Of a stretch of 64,000 bases of DNA, positions 1 to 64,000 are shown piece by piece; the first letter of the stretch is position 1; each line of letters begins with the position of its first letter. A program made the translations under genes and the position numbers. Source of the DNA: an uncultured virus (IMG/VR IMGVR_UViG_3300027418_000007) (lineage: Duplodnaviria > Heunggongvirae > Uroviricota > Caudoviricetes); the IMG/VR virus record IMGVR_UViG_3300027418_000007; one strand, written 5' to 3'. Below the pieces are notes generated by a model. It was not told the origin of the DNA. It searched no databases and worked only from the letters and a program-made list of their open reading frames with translations.

Positions 1-2
1 GT

Positions 3-404
3 TCCATTACGGGACTTTATGTATCTGGAATTAGTACATTAGGAACAGTACTAATTTCTTCTGGTATTGTAACTGCCACCATAGGTATCGTAACTTATTA
101 TGGTGATGGTTCTAAACTAACTGGAATACAGACTTCTGGTGTGGTGTCAGTAATCAATCAAGATCCAAATACTCCTATAGTATATCCAACACTAGTAAAT
201 AGTGTTGGAGTATCAAGTCTTGGTATTTCTACAACTAAATTGTCGTTTATTCCTTCTAGCGGAAAACTTGGATTGGGGACAGTAACACCAAGAGAAAATC
301 TTGATGTAATTGGAACTATTGGTATTCAATCTGCCGGTACTTCTAATCGTTTTTATCTTCAACATAATTCATCCGAAAATTCACTTGATTTTATATTTGT
401 ATGA
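3..404 (+). CDS. Tail-fibre-like protein, C-terminal part (5' truncated by window edge)
   Basis: Frame is open from base 3 (SITGLYVSGISTLGTV...YYGDGSKLTG). It carries the GLGTVTP..LDVIG motif shared with the other fibre genes in the window. Confidence 0.7.
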   Translation, partial: SITGLYVSGISTLGTVLISSGIVTATIGIVTYYGDGSKLTGIQTSGVVSVINQDPNTPIVYPTLVNSVGVSSLGISTTKLSFIPSSGKLGLGTVTPRENLDVIGTIGIQSAGTSNRFYLQHNSSENSLDFIFV

Positions 405-1453
405 TTAATACCGTAGGAAGACTAAAATCTAATGGGGTAATGCAAGTTTATGATATAATTGATGAACTTTCTTATCCAGATAAAAATGTTGGAATCACCA
501 CAAATGGAATATTGTACGCATCCTTATTTGATGAAAACGTATCTTCCAACATGCAATCTAATACTCCATTAAGAATCACGGGTGATAGAAAAGTATTAGT
601 ATATAATTATTTTGATGAAAGAACATTATCTCTTAACAATGATATATTTGCTAGTTTGATATCCTTATCGTATTCTTTAAATGCAATTACTTCAGTTACT
701 AATACTGATTTTAAAAACGTTCAAAGTACAATTCAATCATCTAATCCAGCATTTAATGTTTTTGCCGTAGCAACAAAAAATAATAATTCCGAAGAACTTC
801 AAGGTAATAGTAGTTCAACTGGAAAATATAGTTTTACCGGTACTGGATTTGTATATAATAGTTCTAATTCTAATTTTCTTTCTACTGGAAATGAAATTAT
901 AGATATGAATACTGGAATAAATTATGGATTGCCTGAAATTGACGGAAAAAAGTGGATGGCAGCAGCAATATATGATGGAACAACAAATGGATTTCGTGGT
1001 ATTTTATTGTGGGTATTTACAAATGATACGATTGATATTTTAAACAATATAGAAATTGATGGAAAAAAAGTAACTTCTACCAGAACTATTTTTTATCCAA
1101 CATTAAATCCATTGGAATATATGAGTGTATATCAAGTTGTAATTGGTCGGGAAGGAAATATTATAGAATTTGATACGACCGGAAATGCCGGATGGGGATA
1201 TAGTAATAATCAAAATCCTACTGTTACGGGATATCATCTTTCAACAAATTTTTCTTTTGATGATGGATTATGGGCCTTTATTCTTGGCGAAAAAACTGAC
1301 GGTAATGATGGACCTACGTATAAAACAACAAATGGATATGGATTTGGTAATTATAATCAAACTGATTCAAGTTCTTCCTTGTATTGGGAAGGATCAAATG
1401 TTGCAACTTCTAATTATGTTGGGTTTATATTTACCGGTGATTCTCAAATTTAA
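401..1453 (+). CDS. Hypothetical protein, probably virion-associated
   Basis: 350-aa ORF overlapping the upstream stop (ATGA); N/S/T/G-rich; lies between fibre genes. Confidence 0.6.
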   Translation: MINTVGRLKSNGVMQVYDIIDELSYPDKNVGITTNGILYASLFDENVSSNMQSNTPLRITGDRKVLVYNYFDERTLSLNNDIFASLISLSYSLNAITSVTNTDFKNVQSTIQSSNPAFNVFAVATKNNNSEELQGNSSSTGKYSFTGTGFVYNSSNSNFLSTGNEIIDMNTGINYGLPEIDGKKWMAAAIYDGTTNGFRGILLWVFTNDTIDILNNIEIDGKKVTSTRTIFYPTLNPLEYMSVYQVVIGREGNIIEFDTTGNAGWGYSNNQNPTVTGYHLSTNFSFDDGLWAFILGEKTDGNDGPTYKTTNGYGFGNYNQTDSSSSLYWEGSNVATSNYVGFIFTGDSQI

Positions 1454-1456
1454 ATC

Positions 1457-1464
1457 AATAAATA
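1457..1464 (+). promoter_or_regulatory. T4-type late promoter (AATAAATA)
   Basis: NATAAATA box in the intergenic gap before the 1485 fibre gene. Confidence 0.6.
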
Positions 1465-1484
1465 GACTTATATAGGCATAAAGG

Positions 1485-4400
1485 ATGGCACTTTTAAAAG
1501 CTAATACTGGCATAGGAATTACTAATCCAAGCGAGGCTCTGCACGTTATTGGTAATGGATTGTTTGTTGGTATAGTTAGTGCCACATCATTTATTGGAAA
1601 TTTATCTGGAACTGCAACAAGTGCTATAAATCTTGTTGGGGGAGAACAAGGATCGGTTCCATACCAATCTTCAACTAATTTAACAACATTTTTATCTCCA
1701 GGATCTGCCGGTAATGTTTTAGTTACGAATGGTGTAGGTCAAAATCCCACCTGGTTGTCTCCAAGTGCATTATCTGGTGCCTTCAATGGTGTTACAATTA
1801 AAGATGAGGGTTCCATTATTGGGTCTCCAGATACTATTAGATCCATAAACTTTGTTGGTCCTAATGTTGTAGCAACCGCATCAGGCGTCGGTGCCACGAT
1901 TACACTTTCTAATGATGCACAATATCTAACAGGAACTGCTCCCGGAAGTGTTATTTCACAGTCCTCTGGATTTAATGTTACTGGTAATGTTACTATTTCT
2001 GGAAATCTAAGTGTTGGTGGAACTTCCGTAATCTTAAATGCTGCCACACTTCAAATTAAAGATAAAGATATTGTTGCTGGCATTACGACTAATGCATTAG
2101 GGCAGGATGTTTCTACTGATTTTACGGCAAATCACGGTGGTATTGCAATTGCATCCACTGAAGGAAGTCCATTATTTGATATTAATGCTGGAGTTGGTAC
2201 TGATAATATTCCAAGCACATATAAGCAAATTATGTGGTTGAAGTCTGGTTCTTTTACTGGACTGAATACTGATGCTTGGTTATTTAATTATGCTGTTGGT
2301 GTTGGTACTAATCAAATCCCAAATGGAGTCAGATTTGCTGCTGGTAATGTCCAATTCACACAAAATGATTTAGTATCTGTAAGAAATATTAATGCCTCTG
2401 GTGTTATAACTGCAACTCAATTTGTCGGTTCTCTTTCTGGTAATGTTACAAGTGCAGATTATGCCACAAGATCAGGTATAGCAACTTATGCAACTAATGC
2501 CGGTATTGCTACTAATGCAGGAATTTCTACGAATGTAATCGGTGGCATTGCTTCCGTAACTTCATTGTCAGTATCTGGCATTAGCACACTTGGAACAGTT
2601 AGGATTTCTTCTGGTATTGTAAGTGCAACTACTGGCATTGTTACTTATTATGGTGATGGTTCGGGTCTTACTAATATCAACATAGGATCCATTTCTGGTG
2701 CAATTGCCGGTATTACTATTCGTGATGAGGGGGTAATAGTAGGAACATCAAGTAGTGTTACGAGTGTAAACTTTGTTGGTGGTAATGTTGTTGCAACCGC
2801 ATCGGGTGCTAATGCCACAATTACGATTGCTGATAATCTTGTAGGAACTGCATTAAGTATTTCTGGTATCTCTACATTCACCAACGGACCAGTATTGATT
2901 GGTTCTGGAACTTCAACCGGAACTTTATCACAACCACTACAAGTTACTGGTGGTGCTTATGTTTCTGGTAATCTTGGAGTTGGAACCACAAATCCAACCT
3001 CAAAATTTCACATTATTGGAAATGGATTAGTCAGTGGTGTTATAACCGCAACAACATTCTTTGGTAACTTAACTGGTTATGCTTCAACGGCAGGTATAGC
3101 AACTTATGCTGATAGAGCTGGTATATCAACCTTTGCAACTAATGCAGGTATAGCGACTTATGCCACTAATGCCGGTATAGCAACTTATGCTGATAGATCT
3201 GGTATATCAACCTTTGCAACCAATGCTGGTATAGCAACCTATGCGACCAATGCTGGTATTGCCACAAATGTTATAGGTGGTATTGGTTCTATTACACAAC
3301 TTCAAGTCACCGGTATCTCAACTTTTACCAACGGACCCATTTTAGTTGGTTCTGCAACCTCCACAGGAACCTCAGCACAAAGACTTCAGGTTACTGGTGG
3401 TGGTTATGTTTCTGGTTCTGTCGGAATAGGAACCACAAATCCAACCTCAAAACTTCAGGTTCAGGGTGATGTATCTATTGCAAGTACGGTTGGAATTGGT
3501 ACTGTAATTGATATTGTTCCTTATGATACTCTCAATTCTGGTACTTTATCTTTTGAGGGTTCTGCTGGTCAGTTATTCTCCATTACAAATAACCTGACTT
3601 CTGGAAGTATCTTCTCTGTGAATGATGTTTCTGGTATTCCAAGCATTGATGTTGATGCTAATGGAACCGTAAGTTTAGTTGCCTATGGTGGTAATGTTGC
3701 AATTGGTTCCACTGGTCTTACAGGAACCGCATCACAAAAACTTCAAGTAACTGGTGGTGGTTATGTAAGTGGTTCATTGGGTATTGGAACCACAAATCCA
3801 TCACAATCCTTACACGTTCAGGGTAATGTAAGAGTTACCGGAGCACTTTATGATGGTACTAATCTAACAGGAAGTTCAGGGCAAATCTTATCATCAACTG
3901 GATCTGCTATTTCTTGGATCAATGCAAGTTCGGCAAATGTAGGATCCGCAAACTCCATAGCAATTGCTGTAGACTCTACAAATGCTTCAAGATACTTAAC
4001 TTTTGTTAGTACCACTTCTGGTAATAATTTAGTTTATGTGAATAGTAGTCTACTTTTTAATCCTTCAACTGGCGATGCTTCTGTTAATGGTCTCACAATT
4101 GGTAAAGGAACTGGAAGTGTAAGTAGCAACACTGCACTTGGTTATCAGGCACTTTTAAGTAATACTACTGGAATCCAAAACACTGCTACTGGATTTAGAG
4201 CACTCTACTTAAACACCATTGGAAACAATAATACTGCTAATGGGTATGCAGCACTTTATTATAATACCACTGGGCAATACAACACTGCTACTGGATTCCA
4301 AGCACTACATGCCAACACCACTGCATCATTCAACACTGCTACTGGTTGGCAGGCACTCCGTTTTAACACCACTGGAGTTAGGAACACTGCTAATGGATAT

Positions 4401-7400
4401 GCAGCACTTTATTATAATACCACTGGGCAATACAACACTGCTACTGGATTTTATGCACTATTCTCCAACACCACTGGACAAAATAATACTGCTACCGGAG
4501 TTCAAGCACTCTATATAAACACCACTGGAATCCATAATGTTGCTAATGGTCTATATGCTCTATATGCAAATACCACTGGCAACTACAACACTGCTAATGG
4601 TTCAAGTGCCCTTGAAGCCAACACCACTGGAACCAATAATACTGCTACTGGGTTTGGAGCACTCTACTCCAACACCACTGGAACCAACAACACTGCTACT
4701 GGATATGCAGCACTCTACTCCAACACCACTGGATTCTATAACACTGCTAATGGAGTAAGTGCACTTTATGCTAATACCACTGGAACCCAAAATACTGCTA
4801 CTGGTTACCAAGCACTCCAAAACAACACCATTGGAGTCCAAAATACTGCTAATGGATATAGGGCACTCCGTGCCAACACCACTGGAATCAACAATACTGC
4901 TACTGGACAACAAGCACTCTTCTCCAACACCACTGGTGGCGGCAACACTGCTAATGGATACAGAGCACTCTTCTACAACACCACTGGCGCCAGCAACACT
5001 GCTACTGGAGTAAATGCACTCCGAGACAACACCACGTCCAGCGGCCACACTGCTACTGGAGTAAATGCACTCTATGCTAACACCACTGGAACCAGTAACA
5101 CTGCTAATGGATATGCAGCACTTCGTTTCAACACCACTGGAACCAACAATACTGCTAACGGATATCAAGCACTCCGTGCCAACACCACTGGAATCTTTAA
5201 CACTGCTACTGGATTCCAAGCACTCTATGCCAACACCACTGGAGTCAACAATACTGCTACTGGATCTAATGCACTCTTCTCCAACACTACTGGAACCCAA
5301 AACACTGCTAATGGATATAGAGCACTTCTTTCTAACACCACCGGTAACTTCAACAGTGCTTATGGACATCAAGCACTCACAAACAACACCACTGGAGTCA
5401 ACAATACTGCTACTGGAACAGGTGCTCTTCAATCCAACACCATTGGAGGCAGTAACACTGCTAATGGAGTAAGTGCTCTTCAATCAAACACCACTGGAAG
5501 CTACAACACTGCTAATGGAGTAAATGCACTCTATAGCAACACCACTGGAACCAACAACACTGCTACTGGATTCCAAGCACTATACTCCAACACCACTGGA
5601 ATCCAAAACACTGCTACTGGATTTGATTCTCTCAGAGCCAACACCACTGGATCCAATAATACTGCTAATGGATATAGAGCACTCTACTCCAACACCACTG
5701 GAACCAACAACACTGCTACTGGATTCCAATCCCTCGCCTCCAACACCACTGGAATCAACAATACTGCTACTGGATACAGGGCACTTTTTTCCAACACCAC
5801 TGGAATCTACAACACTGCTAATGGATATGCAGCACTCAATGCCAACACCACTGGAATCAACAATACTGCTACTGGATATAATGCCCTCGTCTCCAACACC
5901 ACTGGGTCCAACAACACTGCTAATGGATATCGAGCACTCACAAACAACACCACTGGAACCAACAACACTGCTACTGGATATCAAGCACTCTCCTCTAACA
6001 CCACTGGATCCAACAACACTGCTAATGGATATAGAACACTCTTCTCCAACACCACTGGAACCAACAATACTGCTACTGGATATGCAGCACTCTATGGCAA
6101 CACTATTGGAAGTGCCAACAATGCTAATGGATATAAAGCACTTCAAGCAAATACCACTGGAGCAAACAACACTGCTACTGGAACAGTGGCACTCTACTCC
6201 AATACCACTGGATCCAACAACACTGCTACTGGTTATTATGCACTCTTCTCTAATACCACTGGAACTGTAAACACTGCTAATGGCATCCAATCCCTCCAAA
6301 ACAACACCACTGGAATCCAAAACACTGCTACTGGTGCAGTAGCACTCTTCTCCAACACCACTGGATCCAACAACACTGCTAATGGATATTATGCACTTGC
6401 CGGTAACACCACTGGATCCAACAACACTGCTACTGGGTGGAAAGCACTTACTGCCAACACCATTGGAATCCAAAACACTGCTAATGGAGTAAATGCACTT
6501 GCTGCCAACACCACTGGAACCCAAAACACTGCTAATGGATATAGAGCACTTCTTTCTAACACCACCGGTAACTTCAACAGTGCTTATGGACATCAAGCAC
6601 TCACAAACAACACCACTGGAACCAACAATACTGCTACTGGAACAGGTGCTCTTCAATCCAACACCACTGGAATCCAAAACACTGCTAATGGAGTTCAAGC
6701 ACTCCTCTCCAACACCACTGGAATCTATAATACTGCTAATGGTTATAGAGCACTCGTCTCCAACACCACTGGCGGCAACAACACTGCTACTGGAACTGCA
6801 GCACTATATTCCAACACCACTGGCGGCAACAACACTGCTAATGGATATAGAGCACTTCTTTCTAACACCACCGGTAACGTCAACAGTGCTTATGGACATC
6901 AAGCACTCACAAACAACACCACTGGAACCAACAATACTGCTACTGGATCAGGTGCTCTTCAATCCAACACCACTGGAATCTATAATACTGCTAATGGTTA
7001 TAGAGCACTCGTCTCCAACACCACTGGCGGCAACAACACTGCTACTGGAACTGCAGCACTATATTCCAACACCACTGGAATCCAAAACACTGCTACTGGA
7101 GTAAGATCACTTGAATCCAACACCACTGGAAACTACAACACTGCTACTGGATTCCAAGCACTCTATGCCAACACCACTGGAACCAGCAACACTGCTACTG
7201 GATTAGAAGCACTCACCTCTAACACTACTGGGCAACAAAACACTGCTACTGGATATTTTGCACTTCGTTTCAATACCACTGGAATTAGAAACACTGCTAT
7301 TGGATTAAGTGCTGGTTCAAGTATCACAACAGGAAGCAATAATACCTTCCTTGGTTATGATGCTCAACCTTCTTCTGCAACAGTATCTAATGAGATTACA

Positions 7401-7760
7401 CTTGGTGATACTGATGTAACTACCTTAAGAGTTCCCGGTCTTGGTTTCTATGGTGTAAGAACCAATACAACAGTCGCAACCACTTCTATAACTACCATAG
7501 ATAGTATTGTAGTTGCGACTTATCGTTCTGCAAGAATACAGATACAGATTACTCAAGGAAGTAACTATCAAGTCTCTGATGTTCTTCTCATTCACGATGG
7601 AACTACTGCTTCCATTATTGAATACGGAACACTCGCAACAGGTTCCACATTAGGCACTTATAGTGCTACAATAAATAGTGGAAATGCACTTCTTCAAGTT
7701 ACTATGGGTAGTGCAACATCATCTGCGGTGAAAGTATTAAGTTACCGAACTGTAGTGTGA
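1485..7760 (+). CDS. Long tail-fibre/adhesin-like protein with a 17-aa repeat solenoid
   Basis: 2091 aa; GIGTTNP fibre motifs, ATYATNAGI repeats, and 62 tandem NTA(T/N)Gx2ALx2NTTGx2 units. Confidence 0.8.
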   Translation: MALLKANTGIGITNPSEALHVIGNGLFVGIVSATSFIGNLSGTATSAINLVGGEQGSVPYQSSTNLTTFLSPGSAGNVLVTNGVGQNPTWLSPSALSGAFNGVTIKDEGSIIGSPDTIRSINFVGPNVVATASGVGATITLSNDAQYLTGTAPGSVISQSSGFNVTGNVTISGNLSVGGTSVILNAATLQIKDKDIVAGITTNALGQDVSTDFTANHGGIAIASTEGSPLFDINAGVGTDNIPSTYKQIMWLKSGSFTGLNTDAWLFNYAVGVGTNQIPNGVRFAAGNVQFTQNDLVSVRNINASGVITATQFVGSLSGNVTSADYATRSGIATYATNAGIATNAGISTNVIGGIASVTSLSVSGISTLGTVRISSGIVSATTGIVTYYGDGSGLTNINIGSISGAIAGITIRDEGVIVGTSSSVTSVNFVGGNVVATASGANATITIADNLVGTALSISGISTFTNGPVLIGSGTSTGTLSQPLQVTGGAYVSGNLGVGTTNPTSKFHIIGNGLVSGVITATTFFGNLTGYASTAGIATYADRAGISTFATNAGIATYATNAGIATYADRSGISTFATNAGIATYATNAGIATNVIGGIGSITQLQVTGISTFTNGPILVGSATSTGTSAQRLQVTGGGYVSGSVGIGTTNPTSKLQVQGDVSIASTVGIGTVIDIVPYDTLNSGTLSFEGSAGQLFSITNNLTSGSIFSVNDVSGIPSIDVDANGTVSLVAYGGNVAIGSTGLTGTASQKLQVTGGGYVSGSLGIGTTNPSQSLHVQGNVRVTGALYDGTNLTGSSGQILSSTGSAISWINASSANVGSANSIAIAVDSTNASRYLTFVSTTSGNNLVYVNSSLLFNPSTGDASVNGLTIGKGTGSVSSNTALGYQALLSNTTGIQNTATGFRALYLNTIGNNNTANGYAALYYNTTGQYNTATGFQALHANTTASFNTATGWQALRFNTTGVRNTANGYAALYYNTTGQYNTATGFYALFSNTTGQNNTATGVQALYINTTGIHNVANGLYALYANTTGNYNTANGSSALEANTTGTNNTATGFGALYSNTTGTNNTATGYAALYSNTTGFYNTANGVSALYANTTGTQNTATGYQALQNNTIGVQNTANGYRALRANTTGINNTATGQQALFSNTTGGGNTANGYRALFYNTTGASNTATGVNALRDNTTSSGHTATGVNALYANTTGTSNTANGYAALRFNTTGTNNTANGYQALRANTTGIFNTATGFQALYANTTGVNNTATGSNALFSNTTGTQNTANGYRALLSNTTGNFNSAYGHQALTNNTTGVNNTATGTGALQSNTIGGSNTANGVSALQSNTTGSYNTANGVNALYSNTTGTNNTATGFQALYSNTTGIQNTATGFDSLRANTTGSNNTANGYRALYSNTTGTNNTATGFQSLASNTTGINNTATGYRALFSNTTGIYNTANGYAALNANTTGINNTATGYNALVSNTTGSNNTANGYRALTNNTTGTNNTATGYQALSSNTTGSNNTANGYRTLFSNTTGTNNTATGYAALYGNTIGSANNANGYKALQANTTGANNTATGTVALYSNTTGSNNTATGYYALFSNTTGTVNTANGIQSLQNNTTGIQNTATGAVALFSNTTGSNNTANGYYALAGNTTGSNNTATGWKALTANTIGIQNTANGVNALAANTTGTQNTANGYRALLSNTTGNFNSAYGHQALTNNTTGTNNTATGTGALQSNTTGIQNTANGVQALLSNTTGIYNTANGYRALVSNTTGGNNTATGTAALYSNTTGGNNTANGYRALLSNTTGNVNSAYGHQALTNNTTGTNNTATGSGALQSNTTGIYNTANGYRALVSNTTGGNNTATGTAALYSNTTGIQNTATGVRSLESNTTGNYNTATGFQALYANTTGTSNTATGLEALTSNTTGQQNTATGYFALRFNTTGIRNTAIGLSAGSSITTGSNNTFLGYDAQPSSATVSNEITLGDTDVTTLRVPGLGFYGVRTNTTVATTSITTIDSIVVATYRSARIQIQITQGSNYQVSDVLLIHDGTTASIIEYGTLATGSTLGTYSATINSGNALLQVTMGSATSSAVKVLSYRTVV
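4128..7340 (+). repeat. Coding tandem repeat, 51-nt / 17-aa unit, 62 copies plus one degenerate copy
   Basis: First unit at 4128, degenerate NTAIG unit at 7290; the difference of 3162 nt equals 62 x 51. Confidence 0.95.
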
Positions 7761-7766
7761 TAAATA
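7759..7766 (+). promoter_or_regulatory. T4-type late promoter (GATAAATA)
   Basis: Overlaps the fibre stop codon and precedes the 7795-9678 gene group. Confidence 0.6.
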
Positions 7767-7794
7767 AGTAAACAAATCATTTCACAAAACAAAA

Positions 7795-8133
7795 ATGGCA
7801 AAGTACTCTGAAAATTGCGACAAGACCTTATCAAAGGCAGTTCCTACCGTAACTACAAATGGTATTGTAAAGTCTTGGGAACTTGAAGTAGTATATTCTT
7901 ATCCTGCTGCTGGTATCAACACGACTGATACTCAACTTCGTAGAAAGTATAACGAAACCGAACAGGTTGAGTATCTTGACAAGACTCCACAAGAGTTTAC
8001 CAAGGCTGAGTTGTTCTCATTCCTCAATATCTCACAATACGATATGGTATTTGACTCTACTTATGAGTCGGTGGTTCTTCCTCCTACAGAAAATAGAGAT
8101 ACCTCATTCGACCTCAATACACTTTCTGATTGA
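7795..8133 (+). CDS. Hypothetical acidic protein (possible fibre accessory)
   Basis: 112-aa ORF with phage-like codon usage directly after the fibre gene. Confidence 0.6.
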   Translation: MAKYSENCDKTLSKAVPTVTTNGIVKSWELEVVYSYPAAGINTTDTQLRRKYNETEQVEYLDKTPQEFTKAELFSFLNISQYDMVFDSTYESVVLPPTENRDTSFDLNTLSD

Positions 8134-8149
8134 TTTTTAATCTAATATT

Positions 8150-8884
8150 ATGACTAAAGAATATAAAGGTTTTGCGACCGTTGAGCAACAAGAAGAAGTA
8201 AAAGTAAGAAGAGTTCTTATCGGCACACCTGCTCTGGACGGTAAAGTTCAGGCTTGGTATGCCGATTCTCTTTCCAATTCAATCAAAGTATGTGCCGGAA
8301 ATGGAATTGATTTGCAACCAGTCATTTTAATTGATGAGAGCATTCTGCCAATGGCACGAAATGAACTTCTAAACATTGCATATCAAGATAACTATGAGTC
8401 TATTGTTTTTATTGATGCAGATCAAGTATGGGATGCAAGAGCACTTTTAGATGTTATCAACTCCCAGCACGATGTAATTGGTCTTCCTGTGGTATCAAAG
8501 ACTGATGAACCGGGAAACTTTAATGTAAAACTTAAAGGTATCGACCAAATTGAAAAAGACGAACAAGGAAACATTAAGGTTGATGCAGTAGGAACTGGAT
8601 TTCTAAAACTTTCCAGAAAAGCACTCGAAGCACTGTGGAACTCAAATCCAACTACATTGTTTAGAGGAAAAGAACTTAAGTTAATTTGTGAGTATGCAAC
8701 AAATTATAATGAGTTTGTTGGAGAGGATATTTACCTCTGCACTAAACTCAAAGAACTTGAGTTTGATATTTGGATCAATCCAAATGCAACCTGTGCTCAT
8801 ATTGGAAGTAAAGTATGGATGGGAAACTTTGCACACTTTCTTGAGTTTCTAACAACACAACAACCTGAAGAAATTCAAGAATGA
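8150..8884 (+). CDS. Glycosyltransferase-like protein (GT-A fold, GT2-like)
   Basis: ARN motif, FIDAD (DxD), GTGF, GED and CAHIG motifs. Confidence 0.75.
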   Translation: MTKEYKGFATVEQQEEVKVRRVLIGTPALDGKVQAWYADSLSNSIKVCAGNGIDLQPVILIDESILPMARNELLNIAYQDNYESIVFIDADQVWDARALLDVINSQHDVIGLPVVSKTDEPGNFNVKLKGIDQIEKDEQGNIKVDAVGTGFLKLSRKALEALWNSNPTTLFRGKELKLICEYATNYNEFVGEDIYLCTKLKELEFDIWINPNATCAHIGSKVWMGNFAHFLEFLTTQQPEEIQE

Positions 8885-9678
8885 AACAGTTTTATTTCTT
8901 GAGTGGTGTTCCTCGTAGTGGGAGCACCGTTTTTGCTACTTTGATTTCACAAAATCCAAATATACATACCACTCCAACAAGTCCGTTGTTAGATTTACTT
9001 CTAACAACCAAACCAACTTGGAAACAGGTATCTACATTTCAAACAAATACACACCCAGAACAATACTCAAATATTGAAAGAGGTATTATTTCTGGGTGCT
9101 ATCAGCACATCAAAGAACCGATTGTATTAGAAAAGCATCGGTCTTGGGCAAAGTATGGTTCTTATATTCAATCTACATTTCAAACAACTCCAAAGATTAT
9201 CTGCACCACCAGAAGAATCAGTGAAGTTTTAGCATCTTTTGTTTCTATCATCAATAAGTCAAAGAAGATTACTTATATTGATAGAGAACTGATGAATACA
9301 AATAAACCAGTCAATAATCAAACAAGATGTAGATTATTATGGGAGAATTATATCAGTGTTCCTTGGAAGAGTTTAAAGATTGGATATGAAACTCAAAGAG
9401 AACACCTGTGCTTTATTGATTATGAAGAGATTGTAAACTCACCAGAAGAAACACTGAAGAAGGTTTATGAGTTCTGTGAGTTAGAGTATTATTCTGGGCA
9501 CTACTTTGAGAACTTAAGTAATCCATCACCAGAGAATGATGATGCTTATGGTATTCAAGGACTGCACGATGTAAGAAAGAAACTTGGCAGAACCAGTCCA
9601 AAACCAGAAGATGTACTTGGTGAGGAATTGGTTGAGTATTATGATTCTTTGAAACTAGAATTTTGGAAGAATAAATAG
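8881..9678 (+). CDS. PAPS-dependent sulfotransferase
   Basis: N-terminal G-V-P-R-S-G-S-T PAPS-binding loop, 3'-PB-like R..SEVLAS and YEEIV..PE motifs. Confidence 0.85.
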   Translation: MKQFYFLSGVPRSGSTVFATLISQNPNIHTTPTSPLLDLLLTTKPTWKQVSTFQTNTHPEQYSNIERGIISGCYQHIKEPIVLEKHRSWAKYGSYIQSTFQTTPKIICTTRRISEVLASFVSIINKSKKITYIDRELMNTNKPVNNQTRCRLLWENYISVPWKSLKIGYETQREHLCFIDYEEIVNSPEETLKKVYEFCELEYYSGHYFENLSNPSPENDDAYGIQGLHDVRKKLGRTSPKPEDVLGEELVEYYDSLKLEFWKNK

Positions 9679-9703
9679 AAATAAGAAAAGATATTAGAAA
9701 TAA

Positions 9704-10138
9704 ATGCCTGCGAATCGTATTGGTTTTAGTACAGACTTTGTTCTAGTTGATAGTAGAATTGGTATTGGGACGGCAAATCCAACATATAAACTACAGGTTG
9801 TTGGTGATTTTGGTGCTACTACCAAGTCATTCTCCATTCCTCACCCAACAAAACCGGGACTGACTTTAAGACACGGTTCACTTGAAGGACCTGAAAATGG
9901 GGTTTATGTTCGTGGCAAAACAACAGAGTCTATTATACCTCTACCAGATTATTGGACTGGTCTGGTTGATGAGGAAAGTATTAGCGTGAACCTGACTCCA
10001 AAGAATGGTAAGTTGCACAGTGTTGTTGGGATATCAAGTAACATAGTAGAGATTGAGTGTGTTGGTGGTGAAATTGATTGTTACTTTATGATACTTGGAG
10101 AAAGAAAAGATGTTGCGAAACTAGTTGTGGAATACTGA
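9704..10138 (+). CDS. Small fibre-related protein (stand-alone fibre C-terminal domain)
   Basis: IGIGTANP.YKLQV followed by the KSFSIPHP...LRHGSLEGPENGVYVRG domain typical of cyanophage fibre ends. Confidence 0.6.
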   Translation: MPANRIGFSTDFVLVDSRIGIGTANPTYKLQVVGDFGATTKSFSIPHPTKPGLTLRHGSLEGPENGVYVRGKTTESIIPLPDYWTGLVDEESISVNLTPKNGKLHSVVGISSNIVEIECVGGEIDCYFMILGERKDVAKLVVEY

Positions 10139-10152
10139 GGGGATAAAATAAA

Positions 10153-11364
10153 ATGTCTGCCATACACGGAGTAAACTATGGGGCACCCACACTAGATCTT
10201 AACTTTGCCAAGAACAAGAGTCTTATTGATACTGTAACTGGTAGAAATCTTATAACTTTTACTAGATCCCAAACAGCAAGAGAAGCAACTTATGTGGGTG
10301 CTGATGGTCTTATTAAGACTGCTGCTGCTAATGAACCAAGATTCGATCACAACCCGACAACGGGGGAAAGCCTTGGGTTGTTAGTGGAGGAGGCAAGGAC
10401 GAACATCATCGTTAGTTCATCGGTCTTCAATACGGGCTCATGGACCGAAGACGGTGTTGTACTAACTGCCAATGCTGGTGTGGCCCCTGATGGCACAACA
10501 ACGGCAACGTCTGTTTCACAAGGAACAGGAAGCAACCGTTGTTATCACTTTGATAACAATGGAGCTGGCTCCAAAACTTTGACTGTTTTTGCTAAATCAA
10601 ATGCAGGAAGTTCCATTACACTTTCTGGTAATTTATCTTATGGCACAAATTCTATTGGATCTGCTGTTTTAAACACTGCTAATGGCGCTATTTCCACTGC
10701 CTTGGGATGCTCTTCTGTTGCATTTCCCAATGGATGGTATAGATTTATTATTCCTATTTTTGTAGGCGCTGGATCAGGCAATTCAAACTATTTAAGTATA
10801 ACTGGACCCGCGTCATCAGTCTTTCTCTGGGGCGTACAAATTGAAGCAGGCTCCTTCCCCACCTCCTACATCCCCACCACTTCCGCCACCGTAACCCGCG
10901 CTGCTGATGTGGCGAGCATTACGGGGACTAACTTTTCAAGTTGGTATCGGCAGGATGAGGGGACTGTTTTTTGCCAAGGCATTAGCAATTCCGTGTCTAA
11001 TAGTGCCTACTGGACCCTGCAAGGTACTTCGTCAAACGGAGCATCGGTTCTTGTTTATCCTGCAAATAACTTGACCTATCAAGTGGTAAATAGTTCATTC
11101 CAGGTTAACTCATCTTTTGCTTCATATCCTGCTGTCGCTAGCGTTAAAACAGCAGCGGCAATCAAGTTAAATAATTTTGCAGTTGTTGCCAATGGGGGAA
11201 CAATAACGTCGGACACGTCTGGGACAGTTCCTGCTGCAACCAGTTTCGTGATCGGCAATTATCTAGGCGGTGGCACGTCTTATGACTATTCCGGCACCAT
11301 CGCCCGCCTCACCTTCTACCCAACAAGACTTCAAGATTCTCAGTTACAACAACTCACTAAATAG
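10153..11364 (+). CDS. Virion spike/fibre protein with putative carbohydrate-binding domains, paralogue A
   Basis: TFTR...EPRFDH...GLLVEEARTN, NGWYR, WGVQIEAGSFPTSYIPT and TRAAD motifs. Confidence 0.7.
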   Translation: MSAIHGVNYGAPTLDLNFAKNKSLIDTVTGRNLITFTRSQTAREATYVGADGLIKTAAANEPRFDHNPTTGESLGLLVEEARTNIIVSSSVFNTGSWTEDGVVLTANAGVAPDGTTTATSVSQGTGSNRCYHFDNNGAGSKTLTVFAKSNAGSSITLSGNLSYGTNSIGSAVLNTANGAISTALGCSSVAFPNGWYRFIIPIFVGAGSGNSNYLSITGPASSVFLWGVQIEAGSFPTSYIPTTSATVTRAADVASITGTNFSSWYRQDEGTVFCQGISNSVSNSAYWTLQGTSSNGASVLVYPANNLTYQVVNSSFQVNSSFASYPAVASVKTAAAIKLNNFAVVANGGTITSDTSGTVPAATSFVIGNYLGGGTSYDYSGTIARLTFYPTRLQDSQLQQLTK

Positions 11365-11572
11365 AATCAAAAAGATATATGGCAATTGTATACGGTGCAA
11401 ACTACGGAAGACCCACACTAGATCTTAACTTTGCCAAGAACAAGAGTCTTATTGACACCATAAGTGGTAGAAATCTTGTTACTTTTACTAGATCCCAAAC
11501 AGCAAGAGAAGCAACTTATGTGGGTGCTGATGGTCTTATTAAGACTGCTGCTGCTAATGAACCAAGATTCGA
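10255..11572 (+). repeat. Direct repeat pair: 10255-10346 identical to 11481-11572 (92 nt)
   Basis: Read directly. Also 10185-10229 = 11411-11455, and 10885-10947 matches 12228-12290 with 3 mismatches. Confidence 0.9.
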
Positions 11573-12731
11573 CCACAACCCAACAACGGGGGAAAGTCTT
11601 GGGTTGTTGGTGGAGGAGGCGAGGACGAACCTGATCAAAAGCTCCAACAATTTTATATTTAATGATTGGCATTTTACTCAATGCCAGATGACGCCAAATG
11701 CTGTGGCAGCACCGGATGGAACGCAAACCGCTGCGTTGATCCAACAAACCAATGGTACTTCTACTCGGCAATTTATCTGCACTTCTTACTCTGTACCAAG
11801 TACCGGATCATCTTGGACTGCTTCTGTATTTGTTAAAAAGTTTAACTACGACTATGTTATCTTTGGGGCAGGAGATGAGGATTCTGGTTCAAGAGGAAGC
11901 AGGTTTGGATACCTTCAAGCTCAACTGCTTTTTCAGTTTTCTACCAAAACGTTAACTGTTAACCCGTCTACCAATTGGGGCGGAGTCGTAACAGGCTCTG
12001 GATATGAAGAGCTTTCCAACGGTTGGTTCAGGCTTTGGGTGTCTAAAGCATCCTTTCCTAGAGCGAACTACTGGGGGATTTCTGTGCAGCAAACCCTTAC
12101 CGGGAGTTTAGAGACCGGCGGGGATCTTAACCTTGTAACCGGCGACGGCAGTTCGGGGGTGTACTTCTGGGGAATGCAATGGGAATCTGGGGGGTTTAAG
12201 ACATCTCACATTCCAACTCCGACCAGCGCCACCGTCACCCGCGCTGCTGATGTGGCAAGCATTACGGGGACTAACTTTTCGAGTTGGTATAACAACAGTG
12301 AAGGGACTTTTTTAGCTACTATTCCCGCTGTTTCATTAACATACAACCTTCGTTATCTTATTGATTGTGGCAGCTCTGCAACCAGTGGCGCTGGTGCATC
12401 GGGACATGTACTTTTCGGAAACCTAAACAATACTAATGTGGCTGGTGGCGTTACAGATGTGTCTAACGATTCAGTGGCTGGCCCGTCTGCCGCTTATACC
12501 GGCAACATTGTGCGAGTTAGCTACGCTTACAAAGTAAATAATTTTAATGCAGCCGTAAACGGTACACTTGGAACGCTAGACACAAGCGGAGCAATTCCAA
12601 CACTGGGCGCTCAGCAATTAGTTATTGGTTCAAGATTTAATGGAACTTTTTACATTAACAGAACCATCGCCCGCCTCACCTACTACCCCGTCCGCTTACC
12701 CGACGCCACCCTCCAAACCCTCACAAAATAA
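11379..12731 (+). CDS. Virion spike/fibre protein with putative carbohydrate-binding domains, paralogue B
   Basis: Same motifs as 10153-11364, with identical DNA blocks shared between the two genes. Confidence 0.7.
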   Translation: MAIVYGANYGRPTLDLNFAKNKSLIDTISGRNLVTFTRSQTAREATYVGADGLIKTAAANEPRFDHNPTTGESLGLLVEEARTNLIKSSNNFIFNDWHFTQCQMTPNAVAAPDGTQTAALIQQTNGTSTRQFICTSYSVPSTGSSWTASVFVKKFNYDYVIFGAGDEDSGSRGSRFGYLQAQLLFQFSTKTLTVNPSTNWGGVVTGSGYEELSNGWFRLWVSKASFPRANYWGISVQQTLTGSLETGGDLNLVTGDGSSGVYFWGMQWESGGFKTSHIPTPTSATVTRAADVASITGTNFSSWYNNSEGTFLATIPAVSLTYNLRYLIDCGSSATSGAGASGHVLFGNLNNTNVAGGVTDVSNDSVAGPSAAYTGNIVRVSYAYKVNNFNAAVNGTLGTLDTSGAIPTLGAQQLVIGSRFNGTFYINRTIARLTYYPVRLPDATLQTLTK

Positions 12732-12787
12732 AAATGTTAGAGTCTTTGCCTGATGATAAATACTAATATGCATATTGTAGAGTAGAG

Positions 12788-14728
12788 ATGTCTCAGTTTA
12801 ATAATATTAAAATTACTCCAAATGTAGGTGCTACTGGTGTAGGAACTAATCCAAAGATTGAGTTTACCGGTGCAGGTAATTCCACGATTACTCTACAAGT
12901 ATCCAGTGCTTCTACTGGTGGTTTATTATTTTATGGTGCAAATGGTGAGATGCTATCCATTGTGGATGCACCAGAAACATTTCCTTCATTTTCGGTAAAT
13001 GATCGTTTTAGTATTCCAATTATTGAAGCATATCCAAGTGGTAACGTATTTTTATCATCATATCCGGGATATCAAGTAGGTATTGGAACTACAGGATTCT
13101 CTCAGTCAAATTATAAGTTTGAGGTTTATGGTGGATTAAAGGTTGATGATATTAGTAGTGGATCCGGTAAGTTTAATGCAAATATTTCAAGAAGTATTGT
13201 TGCATCACCGACTGGTGTTCTAAATCCTATTCTTACATTACCATCAACAGCAAATAAAGACTATATTATACACTCAATTAGTGTGGCAAATAAGGCACGA
13301 TATCAACCAGCAGGAGCAGGAGCAACTGTTGGTATTAATACTTTGGCAGGTGCCGTGACTAGAATTGTAACGGGTGGTGTTGGAACTGGATATACGGCAG
13401 GAGATGTATTTGTCAGTATGGGAACCACTGATTTATTAAATCGTATTTGTGGTCTTGTTGGAATTGCGACAACTTCTTTCGTTGGTGTAGGAACAACCGG
13501 AGATCCTGCCTATGCCGGTATCACAAGTGCGATTGGTATTGTAACGGCAGTCTCTGGTGGTGCAATTACTGGTGTTGCACTGACTTATAATGGATTTGGA
13601 TATACTACACCACCCGTTGTAACATTCCAAAGTCCGGTTGCGGGAGGAACAACAGAAACTGGAACCGCAGTATTAACACTTGGAGAAGTCACTGCAGCAT
13701 ATCTTAATGTGCCGGGAGAAGGTTATACAATTCCACCAAATGTTTCAATTGCTTCAACCACTGGAATTGGCGTACAAATTACTAGTGATGTGGATAGTGA
13801 TGGAAAAGTTATAAGGTTGAATTTACTCAATAGAGGTTATGGATATTCTAAATTAAATCAATTTGGAAACAGTGAGGAGAATGAGGTTTATATTTCACAA
13901 CCGGGACTTGCAAAAACAGAAGTCGGTGTGGATATAATGTATCGTAGAGCACCAGTTGGAACGGCAAATACAATTGATGCTTATATTGCCTTTGATGTTC
14001 CTATTCCTGTTGGTGGTGTGCTTGAAGTTCTTAAGCAACCGGCAGTTATGAATCCAAATGATTCAATTCATATTCGTGGTGTAGATGTGTATGGATCTGG
14101 ACTTTCTGATGCAATAGATGTTCATATTGCCTATGAAGAAGAGAATAGCACTGCATTTGTTGGGTTGAGTACCGCACTTGGTTCTACAATTGGTCTGGGA
14201 GTAAGTGTATCGGGTACACTTCTCAGTGCAACAACCAATCCAATTCTTCTACAGTCCCTAAGACTTACAAATACCGAATTTGTGGGAGATTATGATACTT
14301 CTGTAAAAATCGTCAGTGACCGCACAATTGCTTCACTTGCATCAACTGCGGCATCTAGTGCAACAACATTCTTTGTTGCCGGTGGCATTAACAGCACCGT
14401 AGTTACTACTAACAGTATTGTAAGTATTGGAACGTTTATAGATAAAGCACCAATTACTGGAATTGGATCTACTTCATTTACTATTTCAAGAACAAGTCCA
14501 CTTTCAATTGCAGCAGGAACTGGCGTTACATTCTTTGTATTAGGTTATGATTCGGTTTATTTTGCAAGAAATCTAATGATTCCTGCATATGCATCCGTAG
14601 AACTTTTTGATATGCCGAAGAGATTAGAAAGATATTCTTCTCTTGTGATTGAAACTGATGTGGTTGGAATTGATCCAAATATTGCAAGTACGATTGACGT
14701 AGATTTATCTGGAAAAATTATCTATTAA
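12788..14728 (+). CDS. Virion structural/fibre-like protein
   Basis: 646 aa, G/T/V-rich with G.GYT..P.V repeats. Its N-terminal module resembles the FSVND module of the 1485 fibre. GATAAATA late promoter at 12755. Confidence 0.65.
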   Translation: MSQFNNIKITPNVGATGVGTNPKIEFTGAGNSTITLQVSSASTGGLLFYGANGEMLSIVDAPETFPSFSVNDRFSIPIIEAYPSGNVFLSSYPGYQVGIGTTGFSQSNYKFEVYGGLKVDDISSGSGKFNANISRSIVASPTGVLNPILTLPSTANKDYIIHSISVANKARYQPAGAGATVGINTLAGAVTRIVTGGVGTGYTAGDVFVSMGTTDLLNRICGLVGIATTSFVGVGTTGDPAYAGITSAIGIVTAVSGGAITGVALTYNGFGYTTPPVVTFQSPVAGGTTETGTAVLTLGEVTAAYLNVPGEGYTIPPNVSIASTTGIGVQITSDVDSDGKVIRLNLLNRGYGYSKLNQFGNSEENEVYISQPGLAKTEVGVDIMYRRAPVGTANTIDAYIAFDVPIPVGGVLEVLKQPAVMNPNDSIHIRGVDVYGSGLSDAIDVHIAYEEENSTAFVGLSTALGSTIGLGVSVSGTLLSATTNPILLQSLRLTNTEFVGDYDTSVKIVSDRTIASLASTAASSATTFFVAGGINSTVVTTNSIVSIGTFIDKAPITGIGSTSFTISRTSPLSIAAGTGVTFFVLGYDSVYFARNLMIPAYASVELFDMPKRLERYSSLVIETDVVGIDPNIASTIDVDLSGKIIY

Positions 14729-14732
14729 AATA

Positions 14733-15389
14733 ATGAGTATCTTTATAGCATTACCTTGTTATGGTGGTTTGGTTTGTGAAAAGACCACGATGAGTTTGTT
14801 TAATCTTGGTAAACTCTTTGTTAGAGAAGGAGTTCCTCACGGATTATTTACAGTTGCAAACTCTTCTTTGATTAGTCAAGGAAGAAGTAAGATTGCCAAC
14901 TTCTTTCTAAATAACACAGATCACGAATATCTATTTTTTCTTGATAGTGATATTGGATTTGACCCTGCTTCAGTATTAAAACTTTTGAGTTCTGGTAAGG
15001 ATATTACTGCTGCTCCATATCCGATGAAATCTATTCCTTTAAGGTATAACTATAAAACCGCAGTTCCAGAGGAACGTCAAGGAGATTTGATAAAGATAGA
15101 ACATAATGGAATGGGGTTTGTAATGATTCATCGTAAAGTATTTTATGATATTGCTGCTGCTTATCCTGAACTAAAATATTATCCTTCACTTGATGATAGT
15201 AATGTAAAACCAAGTGAGGCAGAATATCATAACTCATATCATTACTTTTTGGAACATAAAAATGGACCTACCTTTATGCCAGAAGACATTAGTTTCTTTT
15301 GGAGAGCACGAAGTTTAGGTTATGAGTGTTGGTTAGATACAAGTATTCATTTATCTCATACAGGATCACATCTTTTTGAGGAGAAGTAA
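14733..15389 (+). CDS. Glycosyltransferase-like protein (GT-A fold)
   Basis: IALPCYGG, FLDSD (DxD), GMGF, ED and LSHTG motifs; distant paralogue of 8150-8884. Confidence 0.7.
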   Translation: MSIFIALPCYGGLVCEKTTMSLFNLGKLFVREGVPHGLFTVANSSLISQGRSKIANFFLNNTDHEYLFFLDSDIGFDPASVLKLLSSGKDITAAPYPMKSIPLRYNYKTAVPEERQGDLIKIEHNGMGFVMIHRKVFYDIAAAYPELKYYPSLDDSNVKPSEAEYHNSYHYFLEHKNGPTFMPEDISFFWRARSLGYECWLDTSIHLSHTGSHLFEEK

Positions 15390-18307
15390 TGGCAGACATT
15401 AGAACTAATATCTTTGGTATTGGTGAGGTTTACGAACTCCAAAAGGAAGGGCAGTGGGTAGAAAGAAATAGAGAGTCTTATAGAGAGTTTGGGTATTTTG
15501 CAGGAGGTAATGATGGTGTAGTGGGATCTAGTTATAGTGGTGTTAATCGAATTGATTTTTCAAATGATACCGCAACATCAAATTCAAGAGCAATACTTGC
15601 AATCGAAGGTCGTTATCTTTCTGGGGTAAATAATAAAAATTATGGTTATATGAGTGGGGAATCTAATCTGGGACTTTTCAATAAATTTAATTTTGCAAAT
15701 GAAACTTCAACTAGTATTGGATATTTAGTACCTGGTACAAATATTGGATATACTGGTAATTTATCTAATCCTAATTTTGGTTATTTTTGTGGAGGAGATT
15801 ACACTGTTCCTGGAGCAACAAGCACTGTAAGAAGAATTAATTTTTCAAATGATACTGCACTATTATCCAATAGAGGTAATCAAACACAAAATAGAAACTT
15901 ATGTGCCGGAGCAGGAAATTCTAATTTTGGTTATTTAAATGGTTCAAGAAATAATCCACAGTCTTCTGTTGATCGTATTGATTATTCAAATGATAGTGTG
16001 CTGTGTCGTGTTCGTGGTCCAATGTCTTTTGGAACCGAACATAGGGGTAATAAAGCAGGAAATTCAAATTTTGGGTGGTTTACTAATAGTTATTCTGCAA
16101 CATATGTCCAAAGAATATCTTATGCAAATGATTTAGTTTCTGCTAGTGTTCGTGGAAATACAAATTCAACATATAGTGCTAATGATATAGGAAATGGTAA
16201 TTTTTCTATTTGTTATAGAAGTGGTTCAAGTCCACTCGAAAAAGTTGATTATTCTAATGATACAGTTTTAGCATCCACAAGAGGTAATTTGCATCCACAA
16301 AGATTCGGAGAAGCATCTATGTGTGCATCATCATTCGGTGGTTCTCCTGTTTCGTATCTTGGAGCACCTTGGACTGCTACTGCTCCTTTTGGTTATTTTG
16401 GTGGTGGGAGAAATACTCAACTTTCTATTGTAGATCGCATAGATTATACTAATGATACAACAACAGCATCAGTAAGAGGTCCATTAACTTTAGCAAGATA
16501 TGGATTAGCAGCAACAGGAAATTCTAACTTTGGGTATTTTGGTGGAGGATTTAATAGTCCCCCTTTAGAATCTACAGTAGACCGCATAGATTATTCAAAT
16601 GATTTATCATCTGCGTTATTAAAAGGTCCATTAACTATTGCAAGACATAGAATATCAGCAACTGGAAACTCCAACTTTGGATATTTTATTGGGGGAGGCA
16701 CTGTAAATGGAAGTCAAAGATCAACTGTAGATCGTGTTAATTATGTAAACGACAGTGTTGTTACATCATCTAGAGGTCCATTAAGTGCAATAAAAACTGC
16801 TGGATCTGCAACTGGAAACTCTAACTTTGGATATTATACTGGAGGAGTTGGAGCACCTGGAAATATTGCATTAACTATAACCGATAGGATGGACTATTCA
16901 AATGATACCTCAACATCTTCTTCCAGAGGACCATTAAATGCAGCAAGAACTTATATGTCTGCATCTGGAGCTCAAAATTTTGGTTATGTGTTTGGTGGGA
17001 GAGATGGTGCTAATAATAAATTATCTTCGATAGAAAGAATAAATTATACAAATGATACTTCTACTGCAGCATTTAGAGGTAATCTTGCAACTGCTGACAT
17101 GTTTAGAACTGGAGCAACAAGTAGTTCTAATTTTGGATATATTGGTGGTTATGGGGATCCAGGACAATTCTCTACAGTAAATCGTTTGGATTATACAAAT
17201 GATACTCAAACTGCATCTGTTAGAGGTCCATTAAGTTCAGCAAGATATGAGACTGCAGCATCATCCTCACAAGCATACGGAGGTGCTCCAAATACCACGG
17301 TGGATCCACTTCCTTCTTATATTCGTGCGGCAACAAAATGGATTGATTCTAATACTTTAGACTTGCCATTTAAGAGAGTACTGGGGTCTTATGGGTATTT
17401 TTATGGAGGAATTACTTATTCTAATATTCATAGAATAGATTTTTCAAATGACACAACACTAGTAACTAGACCAATTCTAACTGCGAATCTTTCTACACAA
17501 GAATTTATGTGTGGATTTGGAAATAATAATTATGGATATGCTGCCGGTGGTGGAGCATTTTCCTATCCATCCACATCATTAATTCAAAGAATAGATTATA
17601 GTAATGATTCTTCATCATCTTCTATTCGTGGAAGCTTGAGTGTATCTAGAGGAGCAATATCAGGTTCTTTTTCAAATAATAACTATGGATATGTGGGGGG
17701 AGGATTCCAAACTGGTGTGGGTTTTAAAAGCACAGTTGATAGGTTAGATTTTTCAAATGATTTGAATACTGCTATAACCAAAGGAAGTTTATCTCTGGCA
17801 AGAAGTTCTATGTCTGGTATGGTTTTTGGAAATACATTTGGATATTTTGGTAGTGGTGGATCTGGTGCAACTGCTAGTGGATATTTTGAAGGTGATACAA
17901 CAATTATTAATAGAGTTTCATTTAGTAATGATATAATTACCACACCATTAAGAGGAAAAATGACTGTCCAAAGGGGAAGATATGCAACATCATATAATAG
18001 TAACTATGGTTGGTTTGCTGGTGGTAGAGTTCCTGGTGCTCCAAATGGAGTTATAGTTACTTCAGTGGAAAGAATAGATTTTTCAAATGATTTGATAACA
18101 AATTCTACAAGAGGTTCATTAAATGAAGTTAAGAATTATTTTGCAGGAACAGGAAATGAAACATATGGTTGGTTTTCTATGGGAGAAGGAAGTTCCAAAA
18201 TTGAAAGAATAAATTATTCTAACGATTTGGTTGCTGCAAGTATAAGGCAGACAAATGCTCCATATGTTTCACTGTCAATAGGAACAACCAACGCAAGATC
18301 CTCATAA
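15389..18307 (+). CDS. Kelch-like triple beta-propeller protein, paralogue 1
   Basis: About 48-aa repeats ATGNSNFGYFGGG...VDRIDYSND...RGPL..AR in three blocks separated by linkers. Confidence 0.75.
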   Translation: MADIRTNIFGIGEVYELQKEGQWVERNRESYREFGYFAGGNDGVVGSSYSGVNRIDFSNDTATSNSRAILAIEGRYLSGVNNKNYGYMSGESNLGLFNKFNFANETSTSIGYLVPGTNIGYTGNLSNPNFGYFCGGDYTVPGATSTVRRINFSNDTALLSNRGNQTQNRNLCAGAGNSNFGYLNGSRNNPQSSVDRIDYSNDSVLCRVRGPMSFGTEHRGNKAGNSNFGWFTNSYSATYVQRISYANDLVSASVRGNTNSTYSANDIGNGNFSICYRSGSSPLEKVDYSNDTVLASTRGNLHPQRFGEASMCASSFGGSPVSYLGAPWTATAPFGYFGGGRNTQLSIVDRIDYTNDTTTASVRGPLTLARYGLAATGNSNFGYFGGGFNSPPLESTVDRIDYSNDLSSALLKGPLTIARHRISATGNSNFGYFIGGGTVNGSQRSTVDRVNYVNDSVVTSSRGPLSAIKTAGSATGNSNFGYYTGGVGAPGNIALTITDRMDYSNDTSTSSSRGPLNAARTYMSASGAQNFGYVFGGRDGANNKLSSIERINYTNDTSTAAFRGNLATADMFRTGATSSSNFGYIGGYGDPGQFSTVNRLDYTNDTQTASVRGPLSSARYETAASSSQAYGGAPNTTVDPLPSYIRAATKWIDSNTLDLPFKRVLGSYGYFYGGITYSNIHRIDFSNDTTLVTRPILTANLSTQEFMCGFGNNNYGYAAGGGAFSYPSTSLIQRIDYSNDSSSSSIRGSLSVSRGAISGSFSNNNYGYVGGGFQTGVGFKSTVDRLDFSNDLNTAITKGSLSLARSSMSGMVFGNTFGYFGSGGSGATASGYFEGDTTIINRVSFSNDIITTPLRGKMTVQRGRYATSYNSNYGWFAGGRVPGAPNGVIVTSVERIDFSNDLITNSTRGSLNEVKNYFAGTGNETYGWFSMGEGSSKIERINYSNDLVAASIRQTNAPYVSLSIGTTNARSS

Positions 18308-18334
18308 ATATCAAAAACTACATTATCACTCATT

Positions 18335-19381
18335 ATGACTATATCAGGTGCAACTGAAACTGCATATCAATATCTTAATCAATATTACACATTCCCAGAG
18401 AACATTATAGTTTCTCATCTTCCACAAGAACTTAAAGATTCACAGAAACCAATCAAAATCTTGTGGGCCCATCATGCATACGATCAACAGGTATATCAAA
18501 ACTTCTCTCACGAACAAGTTACTCATATCGTAGGACCCTCAAACTTTGCGAAACAAACTCTACAACAGTTTCACAAAGTCCCACAAGAAAAAATTACAGT
18601 CATTCCAAATGGTGTAGATTCACAATACACCTATTCTAATCAAAAGAAAAAGCAACTGATCTATACTTCAATTCCTTATAAGGCACTTCCAGTTCTTGCA
18701 TCAGTCATTCCATTAGTTCATTCAATTCATCCTGATGCAAAGTTTAAGATCTTTTCATCAATGTCTCTTTATGGACCACAGAATGATCCATACTTTGAAC
18801 TCTACGATCATCTTAAGACTCTACCAAATGTAGAATACTCAAGAGCAATTGATAGAGAACAACTGATAACTCATTATCAACAATCAGCATTTTTCATATC
18901 CCCTTGTATCTGGGAAGAAACATTTGGTGTCTCAATGTGTGAAGCAATGAGATGTGGTGCTTATCCTATTGTCACGGACATTGGAGCATTAGAAGAAGTT
19001 GCTGGACCAAATTTAGCAACTGTGGTTCCTATTGAAGGACAAAGAACTGTAAAAGGATTTGAGGTCACCGAGAACTTTGTAAAACAGTTTGCAGAGGCAA
19101 CCTGTGTTGCATTAGATTACTTTGATAAAGATAGAAAGACTTATGATGAGGTCTCAAAGTCTTGTAGTGAGTGGGTTGTGAAGTCTTATGATTGGAAGAC
19201 TATTGCAGGTATGTGGAAGGACCTTGTGAGGGTTCTGGAGAGACATACAGTCACTTCTGGTAAGGGATTTGCAAATAAGATTGTAGAAAGAAAAGGTGAG
19301 ACTTATGTAGAAGATAAGGTTGTGGATGTGGTTCCTACTACCACAGGAAGTTATTTCAACTTCGCTAAATACAACAGATGA
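18335..19381 (+). CDS. Glycosyltransferase, GT-B fold (GT4 / Glycos_transf_1-like)
   Basis: VIPNGVD and EETFGVSMCEAMRCG (E-x7-E) plus GALEEV motifs; CATAAATA late promoter at 18303. Confidence 0.85.
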   Translation: MTISGATETAYQYLNQYYTFPENIIVSHLPQELKDSQKPIKILWAHHAYDQQVYQNFSHEQVTHIVGPSNFAKQTLQQFHKVPQEKITVIPNGVDSQYTYSNQKKKQLIYTSIPYKALPVLASVIPLVHSIHPDAKFKIFSSMSLYGPQNDPYFELYDHLKTLPNVEYSRAIDREQLITHYQQSAFFISPCIWEETFGVSMCEAMRCGAYPIVTDIGALEEVAGPNLATVVPIEGQRTVKGFEVTENFVKQFAEATCVALDYFDKDRKTYDEVSKSCSEWVVKSYDWKTIAGMWKDLVRVLERHTVTSGKGFANKIVERKGETYVEDKVVDVVPTTTGSYFNFAKYNR

Positions 19382-19407
19382 ATAACATTTAGAGGATTTT
19401 GAGTTTT

Positions 19408-20337
19408 ATGTCTATTTTACCTGAAAACAGTCTTGGTTTTATATCTGTAGAAGAAGCAGTTGGTGATAAGGCAAGTGAATACTTGGGAAAAGCATTTGAG
19501 AATGTTTACAAGTTTCACGAAATTGATAAGGAACTAGCACAAGGAAGAACAAATTTTCAGTTAGAAAAGTTTGCTCTGTTAGAGACTTATACACTTGAGA
19601 GTGCTTATGAAAGTGTTCTCAAGTCTCGTCGTCAAATGGCAGAAGGTCTTATGAGTAAGCTGCTTGAGATGCAGGAGAAAGTAAGAGAATTTGAATACAA
19701 GTGGAACGAAGAAGATAAGACCAAACCAATTAAATGGGAATGCACTGGTGGTGGTCCTGGTGGTGGTGGTAAGAAACTTTGTTGGTTTGATTTAGACCAG
19801 ATGCAACTAGAGCATTTCTTAAGGTCTAGTGAGCTTGAAGTTCGTGACCGTCTTTATCAAATGGAGCACCTTGATAAGATGCTTGCAGAACTTACCGAGC
19901 GTAATGGTGGTAAACCAGTAAGTAGAGAGCAATTCCTTGCGAACGAAGAAAACTATTGGAAGGCAAGGTTCTCCGAGCAGATGTTAGATGAAGTTTTAGG
20001 TTCTCAAATCGGTTGTAGCATTGGTAACATTCACAGTGTTCGTAGGTCTACTGCTCCTGCATTGATAGATCAACGAAATCAATTCAACGAAGGTTTCCCA
20101 TCACTTGGAGAAGCACTATCTTCTCCAGAAGGTCGTATGAAGTTTGTGAGTGAACTAGAGCAGAATGTGATTCGTGGTTATGAGGATGTAATGGGTGTTG
20201 ATCTGGGTGCTGGTAATTACTTAAAACCAGAAGAACGCAGAAAACTTGTGGAACAGAAGATGGAAGCATTCCGTCAGTTTAATCTCAAAGGTTCCCCAGA
20301 AACTCAATCACAAATCAAAGGAATTGTAGAAGAATAA
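19408..20337 (+). CDS. Hypothetical helical/coiled-coil protein
   Basis: E/K/L-rich ~309-aa ORF. ATG at 19408 preferred over TTG at 19399. Confidence 0.65.
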   Translation: MSILPENSLGFISVEEAVGDKASEYLGKAFENVYKFHEIDKELAQGRTNFQLEKFALLETYTLESAYESVLKSRRQMAEGLMSKLLEMQEKVREFEYKWNEEDKTKPIKWECTGGGPGGGGKKLCWFDLDQMQLEHFLRSSELEVRDRLYQMEHLDKMLAELTERNGGKPVSREQFLANEENYWKARFSEQMLDEVLGSQIGCSIGNIHSVRRSTAPALIDQRNQFNEGFPSLGEALSSPEGRMKFVSELEQNVIRGYEDVMGVDLGAGNYLKPEERRKLVEQKMEAFRQFNLKGSPETQSQIKGIVEE

Positions 20338-20346
20338 GATTTTGAG

Positions 20347-20850
20347 ATGAGACAAAAAATTATAATCGTCGATAATTTTCTTGACGAACCTTTGACTTAT
20401 AAAAACTCCAATCAATTAGGGCCAACGGAAGAGATCTCAAATAAGATCTCTCATATTCTTCAATTCAATACTTCGATCATTCCGGCAGCAATCAATATTC
20501 CCGAAACAGAAATCACGGCAAATTATAACTTTGATTATATTGGTATTTTGTATCTTGACTTTCCAACAGAATGTGTGAATAAGACTGGTGTTTCCTTTTG
20601 GATACACAAAGAAACACAAGATGAAGAACTTCCAAATCAAACTAAAATGAAATGGATGGGATTACAGAGTATGGAAGAGGTTGAGAAGTCTTATGATGTA
20701 AGTAAGAAAGAAAACTGGGAAAGTTATATGAATTACTTTGTAAAATATAATCGATTGATTTTATTTGATGCTCGATTGTTTCATTCTTATGGGAATGAGA
20801 GTGATTGTAGAAAGTTCTTGATAGAGATCCAGAAACTAAATAATCAATAA
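20347..20850 (+). CDS. 2OG-Fe(II) oxygenase-like protein, possibly degenerate
   Basis: IIIVDNF, ILYL, G.SFW.HK and YNRLILFD...FHS shared with 23729-24352; no HxD visible. Confidence 0.6.
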   Translation: MRQKIIIVDNFLDEPLTYKNSNQLGPTEEISNKISHILQFNTSIIPAAINIPETEITANYNFDYIGILYLDFPTECVNKTGVSFWIHKETQDEELPNQTKMKWMGLQSMEEVEKSYDVSKKENWESYMNYFVKYNRLILFDARLFHSYGNESDCRKFLIEIQKLNNQ

Positions 20851-20870
20851 TAGAGTTTTTGTGGATTATA

Positions 20871-23699
20871 ATGCCTAATAATTCTGGAGTATTTTCATTA
20901 AGTAGTTACTATGATAAAGATTTAAGTGGAAATATTCCCGATAGAAGTAGGGAGGCATTTAGGGAGTATGGGTATTTTGGTGGTGGCGGAACACCTACAG
21001 TATCAACAGTAAATAGAGTTGATTACTCTAATGATACCACAACCACATCTGTTCGTGGTCCATTAAGTGGAGCAAGAAGATATTTTGCAGGAACTGGCAA
21101 TTCTAATTTTGGATATTTTTCTAGTAGTAATTCATCTATAGATAGAATTAATTATTCCAATGATAATGCAATAACATCGGTGAGAGGTCCATTAAGTTTA
21201 TATAGAAGTGATTTTGCGGCAACTGGGAATAATAATTTCGGATATTTTGGTGCTGGATACACACCATCAGTTCCAAATGTGAGATCAATAGTAGATAGAA
21301 TTGATTACTCAAATGATAATACAACTGCATTAGTTCGTGGTTCATTAAGTAAATCAAGATATGGGTTATTAGCAACAGGAAATTCTAACTTTGGTTATTA
21401 TACTGATGGATATCCTGATGGATCTGCATTATGTGATAGAATAAATTATTCAAACGATAGTGTTGTTGCATTAGTTAGAGGATCATTAATTCAATCTAAA
21501 CAATATGGTGGTGCAACGGGAAATTCTAATTTTGGATATTTTGGGGGTGGACTAGGTGGAGGAACTTCTACTGAAAGATCTTCTATTTCACGGGTTACTT
21601 ATTCAAATGATACAGTAACATCATCACCAAGAGGTCCATTAAGTTTATCAAGAAGAGCAGTAGCAGCAACTGGTAATTCTAATTTTGGTTATTTTGGTGG
21701 AGGAAATCCACAACCAGCAACACCAAGATATTCTACAATAGATCGTATAGATTACTCTAATGATACAGTAACAGCATCATTAAGAGGTCCATTAAGTGTT
21801 GGTGTTGGTGATTTAGCAGCAACCTCCTCCTCCTCATTCGGTGGTTCTCCAATCTCACAATACGGAGTGTTTGCAAAACCTTTTGGGTATTTTGGAGGTG
21901 GTAATCTTCCTGGAAATGCATCAACAATAGATCGTATAGATTATTCTAGTGATACTTCATCCGCATCAGTAAGAGGACGACTAACGCTAGCAAGATATGG
22001 TATGGGAGCAACGGGAAACTCTAACTTTGGTTATTTTGGTGGTGGTAATCCCACCACATCAATAATAGACCGCATAAATTATACTAACGATTTAGCAACA
22101 ACACTGGTTAGAGGTGTATTGAGTTTATCAAAATCACAACATTCTGCAGTAGGAAATCTTAATTTTGGTTATTTTTGTGGAGGGTTTCCTGCTAATTTAT
22201 CATCAGTAGATAGAATATCCTATTCAAATGATACATCTATAGGATTACCTAGAGGTCCATTAAGTTTAGCAAGATTTGGACTAGCAGCAACAGGAACTTC
22301 TAATTTTGGATATAATGCTGGTGGATGGGCACCTAATGCAGTATCAACAATAGATCGTATAAATTATTCAAATGATAATTCATCTGCATTAAATCGTAAT
22401 TCTTTATTAAACAATGCATATTCATTAGCAGCAACAGGAAATTCTAATTTTGGATATTTTTCTACTGGATATGTTGGACCAGCAGAAACTTCAATAATAT
22501 ATCGTCTTGATTATTCTAATGATACCACTGCAGTTTCTACAAGAGGACCATTATCACAAGGAAGAAGAGATTTAACTGCAACAGGAAATTCTAACTTTGG
22601 TTATTTTGGCGGAGGAATTCCTCAAGCAGGAAGTCCATTATATTCAATAGTAGATCGTATAGATTATTCAAATGATACTGCAACAGCATCTGTAAGAGGA
22701 CCATTGAGTTCCGCAAGAAGCTATGTAGCAGCAACCTCACCAACCTCATTCGGTGGCGCAACAGACTTCCAACCAACTTCAACATTCTTTGATATTCAGT
22801 CAATGAGAAGAATTGAAGATACTACAAATGCCAGTGTGAAGAAGAGAGCACTGGGGTCTTATGGGTATTTTGGTGGTGGGGCAGGTCCAACAAATTACTC
22901 AACAATAGACCGTATAGATTATTCAAATGACTTAGCAACAGCAAGTGCAAGAGGTCCATTAAGTGCTGCAAGATATAGATTAGCCGCAACAGGAAATTCT
23001 AATTTTGGTTATTTTGGTGGTGGTGTTGGTAGTGCTTTAATAACAAGAATTGATTATTCAAATGATATCTCTACTGCTACAAATAGAAACTCATTATCAT
23101 CGGAAAAAGCAGCAACTGCAGCATCTGGAAATTCTAATTTTGGTTATTTTGGTGGAGGTGGAGGTATATCAAGAGTAGACCGCATAGATTACTCAAACGA
23201 TACACCAATAGCATCGGTGCGAGGACCATTGAGTTCCGCAAGATCTTATTTTTCAGCAACAGGAAACTCTAATTTTGGATATTTTGGTGGTGGTTTTCCT
23301 GGACCAGTATCAACAGTAGATCGTATAAATTATTCCAATGATACTCAAACAGCAAATGTTAGAGGACCATTAAGTTTAGCAAGAGCATTAGTAGCAGCAA
23401 CAGGAAATTCTAATTTTGGATACTTTGGCGGTGGAACACCAGATGGCACAACATTAGTAGACCGTATAGATTACTCTAATGATACTGCAACAGCATCTGT
23501 TCGTGGAGGAATTGGATCGAGAAGATACCATTCGGCAACAGGAAATTCTAATTTTGGTTATTTTGGTGGTGGTGGGGGACCAATAGCAACAGTGAACCGT
23601 ATAGATTATGCTAATGATACAGCACAAGCAAGCACCAGAGGACCTTTAAGTTTAGCAAGAGGAGATTTAGCAGCAACAACCAACGCCAGAAATTCCTAA
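20871..23699 (+). CDS. Kelch-like triple beta-propeller protein, paralogue 2
   Basis: 18 GY-x-GG type repeats counted as 6+6+6. ATG at 20871 preferred over TTG at 20859. Confidence 0.78.
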   Translation: MPNNSGVFSLSSYYDKDLSGNIPDRSREAFREYGYFGGGGTPTVSTVNRVDYSNDTTTTSVRGPLSGARRYFAGTGNSNFGYFSSSNSSIDRINYSNDNAITSVRGPLSLYRSDFAATGNNNFGYFGAGYTPSVPNVRSIVDRIDYSNDNTTALVRGSLSKSRYGLLATGNSNFGYYTDGYPDGSALCDRINYSNDSVVALVRGSLIQSKQYGGATGNSNFGYFGGGLGGGTSTERSSISRVTYSNDTVTSSPRGPLSLSRRAVAATGNSNFGYFGGGNPQPATPRYSTIDRIDYSNDTVTASLRGPLSVGVGDLAATSSSSFGGSPISQYGVFAKPFGYFGGGNLPGNASTIDRIDYSSDTSSASVRGRLTLARYGMGATGNSNFGYFGGGNPTTSIIDRINYTNDLATTLVRGVLSLSKSQHSAVGNLNFGYFCGGFPANLSSVDRISYSNDTSIGLPRGPLSLARFGLAATGTSNFGYNAGGWAPNAVSTIDRINYSNDNSSALNRNSLLNNAYSLAATGNSNFGYFSTGYVGPAETSIIYRLDYSNDTTAVSTRGPLSQGRRDLTATGNSNFGYFGGGIPQAGSPLYSIVDRIDYSNDTATASVRGPLSSARSYVAATSPTSFGGATDFQPTSTFFDIQSMRRIEDTTNASVKKRALGSYGYFGGGAGPTNYSTIDRIDYSNDLATASARGPLSAARYRLAATGNSNFGYFGGGVGSALITRIDYSNDISTATNRNSLSSEKAATAASGNSNFGYFGGGGGISRVDRIDYSNDTPIASVRGPLSSARSYFSATGNSNFGYFGGGFPGPVSTVDRINYSNDTQTANVRGPLSLARALVAATGNSNFGYFGGGTPDGTTLVDRIDYSNDTATASVRGGIGSRRYHSATGNSNFGYFGGGGGPIATVNRIDYANDTAQASTRGPLSLARGDLAATTNARNS

Positions 23700-23728
23700 T
23701 AAATACCAACATAACATAATGAACCCCA

Positions 23729-24352
23729 ATGAGACGATCAATCATCATACTTGACGATTTCCACGAGAACCCAGAAGAAGTAAGAAACTACGCAATATCT
23801 GCAACTTACTCTAAAGAAGAATCCTCAACATATCCAGGTCTCAATTCCACAACTGGTTTTCAAGAGGATACATTAAAGTTAAAGATCGAAACACTTCTAC
23901 AAAAACCAATCAAACCATCAAATCCTTTTGGATACTTTAGATACTCTTGGAATACGGCAGATCAAGAGAACGAAAAACTACAAAAGTATCACGTAGATAA
24001 TGGTTGGGAATGGGGTGGAGTTTGTTATCTATCCACACCAGAACAACTCAAAGACAATCCAGATTCGGGAACACTCTTCGCAAGACACAAGGCACTCAAG
24101 ATAGATTCAACACCTAGAACCAAAGAAGAAGCAGAAATCTTTGGTTATACTCATTATGATGAACTAAGACAATCAATCATTTATGGAGATGGATTGGATT
24201 TGAATAAATGGGAAACCTATGCTAGGATACCACCAAAGTTTAATCGTTTAGTTTTATTCAGGTCTTGGATGTATCATAGTCATCATATCAACTTCGGTGA
24301 AATGAACCCAGCACAAAGTCGTTTAGTTCAATTATTCTTTTTTAATCTATGA
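23729..24352 (+). CDS. 2OG-Fe(II) oxygenase-like protein (DUF6445-like)
   Basis: HVD (HxD), distal His in MYHS, Arg in SRLVQLFF; AATAAATA promoter at 23698. Confidence 0.75.
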   Translation: MRRSIIILDDFHENPEEVRNYAISATYSKEESSTYPGLNSTTGFQEDTLKLKIETLLQKPIKPSNPFGYFRYSWNTADQENEKLQKYHVDNGWEWGGVCYLSTPEQLKDNPDSGTLFARHKALKIDSTPRTKEEAEIFGYTHYDELRQSIIYGDGLDLNKWETYARIPPKFNRLVLFRSWMYHSHHINFGEMNPAQSRLVQLFFFNL

Positions 24353-25194
24353 AATATGATATATCGTTCTTGGCAGGATTACCCAGAAGTGGTTCTACAT
24401 TACTTCGTTCAATCCTCAATCAAAATCCTTCATTACACTCAGGACCAATTTCACCATCAGTAGAACTTCTATATTACACCGATAAGTACTTTCAGTCCAG
24501 TGAGATGTTACTGGCATCACCAAATCCACAAGGTTGCTATGATGTTCTATCGAATATGATGGATCAATTCTATCACAATATAATGGAGCGAGAAGGCAAA
24601 TCAAAAATCATAGAATTCAACAGAGCAATTCCAAATAACATTGAACGCTTTAGAACTTACATTAAAGAAGATATAAAAATTGTATGTCCCGTAAGAAGTA
24701 TTCCAGAAATCCTTACAAGTTTTATTAGTTTGATTCATAGGAATAGTGATAAGGTTTCTTTTGTAGACCAGTATTTGATTGATAATAAGATTAAAGTGAA
24801 TGATGATACTCGTTGTGATTATTTGATGAGTGATTATGGAATCGTAGGGCAGGCATTGTTTGCAATGAGTCGTCCTTATTTGAGAGGTGAAGAGAACTTA
24901 TTGAAGATTGTGGAGTATGATGATTTGGTTGAGAGAACTGATGAGGTAATGAGGGAAGTATATGACTTCTGGGAACTTGAAAAATATCAGCATACTTATG
25001 AGAACTTGGAGAATAAGTATCCAGAGAATGATGTCTTTCAGTATAACTTGGAGGGTATGCATACTGTTGGTAGAACCATTAAGAAGACTTGTAAGAAACC
25101 AGAAGAAGTTTTAAGTGCTGAAATTATAGAAAAATATTCTGGTATGGAATACTGGAGATCTGATTGTTCCAATAATTATTACCTGACAATCTAA
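24349..25194 (+). CDS. PAPS-dependent sulfotransferase
   Basis: GLPRSGST motif, R-S-I-P-E-I-L-T-S and YDDLV; paralogue of 8881-9678. Confidence 0.85.
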   Translation: MKYDISFLAGLPRSGSTLLRSILNQNPSLHSGPISPSVELLYYTDKYFQSSEMLLASPNPQGCYDVLSNMMDQFYHNIMEREGKSKIIEFNRAIPNNIERFRTYIKEDIKIVCPVRSIPEILTSFISLIHRNSDKVSFVDQYLIDNKIKVNDDTRCDYLMSDYGIVGQALFAMSRPYLRGEENLLKIVEYDDLVERTDEVMREVYDFWELEKYQHTYENLENKYPENDVFQYNLEGMHTVGRTIKKTCKKPEEVLSAEIIEKYSGMEYWRSDCSNNYYLTI

Positions 25195-25222
25195 TAAATA
25201 ATAAAAAGGTGTCTAGTATCTG

Positions 25223-28069
25223 ATGGCGGACAATAAAACTATACAGAAAATATTTTCTTTGAGTGATTTTCGCAAGAAGCAGTTACTGGGCGAAGTTCCT
25301 GAGAGAACCAGAGAGACTTATAGGGAATATGGGTATTTTCTAGGAATTGGTGGACCATTAAATAGACTTGATTACTCAAACGATACAACAACTACAAATA
25401 GAAGAACATCAGTAAATCAATATTTTAGTGGTGGGGCAGGCAATTCTAATTTTGGATATATTATGGGAGGTAATAAATCTGGATTTAATTATATAACGGA
25501 TATTAAACGTATTGATTATTCTAATGATACTAATATTTTATCTAGGGGGGGTTTAACAATTGGAAGATCCTATACAGGAGCAACAGGAAACTCTAACTTT
25601 GGATATATTGCGGGGGGAATTACTAGTGCTACACCTGCATATATTTCTACCACAGAAAGAATAAATTATTCCAATGATAATACCACAGCATCAATTAGAG
25701 GTCCTTTAACAATATCAAGAGGTATACTTGCAACAGGAAACTCCAACTTTGGTTATTTTGGTGGGAGCGGACAAGCCCCATCTGGAGGATCTACAGTAGA
25801 CCGTATAGATTATTCTAATGATAGTGCAACAGCATTATCTAGAGGTAATATACAAAATTCTAGTTTTAGTTTTAGTGCGACTGGAAATAATAATTTTGGA
25901 TATTTTTTAACAGGTTGGGGAACATCTTCATCACATCGTTTAAATTATGCTAATGATACTGCATTATTATCAATTAGAGGATCTTTAAGTTTTCCAAAAT
26001 TTTGGTGGCCTGGTTCTACAGGAAATTCTAATTTTGGTTACTCTGTTGGGGGATCTACTACAAGTTCTCAAGGTCAAGCAGTTTCTACTGTTGATAGAAT
26101 AGATTATAGCAATGATTTAGTAACCGCTTCTGTTCGTGGACCATTATCAAATGTTGATCTTACAATTGCAGCAACCTCCTCTGCATCTTTCGGTGGTGCT
26201 AAAAACTCTGCCTTCGCATCAAACCTCACATTCCCAACCGTCCCAAATGCTGGGTATTTTGGTGGTGGAACCGATGGAACGAATAGTCTTGCAACAATTG
26301 ATAAGGTAGATTATGCGAATGATACAGCAACTGCAAGTGTTCGAAGTTCTTTGAGTAGCGCAAAGATTTATGTAAAAAGTGTTAGTAATAATAATTTTGG
26401 ATATTATAATGGGGCAACTGCATATCCAGCAACTTCAAGCACTATCGATAGAATTGAATTTTCATCGGACACTCAAAATACAGTTGTTAGAGGACCATTA
26501 AGTATAGCAAGAAATAGAGGTGCTGCAACTGGTAATTCTAACTTTGGGTATTTTGGGGGTGGTTATGCTCCAGGAAATAGTTCTACAATAGATCGTATTG
26601 ACTATTCAAATGATAGTGCAAATGCATCCAATAGATGTTTATTGACACTAGCAAGAAGAGATTTTTCAGCAACAGGAAATCAAAACTTTGGTTACTTTGG
26701 TGGTGGGTTTTCAAGTGTCGTAGTTCCTGTTGTTGATAGACTTGACTATTCAAATGATACATTAAATACTTTGAGTAGAGGGGGTATAAATGCAAGATAT
26801 GATAATATAGCAGTTGGAAATCAAAACTTTGGTTACTTTGGTGGAGGAACTCCTGGAGTATCTTCAGTAGATCGTTTAGATTATTCAAATGATACACAAA
26901 CATCATCGGTACGAGGTCCATTGAGTTCTGGTAGAGGATCCTCTGCTGTAACTGGGAATAATAATTTTGGATATATTGGTGGAGGATTTACCCCTTCTGG
27001 ATCACCAATTTATTACTCAACAACAGACCGCATCAACTACTCAAACGATACTGCAATCGCATCGGTGAGAGGACCACTACCAGTTGCTAAATCTTCTGGT
27101 GCAGCAACCTCTCCATTAGGATACGGAGGTGCTCCAATTTACTTCACCAATCCACTTCCAGAGGTCTTCCAGAAGCAGATAGTATTTAATGATTCTAATA
27201 CTTTAAGTTCCAATATGCCATTTAAGAGAGTATTAGGGTCTTATGGGTATTTTAATGCTTGTGGTTCTAATGGACCTGTAACCACAATTATAAATCGCAT
27301 AGATTACTCTAATGATACATCAATAGCATCGACAAGAGGCCCTCTAAGTATTGCAAGAAGATGGACAGTTGGTCTATCAAATCAAAATTTTGGGTATATT
27401 TCTGGAGGACAAGGTAGTACAAATATGGACCGCATAGATTATTCAAATGATACTTCAAATGCAAGATTTTTAATAACCATTACTGGAGAACAAGGAGGAG
27501 GATTTTCAAATAATTTTTATGGATATGTTTTTGCAAATACTAGTTTATTTACTCGTCTAGATTTTTCAAATGATAGTGGATTAACTTTACAAAGAGGAAG
27601 AATGATAACCACTAGAAATACCAGTGGTTGTACTTCTACAGACTTTTTTGCTTATATTTCTGGAGATATTTCTAGAGTCGATAGAGTAAATTATTCTAAC
27701 GATACTGCAACTGCTCTTGTAAGAGGAACACTTAATTTAGCTAGATATAATATATCTGCAACCGGAAACTCTAACTTTGGATATTTTGGTGGTGGATATA
27801 GTAATATATCTTCTGTAGAAAGAGTAGATTATTCAAATGATACTGCATTAGCATCATTGCGAGGTAATTTTAATTTTGGTAGAAATGCCAATGCTGCTAC
27901 TGGTAATCAATCTTATGGTTGGTTTAGTTCAGGACAACAAGGAGGAAATTATCCGTCTAGAGTGGAAAGAATAGATTTTTCTAACGATTTATCTTTGGCT
28001 TCTATTAGAGGTCCATTAACAAATTCTAGTTTTTTTGGGACAGCAACCACCAACGCAAGATCCTCATAA
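25223..28069 (+). CDS. Kelch-like triple beta-propeller protein, paralogue 3
   Basis: Same repeat and TTNARSS C-terminus as paralogue 1; AATAAATA at 25193. Confidence 0.75.
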   Translation: MADNKTIQKIFSLSDFRKKQLLGEVPERTRETYREYGYFLGIGGPLNRLDYSNDTTTTNRRTSVNQYFSGGAGNSNFGYIMGGNKSGFNYITDIKRIDYSNDTNILSRGGLTIGRSYTGATGNSNFGYIAGGITSATPAYISTTERINYSNDNTTASIRGPLTISRGILATGNSNFGYFGGSGQAPSGGSTVDRIDYSNDSATALSRGNIQNSSFSFSATGNNNFGYFLTGWGTSSSHRLNYANDTALLSIRGSLSFPKFWWPGSTGNSNFGYSVGGSTTSSQGQAVSTVDRIDYSNDLVTASVRGPLSNVDLTIAATSSASFGGAKNSAFASNLTFPTVPNAGYFGGGTDGTNSLATIDKVDYANDTATASVRSSLSSAKIYVKSVSNNNFGYYNGATAYPATSSTIDRIEFSSDTQNTVVRGPLSIARNRGAATGNSNFGYFGGGYAPGNSSTIDRIDYSNDSANASNRCLLTLARRDFSATGNQNFGYFGGGFSSVVVPVVDRLDYSNDTLNTLSRGGINARYDNIAVGNQNFGYFGGGTPGVSSVDRLDYSNDTQTSSVRGPLSSGRGSSAVTGNNNFGYIGGGFTPSGSPIYYSTTDRINYSNDTAIASVRGPLPVAKSSGAATSPLGYGGAPIYFTNPLPEVFQKQIVFNDSNTLSSNMPFKRVLGSYGYFNACGSNGPVTTIINRIDYSNDTSIASTRGPLSIARRWTVGLSNQNFGYISGGQGSTNMDRIDYSNDTSNARFLITITGEQGGGFSNNFYGYVFANTSLFTRLDFSNDSGLTLQRGRMITTRNTSGCTSTDFFAYISGDISRVDRVNYSNDTATALVRGTLNLARYNISATGNSNFGYFGGGYSNISSVERVDYSNDTALASLRGNFNFGRNANAATGNQSYGWFSSGQQGGNYPSRVERIDFSNDLSLASIRGPLTNSSFFGTATTNARSS

Positions 28070-28093
28070 ATACTACGAACAACTCATATCATT

Positions 28094-28768
28094 ATGAATT
28101 TATTATCAAACATCTTGATTGAACCACAAGTCCTCACACAAGAAGCACTACAAGAACTTCAAGAACACGCAAGAAACTCAAGCACAACTGATCTATCAGT
28201 CTTTGACCCAGACAAAACCAATGAAACAGGTGAGACTTCTTGGATTGTTGATAAAAATATAAGAGACACACAAATCATTGAGTTTGGTCCTTTGTTTCCA
28301 AAGATTGAAGATCTTTTTAAGAACCTTGTAAGAAACATTATTAATCCTTTTTATGGTATTGAAGTGTGGGATAGTGAAGTTCCACAATTTTTGAGGTATG
28401 GTGTAGGAGGTCATTATGCACCTCATATTGATGGTAGGTCTATATGGGTTGCTCCAAATGGTGATAAGATTTGGAGAAAATCAACAGACAGATCATTATC
28501 CATAGTACTTTTTTGTAATGATGGAAACGGTAAAGATTTTGATGGTGGAAACTTTATGTTCCCTGAACTTGGTATAGAAGTTCCACCAAAAGCAGGGACA
28601 CTTGTGTGTTTTCCATCAGATCAAAACTATTTGCACGGCGTTCGGGAAGTTACTAAAATTCATAATGAAGTTGGAAGATTGGCAATTGTATCGTGGGCTA
28701 GAGTTAAAGGAGAAAGAACAAAAGAAGAAGAAGATCAAGAACTTTTAGAAACTTATGGAGTTAACTAA
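28094..28768 (+). CDS. 2OG-Fe(II) dioxygenase (prolyl-4-hydroxylase-like)
   Basis: QFLRY..GGHY.PHID, FDGGNF.F, FPS...YLHGV.EV and R motifs; CATAAATA at 28065. Confidence 0.88.
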   Translation: MNLLSNILIEPQVLTQEALQELQEHARNSSTTDLSVFDPDKTNETGETSWIVDKNIRDTQIIEFGPLFPKIEDLFKNLVRNIINPFYGIEVWDSEVPQFLRYGVGGHYAPHIDGRSIWVAPNGDKIWRKSTDRSLSIVLFCNDGNGKDFDGGNFMFPELGIEVPPKAGTLVCFPSDQNYLHGVREVTKIHNEVGRLAIVSWARVKGERTKEEEDQELLETYGVN

Positions 28769-28798
28769 ATAATACAAAGATCTTATAAGTTTAGAGAA

Positions 28799-29344
28799 AT
28801 GCAATACTTAAAGCATTATTGGGTTCGTAATGGAGAATATCTAACTGAACCAGGTCAAAATGGTCCTCTACAAAGTCATTCAAATATTTCAGGATTGGAT
28901 GTTCGTTATTGGTTGACTGATGATCGTGGAGTTGATTATTGCCTTTCAACGGTTCCAGATAATACTCTAATCACCGAAGTTGATCCTGGTCTTGAGATTC
29001 TTACCAGAGAAGAATGGGATGCAATCGTTGCAACCATTCCTGCACCAGAACCTCAACCACAACCACCCGGTAGTCCTGATTGGAATACATTTAAGCAATC
29101 TGCTGTTGCTTCTGTTCTACTCAATACCTTTGTTGGACAATTAATTAGTATTGCACCTGTTGCCGCAACGGCACTTCCTGCAACTCTACTTCTTATTGAA
29201 TCTGGAAACTATCAAGATTTTGAGAATACTTGGACCGCAATTGAAAACGCAACCACAGTTCCAACCGAACTAATTGCCGAATTCACAACTCTTGCAGAGT
29301 CTTGTAATCTGCCAGAAGACTTTGTAAATATTTTTGCTACTTGA
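28799..29344 (+). CDS. Hypothetical protein
   Basis: 181-aa ORF with two parts joined by a Pro-rich linker; ACTAAATA upstream. Confidence 0.6.
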   Translation: MQYLKHYWVRNGEYLTEPGQNGPLQSHSNISGLDVRYWLTDDRGVDYCLSTVPDNTLITEVDPGLEILTREEWDAIVATIPAPEPQPQPPGSPDWNTFKQSAVASVLLNTFVGQLISIAPVAATALPATLLLIESGNYQDFENTWTAIENATTVPTELIAEFTTLAESCNLPEDFVNIFAT

Positions 29345-29369
29345 CACCTGACTCAAAATCCCTTATAAT
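29341..29369 (+). promoter_or_regulatory. Consensus sigma70-type promoter
   Basis: TTGACA-N17-TATAAT. Confidence 0.85.
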
Positions 29370-29374
29370 ATAAA

Positions 29375-29472
29375 GGTCTTCAGCATTCCTTGTATCTTTG
29401 GGAATGAAGACCCTTTCTGTGGTGAGAAAGGTAAGGTGGTATCATAGGAGGAGAGAAATCTCCTCTTTTTTC
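29375..29472 (+). ncRNA. Candidate structured small RNA (~97 nt)
   Basis: Lies between a perfect promoter and an intrinsic terminator; two predicted hairpins; no plausible ORF. Confidence 0.6.
29448..29472 (+). terminator. Intrinsic terminator
   Basis: GAGGAGA-GAAA-TCTCCTC followed by T7. Confidence 0.85.
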
Positions 29473-29503
29473 TTATATAAATTATTACAGATATTAAACA
29501 ATT

Positions 29504-29740
29504 ATGAACTTTACCATATATTCTAAGGATGATTGTCCTTTCTGCTATAAAGTTAAACAAGTTTTAGAGTTGACAGGAAATAACTTTGTGGTGTATAATC
29601 TTAATAAGGATTTCACCAGAGAAGAGTTCTATGCCGAGTTTGGAGAAGATTCCACATTTCCACAGGTTATTTGTGACGACAAGAGATTGGGCGGTTGCAC
29701 TGACACCGTTAAGTTTCTGAAGGAACAGCAAATGGTATAA
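29504..29740 (+). CDS. nrdC: Glutaredoxin (NrdC-like)
   Basis: CPFC active site, TFPQV and LGG motifs. Confidence 0.9.
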   Translation: MNFTIYSKDDCPFCYKVKQVLELTGNNFVVYNLNKDFTREEFYAEFGEDSTFPQVICDDKRLGGCTDTVKFLKEQQMV

Positions 29741-29916
29741 TGTCAGACATAAATAATGATATAACACCGAACCGTGGTGTAGAACTTATACTTACTGGAG
29801 GAAAAAGAAAACAACCTAAACTTTTTCATCTTATATTTGAGAAGATGATTTCATTCTTCAAACGAGAAGTAACCATCTATCTTGAATTTTCGATAAAGTC
29901 AAGGAAAGTCGAGTAG
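29740..29916 (+). CDS. Small hypothetical protein (58 aa, not in ORF track)
   Basis: TAATG overlap with the glutaredoxin stop; MSDINNDITPNRGVELILTGG... Confidence 0.6.
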   Translation: MSDINNDITPNRGVELILTGGKRKQPKLFHLIFEKMISFFKREVTIYLEFSIKSRKVE

Positions 29917-29933
29917 TTTCCCAGGAGAAAAAA

Positions 29934-30179
29934 ATGTTGGCAACTAGTTTAGTTATAGGTTCATTCTTAACCGTACTATTTTTTATAATGGGTCTCATGT
30001 TGGGTTGGGTCGGCAGAGAATATATGATGACTCATCAGGAAGGACCAAAGCAAATTGCCTATCATCCAGAGTTTTATAATAAGGATGGCGATCTTATTGA
30101 CGAAGAAATCGTTTCCGTAAGATTTGAACCAGGATACTTTGATGGTATTGATGATGAAGATGATGATGAAGAAGAATAA
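29934..30179 (+). CDS. Small membrane protein
   Basis: AGGAG RBS, N-terminal hydrophobic helix, acidic tail. Confidence 0.7.
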   Translation: MLATSLVIGSFLTVLFFIMGLMLGWVGREYMMTHQEGPKQIAYHPEFYNKDGDLIDEEIVSVRFEPGYFDGIDDEDDDEEE

Positions 30180-30221
30180 ACTCTAAATATCATTAAGATT
30201 ATAATTACATATTAAACAATT

Positions 30222-30797
30222 ATGACAGCGACAAAAACAAAAGCAAAAACAACTCCAGCGGTAAGTATTGATTTGCCAGCAAATCCTTTTACCTTTGAGG
30301 TTCTGAATTTAGTATCTAAGCAAAGAACCAATATTAAAAAAGTTGAAGTTCTACAAAAATATAATGACCCATCACTCAGGGCAATTTTTATCTGGAACTT
30401 TGATGAAAGTTTGACATCTGCTCTTCCAGTAGGTATTGTTCCTTATTCAAGTGTGGGAGAGCAAGGTTCATTTAGTGGAACCCTGAGTGAGAAGATTGAT
30501 GATGCCGTAGGGAAAATGAGTGAACTTGGTTCCAATTCACTTGGATCACAAGATCAGGGTTTTTCATCAATTCGCAAAGAATATTCAAAGTTTTATAATT
30601 TTATTAAGGGTGGTAATGATAGTCTGAGTTCTCTTCGTAGAGAAACTATGTTTATTAATGTTCTACAAGGTCTTCATCCTTTAGAAGCAGAGATTCTGTG
30701 TTTGGTAAAAGATAAAAAACTTGAGACGAAATATAAAATTACAAAAGAACTTGTTTCTCAGGCATACCCAGAAATTGTATGGGGAGGTCGTTCGTGA
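30222..30797 (+). CDS. Conserved T4-like phage hypothetical protein
   Basis: LRRETMFI..LQGLHP.EAEIL motif typical of cyanomyovirus core hypotheticals. Confidence 0.7.
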   Translation: MTATKTKAKTTPAVSIDLPANPFTFEVLNLVSKQRTNIKKVEVLQKYNDPSLRAIFIWNFDESLTSALPVGIVPYSSVGEQGSFSGTLSEKIDDAVGKMSELGSNSLGSQDQGFSSIRKEYSKFYNFIKGGNDSLSSLRRETMFINVLQGLHPLEAEILCLVKDKKLETKYKITKELVSQAYPEIVWGGRS

Positions 30798-31129
30798 GTA
30801 AAACTGTAGTAGTAGAGGAAGAAATTATGCAGTGGACTCCAGAAGAAAAAAAAGAAACTTCTTCTCGTTACGGTTGTGAAATTCTTTTTGAACGTACTAA
30901 TCTTGCTCAAGTAAAAGATCCTTCTTTACCAAATGATGCTTATCTAATTCTTTATCGTGTGGATGGTGAGACTCATGTAGACTTATGTCGTGGAACTAGA
31001 GTTAAAATCTTTGATATGTACTATGATAAGTTTGGACCCGGATCGGTTCAAAAAATTGACTTTGGATACGGAAGAGTATCTCCTAGACTATGGGGATACA
31101 GGGCACCCGAAAAGAAAAGGCGAAAGTGA
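30794..31129 (+). CDS. Hypothetical protein
   Basis: GTGA overlap with the upstream stop; start codon uncertain (30779, 30794 or 30827). Confidence 0.6.
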   Translation: MSKTVVVEEEIMQWTPEEKKETSSRYGCEILFERTNLAQVKDPSLPNDAYLILYRVDGETHVDLCRGTRVKIFDMYYDKFGPGSVQKIDFGYGRVSPRLWGYRAPEKKRRK

Positions 31130-31184
31130 TTTCCTAGAAAGGCGGAAAAAAATCCCCCAAAAAATTCACCCAAAAAGGGTTTTC

Positions 31185-31222
31185 AAGAGAGGATTGACAA
31201 GTCCTCTCTTTTTTTGTATAAT
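31185..31222 (+). promoter_or_regulatory. Sigma70 promoter overlapping a terminator hairpin
   Basis: AAGAGAGGA-TTGACAAG-TCCTCTCTT plus T-run; TTGACA(31194)-N17-TATAAT(31217). Confidence 0.8.
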
Positions 31223-31243
31223 GAATTCAAAATATCAATCTAA

Positions 31244-31387
31244 ATGGATACTGAAAGATTAAAACTCATTATTCGGAATATGGAATTGCTTTTAGATTCT
31301 CTCAAGGCAGAGATATATTCTGATATACCACAATACAAGTATGATGACATTAAACCAGAGGAAATTGACTATGATGAGGTTTTTTAA
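31244..31387 (+). CDS. Small hypothetical protein (47 aa, not in ORF track)
   Basis: MDTERLKLIIRNMELLLDSLKAEIYSD..., first ORF after the promoter. Confidence 0.6.
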   Translation: MDTERLKLIIRNMELLLDSLKAEIYSDIPQYKYDDIKPEEIDYDEVF

Positions 31388-31390
31388 CTG

Positions 31391-31555
31391 ATGTCCGTAA
31401 GAGCAAAAAAACTTGTAAAACTACTAGAAAGATTGATTAGGCAAGATCACTTATATTCTAATGAAGAACTTAAGAAAATGAAATCACAACTGCGAGTTGT
31501 CAAAGAAGAACTTGCAGAATTAGAAGCAAAAACATCAAAAGGATTTGGAAAATGA
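31391..31555 (+). CDS. Small coiled-coil hypothetical protein (54 aa, not in ORF track)
   Basis: MSVRAKKLVKLLERLI...SKGFGK; stop overlaps the thyX start (ATGA). Confidence 0.6.
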   Translation: MSVRAKKLVKLLERLIRQDHLYSNEELKKMKSQLRVVKEELAELEAKTSKGFGK

Positions 31556-32307
31556 AACCAATTAAAGCAAAAGACCTTCTTGAACTTGACCGTTATATGA
31601 AAGTTGTGATGATTCGTCAGACACAACTTCCACAGACTCTTGTTTATCAGGCAGGTAAGAATGATTATAGTGAAGACCCTATTCACACTAAGTTTCCTCC
31701 TGCGGAAAAGGAATGTGGCAAATGGGTAATTGAGCAACTTCTGGCAAATGAGAGAGGGCACTGGGGACCTCTAGAGCATCCTGCCATTTCTTTGGATTGC
31801 GTTGGGTTTGTTCATAATGTAATGGTTCAGGCACGAACTCACCGTGTTGGAGTTTCTTTTGATGTTCAGTCTCAGCGTTATACCGGTCGTCGTGTATTGA
31901 AGGTTGCGACTGGTGACCTGAAACCCGAAGAGGTTTTCTATGTGCGTCCAGAAGGTCTCTATTTGGACCGTAAAGGGCACAAGTATGAATGGACGAAGGA
32001 TGACTACGAAAGGCAACTAAAGTTCTGTCTGGCGGCATCTGAGAGGTATGCTGAGGGTTATAATACTCGTGGTATGGCAGAGGAACATCTTCGTGATTAC
32101 CTTCCTCAGAATATCCGCCAGAACTTTGTGGTTTCGTTCTCTCTCCGTGCCGCACTTCACTTCCTTGACCTTCGTGCTAAACTTGATGCTCAGGTAGAAA
32201 TTCAGGCATTATGTGAAGGTATGGTTCCAGTAATGAGAGAATGGGTTCCAGAAATCTTTAGTTATTATGAGGAAAAGCGTCTACACAAAGCACGACTTTC
32301 TCCCTAA
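31552..32307 (+). CDS. thyX: Flavin-dependent thymidylate synthase
   Basis: GHWGPLEH and the ThyX signature RTHR...SFDVQSQRY; LRA...AQ.EI. Confidence 0.92.
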   Translation: MKPIKAKDLLELDRYMKVVMIRQTQLPQTLVYQAGKNDYSEDPIHTKFPPAEKECGKWVIEQLLANERGHWGPLEHPAISLDCVGFVHNVMVQARTHRVGVSFDVQSQRYTGRRVLKVATGDLKPEEVFYVRPEGLYLDRKGHKYEWTKDDYERQLKFCLAASERYAEGYNTRGMAEEHLRDYLPQNIRQNFVVSFSLRAALHFLDLRAKLDAQVEIQALCEGMVPVMREWVPEIFSYYEEKRLHKARLSP

Positions 32308-32331
32308 ATATTTTGTAAATTATTATACCTA

Positions 32332-32571
32332 ATGCCTACTTACAGATTTGAGAATACAGAAACAGGTGAAATCTTTGAGAAATGGATGCTTATGGCAGAC
32401 AAAGACCCATATCTCAAAGAAAATACTCATATCAAACCTCTTATACCAACACAAATGAATGTTGGTGAAGTGGGGGATTGGAGAAATAAACTAACCTCCA
32501 AACATCCTTCGTGGAATGATGTACTCGGACAAGCTCAGAAAATGCCCGGTTCAACTGTAAAAAAACTTTAA
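32332..32571 (+). CDS. Conserved cyanophage hypothetical protein
   Basis: MPTY...TGEIFE N-terminus; usual position upstream of phoH. Confidence 0.7.
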   Translation: MPTYRFENTETGEIFEKWMLMADKDPYLKENTHIKPLIPTQMNVGEVGDWRNKLTSKHPSWNDVLGQAQKMPGSTVKKL

Positions 32572-32577
32572 ACACTT

Positions 32578-33330
32578 ATGGCAAGAAGAAAAAGAGCAGA
32601 GCAACAAAATGATGTTGGTCTTACCACTCGTCAAGCAAAGCGTAAAAAACCGTTAAGCGGTGAATATCTAGTAGATATTGACCCACTCACTGATAATCAG
32701 AAAAAACTTTTTGATTCTTATGCGGAACAAAAACATTTAGTTGCCTATGGGTGTGCCGGTACTGGTAAAACTTTTATTACTCTTTATAATGCTCTTCGTG
32801 AGGTTTTGGATGAAAAAACACCTTACGAAAAAATCTATCTTGTCCGTTCTTTAGTTGCCACAAGAGAAATTGGATTTCTTCCTGGTTCTTATGATGATAA
32901 GTCGGATATTTACCAAATTCCTTATAAGAATATGGTAAAGTATATGTTCCAGATGCCTTCTGATGCTGAATTTGAGATGCTTTATGGCAATCTCAAGGCA
33001 CAGGAAACCATTAAGTTCTGGAGTACTTCATTCCTCAGAGGAACCACGCTTGATAATTCTATTATTATTGTGGATGAGTTCCAGAACGCAAATTTCCACG
33101 AATTATGTTCTATTATTACTCGTGTGGGTGAAAACTCCAAGATTATGTTCTGTGGAGATGCTACTCAATCTGATTTAATAAAAACAAATGAAAAAAATGG
33201 TGTAATTGATTTTATGAAAATTTTGAGAACTATGCCGTCTATTGATATAATTGAGTTTGGTATTGATGATGTGATTCGTTCAGGATTGGTTAAGGAATTT
33301 TTAATCGCCCAACACGCACTCGGATTATAA
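32578..33330 (+). CDS. phoH: PhoH-like ATPase
   Basis: G.AGTGKT, IGFLPG, FLRGTT, DEFQN, TRVGE, GD..QSD and RSGLVK motifs. Confidence 0.95.
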   Translation: MARRKRAEQQNDVGLTTRQAKRKKPLSGEYLVDIDPLTDNQKKLFDSYAEQKHLVAYGCAGTGKTFITLYNALREVLDEKTPYEKIYLVRSLVATREIGFLPGSYDDKSDIYQIPYKNMVKYMFQMPSDAEFEMLYGNLKAQETIKFWSTSFLRGTTLDNSIIIVDEFQNANFHELCSIITRVGENSKIMFCGDATQSDLIKTNEKNGVIDFMKILRTMPSIDIIEFGIDDVIRSGLVKEFLIAQHALGL

Positions 33331-33335
33331 TAATA

Positions 33336-33395
33336 TGTCTAACTCGTAGAGGTTTAGATTTATATAAATAATTATAACCTTTTATGAGTTAGACA
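33336..33395 (+). promoter_or_regulatory. Translation-control hairpin with a late promoter in its loop
   Basis: 33336-33354 pairs with 33376-33395; TATAAATA at 33363-33370; GTG start at 33396. Confidence 0.75.
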
Positions 33396-34121
33396 GTGTA
33401 TAATATTTACTTAATTACCAACCTTGATAATAATAAAAAGTATGTTGGACTAACAAAGTTTTCTATCACGGAAAGATTTTATCAACACGTAAAAAGAGGA
33501 TTTCTTCTAACTGAGGCAATCAAAAAGTACGGTGAAGATAAGTTTTTTATTGAATTGATTGAAGAAGTTGATACTGCTGGAAGAGCATATGAATTGGAGC
33601 AGTATTATATTAAAGAGTATAATACCAAAGTTCCTTATGGTTATAATTTAACTGATGGTGGCGACGGCATTTTTGGTTGGGAAGTAACCGAAGAATATCG
33701 TCAAGAATGTTCCGAAAGAGTTAAACAACTTCATAAAGAAAAAAAAGTTGGTATGTACGGTAAGAATCATAGTGATGAAACAAAAAGAAAAATGAGTGTC
33801 GCCTCAAAAGGTAAATCAAAACCTTGGTTAATTGGAAGAAAACTGAGTCCAGAATCTATTGAAAAATTGCGTCAAATAAATCTTGGTAGAGTTCTTAGTG
33901 ATGAAACTAGAAAAAAAATTAGTGAAAATCATCACGATGTAAATGGGGAAAATAATCCTATGTATGGAAAAAAGCACTCTCCAGAAACTATTGAAAAGTT
34001 AAGAGAAAAGGCAAAAAATCGTCCAAAGAGAGTTTGGATTAATAATGGTATTGAAGAAAAACTTATGAATATTGACGAATCTATACCTATGGGTTATAAT
34101 AAAGGAAGAGTGAGGTCTTAA
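33396..34121 (+). mobile_element. Free-standing GIY-YIG homing endonuclease with NUMOD3-like repeats (Seg-like)
   Basis: IYLITN...YVG, R...H, E..YI and GYN motifs; repeated HS.ETK.K(M/I)S and NPMYGKKHS. Confidence 0.88.
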
Positions 34122-34799
34122 ATGTTTAATCATCTTGATAATGTACTTCCTCAACTTGAGAGAGCAACAATTGATGGGGTCCGATATTACAGCATCCCAG
34201 ATGGAGACCAACTACTCAAGATGGTCTCCATCACCTCAGTAACCAGTCATTTTAATAAGGAAATCTTTGTCAAGTGGCGTAAGAGAGTTGGTGTAGAAGA
34301 GGCAGATAAAATCACCAAGGCAGCAACCAGTCGTGGAACTGATATGCACACTCTGGTTGAGAACTATCTTTATAATAGAGAGCTTCCTCCGGTTCAACCC
34401 ATATCAGATTTTCTTTTTAAGATTGCTAAAACTGAACTGAATAAAATTGATAATATTTACTGCCTAGAAGGTGCTTTGTATAGTAAGCAACTTGGTGTGG
34501 CAGGAACAACTGACTGTATTGCCGAGTTTGATGGAGAACTTGCGGTTATAGACTTCAAGACTTCTAAAAAACCCAAACCCAGAGAATGGATTGAGAATTA
34601 TTTCGTTCAGGCGATGTTCTATGGAATGGCACTTTATGAGATGACAGATATTCCGATTAAGAAACTAGTAATCATTATGGCATGTGAGAATGGTGAATGT
34701 GTGGTGTACGAAGAAAGAGACCTAAACAAGTATATGAAACTTGTGGTCCAATACATCAAAAAGTTTGTGAACGATAAACTAGAACATATGTCTACTTGA
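34122..34799 (+). CDS. PD-(D/E)XK exonuclease (Cas4-like cyanophage exonuclease)
   Basis: SITSV, RGT.MH, AGTTDCIA, IDFKTS and Q...Y motifs. Confidence 0.85.
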   Translation: MFNHLDNVLPQLERATIDGVRYYSIPDGDQLLKMVSITSVTSHFNKEIFVKWRKRVGVEEADKITKAATSRGTDMHTLVENYLYNRELPPVQPISDFLFKIAKTELNKIDNIYCLEGALYSKQLGVAGTTDCIAEFDGELAVIDFKTSKKPKPREWIENYFVQAMFYGMALYEMTDIPIKKLVIIMACENGECVVYEERDLNKYMKLVVQYIKKFVNDKLEHMST

Positions 34800-34824
34800 C
34801 TAATTGATTATTATATCTTATAAT
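34796..34824 (+). promoter_or_regulatory. Sigma70-type promoter
   Basis: TTGACT-N17-TATAAT upstream of gp33. Confidence 0.7.
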
Positions 34825-34845
34825 ACATATTATTACTGCTAAACT

Positions 34846-35160
34846 ATGACAAACATACTAGCGACATTCCTAGAGATTAATATAGAAGATATGGAATCAC
34901 CCGAATCAAACAAAGAATTAGAGCAGGCAATAGAAGATAAGTTTCTTACACCTTCCAAGTTTGCCCTAGAAATAGAAAAAATAGTTGCGGAAGAAAACTG
35001 TAATTATATTGATGCCATTTGCCATTATTGTGAAATTAATAGTATTGATATTGAATCAGTCACCAAACTAGTTTCCAAACCTCTTAAAGAAAGATTGAAG
35101 TATGATGCTATTAATTTGAATTTTATGAAAAGAGTCTCTAAAGCGAAATTGCCTATCTGA
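34846..35160 (+). CDS. gp33: Late transcription coactivator gp33
   Basis: F..EIEKIV....YIDAI.HYCE...IES...L.SKPLKE motif; synteny with gp59 and gp32. Confidence 0.85.
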   Translation: MTNILATFLEINIEDMESPESNKELEQAIEDKFLTPSKFALEIEKIVAEENCNYIDAICHYCEINSIDIESVTKLVSKPLKERLKYDAINLNFMKRVSKAKLPI

Positions 35161-35747
35161 TGTCACCCTTTGAAACTTATCAGGCTTATTTGGGCATTAA
35201 GAATCACTTTTCTAATCCCAAATATGATTACTTTAAATATAAAAAGACAAGAGCAACACTAACTTCGTTTAATAAAAGAAAGGACCGGTATTTTTTCGAG
35301 AAAACAAGTCGTAAGTACCAAGATAAAGAAATAGTAGATTTTCTAGTATCAAATTTTGTAGCAGCAGATAGTACAAGTAATTTATGGATTGGAGAAATTA
35401 TAAATTCTGGAGAAAGAACCTACCAAGAATGGATGAAAAGACAGCAGAGTCTGACTTACTTATTCAAGGAGCAATCGACCGAATTGTTCTCTCAGACAAA
35501 ATTAGAGAATGTTTTCGACTGCTCGAAAGGTCATCCAATTCTTCTCAAAACATTTCTAAAAAGTGAATTGGCACCTGAAATAATGGTAATCTATGATACA
35601 ATATTCTCGTATATTAGTGAGTTTGACAAGAAACTTCTGGACCCAGTATGGGAAACCGTAAGTTTGAAAATTCGGAAATATAAACCCTTTATACATACTG
35701 ATATATTCCAGTACAAAAAACTTTTACGGGACATTATAAATGAGTAG
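35160..35747 (+). CDS. gp59: Helicase loader gp59
   Basis: Y..YLGIKNHF...YDYFKY and F.KRKDRYFFEK motifs. Confidence 0.88.
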   Translation: MSPFETYQAYLGIKNHFSNPKYDYFKYKKTRATLTSFNKRKDRYFFEKTSRKYQDKEIVDFLVSNFVAADSTSNLWIGEIINSGERTYQEWMKRQQSLTYLFKEQSTELFSQTKLENVFDCSKGHPILLKTFLKSELAPEIMVIYDTIFSYISEFDKKLLDPVWETVSLKIRKYKPFIHTDIFQYKKLLRDIINE

Positions 35748-36069
35748 TTTTTTTGATTCTGATATTATTCAGGATGAACTAAAAGAAATCAATCAACTTC
35801 AAGAGTTTATATACAATAGTATTTTAACTTTTGGTATGATGCCTCGTGAAGATAAACTGGAACATATTGATAAAATGACAATACTGCTTGAAAAGCAGCG
35901 TATTATGTACACAAGACTTTCTCTTTCTGATGACCCTCAGGCAATTGAGATGAAAGAGAATCTGAGAAGGTCAGTTGCTCTGATGGGATTTCCACCAGAG
36001 ACTGATATGAATATTCTTTTCAGCAGTATGACAAAAACAATTGAGTCACTCAAAAAGTACCTTGACTAA
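35740..36069 (+). CDS. Conserved cyanophage protein (DUF1825-like)
   Basis: FF.S.I.Q.EL and KQRIMYTRLSLSDDP.A motifs. Confidence 0.7.
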   Translation: MSSFFDSDIIQDELKEINQLQEFIYNSILTFGMMPREDKLEHIDKMTILLEKQRIMYTRLSLSDDPQAIEMKENLRRSVALMGFPPETDMNILFSSMTKTIESLKKYLD

Positions 36070-36090
36070 TGAGTGATTTTTTGCTATAAT
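36062..36090 (+). promoter_or_regulatory. Sigma70-type promoter for gp32
   Basis: TTGACT-N17-TATAAT with a TGn extended -10. Confidence 0.75.
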
Positions 36091-36131
36091 ATCTAAGTAA
36101 TCCAACAATCTAAACTATCCTAAAAAATCTT

Positions 36132-37043
36132 ATGTCTTTTTCAGACCTAAAAAAGCAATCTAAACTTGGTTCTCTCACCGAAAAACTGGTGAAAGAAGTT
36201 GAAAAAATGAATAATTCTGGTAATTCTTCTGATGACCGTTTGTGGAAATTGGAATGTGACAAAGCAAATAATGGTTATGCCGTTATTCGTTTCCTTCCTG
36301 CTCCTGATGGTGAAGACTTGCCATTCGTCAAAGTCTATTCTCACGCCTTTCAGGGACCCGGTGGTTGGTTGATTGACTCGTGCCTAACTACTCTCAACCA
36401 GAAGTGCCCCGTATGTGAGCACAACGGTCAATTGTGGAACTCTGGTATAGACTCCAATAAGGAAGTTGCCCGTAAGCAGAAGCGTAAACTGACTTATATG
36501 AGTAATATCTATGTTGTCAAGGACCCTGCTAATCCTGATAATGAGGGTAAAGTCTTCCTCTTCAAGTATGGTAAGAAAATCTTTGACAAACTCACGGAAG
36601 CAATGCAACCTGAGTTTGAAGATGAAACTGCCATCGATCCGTTTGATTTCTGGACTGGTGCCAATTTCAAACTGAAGGCAAAGAGTGTTGCCGGTTATAG
36701 AAACTATGATTCCAGTGAATTTGCCTCTCAGGGCGCTTTGTTGAATGATGATGATGCTATGGAAGCAATTTGGAAGAAGCAGTTTTCTCTTTCTGAGTTT
36801 GTTTCTCCTGACCAATTCAAGTCTTATGAAGAAATGAAGAAGCGTCTTGAAGTTGCCTTAGGCGGAAAGTCTGCTCGTATTGATTCTGAAGTTGAGGATG
36901 AGGACAACTATCGTGGTCCTGCTCCTTCTCTGACTGAAGATTTGCGTACTGAACTTAGCAACCTGAAACCGACTCGTTCTGTTGCGGTTGATGATGATGA
37001 AGATGATGAATCCTTATCATATTTTGCTCGCCTAGCGGAATAA
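36132..37043 (+). CDS. gp32: Single-stranded DNA-binding protein gp32
   Basis: NGYAVIRFLP, zinc ligands H/C..CPVC, YGKKIFDK, NYD.S.F and an acidic tail. Confidence 0.95.
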   Translation: MSFSDLKKQSKLGSLTEKLVKEVEKMNNSGNSSDDRLWKLECDKANNGYAVIRFLPAPDGEDLPFVKVYSHAFQGPGGWLIDSCLTTLNQKCPVCEHNGQLWNSGIDSNKEVARKQKRKLTYMSNIYVVKDPANPDNEGKVFLFKYGKKIFDKLTEAMQPEFEDETAIDPFDFWTGANFKLKAKSVAGYRNYDSSEFASQGALLNDDDAMEAIWKKQFSLSEFVSPDQFKSYEEMKKRLEVALGGKSARIDSEVEDEDNYRGPAPSLTEDLRTELSNLKPTRSVAVDDDEDDESLSYFARLAE

Positions 37044-37050
37044 TAAGGTA

Positions 37051-37076
37051 AAGGGGAGAGAAATCTCCTCTTTTTT
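37051..37076 (+). terminator. Intrinsic terminator between convergent gp32 and gp53
   Basis: GGGGAGA-GAAA-TCTCCTC-T6, nearly identical to the 29448 terminator. Confidence 0.85.
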
Positions 37077-37722
37077 ATGGCATCGTGACTCTTGTGTTTT
37101 CGGTGCGAATTAATTTATCATTTACATATTGCGATGATTTATCATAAGTCATCGCTTTTCTTGTATCATTAATAACCTGCTGAAGATATGCAGGTTTGAG
37201 AACATAAATGTCTCTTTTTTTATCATTTTTTCTGACTTCATATTCATAGTTACTAATACCAACAACAGGATTTAGAGTTTGTACGGGAATATTAGGGTCT
37301 GGGATAGTAAAAGTAGAATCTACGATTTTACCTGCCGGAAGTATGAGTCTTCCTCTAGAATCTTTGACTTCTATCGTTTCGTAATGATGAACTGCGTTTA
37401 TGTCATTTCCGTATAATTGTTCTGAGTATCTATAGATGTCTCTATCAGAAAGAGGCCATTCATTTCTTACATTTATAATATTGGCACCAATCAATACGAC
37501 CCAATCATACTGAGAACTTCCATAAAGTTCTTCGGCAACCGTATCAGGTCTTGCTCCTTCTTGGATTTCATACTTATTGAATATGGTAAAAACATTTTGT
37601 AAGTCATCACGAAGTTTAACTCTACGAAATACATTTTTTACCAATAAGTATTCATCGGAACCTTTACTACTGGATAAGAATGACTGGTATTCTAAGTTTG
37701 GAAGTTCTCTGAAGTAAGACAT
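37075..37722 (-). CDS. gp53: Baseplate wedge protein gp53
   Basis: YF..LP, RPDTVA..LYG....DWVVL..ANI, WP, HHYET and NYEYE...N motifs. Confidence 0.88.
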   Translation of the reverse strand: MSYFRELPNLEYQSFLSSSKGSDEYLLVKNVFRRVKLRDDLQNVFTIFNKYEIQEGARPDTVAEELYGSSQYDWVVLIGANIINVRNEWPLSDRDIYRYSEQLYGNDINAVHHYETIEVKDSRGRLILPAGKIVDSTFTIPDPNIPVQTLNPVVGISNYEYEVRKNDKKRDIYVLKPAYLQQVINDTRKAMTYDKSSQYVNDKLIRTENTRVTMP

Positions 37723-38732
37723 TAGAATCCTGTTCCTTTTATAGTGGACTTATAATCACCGGTTGGTGACCCTGCTTCAATATAATCCTCACGATAGATT
37801 GGCGTGAGTTCTTGGAATGTTAGAGTCATATTCATATGAACCGGTGTGGCATCAGAATATGTGGCATATGTTCCTGAAGCAGTATAATTGACTGACATAG
37901 CATTCAAGGCACATATCTTAAATTGATTCAAGAATGGATGCGGTTTTCCACCACTCATATACCGAAGTCTAAACACACTTGGAGATTTGAGGAATAATCC
38001 GGCAGCACCATCACTTGCTGCTCCTTTTTGTGCCGCAGATTCAGACTTAAAGAATCTGATAATATCTTTGATTTCATCCGATTCTTTTTTAGAACGAGGA
38101 ACTAAATCAAATGAAAATGAAAATCCACTTCTTAGTGTTACTCCACTAAAAAGAAGTTCCGTATTTGAGTTAAAAACTGCTCCGGTTGCTCTGGAAAGAT
38201 TTTGATTGAAGTCTGAACCTCCAAGTAGTGCCTTTGCTGCCTGACTAGCAAAAAATGCTTGTACTGTATCTTGCCCAATCGCCGTTTGTGATGCCCCACT
38301 AGCTTTACCAATTAGATTGCTAACTGCACCTACTGTACTCTTAAAAAAGTTTCCGCCCTCAATTATTTCTTTTCCTGCCCCCAGTATCGCAGTTTGTAGG
38401 GGTCCCATATCACCAGGACCCCAACCTGCACTATTACTATCCTGAATACCTTCTGGAATTGGTAATATTACGGTTCCTTTGATGTTTTTTGCTCCATACC
38501 CACCTTCCGCAACAACATCATCAGAACTTCTTTGTGCAAAATTCGTCTCACCAAGACTCAATCCCGGTGGAAGATACTCATAAGATTCAATCTGCAGATA
38601 ATCATCGGACTTATCAATATTCTTTAATGGATAGCGAAATATTTTTGATGATGGTGCTCTATTTGCCGCTGCTTTATATCCACCAATAATGGCATTCTGA
38701 GTGGCTGATGATATTGGAGTTGAAAAAGCCAT
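37722..38732 (-). CDS. gp48: Baseplate tail-tube cap gp48
   Basis: RYP, I.LPIP, N.N.ELLF.G..LR.F.F.F.L.PRS..E and M.LTFQE motifs; synteny. Confidence 0.8.
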   Translation of the reverse strand: MAFSTPISSATQNAIIGGYKAAANRAPSSKIFRYPLKNIDKSDDYLQIESYEYLPPGLSLGETNFAQRSSDDVVAEGGYGAKNIKGTVILPIPEGIQDSNSAGWGPGDMGPLQTAILGAGKEIIEGGNFFKSTVGAVSNLIGKASGASQTAIGQDTVQAFFASQAAKALLGGSDFNQNLSRATGAVFNSNTELLFSGVTLRSGFSFSFDLVPRSKKESDEIKDIIRFFKSESAAQKGAASDGAAGLFLKSPSVFRLRYMSGGKPHPFLNQFKICALNAMSVNYTASGTYATYSDATPVHMNMTLTFQELTPIYREDYIEAGSPTGDYKSTIKGTGF

Positions 38733-38741
38733 TTATAGTTT

Positions 38742-39089
38742 TTAGTTATTTATCTTGATTTGTCCGAAAGGTATTCTTCTCAAATCACCGACTTCATTTT
38801 TATCCACAATATGTAGAGGTCCAATCACTTCTTCAAGGGTATATTGACGCCGTTTTTCCCAGTGGTAGTTAATGCCACTAAACCCCCAGGAATAAACATT
38901 TGTAACGGCAACCAAAGGATGAGCATCATACCTTACACGAGGAGTCTTTGGTCTATAAACAAAAGTGTAAAATTTACCTACCTCTGGAGAACTAGTAGTT
39001 TCTTTTAGTACATCAAGTATTTCCAACATCAAATCATCCGCATCTTCTGTTCCGTATAATTTTTTAAGTAGGGGTTTGATGCGGTTCAT
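38742..39089 (-). CDS. gp2-like (DNA end protector-related) short protein
   Basis: GKFYTFVY.PKT...YD.HPLV......GF.GINYH; adjacent to gp4. Confidence 0.55.
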   Translation of the reverse strand: MNRIKPLLKKLYGTEDADDLMLEILDVLKETTSSPEVGKFYTFVYRPKTPRVRYDAHPLVAVTNVYSWGFSGINYHWEKRRQYTLEEVIGPLHIVDKNEVGDLRRIPFGQIKINN

Positions 39090-39529
39090 TTTTTGGCAAT
39101 ACCTAATTCGTATTCTGTAATTACCTTAAAAATCCATCCTCTGTCCTTACAATATTCCCTTGCTGCCTCCCATTTTGATTGATTCTTAGCATACTCATAT
39201 GCCTCATAGATATATCCTTTGGTCTGCCTTTTTGGTTTGGGTGGTGGCATCGTTTGTTTATGAGGTTTAATCTCAATCAAATATTTCTTAATACTTCCAT
39301 CGGGTTCTTTGACTTTTATATAAGCATCAGGAAAATATCTATGAATACGACCATCTACCGGAGAACGATAGGGGATGGCAAGTTCTTCGGAGGCATACTC
39401 CAAAATATTTACATTCGTATCACAATATTTCAGAAACTTCAATTCCCATAGAGACCTGTATATAATATTAGTAGGGTCGCCAACATATTTTTCTGGAAAT
39501 GATGGTTTAAATTTTCCCTTATAAGACAT
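39086..39529 (-). CDS. gp4: Head completion nuclease gp4
   Basis: Y.GKF.P..P.KY.GD, YRSLWE, HRYFPD, EIKP, N..KW.AA and ITE motifs. Confidence 0.9.
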   Translation of the reverse strand: MSYKGKFKPSFPEKYVGDPTNIIYRSLWELKFLKYCDTNVNILEYASEELAIPYRSPVDGRIHRYFPDAYIKVKEPDGSIKKYLIEIKPHKQTMPPPKPKRQTKGYIYEAYEYAKNQSKWEAAREYCKDRGWIFKVITEYELGIAKK

Positions 39530-39569
39530 CTAAATACTTATACTAATAAGACTCATAAAGGTATTTAGA
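39529..39569. promoter_or_regulatory. Pair of opposed late promoters for the divergent operons
   Basis: TCTAAATA on + at 39529 and its reverse complement TATTTAGA at 39562. Confidence 0.65.
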
Positions 39570-40385
39570 GTGCCTAGTATCCGCAGAATATCCGACTTTA
39601 AACCACTCTTCACGAATCTTGCACAGACTTCTCATTATGAAGTAAGATTTGGTGGTGTAGGACCTCTTGGGGGACCACTAATGGCATATCTTTTTCGTAA
39701 AGGAATTAGTCAAAGATTTATTGCCGAAGATGCTGGATTACTTTGTTTTTCGGCATCTCTTCCAACTACTTCTTTGGCAACTGCTAATGTTAGTGGGAAC
39801 TTTATGGGTATAACGGAGAAGTTTGCACACACCAGACAATATATTCCAATCAGTCTAGAATTTTATGTAGATAAAAATTATAATGCTCTTAAATTTATGG
39901 AAAGTTGGATGGAGTTTATTGCAAGTGGTTCCAATAATCCAATTGGAAGTAGTCTTGCTCCAATAGGGCAGAATCGTAAGGATTATATCTCTAGAATGCA
40001 ATATCCAGAATATTATAAATCTGATAGAACTACAATCACAAAGTTTGATAGAGATTATAATAGAGAAATAGAATATACTTTTATTGGACTATTTCCATCG
40101 GCAATGTCATCAATTCCAGTAAGTTATAGTTCATCAGATATTCTTAAGATGTCGGTGACTTTTGAGTATGATCGTTATATTGCAGGTAAATCATTAAGTT
40201 TGAATGAAATTATTGGCAATAATAATAATCAAATCAATAATCAAATCAATAATAATAATCAAAGCAATAATCAAAGCAATAATCAAAGAGTTGTTTATAG
40301 AACTGGACAATCTCTTGGTGAAAGTGGAGTAAGAGGTACAATTCCAAATCAAGGAAGTGTGTTTCCTACGATTTTAAATAATTGA
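39570..40385 (+). CDS. Tail-tube-fold baseplate protein (gp54/gp19-like)
   Basis: LLC..ASLP...LAT, LEFYVD..Y....F.E.W, FP......VSY and VTF.Y motifs; N/Q-rich tail. Confidence 0.7.
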   Translation: MPSIRRISDFKPLFTNLAQTSHYEVRFGGVGPLGGPLMAYLFRKGISQRFIAEDAGLLCFSASLPTTSLATANVSGNFMGITEKFAHTRQYIPISLEFYVDKNYNALKFMESWMEFIASGSNNPIGSSLAPIGQNRKDYISRMQYPEYYKSDRTTITKFDRDYNREIEYTFIGLFPSAMSSIPVSYSSSDILKMSVTFEYDRYIAGKSLSLNEIIGNNNNQINNQINNNNQSNNQSNNQRVVYRTGQSLGESGVRGTIPNQGSVFPTILNN

Positions 40386-40421
40386 CCTAAATATCCTTAA
40401 TGAAGTTTTTATTCAAGTATT

Positions 40422-41141
40422 ATGCCATTACCAAAAATTGCGGTGCCAACATATGAGTTGGAAGTTCCATCATTAAAAAAGAATATTAAGTATAGACCTT
40501 TTCTGGTTAAAGAAGAAAAGATTTTAATTATTGCGATGGAAAGTGAGGATACAAAACAAATTGCAGAAGCGGTAAAAACCGTAATTTCAAATTGTATTAT
40601 TACGAAAGGAATCAAGGTAGAGCAACTATCAACTTTTGATATTGAATATTTGTTCTTGAATGTCCGTGGAAAGTCAGTTGGAGAGTCGGTGGATGTTTTA
40701 ATTACCTGCCCCGATGATGGAACCACACAAGTTCCAGTTTCAATCAATCTGGATGAAATTAAAGTAAATGTAGATGAAAATCATTCAAAGGATATTAAAC
40801 TTGATGATGTTCTAACTCTTCGTATGAAATATCCATCTATGCAGGAGTTCATTAAGAACAACTTTAATAATAATGAATCTGTGAGTGTAGATGATACTTT
40901 TGAGATGATTTCTGCCTGTGTAGAGCAGATTTATAGTGAAGAAGAATCTTGGAATGCTTCTGATACGACTAAAAAAGAACTAAATGAGTTTTTGGAACAA
41001 CTTACTACTAATCAGTTTAAGGAAATTGAGAAGTTTTTTGAGACGATGCCTAAACTTTCTTATACTATTAAATTGAAAAATCCAAATACTGATGTGGAAA
41101 GTGAGGTCATACTGGAGGGATTAACATCTTTTTTCGCCTAG
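40422..41141 (+). CDS. gp26: Baseplate hub assembly protein (cyanophage gp26)
   Basis: MPLPKI..PTYEL..PS, YRPFLVKEEKIL, FDIEYLFL..RGKSVGE, FFETMPKL; ends EGLTSFFA. Confidence 0.85.
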   Translation: MPLPKIAVPTYELEVPSLKKNIKYRPFLVKEEKILIIAMESEDTKQIAEAVKTVISNCIITKGIKVEQLSTFDIEYLFLNVRGKSVGESVDVLITCPDDGTTQVPVSINLDEIKVNVDENHSKDIKLDDVLTLRMKYPSMQEFIKNNFNNNESVSVDDTFEMISACVEQIYSEEESWNASDTTKKELNEFLEQLTTNQFKEIEKFFETMPKLSYTIKLKNPNTDVESEVILEGLTSFFA

Positions 41142-41143
41142 GA

Positions 41144-41317
41144 ATGGCTCATACTTCGTTGGAGTCATACTATAAGACTACATTTCAGTTAATGCAGCAT
41201 CATAAATATTCATTAACGGAGTTAGAAAATATGTTACCTTGGGAAAAAGAAGTTTATATTACTCTTCTTTCTCAATATATTGAAGAGCAAAATCTAAAGA
41301 ACCAGCAGAATGGCTAG
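41144..41317 (+). CDS. gp51: Baseplate hub assembly catalyst (cyanophage gp51), 57 aa, not in ORF track
   Basis: YYKT.F.LMQHHKYSLTELENMLPWEKEVY motif. Confidence 0.8.
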   Translation: MAHTSLESYYKTTFQLMQHHKYSLTELENMLPWEKEVYITLLSQYIEEQNLKNQQNG

Positions 41318-43043
41318 TCTATCATCTCCAATTGGACCCACTATAGATGTTGTGGCAAGAACAGTTTCTCGTTCTGTCATAAGTGGTGGTGCCGGTGGAG
41401 GTGGTGGTATTCCTGGTGGAGGTGGAGGAAGAGGTGGTGCTCTTGCCGTGCAACCTCAGGCAAGTTTAGTTAATGTTGAAAGAAATTTGGAGGTTCAAAC
41501 TGTCCAAAATGTTCAACAAACTCAAGAGATTTCTGCTCTTAGAGGTACAGTAGATGCCTTACGAGCAGAAACCACAACTCTAAATAATGGTCTTGGAAAT
41601 GTTTCTAATCTAATACAGCAAGATAGTGCCGTAGAGAAGCAACAGGCATCGGCAGAAGCAGAAAGTGAAAGAAAACTTGCCGAAACAAATATTAGACTGG
41701 GGAAAGAATCTCAACTAGAACAAAAAATTACAAATGCTCTGGCAAAACCTGTTCAGGCTCTGCAGCAGAAAGTTGGTAATATATTTGGAAGAATAGGAGA
41801 GGCTCTAACTGCATTATTTGCCGGATGGTTGACTAATCAAGGAATAGAAGCACTTAAGGCAGCATCAGAAGGAAATAAAAACAAATTAGAAGAAATTAAA
41901 GATAATGTTCTTAAACATATTGGATTTGGCGTAGCTGCTATTGGTGCAATCAAAATAGGATTTGATTTGGTAATCAAAACTATTACTGGTATTACTGGAA
42001 AAATAGGTTCAATTTTACTTAAACTTGCCAAAGCTCCTCTAAAACTTTTAAGAAGTGCTCTTCAAGCTGCTCCATTAGTGGGAGGTCTTTTTGGTGGTCC
42101 AAAACCTGGTGGTCCAAAACCTCCTGCTGGACCTGGTGTAAAACCTCCAGCATCAGGAAATCCAATTGCAAGAGGTGTGGGTGCAGTTGCCAATTTTGCT
42201 GGAAAAGCACTTACTGCTGTTGGTGGTGTTATGGATGCTGCATCCGGGCAATATACAGACTCTGCTCTTGCCGCTGGTGCTTTACTTGCTCCCGGAGCAC
42301 TCAAAATTCCTTTTGGTCTTGCATATGGTCTAGATTCAATTAGAGAAATGTTTGGTGGTAATATTTTTGGTAAAAATCCAAATGAACCAGAAAAACCACC
42401 AACAACACCAGCGGCAAAAGTCTTACCAACAACTCCTAAGGCAGGAAATCCAAAACCAGCACCAAAACCAGAAACACCACCACCAACAATAGTAGGACCA
42501 ATAGAAGAACCAGCGGCAGCACCGGCAGCAGTGCAACCACAAAACTCTATGTTGTCTCAACCAATATCAGAGGCAGCACCAATATCTCAACCACAAACAC
42601 CGGCAATTCCTCCACCAAGTCCCGAAATGGTGAAAAACTTTGAGATGGCTTGGAAATATAAAGATAACTCTATGGCAAGAGGAAGAATTGAGTCTGCCTG
42701 GAATAATATGACTTATGAACAGCAACAGCAGGCAAAGGAATGGGCAAAATCAACAGACAAGGATTGGACTGAAATGAAGTTGGTCGAAAAACCACCTACA
42801 GTCCAAGCAGTACCACTACCATCAGCACAGGTTCAACCACTTCCTAAACCCACTCAAAATGTAGGAGAACTTACTGAACCGGCACCGAATGTGGTAATGA
42901 TGTCATCGGGTCAAAGTAACAATCAACAATCTTCTATTTCACAGGCACCAACGAATGGAACCGATACTCCTTTGATTAGTTCTTCTAATCCTGATAATTT
43001 TTATGTTCTTTACTCTCAACTGAATTATAATGTGGTGATATAA
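41310..43043 (+). CDS. Tape-measure/hub-like protein (gp29-like position)
   Basis: 577 aa; coiled-coil, then A/G-rich amphipathic segments and a Pro-rich tail; follows gp26/gp51. Confidence 0.55.
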   Translation: MASLSSPIGPTIDVVARTVSRSVISGGAGGGGGIPGGGGGRGGALAVQPQASLVNVERNLEVQTVQNVQQTQEISALRGTVDALRAETTTLNNGLGNVSNLIQQDSAVEKQQASAEAESERKLAETNIRLGKESQLEQKITNALAKPVQALQQKVGNIFGRIGEALTALFAGWLTNQGIEALKAASEGNKNKLEEIKDNVLKHIGFGVAAIGAIKIGFDLVIKTITGITGKIGSILLKLAKAPLKLLRSALQAAPLVGGLFGGPKPGGPKPPAGPGVKPPASGNPIARGVGAVANFAGKALTAVGGVMDAASGQYTDSALAAGALLAPGALKIPFGLAYGLDSIREMFGGNIFGKNPNEPEKPPTTPAAKVLPTTPKAGNPKPAPKPETPPPTIVGPIEEPAAAPAAVQPQNSMLSQPISEAAPISQPQTPAIPPPSPEMVKNFEMAWKYKDNSMARGRIESAWNNMTYEQQQQAKEWAKSTDKDWTEMKLVEKPPTVQAVPLPSAQVQPLPKPTQNVGELTEPAPNVVMMSSGQSNNQQSSISQAPTNGTDTPLISSSNPDNFYVLYSQLNYNVVI

Positions 43044-43044
43044 T

Positions 43045-45006
43045 ATGGCAATCTCATCACCACTTCAATCAAAAGTTCCAACAGGTTCAACAAAAACGAT
43101 TAGAAAGTTACAGACTATTCTACTCAATAGAACAAAAGTTAAACGAGAAATATTTCAAAGGCAAACAATCTTACAAAATCGTAGAATAGAAAATGAAAGA
43201 AGAAAACAGAGAGAGGATGAACTTGAGGCACCAAATCTTGTAACAAAACCTCGTGGAGCAGCAGGATTAATTGCAGGTAGTGCCAAAGGATTTTTTGAAA
43301 GATTGGTGGGATTCCTTAGTTATTTGACCGCAGGATGGATAATTAATAATCTACCCACTTGGATTTCGATGGGTAAAGAGTTTATTGCCAGAACTCAACA
43401 AATGGGTAAGATACTTGGAAACTTTGTTGGTAATGTTACGACCGTATTTACTAAGTTTACAACACTTTTGGGTGCATCTTTACAAAATTTAATGACATTT
43501 GATTTTTCTGATACTTCTGGAAGAGTTAAAACTGCTTTTGATGACCTAAATTTAAGTGTGGAAAATTGGGGTACTGACTTTGAGAATGCAATCAAATTAA
43601 TAACAACTCCATTAAGTGAGGGTATTGCTTCTGGAGAGGATGCCAGACCACTCGGAACTGAAAATACTAATGAGGGTGCCTATGAACGAACTGCACCTTA
43701 TAGTGGTAGTCAAGGTCCAGAAACATCTGGTGGAAGGGTTAGTTCGCAAGCAGTATATTCTTATCTTAAAAGTTTAGGAGTTTCTGAAATACACGCTTTA
43801 GGTATATTGGCAAATATTCAAGGAGAGAGTGGTTTTCAAATTGGAGCTCAAGAAAAAGGTGATAGTAAGCAAGGAGTTGGTTTATTTCAATATACATTTC
43901 CTAGCCGAAAACAAGCATTTTTAAAAGCAGTTCCTGATTATAAAACTAACTGGAAAGGGCAGATTGATTTTGCAATAAAGAGTGACCCGAATACTCCGTT
44001 ATATTTAAGAAAACAGTTTAGTTCTCCGGAACAAGCAGCAGATGATTTTATGATACAGTGGGAGAATCCGGATCCAAGAGTTTATGCTGATAGGAGAAAA
44101 ACACATAATGCTTTTATTAAATCATTCAAACCTGGAAGTTCTCAATCACAAGCATCTCAACAATCATCTGCACCATCAAGACCAGTATCAACAGGAACTA
44201 CATCATTAATACCACAAACTGGTGCTGGTGGTTTTCTTCAAGGTGCTTCTGGAGATGGTAAAGAAGATCAGGGACGTTATGGCGTTCATTTCCATTTAAG
44301 CCCACCAAATATGACTGAAGATGGTTATAAAAAAGCTAGGGATGTTGCTTTTGCTGCTGTTAAAGCAATGTTGGCTAGAGGTTCTAGGATTCATTTTGGC
44401 AATATCAAAGAAGATCTTCTTGCTGGCGCTTCAGATTCTCAAATAAAATCAATGATTCTACGTGAGCAAAAAGCTCACAGTAAAAAAGGAAGAACTCAGG
44501 GTGGAATAGATCTTCAAGAAATAAATCCAAATGTTGGACCAACTATTGCTGGTTTGCCTGGATCTAAAATTGCTTTTCCTCTTGCAGTAGGAAAAGTATC
44601 GTCTCTATCTAGTGGAAGTGGATATGGTAGAGAAGCTGAAGTTCTTGGTAGTGGCGGCGTAACGCTAGCTCACGGAGCAGCGGGATCTACTGCAAGTAAT
44701 GTTTCGGGAGCATCACCACGGGCACAACTAGCATCTCAATCAGCAACACCACAAGCAAAACCCCCAACACCAGCACAAATAACACCAACCGGTACTCCAC
44801 AAAATCCACAAATAAGTCAATCACTAGCACAAGAGAGAACCGGACCAACCGTGATTGTTTCTCAAAATCCTTCATCACCGGCACAACAAATGATGTCTTC
44901 TGGTGGTGGAGGTTCTTCTGGTGGAGGGTCTTCACCAATAAGTGATTTTGCCTTGTTAAATAATTTTATAAAAAATAAACTTCTACTCGACCTCGCTTAC
45001 CTATAA
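43045..45006 (+). CDS. Tail-associated protein with a phage tail lysozyme-like domain
   Basis: Helical N-terminus; GILANIQGESG...GLFQYT...R lysozyme-like motif. Confidence 0.7.
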   Translation: MAISSPLQSKVPTGSTKTIRKLQTILLNRTKVKREIFQRQTILQNRRIENERRKQREDELEAPNLVTKPRGAAGLIAGSAKGFFERLVGFLSYLTAGWIINNLPTWISMGKEFIARTQQMGKILGNFVGNVTTVFTKFTTLLGASLQNLMTFDFSDTSGRVKTAFDDLNLSVENWGTDFENAIKLITTPLSEGIASGEDARPLGTENTNEGAYERTAPYSGSQGPETSGGRVSSQAVYSYLKSLGVSEIHALGILANIQGESGFQIGAQEKGDSKQGVGLFQYTFPSRKQAFLKAVPDYKTNWKGQIDFAIKSDPNTPLYLRKQFSSPEQAADDFMIQWENPDPRVYADRRKTHNAFIKSFKPGSSQSQASQQSSAPSRPVSTGTTSLIPQTGAGGFLQGASGDGKEDQGRYGVHFHLSPPNMTEDGYKKARDVAFAAVKAMLARGSRIHFGNIKEDLLAGASDSQIKSMILREQKAHSKKGRTQGGIDLQEINPNVGPTIAGLPGSKIAFPLAVGKVSSLSSGSGYGREAEVLGSGGVTLAHGAAGSTASNVSGASPRAQLASQSATPQAKPPTPAQITPTGTPQNPQISQSLAQERTGPTVIVSQNPSSPAQQMMSSGGGGSSGGGSSPISDFALLNNFIKNKLLLDLAYL

Positions 45007-46349
45007 TGTCAATTAGTAAATCCATATATGAAGAATTAGTTCTTGAATCAAACGACCAGAAAAGGACGGTTGATATTAAAAATGGAACAATCGCACTCGA
45101 ATATTTTGAGGATATTTTCTCCCCAACAATTACTGCCAGAGTCAAGGTGGTTAATACTGGAAATACCATTACATCTTTTAAGGACCAAGACGGAGAAAAG
45201 CAATCAATTTATAATGGTCTTCCTCTTCGTGGTGGTGAAAGGCTCTCAATGAAAATTGCCGGAAATGTTCCGGGAAGAGAATCTTTGGACTTCTCAAATA
45301 ATCCAAAAAAATATCTTTATGTTTCTAGTATTACCGATGTAATCTCAGAAGCACAGCAAGAAAGTTTCACTCTAAATCTAGTTTCAAGAGAGGCAATCAC
45401 GAATGAAACTTCACGAGTATCAAGAAAATATTCAACATCATCAAAGATTAGTGAGTCGGTTCGTAAAATATTAACAGATGTTCTAAAAACTGATAGTATC
45501 GGAACAATTGATGAGACTTCCAATAAGTATGGATTTATTGGAAATATGAGAAAACCTTTCACAACATTAATTTGGTTGGCATCTAAAGGTGTTCCAGTAG
45601 TTTCTGGAAATGCAACTGCCGGATTTGTATTTTATCAAACTCAGGATGGATTTCAGTTTCGTGCAATTGATAATTTAATCTCTCAAAAATCAAAGGCAAC
45701 ATATGTTTATAGTCCAACGACAGTTTCTTATAATGATAATAATGAAAAAGTTGATAATGAATTTAAGATTCTGAATTATAGTACACAGAAAAATCAAAAT
45801 TTAATTGAGAAACTTCGTCTTGGTACTTATGCAAGTCAAAGAACATTTTTCAATCCTTTAGATTTTACATTTACTGATCCTAAAGAAGGACTGTTTAAAT
45901 TACAAAATTATTCCAATAAAACTAATAACCTTGGTGGGACAGATTTACAACTTCCTAAAATATCTGAGGGATCTGATTTATCTCTCGGAGATGCCCCTTC
46001 AAGAATTATTACTGCCATTCTGGATATTGGAACCGTAGAAAAAGAAGTATCAAAATCTGAAAACGCAGATCCATCATTATATCAATCTCAATCTTTAATG
46101 AGATACAATATTCTTTTTACACAAGCTTTGAGTGTAATGATTCCCGTAAATACTGATTTAAGAGCGGGTGATGTCATCGAGTGCCTATTTCCAAATAATA
46201 GTAAATCGGATAAAAGCGAACACGATTCCGAAACAAGTGGTCTATATATGATTAAGGAACTTTGCCACCATTTTGATGTGAATAATTCCTATACTTCGAT
46301 GAAATTGCTGAGAGATACTTTTGGAGTCAATAACAAAGAAAGAAAATGA
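45006..46349 (+). CDS. Baseplate hub protein (gp27-like)
   Basis: YFEDIFSP.ITA, LPLRGGE, F.FYQT.DGF.F, LRAGD.I and SG.Y.IKELCH motifs; directly upstream of gp5. Confidence 0.65.
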   Translation: MSISKSIYEELVLESNDQKRTVDIKNGTIALEYFEDIFSPTITARVKVVNTGNTITSFKDQDGEKQSIYNGLPLRGGERLSMKIAGNVPGRESLDFSNNPKKYLYVSSITDVISEAQQESFTLNLVSREAITNETSRVSRKYSTSSKISESVRKILTDVLKTDSIGTIDETSNKYGFIGNMRKPFTTLIWLASKGVPVVSGNATAGFVFYQTQDGFQFRAIDNLISQKSKATYVYSPTTVSYNDNNEKVDNEFKILNYSTQKNQNLIEKLRLGTYASQRTFFNPLDFTFTDPKEGLFKLQNYSNKTNNLGGTDLQLPKISEGSDLSLGDAPSRIITAILDIGTVEKEVSKSENADPSLYQSQSLMRYNILFTQALSVMIPVNTDLRAGDVIECLFPNNSKSDKSEHDSETSGLYMIKELCHHFDVNNSYTSMKLLRDTFGVNNKERK

Positions 46350-48433
46350 TAGACGAATCTTTACTCAAAAGTAATTTTATAGGAAGAGATGGATTCCGTT
46401 GGTGGATAGGTCAGATTCCACCGGAGAGTTCTCATGGTGGGCAAATAAATGGAGCAGGATGGGGAAATAGATTTAAAGTTCGTATTATGGGGTATCATCC
46501 TTATAATACGGTAGAACTTCCGAATGAAGATTTACCATGGGCACAGTGCTTATTACCAACAACTTCAGGAACTGGAGCAGGAAATAATGCAACTACGGTA
46601 AAAGTATCTCCAGGAGATACTGTATTTGGATTCTTCCTAGATGGAGATAATGCTCAGATTCCAGTTATTATGGGATGTTTTGGAAGAACTTCACAAGTTC
46701 CTTCCGGAGATTATGCCGGACCTTTTATACCTTTTACTGGATATACTGGTAAGGTTAAAAAACCAAATGGTACACTGAAACCTGACCAATCACTTGAACA
46801 AAATGCAAAATCTCAAAAGTCTCCAAGAAGTGTTTCACCACAACAAGCAGAAGCAATTGCAGATGATGAGATTTCTTCCTTTAGTGCAATTGGTGATAAA
46901 ATTCTACTTGGAAATACGGTAAATAATACTATTATTGGTAAAATATCTACTGAGGTTGGTAATTTACTGAATAAGATTAAGGCACCGGCAATCTTTACAA
47001 ATATTGCAAATGAAATTACTCGTGTAACCGATAAGATACAGGCAATTACAAATGGTCTTGTTGGTAATATGGTTAATGGTTTATACAAAGGTATGATACC
47101 AATATTGAATAGTGGTCTTCAATTACTTTATAATTCAGTTTATAGTATAGTTCTGGCAGCAACTCAAAATCCTGCTGCTGCTCATCTTGCTGGTGTTGCC
47201 GCACAAACTGCGATGGTTAATCCAATTAAGGCAGTAGAACAGGCAATTCCTTGTGTTGCCGGTGCAATCATAAGTGGTCTTGGAAGTCTCATAGAAGAGA
47301 TACTTAATTCTGTAGTTGATAATGTTCAAAATTTTGTGTCTTGTGCCGCAAATCAATTTACTGGAGTACTCGTTAATGATATTATTGGTAAAATATCAAG
47401 CGGATTGAGTGCCTCACTTGGAGGAATCCAGACAATTTTAGAATTTACTCCATCATTTAGTGTTGATGGATTTTTGCGTAATAGTGTAGATTCAATCAAA
47501 GGTCTTGTTGGACTATTTGATTGTAATCAGAGTAAAGGAAAATCTAATGGTATTGTTGATGAATGGATAATTGGTTGCGGACCGACAAATGCACCTACAC
47601 CTAATTTTGATGAAATTTTAGAAAATGCAAATGTTACTAATGCAATAGCAACTGCTGGTGATGTATTAGGTGGAATACAAGGTGCTATTGGAGCAGTTAC
47701 TGATATTGTTGGTGGAGTTGCGGGTGCATTTAGTGCAATAAACAACATTCCAAATCAAATTGGTGGTTGTTATACCGGACCACCACTATTTTGTAGTGCT
47801 CCTGTGGTGACTATTTTTGGTGGAGGTGGAACAGGAGCAACTGCAATACCATTAATTGGGGCAATTTCTGGTTCAACCGGAAGTGTTATTGGTGCAAAAG
47901 TAACAAATGGAGGTTCTGGATATAGATTCCCACCATTCGTGGAGATTAGAGATAATTGTAATCAAGGATATGGTGTCGTTGCCAGAGCAACTATTAATGA
48001 TGCCGGAGAAGTTGATTCGGTTTATATTGTATCCGAAGGAGAAAATTATCCAACGGGAGATTTATATGATAATTCAGTATCTACAACTGCAAACACAGTA
48101 ATTAATAATTCAACCGAAAATCAGACACAATCATTAATTGCCAGAAATTATAGTGTGAATAAGATTCTTATTCAAAATCCAGGTCAAAATTATATTGGGG
48201 GAGTCGGTGGAGACACGGCAACAGATCAATTTGATAATGAATATTCTATTGAAATATTTGAGGGATCTATTACTAAGATACAACCAATAAATACTATAGT
48301 TATTGTGAACGATCTTCCAATAATTACCATTAAATCTGATACTGGTTCTGGTGCTATATTACGACCCATACTAGATACACCGCCAGCAGAGTTCCAAGGT
48401 GAAGTAAAACAAGTAATAGATTGTGTAACATAA
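46346..48433 (+). CDS. gp5: Baseplate central spike gp5, N-terminal part
   Basis: WWIGQI, R.KVRIMGYH, LPWA and V.GFFLDG...Q.PVIMG OB-fold motifs. Confidence 0.85.
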   Translation: MIDESLLKSNFIGRDGFRWWIGQIPPESSHGGQINGAGWGNRFKVRIMGYHPYNTVELPNEDLPWAQCLLPTTSGTGAGNNATTVKVSPGDTVFGFFLDGDNAQIPVIMGCFGRTSQVPSGDYAGPFIPFTGYTGKVKKPNGTLKPDQSLEQNAKSQKSPRSVSPQQAEAIADDEISSFSAIGDKILLGNTVNNTIIGKISTEVGNLLNKIKAPAIFTNIANEITRVTDKIQAITNGLVGNMVNGLYKGMIPILNSGLQLLYNSVYSIVLAATQNPAAAHLAGVAAQTAMVNPIKAVEQAIPCVAGAIISGLGSLIEEILNSVVDNVQNFVSCAANQFTGVLVNDIIGKISSGLSASLGGIQTILEFTPSFSVDGFLRNSVDSIKGLVGLFDCNQSKGKSNGIVDEWIIGCGPTNAPTPNFDEILENANVTNAIATAGDVLGGIQGAIGAVTDIVGGVAGAFSAINNIPNQIGGCYTGPPLFCSAPVVTIFGGGGTGATAIPLIGAISGSTGSVIGAKVTNGGSGYRFPPFVEIRDNCNQGYGVVARATINDAGEVDSVYIVSEGENYPTGDLYDNSVSTTANTVINNSTENQTQSLIARNYSVNKILIQNPGQNYIGGVGGDTATDQFDNEYSIEIFEGSITKIQPINTIVIVNDLPIITIKSDTGSGAILRPILDTPPAEFQGEVKQVIDCVT

Positions 48434-48434
48434 A

Positions 48435-49061
48435 ATGGCAGAAAGACCTTTTGATAAACAAAACTGGCAGGGAAGAAGTCTAACAAGCTTTGGACCGAAG
48501 TTCAGAATAGATATGAATAACCCTCAAATGGGTTGTAATGGTACTGAAGTTTATAATCTTTATGCCGTAACTAATAATAATGATGTCTGTCTTACTGGAT
48601 TGACTGAAGGTGGAAATTACAGACTATATAATGACCGATCAATAGAAATTATTGCCGGGCAAAAAAGTGAGTCAAATGGTGTAGATATTATTATTAGTGG
48701 GAGAAATGGTGATGTTTGTATAACTGCAGAAAAAAATGGAAGAGTAAGAATTCGTGCTCAAAATATTATGATTGATGCAGATGAAGATGTAGATATTAAA
48801 GCAGGAAGAAATATTACATTAGATTCTGGTTCGGGAAGAATCTTACTCAAAGCAAATAAGGCAGACTGTGATGCACTAACCGGAAATCTGGCACCAAAAA
48901 ATACCAATTGGGGTGCTCAAGTCTTTGCCGGAACATTTGTTGGTTCTGATGTTCTTGATGCAGCATTTAATATTGCTGATGTCTTCGTTGAAAGTGGTGA
49001 GATCGGAGGCATCGGTGGCAGTGGCATCATTGGTAATATAACTTCAATTGTGGGTTTATGA
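48435..49061 (+). CDS. gp5 C-terminal beta-helix-like protein
   Basis: Short I.I.A/G repeats (GDVCITAEKNGRVRIRAQNIMIDADEDVDIKAGRNITL) directly after gp5. Confidence 0.6.
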   Translation: MAERPFDKQNWQGRSLTSFGPKFRIDMNNPQMGCNGTEVYNLYAVTNNNDVCLTGLTEGGNYRLYNDRSIEIIAGQKSESNGVDIIISGRNGDVCITAEKNGRVRIRAQNIMIDADEDVDIKAGRNITLDSGSGRILLKANKADCDALTGNLAPKNTNWGAQVFAGTFVGSDVLDAAFNIADVFVESGEIGGIGGSGIIGNITSIVGL

Positions 49062-49062
49062 A

Positions 49063-49262
49063 ATGACAAATATTAATTTACGGGCAGGTCGGATGGTGGA
49101 ACGGCAAGTATTATACAAGGGTATGATTTTATAACTGACCTCAATCAAATGTGGTTGGAAGATGGTGTTGATGGCGACTACAATGACCTTCGATGGATTC
49201 CAAGTCAGGGTGAAATATTTGATAATGGTGGTGGTAATTTTACTTATATATTATACTATTGA
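49063..49262 (+). pseudogene. Frameshifted or internally deleted gene remnant
   Basis: ATG at 49063 is one frame off a 61-codon open frame (49077-49262) containing LEDGVDGDYNDL. Confidence 0.4.
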
Positions 49263-49269
49263 CAACCCC

Positions 49270-49298
49270 TTGACAACCCGCCCCAGATGCCCTATAAT
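49270..49298 (+). promoter_or_regulatory. Consensus sigma70 promoter
   Basis: TTGACA-N17-TATAAT; TTGACAACCC is duplicated at 49259. Confidence 0.85.
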
Positions 49299-49324
49299 AC
49301 ATAGGTAATCAAACGAAACGCCTG

Positions 49325-49510
49325 ATGCCTGTCGAAGAGACCCTGACCCGCTGTGTTGTCGATACTCTTGCTCGTAAGTTCTATCTGTATTCAAGCGAAG
49401 GTGGTGAAAAAGTTGTGAATTGTGAGACCGTAGACCAGTTTATGAATGTTCTTGAAGTGGTTCGTGCTCAGGTAAGTGATGATTGTCTTGCATACTCAAA
49501 TCCTCTTTGA
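49325..49510 (+). CDS. Conserved cyanophage hypothetical protein
   Basis: 61-aa ORF, first gene after the promoter. Confidence 0.65.
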   Translation: MPVEETLTRCVVDTLARKFYLYSSEGGEKVVNCETVDQFMNVLEVVRAQVSDDCLAYSNPL

Positions 49511-49513
49511 TAA

Positions 49514-49696
49514 ATGGAAAAGTTTACGGTAGAAGAATTTCAATCAGACTTTGATAATCTACTAGAAAGAGTGGAAAATGGAGAGTCTTTTATTGTTACT
49601 AGCGAACACGGAGATGCTATGATGATTCCTTATAGTCAATACAAAGAAGCAGACGACCTCATACGAATACACACCGACCACGAAGAAGGTTGTTGA
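49514..49696 (+). CDS. Phd/YefM antitoxin-like small protein
   Basis: TVEEF...F..LLERVE.GES..VT..HG.A.MIP pattern. Confidence 0.55.
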   Translation: MEKFTVEEFQSDFDNLLERVENGESFIVTSEHGDAMMIPYSQYKEADDLIRIHTDHEEGC

Positions 49697-49744
49697 GTCA
49701 AGGCAACTTATAGGTCTTATATGTTGCTTCAAGGCAACTTTTAT

Positions 49745-49817
49745 GGGCGGATAATTTAATTGGTCAAAATGCTCTGCTTATAACGGAGTTATGAGGGATC
49801 ATGGCCCTCTCTGCCTA
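49745..49817 (+). tRNA. tRNA-Ile (anticodon UAU)
   Basis: Full cloverleaf: GGGCGGA/TCTGCCT, ATTT/AAAT, CTCTG-CT TAT AA-CGGAG, GAGGG/CCCTC; CCA not encoded. Confidence 0.8.
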
Positions 49818-49846
49818 TTGACCATAATGACTCTTTGAGTTATAAT
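49818..49846 (+). promoter_or_regulatory. Sigma70-type promoter inside an inverted repeat between the tRNAs
   Basis: TTGACC-N17-TATAAT; GACCATAATGACTC / GAGTTATAATGGTC imperfect palindrome. Confidence 0.65.
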
Positions 49847-49860
49847 GGTCTCATACACAA

Positions 49861-49942
49861 GCCCCCTTGGCGTAATTGGTAGCCGCTACGGATTTAAAAT
49901 CCGTTGACTTTAGTCGTGCCGGATCGTACCCGGCAGGGGGTA
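49861..49942 (+). tRNA. tRNA-Leu (anticodon UAA)
   Basis: GCCCCCT/AGGGGGT, ACGGA-TT TAA AA-TCCGT, long variable arm GAC-TTTA-GTC, GCCGG/CCGGC. Confidence 0.9.
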
Positions 49943-49974
49943 TTGAAATAAATATAAGATATTGAGATACTCAA

Positions 49975-50283
49975 ATGTCTTTCAAGTATAAAATAAGTCA
50001 GTCATACTGTTGGTATAATAACGGAAGTATGATTGTGAAAATGTACTTCATCAACGAGATTCCATTTACCTTCGATGAATTACCTGACGGGCACTTATAC
50101 GACCAAGACCTCTGTAGAACGGCAGATAAGTATCGTGCATATGAACCAGATGATTTATTTAAGAACTCATTCTATCTTATAGACGAGGAAGCACACCCAT
50201 TACTTTTTGATATGGACCTAGAAAACCCCCAAGACCTTCCAGATGAAGGTTATGAGTTTTTGCGGCAGGACTTATCTTCATAA
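49975..50283 (+). CDS. Conserved cyanophage hypothetical protein
   Basis: YCWY....IVKMYFIN.IPFTFDEL...S.YLI.EE.HP; AATAAATA upstream. Confidence 0.7.
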   Translation: MSFKYKISQSYCWYNNGSMIVKMYFINEIPFTFDELPDGHLYDQDLCRTADKYRAYEPDDLFKNSFYLIDEEAHPLLFDMDLENPQDLPDEGYEFLRQDLSS

Positions 50284-50320
50284 ATAATGGTGCTTATTCG
50301 TGGTTGTTTAGGCAAAGATT

Positions 50321-50345
50321 AAGGGGCAGAAATGCTCCTTTTCTT
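50321..50345 (+). terminator. Intrinsic terminator
   Basis: AAGGGGCA-GAAA-TGCTCCTT followed by TTCTT. Confidence 0.75.
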
Positions 50346-50346
50346 G

Positions 50347-50354
50347 TATAAATA
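50347..50354 (+). promoter_or_regulatory. T4-type late promoter (TATAAATA)
   Basis: Exact consensus 24 nt before the endonuclease ATG. Confidence 0.8.
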
Positions 50355-50377
50355 AGTATAACCACGAATAAAGTAGA

Positions 50378-50923
50378 ATGAATAATTATTACACTTATGC
50401 ATATTTGCGTGAAGATGGAACACCATATTATATCGGTAAAGGTAAAGCAGGTAGAATTAATAATACCTTACACACTATTCATCTTCCAGTAAAAGAAGAA
50501 AGAAGAATATTCTTAAAGAAAAATCTTACCGATGAAGAAGCAAGGAAGCACGAGATTTATATGATTGCTGTTTTAGGTAGAAAAGATTTAGGAACAGGAA
50601 TTTTAAGAAATATGACCGATGGTGGGGAAGGTTGTGCCGGTCGTGTTTTAAGTGAAGAAACAAAAAAGAAGTTGAGTGATAGTCATAAAGGAAGAAAGAA
50701 AAGTGAGGCACACCGAAAAGCATTAAGTGAGGCGGCGAAGAAAAGAAAAGCAAGTGAAGAAACAAGAGAAAAAATGAGTAAAGTTTTTATGGGAGAAAAT
50801 AATCCGTCTTTTGGGAAAAAGTGGTGGAATAATGGTGTAGAAAATAAACTCTGTAAAGAATGTCCCGGTGAAGAATATGTTTTAGGATTTCTGAACAAGT
50901 ATTGGATGAATAAACATAAATAA
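50378..50923 (+). mobile_element. Free-standing GIY-YIG-family homing endonuclease with NUMOD3-like repeats
   Basis: YTYAYLREDGTPYYIGKG..R, E..MI, LRN.TDGGEG and SEETKKKLS repeats. Confidence 0.85.
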
Positions 50924-50950
50924 AACATATTAGGTATATTAGTAATAAAT

Positions 50951-53900
50951 ATGGGATTAAACAAACTTGATAATTTTATAAAGAACACAGAAGGTCGCAT
51001 TCTTTATGTTTCTCCAAGTGACCTTGATTCTACTGATAGTATTAGTAATCAGGGTAATTCACTTGCTCAACCCTTCAAGACGCTACAGAGAGCACTTCTA
51101 GAAGCAGCAAGATTTTCCTATCAGAGAGGAAATAGTAATGATGATGTAGAGAAGACTACAATTCTCTTAATGCCAGGAGCACATACGGTTGATAACAGAC
51201 CTGGTTTTTCTATAAAAACTGTTGGTACTACTGCAACAGTAACATCTCCAAGTGGGGCAACATCTGCGGCATCAAATACCTTATCACTTACACTCAATTC
51301 AGTATTTGACCTCACACAAGACGATAATATTCTTTATAAGTTCAATAGTGTTAATGGTGGTGTTGTTGTACCCAGAGGAACCTCAATCGTTGGTCTAGAT
51401 TTAAGAAAGACTAAGATTCGTCCAAAATATGTTCCGAACCCAACAGATTCTTCTGTTCCAAACTCGGCAATTTTTAGAATTACCGGTGCCTGCTATTTCT
51501 GGCAGTTCTGTATCTTTGACGGCAGTACAGAAGGTACGGTATATACTGACCCAACAGATTTTTCCGTCAATAACAAATCAATCCCAACATTCTCCCACCA
51601 CAAACTCACATGCTTTGAGTATGCAGATGGAGTAAATCTATATGAAGATACAGGTCTTACTGACTTGGATATGTATTATGCGAAACTCTCTAATGCATTT
51701 AATCTTGCATCTGGTAGAGACATCGATCAAAAGTATCCTGCCGATCCTCTTGGTTTTGAGAAGCAGAGGCCAGAATGGGAGATTGTAGGTGCTTTTGCCG
51801 CAGATCCTATTAAGATTTCTACAATTGAGTCTGGGTCTGGTGGAACCGCAAGTAGTCAGGTTACGGTCAAAACTTTAGTACCTCACGAACTCTCGGCAGG
51901 AACTCCAATTAAGATTAGTGGAGTTTCTCCGGAAAACTATAATATCTCAACAAAAGTTCAGAGTATTAGTGATACGGACCCAACTGTCTTTACATATCTT
52001 CTTCCAAATTTCCCACTCAATCTAACAACACCAGGAAGTGCATCTAGTGCATTTGTAACAATTGAGACTGATACCGTATCCGGAGCATCTCCATATATCT
52101 TTAATATTTCATTGCGTTCCGTTTATGGTATGAATGGAATGCTTGCCGATGGTAGTAAGGCATCGGGTTTTCGTTCGATGGTTGTTGCACAATTTACTGG
52201 CGTATCTCTACAAAAAGATGACCGTGCATTTGTAAGATATAATCCAACAAATAGAGATTATTCTGACAATATTGCCATCTCCAGAGTTGCCGGAGCAACT
52301 TTATCTGGTAATTCTTCTTCTACCAGCATAGCATATCATCTAGAACCACTATCAATTTATAGAAGTGGATGGGAATCAAGTCACATTAAAGCAACAAATG
52401 ATGCCTTTATTCAGATTGTTTCCGTATTTGCAATTGGTTTTAATAAGCACTTTGATTCTGAAAGTGGTGGAGACCTGAGTATCACTAACTCAAACTCCAA
52501 CTTCGGGCAGATTTCACTTACTTCTTCTGGATTTAAGAAAGAAGCATTTGATAAGGACAATAAAGCATTCATCACCTCAATTATTGCTCCAAGAGCAATT
52601 GTAGGAGAAGAAGATAATATTGATTGGATTTCATTAGATGTTGCCAAGATTGATGCACCGAGTAGTAATAACGCCAGACTATATCTATTTGGATTTACTT
52701 CTGAAGATGATGTACCACCAGTACTCACTCAGGGATATAGAATTGGTGCAAAAGTAGGTGATAAACTATATTTTACTGCAAACGGGACAGAATACTCGGC
52801 AAATATTTTAATGTCCGATGGAGTCACAAGTTCTGTTAAAGAATATTCAGTAACTGGCATCCCATCATCAAATAAATTTACAATTGGATCTCATAATATT
52901 CAGACTGGTGAAAAAGTTATTATTCTGAGTGATGATGGTGATTTGCCAGAAAATATTGTAGAAAATACAGTTTATTATGCAATTGCAAGTGATGTTGACG
53001 GTAGTTTAACTGCAAATGAAATTAAACTTGCTTCTTCACAATCGGCAGCAGTCAGTGCAAATGCAATTAGCGTTTATAAAGGAACTGGTCTAAGAATTCT
53101 GAGTCGGGTATCAGATAAGGTTGCCGGAGATGTCGGGCACCCAGTACAATATGATGGTACTCAGTGGTATATTACCACAAATGCTAATAGTGGCATTTAT
53201 ACGGCAATCAATTCATTGGGTGTTGCGGGATTAACAGAAAGAACCGAACCTTCTTATGTAAAGAGAACTGAAGATACCAGAAGTTTGGATGAAAAACTTT
53301 ATAAGATTAGAGTTGTAATTCCAAAAGAACTTGTGGGTGCCAAAAACCCAGAGGATGGATTTGTAATTCAAGAATCAAGTTTTACTGGAATTAGATCGGA
53401 TACTGACATTAATTTATCATCTCTTTCAACATCAGACTATGAGTATAACAGAAATCCAAGATTTATTAGTACTTGCTCTTTCAATGAATCTACCAAAATT
53501 GTAACTGTTACTTCTGAACTTCCACACAATCTTCAAGTTGGTGATAGTATTATTATCAAGAATGTAACGGACAGCACCAACCCTGCTGGAGTTGGAAATT
53601 CTGGATATAATGGAACCGTTGGGGTTTCATCAGTTTTTGATGATATGACCTTTAGATATTCTGTAGGAATAACTACTTTAGGATCATTCACAAATGTAAC
53701 CTCCAACAGAACAACCTCACTTCCAAGATTTGAGAGAAATGACTTACAAGCAAATCTTTACAATTATAGAAGCGAAGTAATCACTCCATACATTAGTGGT
53801 ATTCAGGATGGTGTTTATCACATCTATACTTTAAGTGCCGATAAGGCAATTCCAACAGAGTTCACAAATATTAAGTATAGTCAGAATGTTGTTGATTTAT

Positions 53901-56581
53901 ATCCACAGTTAGACAGAGATAATATTAATGATAATCCACTTCCTTCCAAGTCATTTGCCAAAAGGTCTCCTCTTGGTGAAGTTGTAACAAATGACCTCAA
54001 AAAGAGTATTACAAAAGAATCTACCGACACTTTACTCACAAGTTTAGGAGTTGGTCTTGATGTTTCCTCTGTTTCTAATCCTACAACAACTTCACCAACA
54101 ATTACCTTTGCAAGAAGGCACGGTCTTGCCGGTATTGTTACTGGAACCATAACTCCAAATGGTGGTACTCTTTATACTGATGGAACATATCAAAACCTCA
54201 AACTTCTCAATACTTCTCAAACTGGAACCTGGCAGGGAGCAACGGCAAGAGTTGTTGTATCTGGTGGTGGAGTTGATTCTGTAGATGTTGTTTCTTCTGG
54301 TTCTGGTTATTCTGCTGGCAATCTATTCTTTGATGCCTCTGTGATTGGTAATGGTAGTAATAATACAAGATACACTATTGCAACATCAGGAATCACTACG
54401 GCAGTTGGTAATGTAGTTCAATTTACTGGTGCCGGAACAACTTCTGACACCTATCATCGTATTACGGCAGTTTCTGCCGATAATCAAATTTCAATTGCCA
54501 GGACTTCAGGAGACCCTGTAATTACATCAAATCAATATGCTTATGTTGTTGGACCTTCAGTTCAGATTACAACCACCAGTTATTCTTCTGGTATAAGTAC
54601 CTTTAATTGTTCTGGACCTCACGGATTAGTTGCCGGTAATAAGTTTAGAGTAATTGATTCTTCAAATAATAATAGAGGAGATTATATTGTAAAAGATAGA
54701 GTTGACATTGATACATTTACGGCACTTACACCTACCATAAGTGTGAATGGTGGATATGTCCTCAAGCACGGTCTTTCTACAAATGATTCAAGTTCTGATT
54801 CTACCGCAGAAAATCTAGGAATCAGAAGTATTCCATTATTTGATAAAGAAACACTTGTTGCTGCTAGTGCAATTACTAACACTACTTCTACAATTACAGT
54901 ATCAAGTTCTGTAGGTGCAGCAGCAATCACGAAGAGATTCCCACTCGGTTCTTATATTCAGATTGATGAAGAGATTATGAGAGTTGCTGGATTCCCTGTG
55001 GGTGGTACTTTTACAGTGATTCGTGGTGCTCTTGCCACAAGACAAGTATCTCACGATAGTGGTTCACTGATCAGAAAGATTAAACCAATCTCAATTGAAT
55101 TTAGAAGACCTTCAATTGTCAGAGCATCTGGGCATACTTTTGAGTATCTTGGATATGGTCCAGGAAACTACTCAACTGGATTGCCTCAGGTTCAGAGCGT
55201 AACTTTGACAGAAAGAGAAGAGTTCTTAGTACAATCCCAAGAAAGGTCCGGTGGTATTGTTGTTTATACTGGTATGAACAATAATGGAGACTCTTTTATT
55301 GGTAATCGTAAGACATCTTCATCAACTGGTGAGGAAGTTACATTTGATAATCCAATTCCAACAATTACTGGTGAAGACCCATCTAGATTGAGTGCCGTAT
55401 TTGATGAGGTAACGGTTAAGGAAAGACTTGTTGTTGAAGGAGGTAATTCTGGTACTGTTCTTTCTCAGTTTGATGGACCTGTTACATTCAATAAAGAAGT
55501 TAAGTTTGCTGGTGCAGTAAATGCTAAGTCACAATTAAAAGTAAGTGCCGATACCCAGTCCACAACTACGGCAAACGGAGCACTAGTTATATCTGGTGGT
55601 GTTGGTATTGCCAAGAACCTGAATGTTGGTGGAAATTTAAATGTTGCTGGTAGTATAATTGCTAATATAACGGGCAATACAACCGGTAATGTAACTGGTA
55701 ATGTAACTGGTGATCTTACTGGTACTGCAACTAATGCAAATAACATAAACATTTCAGCAACTACATCAACAGATACATCAACTTCGGTAGTATTAGTCGC
55801 AAATCAATCAACTGGTAATCAAAGTCCGTTTATTGATTCTGGATTGAGTTATAATGCTGATACTAATGCTTTAACGGCATCTACATTTGTTGGTGCTTTA
55901 AGTGGTACTGCTAGTTCTGCAACTCAACTACAAACCTCAAGGACCTTTAGTATTACTGGAGTTGTTGATGCTCCCGCAGTTTCTTTTAATGGAACTGGCA
56001 ATGTTGAATTAGTTACTACTTTGGATGATAATTCGGTAACATCTGGAAAGATTGTTGCTAATGCAGTAACTACTGCAAAAATAGATTTCCAAAATGCATT
56101 AGTTCCTATTGGTGGAATTATTATGTGGTCTGGAATTGCGGTTCCAACAGGATGGTCATTATGTAATGGAAGTAATGGAACTCCAAACCTAAGAAATAGA
56201 TTTATTGTTGCTGCAGATAGTCTTACTAAGACTGGAACTACATCTCAAGCTGGAACCTCTCCATATGATCCTGGAGATATTGGGGGTAGTGCTGATGCAA
56301 CTTTAGTATCTCACAGTCATACTGCAACTTCAGATGTTAATGATCCTGGACATACTCACACACTTGATACGAGAGATTCCACTGCAAATGAGGGAACCGG
56401 TCAAGGAGCAAATCAAGAATTTGCTGGGTGGGATGGTGGTCCCGATAGGGGAGCAGTAGTGACACAATCCAAGGTAACTCTCATCACAGTTGCGACAACA
56501 ATTGATCCTTTCGGGGATCCTGCAACAAATGCAAACCTCCCACCATATTATGCTCTTGCATTTATTATGAGAACTTCATAA
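50951..56581 (+). CDS. Large virion structural protein with a C-terminal tail-collar domain
   Basis: 1876 aa; LYV...D......G.S...PFKTLQRA N-terminus; PIGGIIMWSG..VP.GW.LC.G..GTPNLR.RF collar; ends NLPPYYALAFIMR. Confidence 0.8.
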   Translation: MGLNKLDNFIKNTEGRILYVSPSDLDSTDSISNQGNSLAQPFKTLQRALLEAARFSYQRGNSNDDVEKTTILLMPGAHTVDNRPGFSIKTVGTTATVTSPSGATSAASNTLSLTLNSVFDLTQDDNILYKFNSVNGGVVVPRGTSIVGLDLRKTKIRPKYVPNPTDSSVPNSAIFRITGACYFWQFCIFDGSTEGTVYTDPTDFSVNNKSIPTFSHHKLTCFEYADGVNLYEDTGLTDLDMYYAKLSNAFNLASGRDIDQKYPADPLGFEKQRPEWEIVGAFAADPIKISTIESGSGGTASSQVTVKTLVPHELSAGTPIKISGVSPENYNISTKVQSISDTDPTVFTYLLPNFPLNLTTPGSASSAFVTIETDTVSGASPYIFNISLRSVYGMNGMLADGSKASGFRSMVVAQFTGVSLQKDDRAFVRYNPTNRDYSDNIAISRVAGATLSGNSSSTSIAYHLEPLSIYRSGWESSHIKATNDAFIQIVSVFAIGFNKHFDSESGGDLSITNSNSNFGQISLTSSGFKKEAFDKDNKAFITSIIAPRAIVGEEDNIDWISLDVAKIDAPSSNNARLYLFGFTSEDDVPPVLTQGYRIGAKVGDKLYFTANGTEYSANILMSDGVTSSVKEYSVTGIPSSNKFTIGSHNIQTGEKVIILSDDGDLPENIVENTVYYAIASDVDGSLTANEIKLASSQSAAVSANAISVYKGTGLRILSRVSDKVAGDVGHPVQYDGTQWYITTNANSGIYTAINSLGVAGLTERTEPSYVKRTEDTRSLDEKLYKIRVVIPKELVGAKNPEDGFVIQESSFTGIRSDTDINLSSLSTSDYEYNRNPRFISTCSFNESTKIVTVTSELPHNLQVGDSIIIKNVTDSTNPAGVGNSGYNGTVGVSSVFDDMTFRYSVGITTLGSFTNVTSNRTTSLPRFERNDLQANLYNYRSEVITPYISGIQDGVYHIYTLSADKAIPTEFTNIKYSQNVVDLYPQLDRDNINDNPLPSKSFAKRSPLGEVVTNDLKKSITKESTDTLLTSLGVGLDVSSVSNPTTTSPTITFARRHGLAGIVTGTITPNGGTLYTDGTYQNLKLLNTSQTGTWQGATARVVVSGGGVDSVDVVSSGSGYSAGNLFFDASVIGNGSNNTRYTIATSGITTAVGNVVQFTGAGTTSDTYHRITAVSADNQISIARTSGDPVITSNQYAYVVGPSVQITTTSYSSGISTFNCSGPHGLVAGNKFRVIDSSNNNRGDYIVKDRVDIDTFTALTPTISVNGGYVLKHGLSTNDSSSDSTAENLGIRSIPLFDKETLVAASAITNTTSTITVSSSVGAAAITKRFPLGSYIQIDEEIMRVAGFPVGGTFTVIRGALATRQVSHDSGSLIRKIKPISIEFRRPSIVRASGHTFEYLGYGPGNYSTGLPQVQSVTLTEREEFLVQSQERSGGIVVYTGMNNNGDSFIGNRKTSSSTGEEVTFDNPIPTITGEDPSRLSAVFDEVTVKERLVVEGGNSGTVLSQFDGPVTFNKEVKFAGAVNAKSQLKVSADTQSTTTANGALVISGGVGIAKNLNVGGNLNVAGSIIANITGNTTGNVTGNVTGDLTGTATNANNINISATTSTDTSTSVVLVANQSTGNQSPFIDSGLSYNADTNALTASTFVGALSGTASSATQLQTSRTFSITGVVDAPAVSFNGTGNVELVTTLDDNSVTSGKIVANAVTTAKIDFQNALVPIGGIIMWSGIAVPTGWSLCNGSNGTPNLRNRFIVAADSLTKTGTTSQAGTSPYDPGDIGGSADATLVSHSHTATSDVNDPGHTHTLDTRDSTANEGTGQGANQEFAGWDGGPDRGAVVTQSKVTLITVATTIDPFGDPATNANLPPYYALAFIMRTS

Positions 56582-56601
56582 ATACTTAAAAAGTCTCCAA
56601 G

Positions 56602-58554
56602 ATGGCAAATTATAACAAATCATTTAATTTTAGAAATGGAGTTCAGGTCGATGATGACAACTTTATTGTAAATGCAAATGGTTTGGTTGGAATCGGAACA
56701 TCAATTCCTACAGAGTTTCTGGATGTTTACGGAACCGCAAAGGTTACCGGATTAGTCACGGCAACGAATCTGACAATCACCGGAGTTTCCACTTTTTATA
56801 GTGATGTAAGAGTTGGTTCTGGAATTACGATGTATGCCTCTACAGGAATCGTAAGTGCCACGGCATTTTATGGAAGTGCCGTTGGACTAACTAGCATTTA
56901 TGCAATTGCAGTTGATGGATGGATTGTTAATGCCGGAAACCTCTCTACAACATCTAAAGTAGGTATAGGAACCACACTTCCATACCATTCATTACAGGTA
57001 GGTCAGAACCCTCTAACTGGGAATGGATTTTCGGTTGATGCCATCACAGGAAATGTAAATACAACTGGAATTATAACGGCACCTAGTTTTGTTGGAAACT
57101 TAACAGGAAATGTACTAGGAAATATAAATTCTAGTGGTGTTTCAACTTTTTCCACACTTCAAGTAGGAACCGGAGTCACTATTAGTGGTGGTATTGTAAA
57201 TTCTAATAGTTTTGTCGGAAACCTAACAGGAAATATAAATTCTAGTGGTATTTCAACTTTCTCCACACTTAAAGTAGGAACCGGTGTTACAATTAGTGGT
57301 GGTATTGTTACTGCAACCTCATTTAGTGGACCTTTGACCGGTACTGTAACTGGCAATCTAACTGGAACAGCAACGACGGCATCAACACTTCCTTCTTCGG
57401 CAACTATATCAATTACTTCGGTAAATAGTGGATTTAGTTCAACAGGAATTGCAACAATAACTGATACTCTTTATGTAACTGGTAAAATTAAAGTAGGAAC
57501 TGCCACGGCACCAGAGGCAGACATAGAAGTTAATAAGTCTGGTATTTCATCGATAAGAGTAATTAGTAGTAATAATGATATTGCAAGTATTGGTATTGGA
57601 AGAAGTGCAGAAATAAGAACCGGAAATGTCAATAATTTATATCCATATAGCACTAGAAACTCTCTTGATATTATAAACTATAATGCTGAAAATGTCAACT
57701 ATTATCTTGATTATGGTTCGGCAGGGGTAGGAACTGGTAATTTTAATTGGATTTATGGGCAGAGTCCATCAAGTCCATTAATGTCACTCACCTATGGTGG
57801 AAATCTAGGATTAGGTATTACCAACCCACAATCAAAACTTCATGTGGTGGGAACATCCTATATTACTGGCATTACAACAATTGATAGTAATTTAGATGTT
57901 AATCAAAATTTATATGTTTATGGAAATATAACATTTAATGGGTATATAACTGGCAATCTTGGAATCACAACTTTTTCTAGACTAGGTATTTCTACAAGCA
58001 CAATTTCAACTAATTCTTATGAATTCTTTGTTGGTGGTGATCCGGTATTTGGTGAAGGAGTTTCAATAACTAAGACTAGTATTAGAGCATCAGGAAATAT
58101 TAGATCAACAAGTATAACCAGTACGAACATTAATAATAGTGGTATTATAACTTCTACTTTAGGTTTTGTTGGTCCTCTAACTGGAAATGTAACTGGAAAT
58201 GTAACTGGAAATGTAACTGGGACAGCAACAACTGCTTATGGAGCATACAACCTTAATGGATCTCCCGATATTATAGTATCTTCTGTTGGTATCGGCACTA
58301 CAACCTCCACAGGAACAGCATCACAAACACTTCAAGTTACTGGTGGTGCTTATGTTTCTGGTTCTGTCGGCATAGGAATTACAAATCCAAAAGGTGTTTT
58401 AGATTTAGTTTCTACAACACAACCATTATATCTTCCAAGAATGACAACAGCACAAAGAAATTTAATTGTTGGTATTTCTAGTGGTGCAGTTATCTTTAAT
58501 ACAAGTATCAATGAGTTTCAGGGATATACGGGAACTAATTGGGTGACATTATAA
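56602..58554 (+). CDS. Tail-fibre-like structural protein
   Basis: VGIGT..P and G.LTGNVTG repeats, LPRMTT.QR C-terminal motif; CATAAATA at 56577. Confidence 0.75.
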   Translation: MANYNKSFNFRNGVQVDDDNFIVNANGLVGIGTSIPTEFLDVYGTAKVTGLVTATNLTITGVSTFYSDVRVGSGITMYASTGIVSATAFYGSAVGLTSIYAIAVDGWIVNAGNLSTTSKVGIGTTLPYHSLQVGQNPLTGNGFSVDAITGNVNTTGIITAPSFVGNLTGNVLGNINSSGVSTFSTLQVGTGVTISGGIVNSNSFVGNLTGNINSSGISTFSTLKVGTGVTISGGIVTATSFSGPLTGTVTGNLTGTATTASTLPSSATISITSVNSGFSSTGIATITDTLYVTGKIKVGTATAPEADIEVNKSGISSIRVISSNNDIASIGIGRSAEIRTGNVNNLYPYSTRNSLDIINYNAENVNYYLDYGSAGVGTGNFNWIYGQSPSSPLMSLTYGGNLGLGITNPQSKLHVVGTSYITGITTIDSNLDVNQNLYVYGNITFNGYITGNLGITTFSRLGISTSTISTNSYEFFVGGDPVFGEGVSITKTSIRASGNIRSTSITSTNINNSGIITSTLGFVGPLTGNVTGNVTGNVTGTATTAYGAYNLNGSPDIIVSSVGIGTTTSTGTASQTLQVTGGAYVSGSVGIGITNPKGVLDLVSTTQPLYLPRMTTAQRNLIVGISSGAVIFNTSINEFQGYTGTNWVTL

Positions 58555-58645
58555 GGAGGGGCTTGACAGAATACTCATAATACTGCTAGACTAGGTTTGT
58601 CCCCGTTGAAGATGAGACTTTAATCCACTTAAAGAACCGTCCACT

Positions 58646-58671
58646 GGGGGTCTTCACAGGACCCCTTTTTT
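58646..58671 (+). terminator. Intrinsic terminator overlapping a promoter -35
   Basis: GGGGTC-TTCACAG-GACCCC-T6; TTCACA(58653)-N17-TATAAT(58676). Confidence 0.75.
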
Positions 58672-58715
58672 GTTGTATAATTATATAAATAATAATATGG
58701 TAGGTTTCGCCACTT

Positions 58716-59258
58716 ATGTATTATACTTACGCATATCTAAGAGAAGATAAGACTCCATATTATATTGGTAGAGGAAAACATCATTCTGGATACAAATATC
58801 ATAGAATGACTCAAAAACATACTTGCGGTATACCTCCACAAGAAAGAAGATTAATCTTAAAAGATAATCTATCAAAAGAGCAAGCAATCAAACACGAAGA
58901 ATATATGATTGACTTGTTTGGTTTAGTTTGGGATGAAACTGGGGTATTAAGAAATCACGTTAGAGATAGTCGTGGTGGTAGTTGCAAAGGTAGAAAGCTT
59001 TCAGAGGAAACTAAACAAAAAATATCTGCTGCTATGAAAAATAAATGGCAAAGTGGTCTTTATGATACTGATGAATATAGAAATAAAATATCAGAAAGTA
59101 ATAGAAAAAATCCAAGAGTCAAACAACATAGTGAAGAAACAAAAGAAAAACAAAAAAAGGCAAGCACCGGAAGACCTCAAAGCGAAGAGACTAAGCAAAA
59201 AAGGTCTGAAAGTATAAAAAGGTGGTGGACAGAAAAAAAACTGGCACAAGACCCTTGA
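58716..59258 (+). mobile_element. Free-standing GIY-YIG-family homing endonuclease with NUMOD3-like repeats
   Basis: YYTYAYLREDKTPYYIGRG; paralogue of 50378-50923; TATAAATA at 58684. Confidence 0.82.
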
Positions 59259-59299
59259 GTTTTGCCAGAAAGTGCCTTATAATATGAGTATTGAATTGA

Positions 59300-60574
59300 T
59301 TGATGATGTTCCAACTCCGTCCTCACCAACAAACTGCTATGGATGCTCTCTCGCAGCATTCTAAAGGTATTGTCGTGATGCCAACAGGCGGCGGTAAAAC
59401 TAATGTAGGTATTTTCGATGCTGTTCGCCAATTCCAGTCTAACATCTCAAAGACAATTGTAGTTGTTAGTCCTCGTATTTTGCTTGCTGAACAGTTGTCT
59501 TCTGAGTATCTTGAGTTTATCACTAATGCTAATGTTCTTCATATTCACTCCGGAGAAACTAGGCATTTTAGCACCACGAAACCTAATGTAATTCGTAATT
59601 GGTACGAGCAGGCACAAGGTCACAAACTTATCTTCACCACCTATAACTCTCTACAGCAACTACAAAGGGCAGAAATCACCGTTGATACAATTTATATGGA
59701 TGAGGCACATAATTCTATTCAACGTCACTTCTTCCCTGCGGTAGAGTATTTCAGTGCAGAGGCAGAGCGTTGTTTCTTCTTTACTGCCACCCCAAAATAC
59801 AGCAATGTAATTGGTAAGGCAGGTATGAATGATACTGAGGTCTACGGTAGCATCATCGCTAAGGTTCCTGCTCCTCAATTGGTTCAGAACGGTTACATCA
59901 TTCCTCCTAAGGTGATTTGCAAGCAGATGCGACTTTCGGTCAAGGGTGAGGACATCGCTCAACGGGACTGTGAGTATCTACTTGACCTTATCCTTAATCC
60001 CAAGCAGGTTACTGTAACTGAGGGTTTGGTTGATTACTCAAACTCTGTTGATAAAGTCCTGATTTGTGCCAAGGCAACCAAGCACATTATTGGTCTGCTT
60101 TCCGAAACTGACTTTGCCGAACAACTGGCAGAGGAAGGTTATTCTGTGATGCACATTACTTCCAAGCACGGTGCCTTTATTGATGGTGATAAAGTCAATC
60201 GTGAGGTATTCTTTGATACTCTCAACGAGTGGGGTAAGGATGCCGACAAGAAGTTTGTGGTTCTTCATCACAGCATTCTGGCAGAAGGCATTAACATCTC
60301 TGCTCTGGAAGCGGTTGTGTTTATGCGTTCTATGGACATCGTAGGTATCGGTCAAACGGTCGGTAGGACGCTGCGTCTTCACCCCCAGGATGCCGCTGGA
60401 ATCCGCTCTGGTGCCCTTGTGGCAGGTGCTCTGGACTCCTACACCAAATCCTATGGTCTGGTGATTTGCCCGACCTTTGACAAGGCATCTACGGGCACGG
60501 CACAGAAGGTTCAGAACGTGATGGACATTATCTTCCAGAAGGGGGATGTGGCAATCAGCACGATCAATCGCTGA
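59300..60574 (+). CDS. Superfamily 2 helicase (DEAH/ResIII-like)
   Basis: LRPHQ, MPTGGGKT, DEAH, TAT, EG and Q..GR..R motifs. Confidence 0.9.
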   Translation: MMMFQLRPHQQTAMDALSQHSKGIVVMPTGGGKTNVGIFDAVRQFQSNISKTIVVVSPRILLAEQLSSEYLEFITNANVLHIHSGETRHFSTTKPNVIRNWYEQAQGHKLIFTTYNSLQQLQRAEITVDTIYMDEAHNSIQRHFFPAVEYFSAEAERCFFFTATPKYSNVIGKAGMNDTEVYGSIIAKVPAPQLVQNGYIIPPKVICKQMRLSVKGEDIAQRDCEYLLDLILNPKQVTVTEGLVDYSNSVDKVLICAKATKHIIGLLSETDFAEQLAEEGYSVMHITSKHGAFIDGDKVNREVFFDTLNEWGKDADKKFVVLHHSILAEGINISALEAVVFMRSMDIVGIGQTVGRTLRLHPQDAAGIRSGALVAGALDSYTKSYGLVICPTFDKASTGTAQKVQNVMDIIFQKGDVAISTINR

Positions 60575-60639
60575 ACTGGCACAGGGGGTTGATCAACGGA
60601 CCCCTTTCCTGCTATAATACTCTGAGATTTAAAATCATT

Positions 60640-61242
60640 ATGACGAAACCAATTTTAACTCCAACTGAATATGATGCACTTTGTAACATTCTTGAATGGG
60701 CATGGACTTCTCTTCATCAAGAACCAGAACTTTGTTTAAAAGATATTAACTATTCTTCTGCATCAAAGGTAGTTAAACAAGAGCGCACTGAAGCGGAACC
60801 AGATAATGGATTGAGTCCAAGTCTTTATACAGAATATGAACCAACTGGTGTAGATCCAATCAAAACTGGTGAGTGTGGTCTTGGACTTGCAGAAGCATTT
60901 GAATATACTTTAGAAGAACCAAATGCGGATAATATTCATACTATGATTACCACCTTGATGTATAAGTTGAACTGTAATCCTTGTCTTGCAAATGGTCTTG
61001 GTAATACTTGGGAAAATCTTGCACCTCTTGTAGATAATAACGAACGAGATCGTTTAGAAAATATTGGTGATGATCCAGATGTTACAACACAAACACTTGA
61101 AGGGTATGTTGTTGAAGATATTAGTTTGAAGAATAAGGTTTCCCGACTTCAAGAATACTTTGATGATGTAGGTGAAAATGGTCTTATTCAATTAGATGAT
61201 AATCTTTGGATTGATGGTAGAAATTCCGATATTTTTCCCTGA
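60640..61242 (+). CDS. Hypothetical acidic early protein
   Basis: ATG at 60640 downstream of a promoter cassette; the track start at 60589 lies inside the promoter. Confidence 0.65.
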   Translation: MTKPILTPTEYDALCNILEWAWTSLHQEPELCLKDINYSSASKVVKQERTEAEPDNGLSPSLYTEYEPTGVDPIKTGECGLGLAEAFEYTLEEPNADNIHTMITTLMYKLNCNPCLANGLGNTWENLAPLVDNNERDRLENIGDDPDVTTQTLEGYVVEDISLKNKVSRLQEYFDDVGENGLIQLDDNLWIDGRNSDIFP

Positions 61243-61346
61243 GACAATCGCTGAACTGACACAGGGGGTTGACAAGGATTCCTTTTTGGTATATGATACT
61301 CATATGCTCAATCAATTGATGGGCAATACACATCGCATTAAACTAA

Positions 61347-62405
61347 ATGAAAAAAATTAAAGTTCACTCAGAGCAGGTTTTTCCTGTTCATCGTGTTGAG
61401 GTTACTTCTGAAGACGGACCTCAATACCCACTACTACAGTTAATTGATGATAACTTCGTTCCACGATTAACTTCCAAAATCATTCCCACAACTGCCAATT
61501 ATCCTCGAAAGACTGAACTTGCCAAGGGCAATCTGGATGTTCTGATCGCATCAACAAAGGAAGGATGGGCAGTAAGACAATGGCCATTTAGTGTATTTGT
61601 AGATGGCGATGGTAATGAGAGTTTGTTCGACCATCGACACCTTCTGAAGGCAGTAAAGGAAAACAACTATCACTCCGTTCCTGTTGCATTGTATGTGCGA
61701 AAGGATACTGGTAACGAACTTTACGACAATCTTTCTGACAATTCTGCTTTAAGTTTGATGGGTTTGTATGCAAATGCAACGGATGGTACAGTAAATGCGG
61801 TTCAGAATGACTTTATCAACGTTGTGAAGTTGGTGATTGAAGATGAGAGTCTTCCTCTGACTCGTGATGTTGTCGGGGAATTGCTAGATATCTGTGGCAT
61901 TACTTCTCGGTATGCACATAAACCTGTCATCACGGCAATTGAAAATGCTATTCTGGATAGAAAGACTAAATCTACCAAGGTTTTTAACACTACCAAGGAA
62001 GAAATCAAGCAGTGGATTAAATCCAATCCGATGTTTGGTTCTAACAACTATTCCTCTGAAGATGGAGTTGCAACCCGACATAAGATTCTTGACTCCCAGT
62101 TCACTTATCGGTATGCTGGAGACATTCTCAAGTGGGCGATATCTGCCTGGAGAAAGGGTGAAAAGGTTCGCGTAATCTGTAACAGCTACGCCGAGCACGA
62201 ATCTGACATCGAAGCAGATCGCCAAGAGATTATCAAGGTTATGGAAGAAGTGTTCCTCGGACCTATTAACTTCTACTGTGAGAAGATTCACGCACAGTTT
62301 GGTGGTATGATTACTCCTCCTACAGTGTCTCTTGATGAACTCCCGCTTGAATTGTGGGCAGCTCCTCAAATTGAAGGGGAAACTGAAGCAATTCAACTCC
62401 TCTGA
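61347..62405 (+). CDS. Hypothetical protein, weak ParB/Srx-like N-terminus
   Basis: 352 aa with its own promoter; LFDHRHLLKA loosely resembles the ParB DG.HR..A motif. Confidence 0.55.
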   Translation: MKKIKVHSEQVFPVHRVEVTSEDGPQYPLLQLIDDNFVPRLTSKIIPTTANYPRKTELAKGNLDVLIASTKEGWAVRQWPFSVFVDGDGNESLFDHRHLLKAVKENNYHSVPVALYVRKDTGNELYDNLSDNSALSLMGLYANATDGTVNAVQNDFINVVKLVIEDESLPLTRDVVGELLDICGITSRYAHKPVITAIENAILDRKTKSTKVFNTTKEEIKQWIKSNPMFGSNNYSSEDGVATRHKILDSQFTYRYAGDILKWAISAWRKGEKVRVICNSYAEHESDIEADRQEIIKVMEEVFLGPINFYCEKIHAQFGGMITPPTVSLDELPLELWAAPQIEGETEAIQLL

Positions 62406-62488
62406 TCCACTTTCATAACTGGCACAGGGGGTTTTCAACGGACCCCTTTCCTGCTATAATACACAAGTAACCAAAAGAGGAAACTCAA

Positions 62489-62623
62489 ATGAAGTATCGG
62501 GTGATTTTTATTGCCGGTAATCAACGCCAAACAGAAGAAGTATATGCTAACAATCCTGCTGAGGCAAAAAAAGTTATTGAGGCACGAAATCTAAACGCCA
62601 GAGTTGTGAATGTCACATGCTGA
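62489..62623 (+). CDS. Small early hypothetical protein (44 aa, not in ORF track)
   Basis: GAGG RBS; MKYRVIFIAG...EEVYANN..EAKK...ARN. Confidence 0.65.
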   Translation: MKYRVIFIAGNQRQTEEVYANNPAEAKKVIEARNLNARVVNVTC

Positions 62624-62871
62624 CCCCTAACATACCAAATACTCCCAATTATGATATTCTGAATAATAAACCTTCAGACCCTGCTGGTTATGTGACTAAA
62701 GACGGGAAATGGGCAGCAGTTCCTTGGGGTAATAAGTTCGTTATTATCTGTAATGGCGAACAGGTTCATACCTCAAATAACCTCACAACTGCCAAGGACT
62801 ACATTCAGAAAAAAGTTAAACAGACTCCACGAAAGCGTACTACATCATCCAGTCTTGAGGAATATCTATGA
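62617..62871 (+). CDS. Hypothetical protein
   Basis: 84-aa ORF overlapping its neighbours in an operon. Confidence 0.65.
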   Translation: MLTPNIPNTPNYDILNNKPSDPAGYVTKDGKWAAVPWGNKFVIICNGEQVHTSNNLTTAKDYIQKKVKQTPRKRTTSSSLEEYL

Positions 62872-63068
62872 AAAAACTTGTCTTTCTTCTTCCTCTTCTT
62901 TTCATTCAACCGGCATCGGCAAATGAAATGATGATTACTGTAAATGTGAATCGGGTTTGTGCCGCAATTGTGAACATTCCCTATGCCTCTGATAATTTTT
63001 CGGATGCTGAATTTCAAAAGTGGAAGAATTGTGTGGCATATCTTCGTCAGTTTGATGGAATTCAGTGA
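62868..63068 (+). CDS. Small protein with a signal-peptide-like N-terminus
   Basis: MKKLVFLLPLLFIQPASA; two Cys. Confidence 0.6.
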   Translation: MKKLVFLLPLLFIQPASANEMMITVNVNRVCAAIVNIPYASDNFSDAEFQKWKNCVAYLRQFDGIQ

Positions 63069-63271
63069 TGGAAGTATTTCAACAAACCTCTGATGCCCCA
63101 TATAATCGTCATAACTACGAACTTGTCCTGAAAAGTGGCAAAACCATATTTTTTGACGATTGGACGGGCGTTCAGGGGTATTGGTTCGTTCACAACCAAA
63201 TCCCCGATTATTTGGATTATGTAAATGCCCTTGATAAAACTAAAAAGAAATCTAAGGCAGTCGGGTTCTAA
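63065..63271 (+). CDS. Hypothetical protein
   Basis: Translationally coupled 68-aa ORF. Confidence 0.6.
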   Translation: MMEVFQQTSDAPYNRHNYELVLKSGKTIFFDDWTGVQGYWFVHNQIPDYLDYVNALDKTKKKSKAVGF

Positions 63272-63298
63272 ATAGTGCCAATAAAGAGGTAATTTCAT

Positions 63299-63571
63299 AT
63301 GACACCTTTTCAATCTGCCTGTGTTGTAATATTCGGAATACTCGCATACCTGATATGGGTAGATGAAAATATTGCGATATATTTGACTCTTATCTTCAAA
63401 GTTATAAAAATCAATACCGAAAGAATGTTGTGGATGATAAGACTTCATCCAAAAAATCCGATTACAAACCTGATGATGAAATGGAAGTATGAAAGACTCG
63501 CAAGAGAACTTCAGGCAGAAATGGAATGTAAAGCAACTGAACTCAACAACAATAGCAAGATTATTGAGTGA
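63299..63571 (+). CDS. Small membrane protein
   Basis: GAGG RBS, hydrophobic N-terminus, HPKNP motif. Confidence 0.6.
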   Translation: MTPFQSACVVIFGILAYLIWVDENIAIYLTLIFKVIKINTERMLWMIRLHPKNPITNLMMKWKYERLARELQAEMECKATELNNNSKIIE

Positions 63572-63686
63572 GCTTGAGGGAGTTTCATACTTACTTGATT
63601 GTATTGATGAAGAAGACTTTGAAACCATAACTCAACTCAAGAAAAAATACTATAAGATGTATTTTTCTATGCTAAAATCGGAATGA
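63489..63686 (+). CDS. Hypothetical protein (start uncertain)
   Basis: Overlapping ORF that fills the gap to the next promoter. Confidence 0.45.
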   Translation: MKDSQENFRQKWNVKQLNSTTIARLLSELEGVSYLLDCIDEEDFETITQLKKKYYKMYFSMLKSE

Positions 63687-63781
63687 CTAATCCAATTGAA
63701 GAACTGGCACAAGGCACTTGACCTTCCGAGTCAGGTGCCTTATAGTATATACATACAAATCCAAAGCGATGACCTATGGAA

Positions 63782-64000
63782 ATGAAAATCAAAGTAGTCA
63801 GTGATTTACATTTAGAGTGTTGTGAGCACGGGCACGGAGTTCCTGACCTTGGAGAAGGTGAGGTTCTGATTCTTGGTGGAGACATTCTTTGTGCTCGTCA
63901 CTTTAAGAAGGATGGACCTCTTAAGAAAGTTTATAATGACTTTCTACAAAAGTGTGTAAAGAACTTTGATGAGGTTCTGTATCTTGCGGGAAATCACGAA
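63782..64000 (+). CDS. Metallophosphoesterase (calcineurin-like), 3' truncated by window edge
   Basis: SDLH, GGDI and GNHE motifs; not in the ORF track. Confidence 0.85.
   Translation, partial: MKIKVVSDLHLECCEHGHGVPDLGEGEVLILGGDILCARHFKKDGPLKKVYNDFLQKCVKNFDEVLYLAGNHE

Follow-up and report, generated by a model that had tools for sequence, protein, structure and literature searches.

A mobile leader of complementary arms, nested terminator and late promoter precedes a homing-endonuclease gene in a T4-like cyanophage

Description

The leader of a free-standing homing-endonuclease gene in an uncultured virus (IMG/VR IMGVR_UViG_3300027418_000007) is a real and conserved unit in which two complementary arms enclose a terminator-like hairpin and a T4-type late promoter. 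The unit (50279-50377) probably serves as the portable insulator and late switch of a mobile endonuclease cassette. The window, meaning the whole stretch of 64,000 nucleotides that was analysed, comes from a T4-like cyanophage, and its leader elaborates on the late-promoter-in-hairpin control of T4 and may, in addition, give rise to a small antisense RNA.

As selfish genes, homing endonucleases have to be restrained so that they do no harm to their phage. The module suggests how such genes can carry their own control, which consists of a stop signal for incoming transcription, an RNA lock, a late promoter reserved for the endonuclease and one that replaces the promoter of the displaced neighbour gene. 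So equipped, they could insert themselves after nearly any late-gene junction in a cyanophage. Compact and widely copied, the module offers a natural experiment on how RNA evolves by compensatory change, and it can serve as a ready marker when mobile cassettes are annotated. Should the terminated RNA act in trans, the module would also represent a family of orthogonal pairs of small RNA and target in lytic phages, a class of cassette-specific regulatory RNAs in T4-like phages whose logic resembles that of type I antitoxins and plasmid copy-control RNAs.

Genomic setting and mobility

The endonuclease gene is inserted between a 102-aa ORF and a tail-fibre gene (Table 1), the insert measuring 636 bp and carrying the 9-bp repeat CATAAATAA at both ends. 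Assembled contigs were available from 11 metatranscriptome runs, each covering a fraction of 0.05-0.17 of the stretch, and those of runs X1, X2, X3 and X5 were compared with the window. In a contig of run X2, which represents an empty site, position 50278 is joined directly to 50915, nine letters being common to both sides, and the empty site also occurs in contigs of run X1. The cultured phages S-SKS1 and S-SRM01 have empty sites as well, in which the tail-fibre gene comes right after the 102-aa ORF and the junction bears GATAAATAA or ACTAAATAA, and orthologous filled sites were found at four loci (L006, L007, L009 and L010). The endonuclease insert, a free-standing and mobile element, is thus present or absent at a fixed site between conserved genes.

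Table 1. Features of the endonuclease cassette and its surroundings, with positions in the window
Feature	Position	Strand	Basis and remarks
Sigma-70-type promoter-like site, TTGACA-17-TATAAT	49270-49298	+	Consensus scan only, 12/12
Two tRNA genes 5' of the 102-aa ORF	49745-49817, 49861-49942	+	Rfam tRNA, 51.1 and 45.3 bits; gathering score 29
Second sigma-70-type promoter-like site	49818-49846	+	Consensus scan only, 11/12
102-aa ORF	49975-50283	+	phrog_4134, E 1.2e-32; TAA stop at 50281-50283
P1, late-type box CATAAATA	50279-50286	+	Overlaps TAA stop of the 102-aa ORF; predicted +1 at 50292
Left copy of the CATAAATAA repeat, P1 box plus A	50279-50287	+	Contig joint; 9 letters fit both sides
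H1, local hairpin, GCUUA (50292-50296) with UAGGC (50309-50313)	50292-50313	+	RNA folding; arm1 core displayed in the loop
arm1, TTATTCGTGGTTGT	50294-50307	+	5' strand of the long-range helix
Intrinsic-terminator-like stem-loop and U-rich tract	50321-50346	+	Terminator scan; 8 pairs, 4 of them G-C, loop of 4
P2, late promoter TATAAATA between the arms, exact T4 type	50347-50354	+	Predicted +1 at 50360
arm2, ATAACCACGAATAA	50358-50371	+	3' strand of the helix
Free-standing homing endonuclease, 181 aa	50378-50923	+	GIY-YIG-like N-terminal domain, two NUMOD3 motifs
Right copy of the CATAAATAA repeat	50915-50923	+	Within the last endonuclease codons; 29 nt 5' of the tail-fibre ATG
Tail-fibre gene, 1876 aa, 3' of the insert	50951-56581	+	Directly after the 102-aa ORF in S-SKS1 and S-SRM01

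Late genes of this cyanophage have [A/C]TAAATA boxes in front, with the TAA often common to the stop codon of the previous gene, and CTAAATA is the late box described for phage Aeh1 (PMC1524935). The window holds 20 ATAAATA boxes on the + strand and 1 on the - strand, 11 and 2 of CTAAATA, 10 and 10 of GTAAATA, and 6 and 7 of TTAAATA, and its late-type boxes mostly lie 16-37 nt 5' of ORF starts. The P1 box fits this strand-biased late motif of the phage. A simpler explanation makes it the tail-fibre gene's resident late promoter at the gene junction: empty sites already have it, and the opposite end of the insert bears a duplicate. The right repeat copy is likely the late promoter of that gene. 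The sigma-70-type sites at 49270 and 49818 are candidate origins of early transcripts heading toward the module. A TAAAT box at the ORF's 3' end was considered as a general trait of such cassettes and rejected, being found in the last 24 nt of only 5 of the 19 distinct full-length cassettes listed (L004, which is the window copy, L007, L009, L010 and L019).

By profile comparison the 181-aa protein is a GIY-YIG/NUMOD3 homing endonuclease, catalytic domain included. Pfam recognises NUMOD3 alone (E 3.3e-15) and gave no GIY-YIG match in this protein, PDB sequence searches with it returned nothing relevant, and its AlphaFold model is of low confidence (pLDDT 53). From residue 6 onward, the profile of the family can be aligned with the protein encoded at 33396-34121 of the window, a Pfam-verified GIY-YIG/NUMOD3 protein (hhalign, 97.7%, E 2.2e-12; the alignment spans 154 columns, some of which are NUMOD3), and the 181-aa protein matches PHROG 314, 'homing endonuclease' (E 7.4e-13).

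Leader anatomy and folding

All of the elements that a first-pass annotation had named in this leader, a late-type box, two complementary segments, a terminator and a TATAAATA promoter, are read directly from the sequence at the positions in Table 1. The arms are complementary over 14 nt with a single G-U (G50306 with T50359), as had been claimed, and exactly so over 12 nt (50294-50305 with 50360-50371). An AAG(U) after arm2 can pair with GCUU and extend the 3' strand of the helix to 50374, which leaves 4-6 nt (6 nt from 50371) before the ATG at 50378. The terminator stem-loop, AAGGGGCA-GAAA-TGCTCCTT, occupies 50321-50340, with TTCTTGT after it. The scan for terminators called the hairpin on the + strand, with no call on the - strand that would suggest a bidirectional terminator. 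The contrast drawn with the site at 33336 also holds, as the second endonuclease gene (33396-34121) has a simple T4-type leader hairpin (z -5.3) with TATAAATA in its loop and no terminator.

Folding of RNA 50284-50400 gives a minimum free energy of -33.7 kcal/mol against -18.5 +/- 2.9 kcal/mol for shuffled sequences (z -5.2; 0 of 200 shuffles as stable), and in this fold the long arm helix encloses the terminator hairpin. The predicted P2 start is at 50360 because the T4 TATAAATA box, which is described as spanning -13 to -6 (PMC1524935), lies at 50347-50354. RNA from that start (50360-50400) folds at only -2.9 kcal/mol and is almost unstructured, and with the predicted start the late promoter is so placed that late RNA omits the 5' strand of the helix. 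Counted from the AUG at 50378, which is unpaired, the helix strand 50358-50374 occupies -20 to -4. A weak purine run, AAAGUAG, lies partly within the helix and is no clear Shine-Dalgarno sequence; relatives have AAAGCAG or AGAGUAG there. The helix omits the AUG and covers the purine run only in part, which counts against the proposed lock, and occlusion of initiation is therefore presumed.

The window holds four exact inverted repeats of at least 12 nt within 120 nt, against a mean of 0.57 (maximum 2) in 30 first-order Markov simulations, and such a repeat is not very rare by chance alone. Enrichment of TATAAATA was also considered and rejected (3 observed, 5.9 expected). The case for more than chance is therefore made by conservation and covariation in relatives and not by the window itself. 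No Rfam family reaches its threshold on 50279-50380 (best STnc50, 22.9 bits against a gathering score of 55), and a covariance model of the module finds it as the sole copy in the window (108.1 bits), the next best match being its own reverse strand (17.4 bits).

Contigs that bridge the module come from runs X3 (50167-50382) and X5 (50264-50414) and, being assembled, do not show single transcripts. The predicted P1 start, 50292, is also where two X1 contigs begin. RNA ends cannot be read from the ends of contigs, and strains branch here (variants at 50287 and 50290, joint at 50287), so that nothing is concluded from these contig starts. One further X1 contig runs from arm1 through P2 into a different arm2 and is possibly a chimera, because the shared stretch of terminator and P2 is as long as the assembler's word.

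Conservation and covariation

Among the 80 loci that encode the closest homologues, the covariance model places the module directly 5' of 29. Synechococcus phage B3 (MN695334) has it at a different locus, at about 41,442-41,546, where a T-A pair is replaced by A-T in the arms TTAATCGTGGTTGT and ATAACCACGATTAA. With the terminator tail followed by P2 as the search pattern, 128 distinct sites were returned, 65 of which pass a filter that is blind to the arms. The cognate arm duplex reaches -15 kcal/mol or lower in all 65 (mean -22.7 kcal/mol), compared with 109 of 650 non-cognate combinations (mean -11.2 kcal/mol) and 0 of the 63 sites that were filtered out. The terminator-like hairpin is conserved as well.

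Covariation was counted formally in 33 sequences. Paired cells amount to 87.5%, against 37.6-54.7% when the partner strand is slid. The score for covariation, 0.433, exceeds the 0.196 of shuffled data, and none of 500 shuffles reaches it. Changes on both sides occur in 8 of the 12 core arm pairs and in 5 of the 8 terminator stem pairs. The arms thus covary among relatives, which the first-pass annotation had named among the checks on its reading, and together with the 65 duplexes this indicates that selection maintains the helix through compensatory changes. Of the two roles proposed there, the lock that read-through RNA forms in cis is well supported on these comparative grounds (compensatory changes, G-U excess, T4-type layout), and the part played by an RNA in trans came out as only plausible.

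Mismatches in the arms are of the G-U type in 39 cases and of the A-C type in 15, an excess that points to RNA of the + strand. It bears on the idea that the inverted repeat acts as DNA, as a cruciform or a recombination signal for cassette movement, with RNA pairing incidental, which we regard as most improbable. Mobility of the cassette (its 64 units have 56 distinct left flanks) and the 9-bp repeat that bounds its insert are as this idea would have it, but the junctions fall at late-type boxes and not at the arms, the G-U excess is unexpected for DNA pairing, and arms that differ between copies cannot be a common recognition site.

The module precedes at least six N-terminal types of endonuclease gene (64 N-termini, sorted by eye) and occurs in contigs of both marine and freshwater phages. 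Relative to neighbouring genes in flanks of about 200 nt, 43 copies were called on the same strand and 20 on the opposite strand, with no call for 2 and both strands often open.

Function of the leader

In the proposed role as insulator and late switch, the cassette settles right behind the junction box P1, between the 102-aa ORF and the tail-fibre gene, and incoming transcripts (from the sigma-70-like sites 49270 and 49818, the 102-aa ORF and P1) would reach the intrinsic terminator first and stop. In RNA that reads through, arm1 would pair with arm2 across about 16-18 bp and hide 14-17 nt ending 4-6 nt 5' of the AUG, and the endonuclease would not be translated. RNA from P2 would start inside arm2, without arm1, and its open 5' end would allow translation late in infection. 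The tail-fibre gene would regain its late promoter from the further copy of the junction box that lies in the last codons of the endonuclease ORF. Promoter activity, start sites, termination and the translation block are what we infer from the leader's anatomy.

It is conceivable, though we think it doubtful, that the main selected product is a trans-acting small RNA and the cis lock a side effect or second use. P1 would then fire late from its predicted +1 at 50292, and the terminator would release an RNA of about 55 nt made up of H1 and the terminator hairpin, two hairpins that 3' fragments of upstream mRNAs would bear as well. This RNA would pair with the P2 mRNA at its very 5' end, leading to less translation or to cleavage, as a cognate-specific rheostat of dose. 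The module would on that account be a self-contained small-RNA gene with its target, whose highly variable yet always matching arms would give each endonuclease cassette a private repressor, orthogonal to those of other cassettes in the genome, which we likewise hold to be unlikely; the label of 'RNA antitoxin' is no more than an analogy for the candidate RNA.

Three traits go beyond what control in cis needs and fit a trans-acting RNA at least as well, namely the P1 box at fixed spacing, the presentation of arm1 by H1, and the bounds of the helix at the predicted P1 and P2 starts. The P1 box keeps its spacing in 65 of 66 arm-bearing modules despite 47 distinct, diverged arm1 helices, and H1 is the minimum-free-energy hairpin in 44 of 65 copies, counts whose apparent independence, like that of the helix counts, is inflated by kinship among the modules. 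RNA 50292-50346 folds into two hairpins (-19.9 kcal/mol, z -4.5, 52% of the ensemble), and H1 recurs with different stems (GCUUA/UAAGC, GCUUG/CAAGC, CCUGA/UCAGG, CUCUA/UAGAG and GUCUG/UAGAC). The well-paired part of the helix extends from the predicted P1 start to the predicted P2 start; the exact 12-nt complement 50360-50371 begins at the predicted P2 +1, and the two helix pairs upstream of it are often unpaired (12/33 and 14/33). Within one contig, moreover, the arms of different modules are orthogonal (cognate -20 to -26 kcal/mol, non-cognate -4 to -18 kcal/mol). The neighbours are late structural genes, so that much read-through would also be late and the lock would control dose and not timing; a lock against late read-through alone carries little timing information, and the argument for early read-through comes from the two consensus-scan promoter matches at 49270 and 49818. 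Other points weigh against the trans-acting RNA. P1 is already accounted for as the resident junction promoter, as its presence in empty sites and its duplicate at the right end suggest; H1 could equally shield arm1 from mispairing with whatever upstream mRNA a portable cis module meets; neither the simple hairpin at 33336 nor the T4 precedents need a terminator or separate promoter to work; and one module (L105) has no P1 box.

The long helix could also be chiefly an RNA processing or stability element that parts the upstream message from the endonuclease message, a reading that we find quite improbable. A duplex of about 17 bp would be cut by a double-strand-specific RNase, or H1 and the terminator would protect the 3' end of the upstream mRNA. 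A helix of 16-18 bp, the length conserved here, suffices in principle for RNase III-type cleavage. Processing by RNase E, for its part, is reported for the T4 segB and segG and Aeh1 mobE transcripts (PMC2988022). The data indicate no cleavage site, however, and a pure processing site would need neither the late promoter that the helix always holds nor its constant place next to the start codon.

Comparison with known systems

The insulator and late switch proposed here has its closest relatives in the T4-type masks. For I-TevI, I-TevII, I-TevIII, segB and Aeh1 mobE a hairpin is described that sequesters the ribosome-binding site on long transcripts, with the late promoter placed so that late RNA cannot form it (PMC2988022), and masks with the late promoter in the hairpin are also described at T4 genes e, soc and 49 (PMC2988022, PMC3014915). 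The likeness lies in a helix upstream of or over the endonuclease initiation region and in a TATAAATA box set so that late RNA omits the 5' strand; T4 seg and mob genes are likewise described as flanked by terminators and embedded promoters for the downstream gene. Here, in contrast, a complete intrinsic terminator is nested in the helix, a late-type box stands at fixed spacing before the 5' strand, a local hairpin presents that strand, the AUG is unpaired, and a unit of about 100 nt moves whole before several unrelated endonuclease families. The T4-type masks have been studied experimentally, whereas the present module is known from sequence.

Dassa et al. (2009) describe marine 'fractured gene' loci with hairpins 5' of 15 of 16 endonuclease ORFs, ten with TATAAATA, which they read as translational control like that of Aeh1 mobE (PMC2677866). 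The running text of that paper names no terminator (0 occurrences), upstream second box or small RNA, and the comparison, made with that text, does not imply that their hairpins and the present module are the same. Our literature search found no nested terminator, second upstream late box or small RNA for cyanophage endonuclease leaders; most subscription journals lay outside it, and absence is unproven.

Mobile promoter-terminator cassettes of T4-type phages, the promoter-early stem-loops (PeSLs), were reportedly described by Arbiol et al. in 2010. Like them, the present insert is bounded by a repeated promoter box, PeSLs being small composite terminator/promoter motifs that are repeated and bound inserted or swapped genes (Comeau et al. 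2014, PMC4122927). They differ in having early sigma-70-type promoters, no long-range complementary arms and no link to endonuclease leaders, and the running text of Comeau et al. mentions no PeSL in cyanophages or with a late promoter (PMC4122927). Assignment of the module to the PeSLs was considered and rejected, as both of its boxes are of the late type ([A/C]TAAATA and TATAAATA) and not early promoters; it acts like a mobile promoter-terminator cassette, yet is not a PeSL by definition.

An antisense RNA complementary to a homing-endonuclease gene, CfrI, is described in the T4-like cyanophage S-PM2 (Millard et al. 2010; PMC2984593, PMC10690425). CfrI is given as about 225 nt long, on the opposite strand and running across the endonuclease gene and psbA, whereas the candidate RNA here would be about 55 nt long, on the same strand and complementary through the inverted repeat.

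Leader architecture

Direct reading of 49900-51300 found all elements of the endonuclease leader where the first-pass annotation had placed them (table below), and bore out its description of the second arm as the complement of the first with one G-U, ending 6 nt before the ATG. In RNA 50284-50400, folding joined the arms into one long helix around the terminator hairpin (MFE -33.7 kcal/mol, z -5.2; 0 of 200 shuffles as good). By itself the inverted repeat is only mildly unusual within the window, which holds four exact inverted repeats of at least 12 nt within 120 nt vs 0.57 expected, and no Rfam family matched the leader.

Features of the endonuclease leader and related ORFs in the window
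Feature	Coordinates	Strand	Basis or remark
102-aa ORF	49975-50283	+	ends in outer box
Outer late-type box CATAAATA	50279-50286	+	direct reading; overlaps TAA stop of 102-aa ORF
Arm1 TTATTCGTGGTTGT	50294-50307	+	direct reading
Terminator-like stem	50321-50340	+	terminator scan; 8 bp, GAAA loop, then TTCTTGT
Inner box TATAAATA	50347-50354	+	exact T4 late consensus
Arm2 ATAACCACGAATAA	50358-50371	+	complement of arm1, one G-U; 12 nt exact
Endonuclease ATG	50378	+	6 bases 3' of arm2
Endonuclease ORF, 181 aa	50378-50923	+	two NUMOD3 motifs, Pfam E 3.3e-15
GIY-YIG/NUMOD3 endonuclease ORF	33396-34121		box at 33363
NUMOD3 endonuclease ORF	58716-59258		box at 58684

Downstream of the outer box and before the terminator, a local hairpin, H1, holds the arm1 core in its loop. 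The window has the stem GCUUA/UAGGC, and other units have GCUUG/CAAGC, CCUGA/UCAGG, CUCUA/UAGAG or GUCUG/UAGAC; an H1-like hairpin was found by MFE in 44 of 65 units (mean z -2.2), and in the window's own subtype only one of its five pairs has changed on both sides. RNA 50292-50346 folds as H1 plus the terminator (-19.9 kcal/mol, z -4.5), and RNA starting at 50360 has almost no structure (-2.9 kcal/mol).

Late promoter motifs and predicted starts

In the window, whose genes lie on the + strand, ATAAATA occurs 20 times on + and once on -, and CTAAATA 11 times and twice, for a total of 31 and 3; GTAAATA (10 and 10) and TTAAATA (6 and 7) are unbiased. Most of the strand-biased boxes lie 16-37 nt upstream of an ORF start, and their TAA is often also the stop of the preceding ORF (e.g. 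18304, 28066, 56578), so that a gene's end and the following gene's promoter are fused. The boxes fit the late promoters reported for cyanomyoviruses (NATAAATA; PMC2984593) and, in the CTAAATA form, for Aeh1 (PMC1524935). Because such boxes precede ORFs and match reported late motifs, the outer box is predicted to be an ordinary late promoter of a gene junction. With the boxes placed at -13 to -6, transcripts from the outer box are predicted to start at 50292, the first base of H1 and two bases 5' of arm1, and those from the inner box at 50360, where the exact 12-nt complement begins.

Exact TATAAATA boxes are not enriched in the window (3 found vs 5.9 expected), and all three (33363, 50347, 58684) stand directly upstream of homing-endonuclease ORFs; ordinary late genes carry NATAAATA or NCTAAATA instead. 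The three leaders differ, being a hairpin alone, a hairpin enclosing a terminator, and a terminator alone. The contrast drawn earlier with the simple hairpin near 33336 holds: that hairpin, without a terminator, abuts a GTG start and carries box 33363 in its loop (z -5.3). Box 58684 lies 3' of a terminator and has no complementary arms (z -0.5).

Conservation and covariation

A protein search of viral contigs gave 443 relatives, and a covariance model from 33 leaders placed the module directly 5' of the endonuclease gene in 29 of the best 80 loci of these 443. It also matched Synechococcus phage B3 and two additional copies elsewhere in L019 and L021. The B3 endonuclease is at another locus, with an NMN adenylyltransferase gene on one side and a hypothetical gene on the other; similarity to the window starts at the outer box, and one arm pair is switched from T-A to A-T. 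A 15-base scan (terminator tail plus inner box) found at least 125 loci and, with other loci, at least 128 distinct sites. Among the matches listed, 65 of 128 passed a filter that ignored the arms and asked only for TAAATA upstream plus a terminator hairpin. The cognate arm1:arm2 duplex reached -15 kcal/mol or lower in all 65 of these listed sites (mean -22.7) and in none of the 63 rejected ones, vs 109 of 650 pairings of arms from different units (mean -11.2). One rejected site, L105, is a recognisable module with weaker arms (-14.1) and no outer box, and six among the matches listed are plain, armless terminator-promoter units.

The covariation of the arms among homologues sought by the first-pass annotation is present: in the 33-sequence alignment both sides have changed at 8 of the 12 core pairs of the arms and at 5 of the 8 in the terminator stem, and the covariation score is 0.433 vs 0.196 in shuffles (0 of 500 as high). 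The proposed structure leaves 87.5% of cells paired, vs 37.6-54.7% with slid partners, and helix mismatches are of the G-U type in 39 cases vs 15 of the A-C type, counts that overstate independent events because the sequences are related. The G-U excess is as would be expected of a + strand RNA. We conclude from these comparisons that the unit is a genuine RNA element under selection.

Among the 64 units whose ORF could be read, 56 left flanks are distinct, and the ORFs are of at least six N-terminal types (sorted by eye from N-terminal sequences): YYTYAYLRED (the window's own), FYVYYSYEE, RIY(L/T)YKITF, KIYC.HC...KKYIGQT, HH(I/V)P and YLKVYCNLIRKAE. From the few representatives per type submitted, L095 of the fourth type matched Pfam GIY-YIG (E 1.8e-5), the second ORF of L019 (HH(I/V)P) weakly matched Pfam HNH, and the YLKVYCNLIRKAE type matched PHROG 655 'homing endonuclease' (E 4e-21). 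A contig from metatranscriptome run X3 joins the end of the 102-aa ORF and the window leader (50167-50382) to a different endonuclease ORF of FYVYYSYE type; this suggests, chimerism aside, that the coding part was swapped while the leader stayed in place. Two to four modules per few kb occur in L105-L108 (one 19-kb contig), L019, L128/L129 and L042/L094, with arms all different and endonuclease types often different. Where two or three modules share a contig, their arms are mutually non-complementary (-20 to -26 kcal/mol for cognate pairs vs -4 to -18 for non-cognate ones).

The endonuclease gene and its insertion site

The window derives from a T4-like cyanophage, and 113 of 126 phage records matching 49500-51500 are Synechococcus phages. 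The 181-aa ORF matches PHROG 314 'homing endonuclease' (E 7.4e-13). Pfam called no GIY-YIG domain in it; a profile built on 17 relatives aligns, starting at residue 6, with the Pfam-verified GIY-YIG/NUMOD3 protein of 33396-34121 (hhalign 97.7%, E 2.2e-12). A structure model (pLDDT 53) was of unusable quality.

Comparison with empty sites shows that the endonuclease gene is an insert. In the cultured phages S-SKS1 and S-SRM01 a homologue of the 102-aa ORF directly precedes the tail-fibre gene, and their junction carries GATAAATAA or ACTAAATAA. In a contig from run X2, 50278 is joined to 50915 and 636 bases are absent; nine letters, CATAAATAA, match either side, with copies at 50279 and 50915, of which the right one lies 29 nt upstream of the tail-fibre ATG and falls in the final endonuclease codons. 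A run X1 contig is a second, diverged empty allele. In an orthologous cassette (L006, 1495-2067) the 3' end of the endonuclease ORF reaches into the region where the tail-fibre gene starts, an overlap that recalls those reported for marine fractured genes (PMC2677866). Upstream, a 60-aa ORF (49514-49696) resembles Phd/YefM antitoxins (Pfam E 7.7e-6; 26 bits, below the 29.8 cut-off), and its syntenic S-SKS1 ORF is annotated 'Phd-like antitoxin'.

A probable mask in cis or a possible RNA in trans

Because the layout of 50279-50377 matches that of the T4-type translational mask, we read it as a portable insulator that doubles as a late switch; the activity of the promoters, their start sites, termination and the block of translation are here what we infer from the sequence. 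The terminator would halt incoming transcripts, arm1:arm2 pairing would lock read-through RNA, and RNA from the inner box would be open and translated. Candidate sources of incoming, perhaps early, transcription are promoter-like sites at 49270 (TTGACA-17-TATAAT) and 49818 (TTGACC-17-TATAAT), which stand before the 102-aa ORF and a pair of tRNA genes. The second CATAAATAA copy would restore the tail-fibre promoter; several T4-type seg/mob genes are reported to embed promoters for displaced downstream genes (PMC2988022, PMC3014915).

The first-pass annotation had proposed both this locking in cis and a small antisense RNA gene acting in trans on the endonuclease mRNA. The former is supported by arms that pair in all 65 filtered sites, by their covariation and by the T4-type layout, and a mask in cis is probably the main selected function. 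A trans-acting RNA as that function we consider plausible but less likely. Each feature pointing to it has a cis or mobility explanation too. The outer box is present, with constant spacing, in 65 of the 66 modules that have arms among the matches listed, but it is also the presumed resident junction promoter and the site of the insertion junction; H1 presents arm1 in its loop, but may instead protect arm1 against varying upstream mRNA. Also in keeping with action in trans, the helix ends coincide with the predicted starts of both boxes, the two positions 5' of the inner start are poorly paired (12 and 14 of 33 unpaired), and arms are orthogonal within one genome. Together, such features are those to be expected in a gene for a small antisense RNA. 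Given an active outer box and a functional terminator, a ~55-nt RNA complementary to the endonuclease mRNA's 5' end would be made anyway.

Known systems and other leaders

Of 16 free-standing endonuclease ORFs from marine metagenomic loci, 15 were reported to have a hairpin on their 5' side; ten of these hairpins include TATAAATA, two conserved motifs pair on the stem, and the authors likened them to Aeh1 mobE (Dassa et al., 2009; PMC2677866). A terminator, nested in the module here, goes unmentioned in the text of that paper as available to us. The mobile early-promoter/stem-loop units described as PeSL cassettes are armless, unlike the module, and CfrI of S-PM2 is reported as a 225-nt RNA from the opposite strand, whereas the candidate here is ~55 nt. 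The module is a more elaborate, new form of a known type of control.

In a variant (L025/L027, L035) the leader complement, TAGGGGTATT or TGTCTGGGGA, lies inside the terminator hairpin's own loop; no outer late box is visible, and leader pairing would be loop-to-tail. A different conserved leader lies in about 90 nt upstream of more distant homologues of the endonuclease (L043, L047, L049, L052, L053, L057, L060, L061, L063, L067-L069, L071, L074, L078, L080-L083). In it a hairpin-like element of ~45 nt, its consensus close to GTGYAGGTCGCGATGCTGGAAACATCCACCTRCTCTAA, starts ~5 nt after a late-type box and precedes a clear GGAG and the ATG; it looks like a second structured class unrelated to the module.
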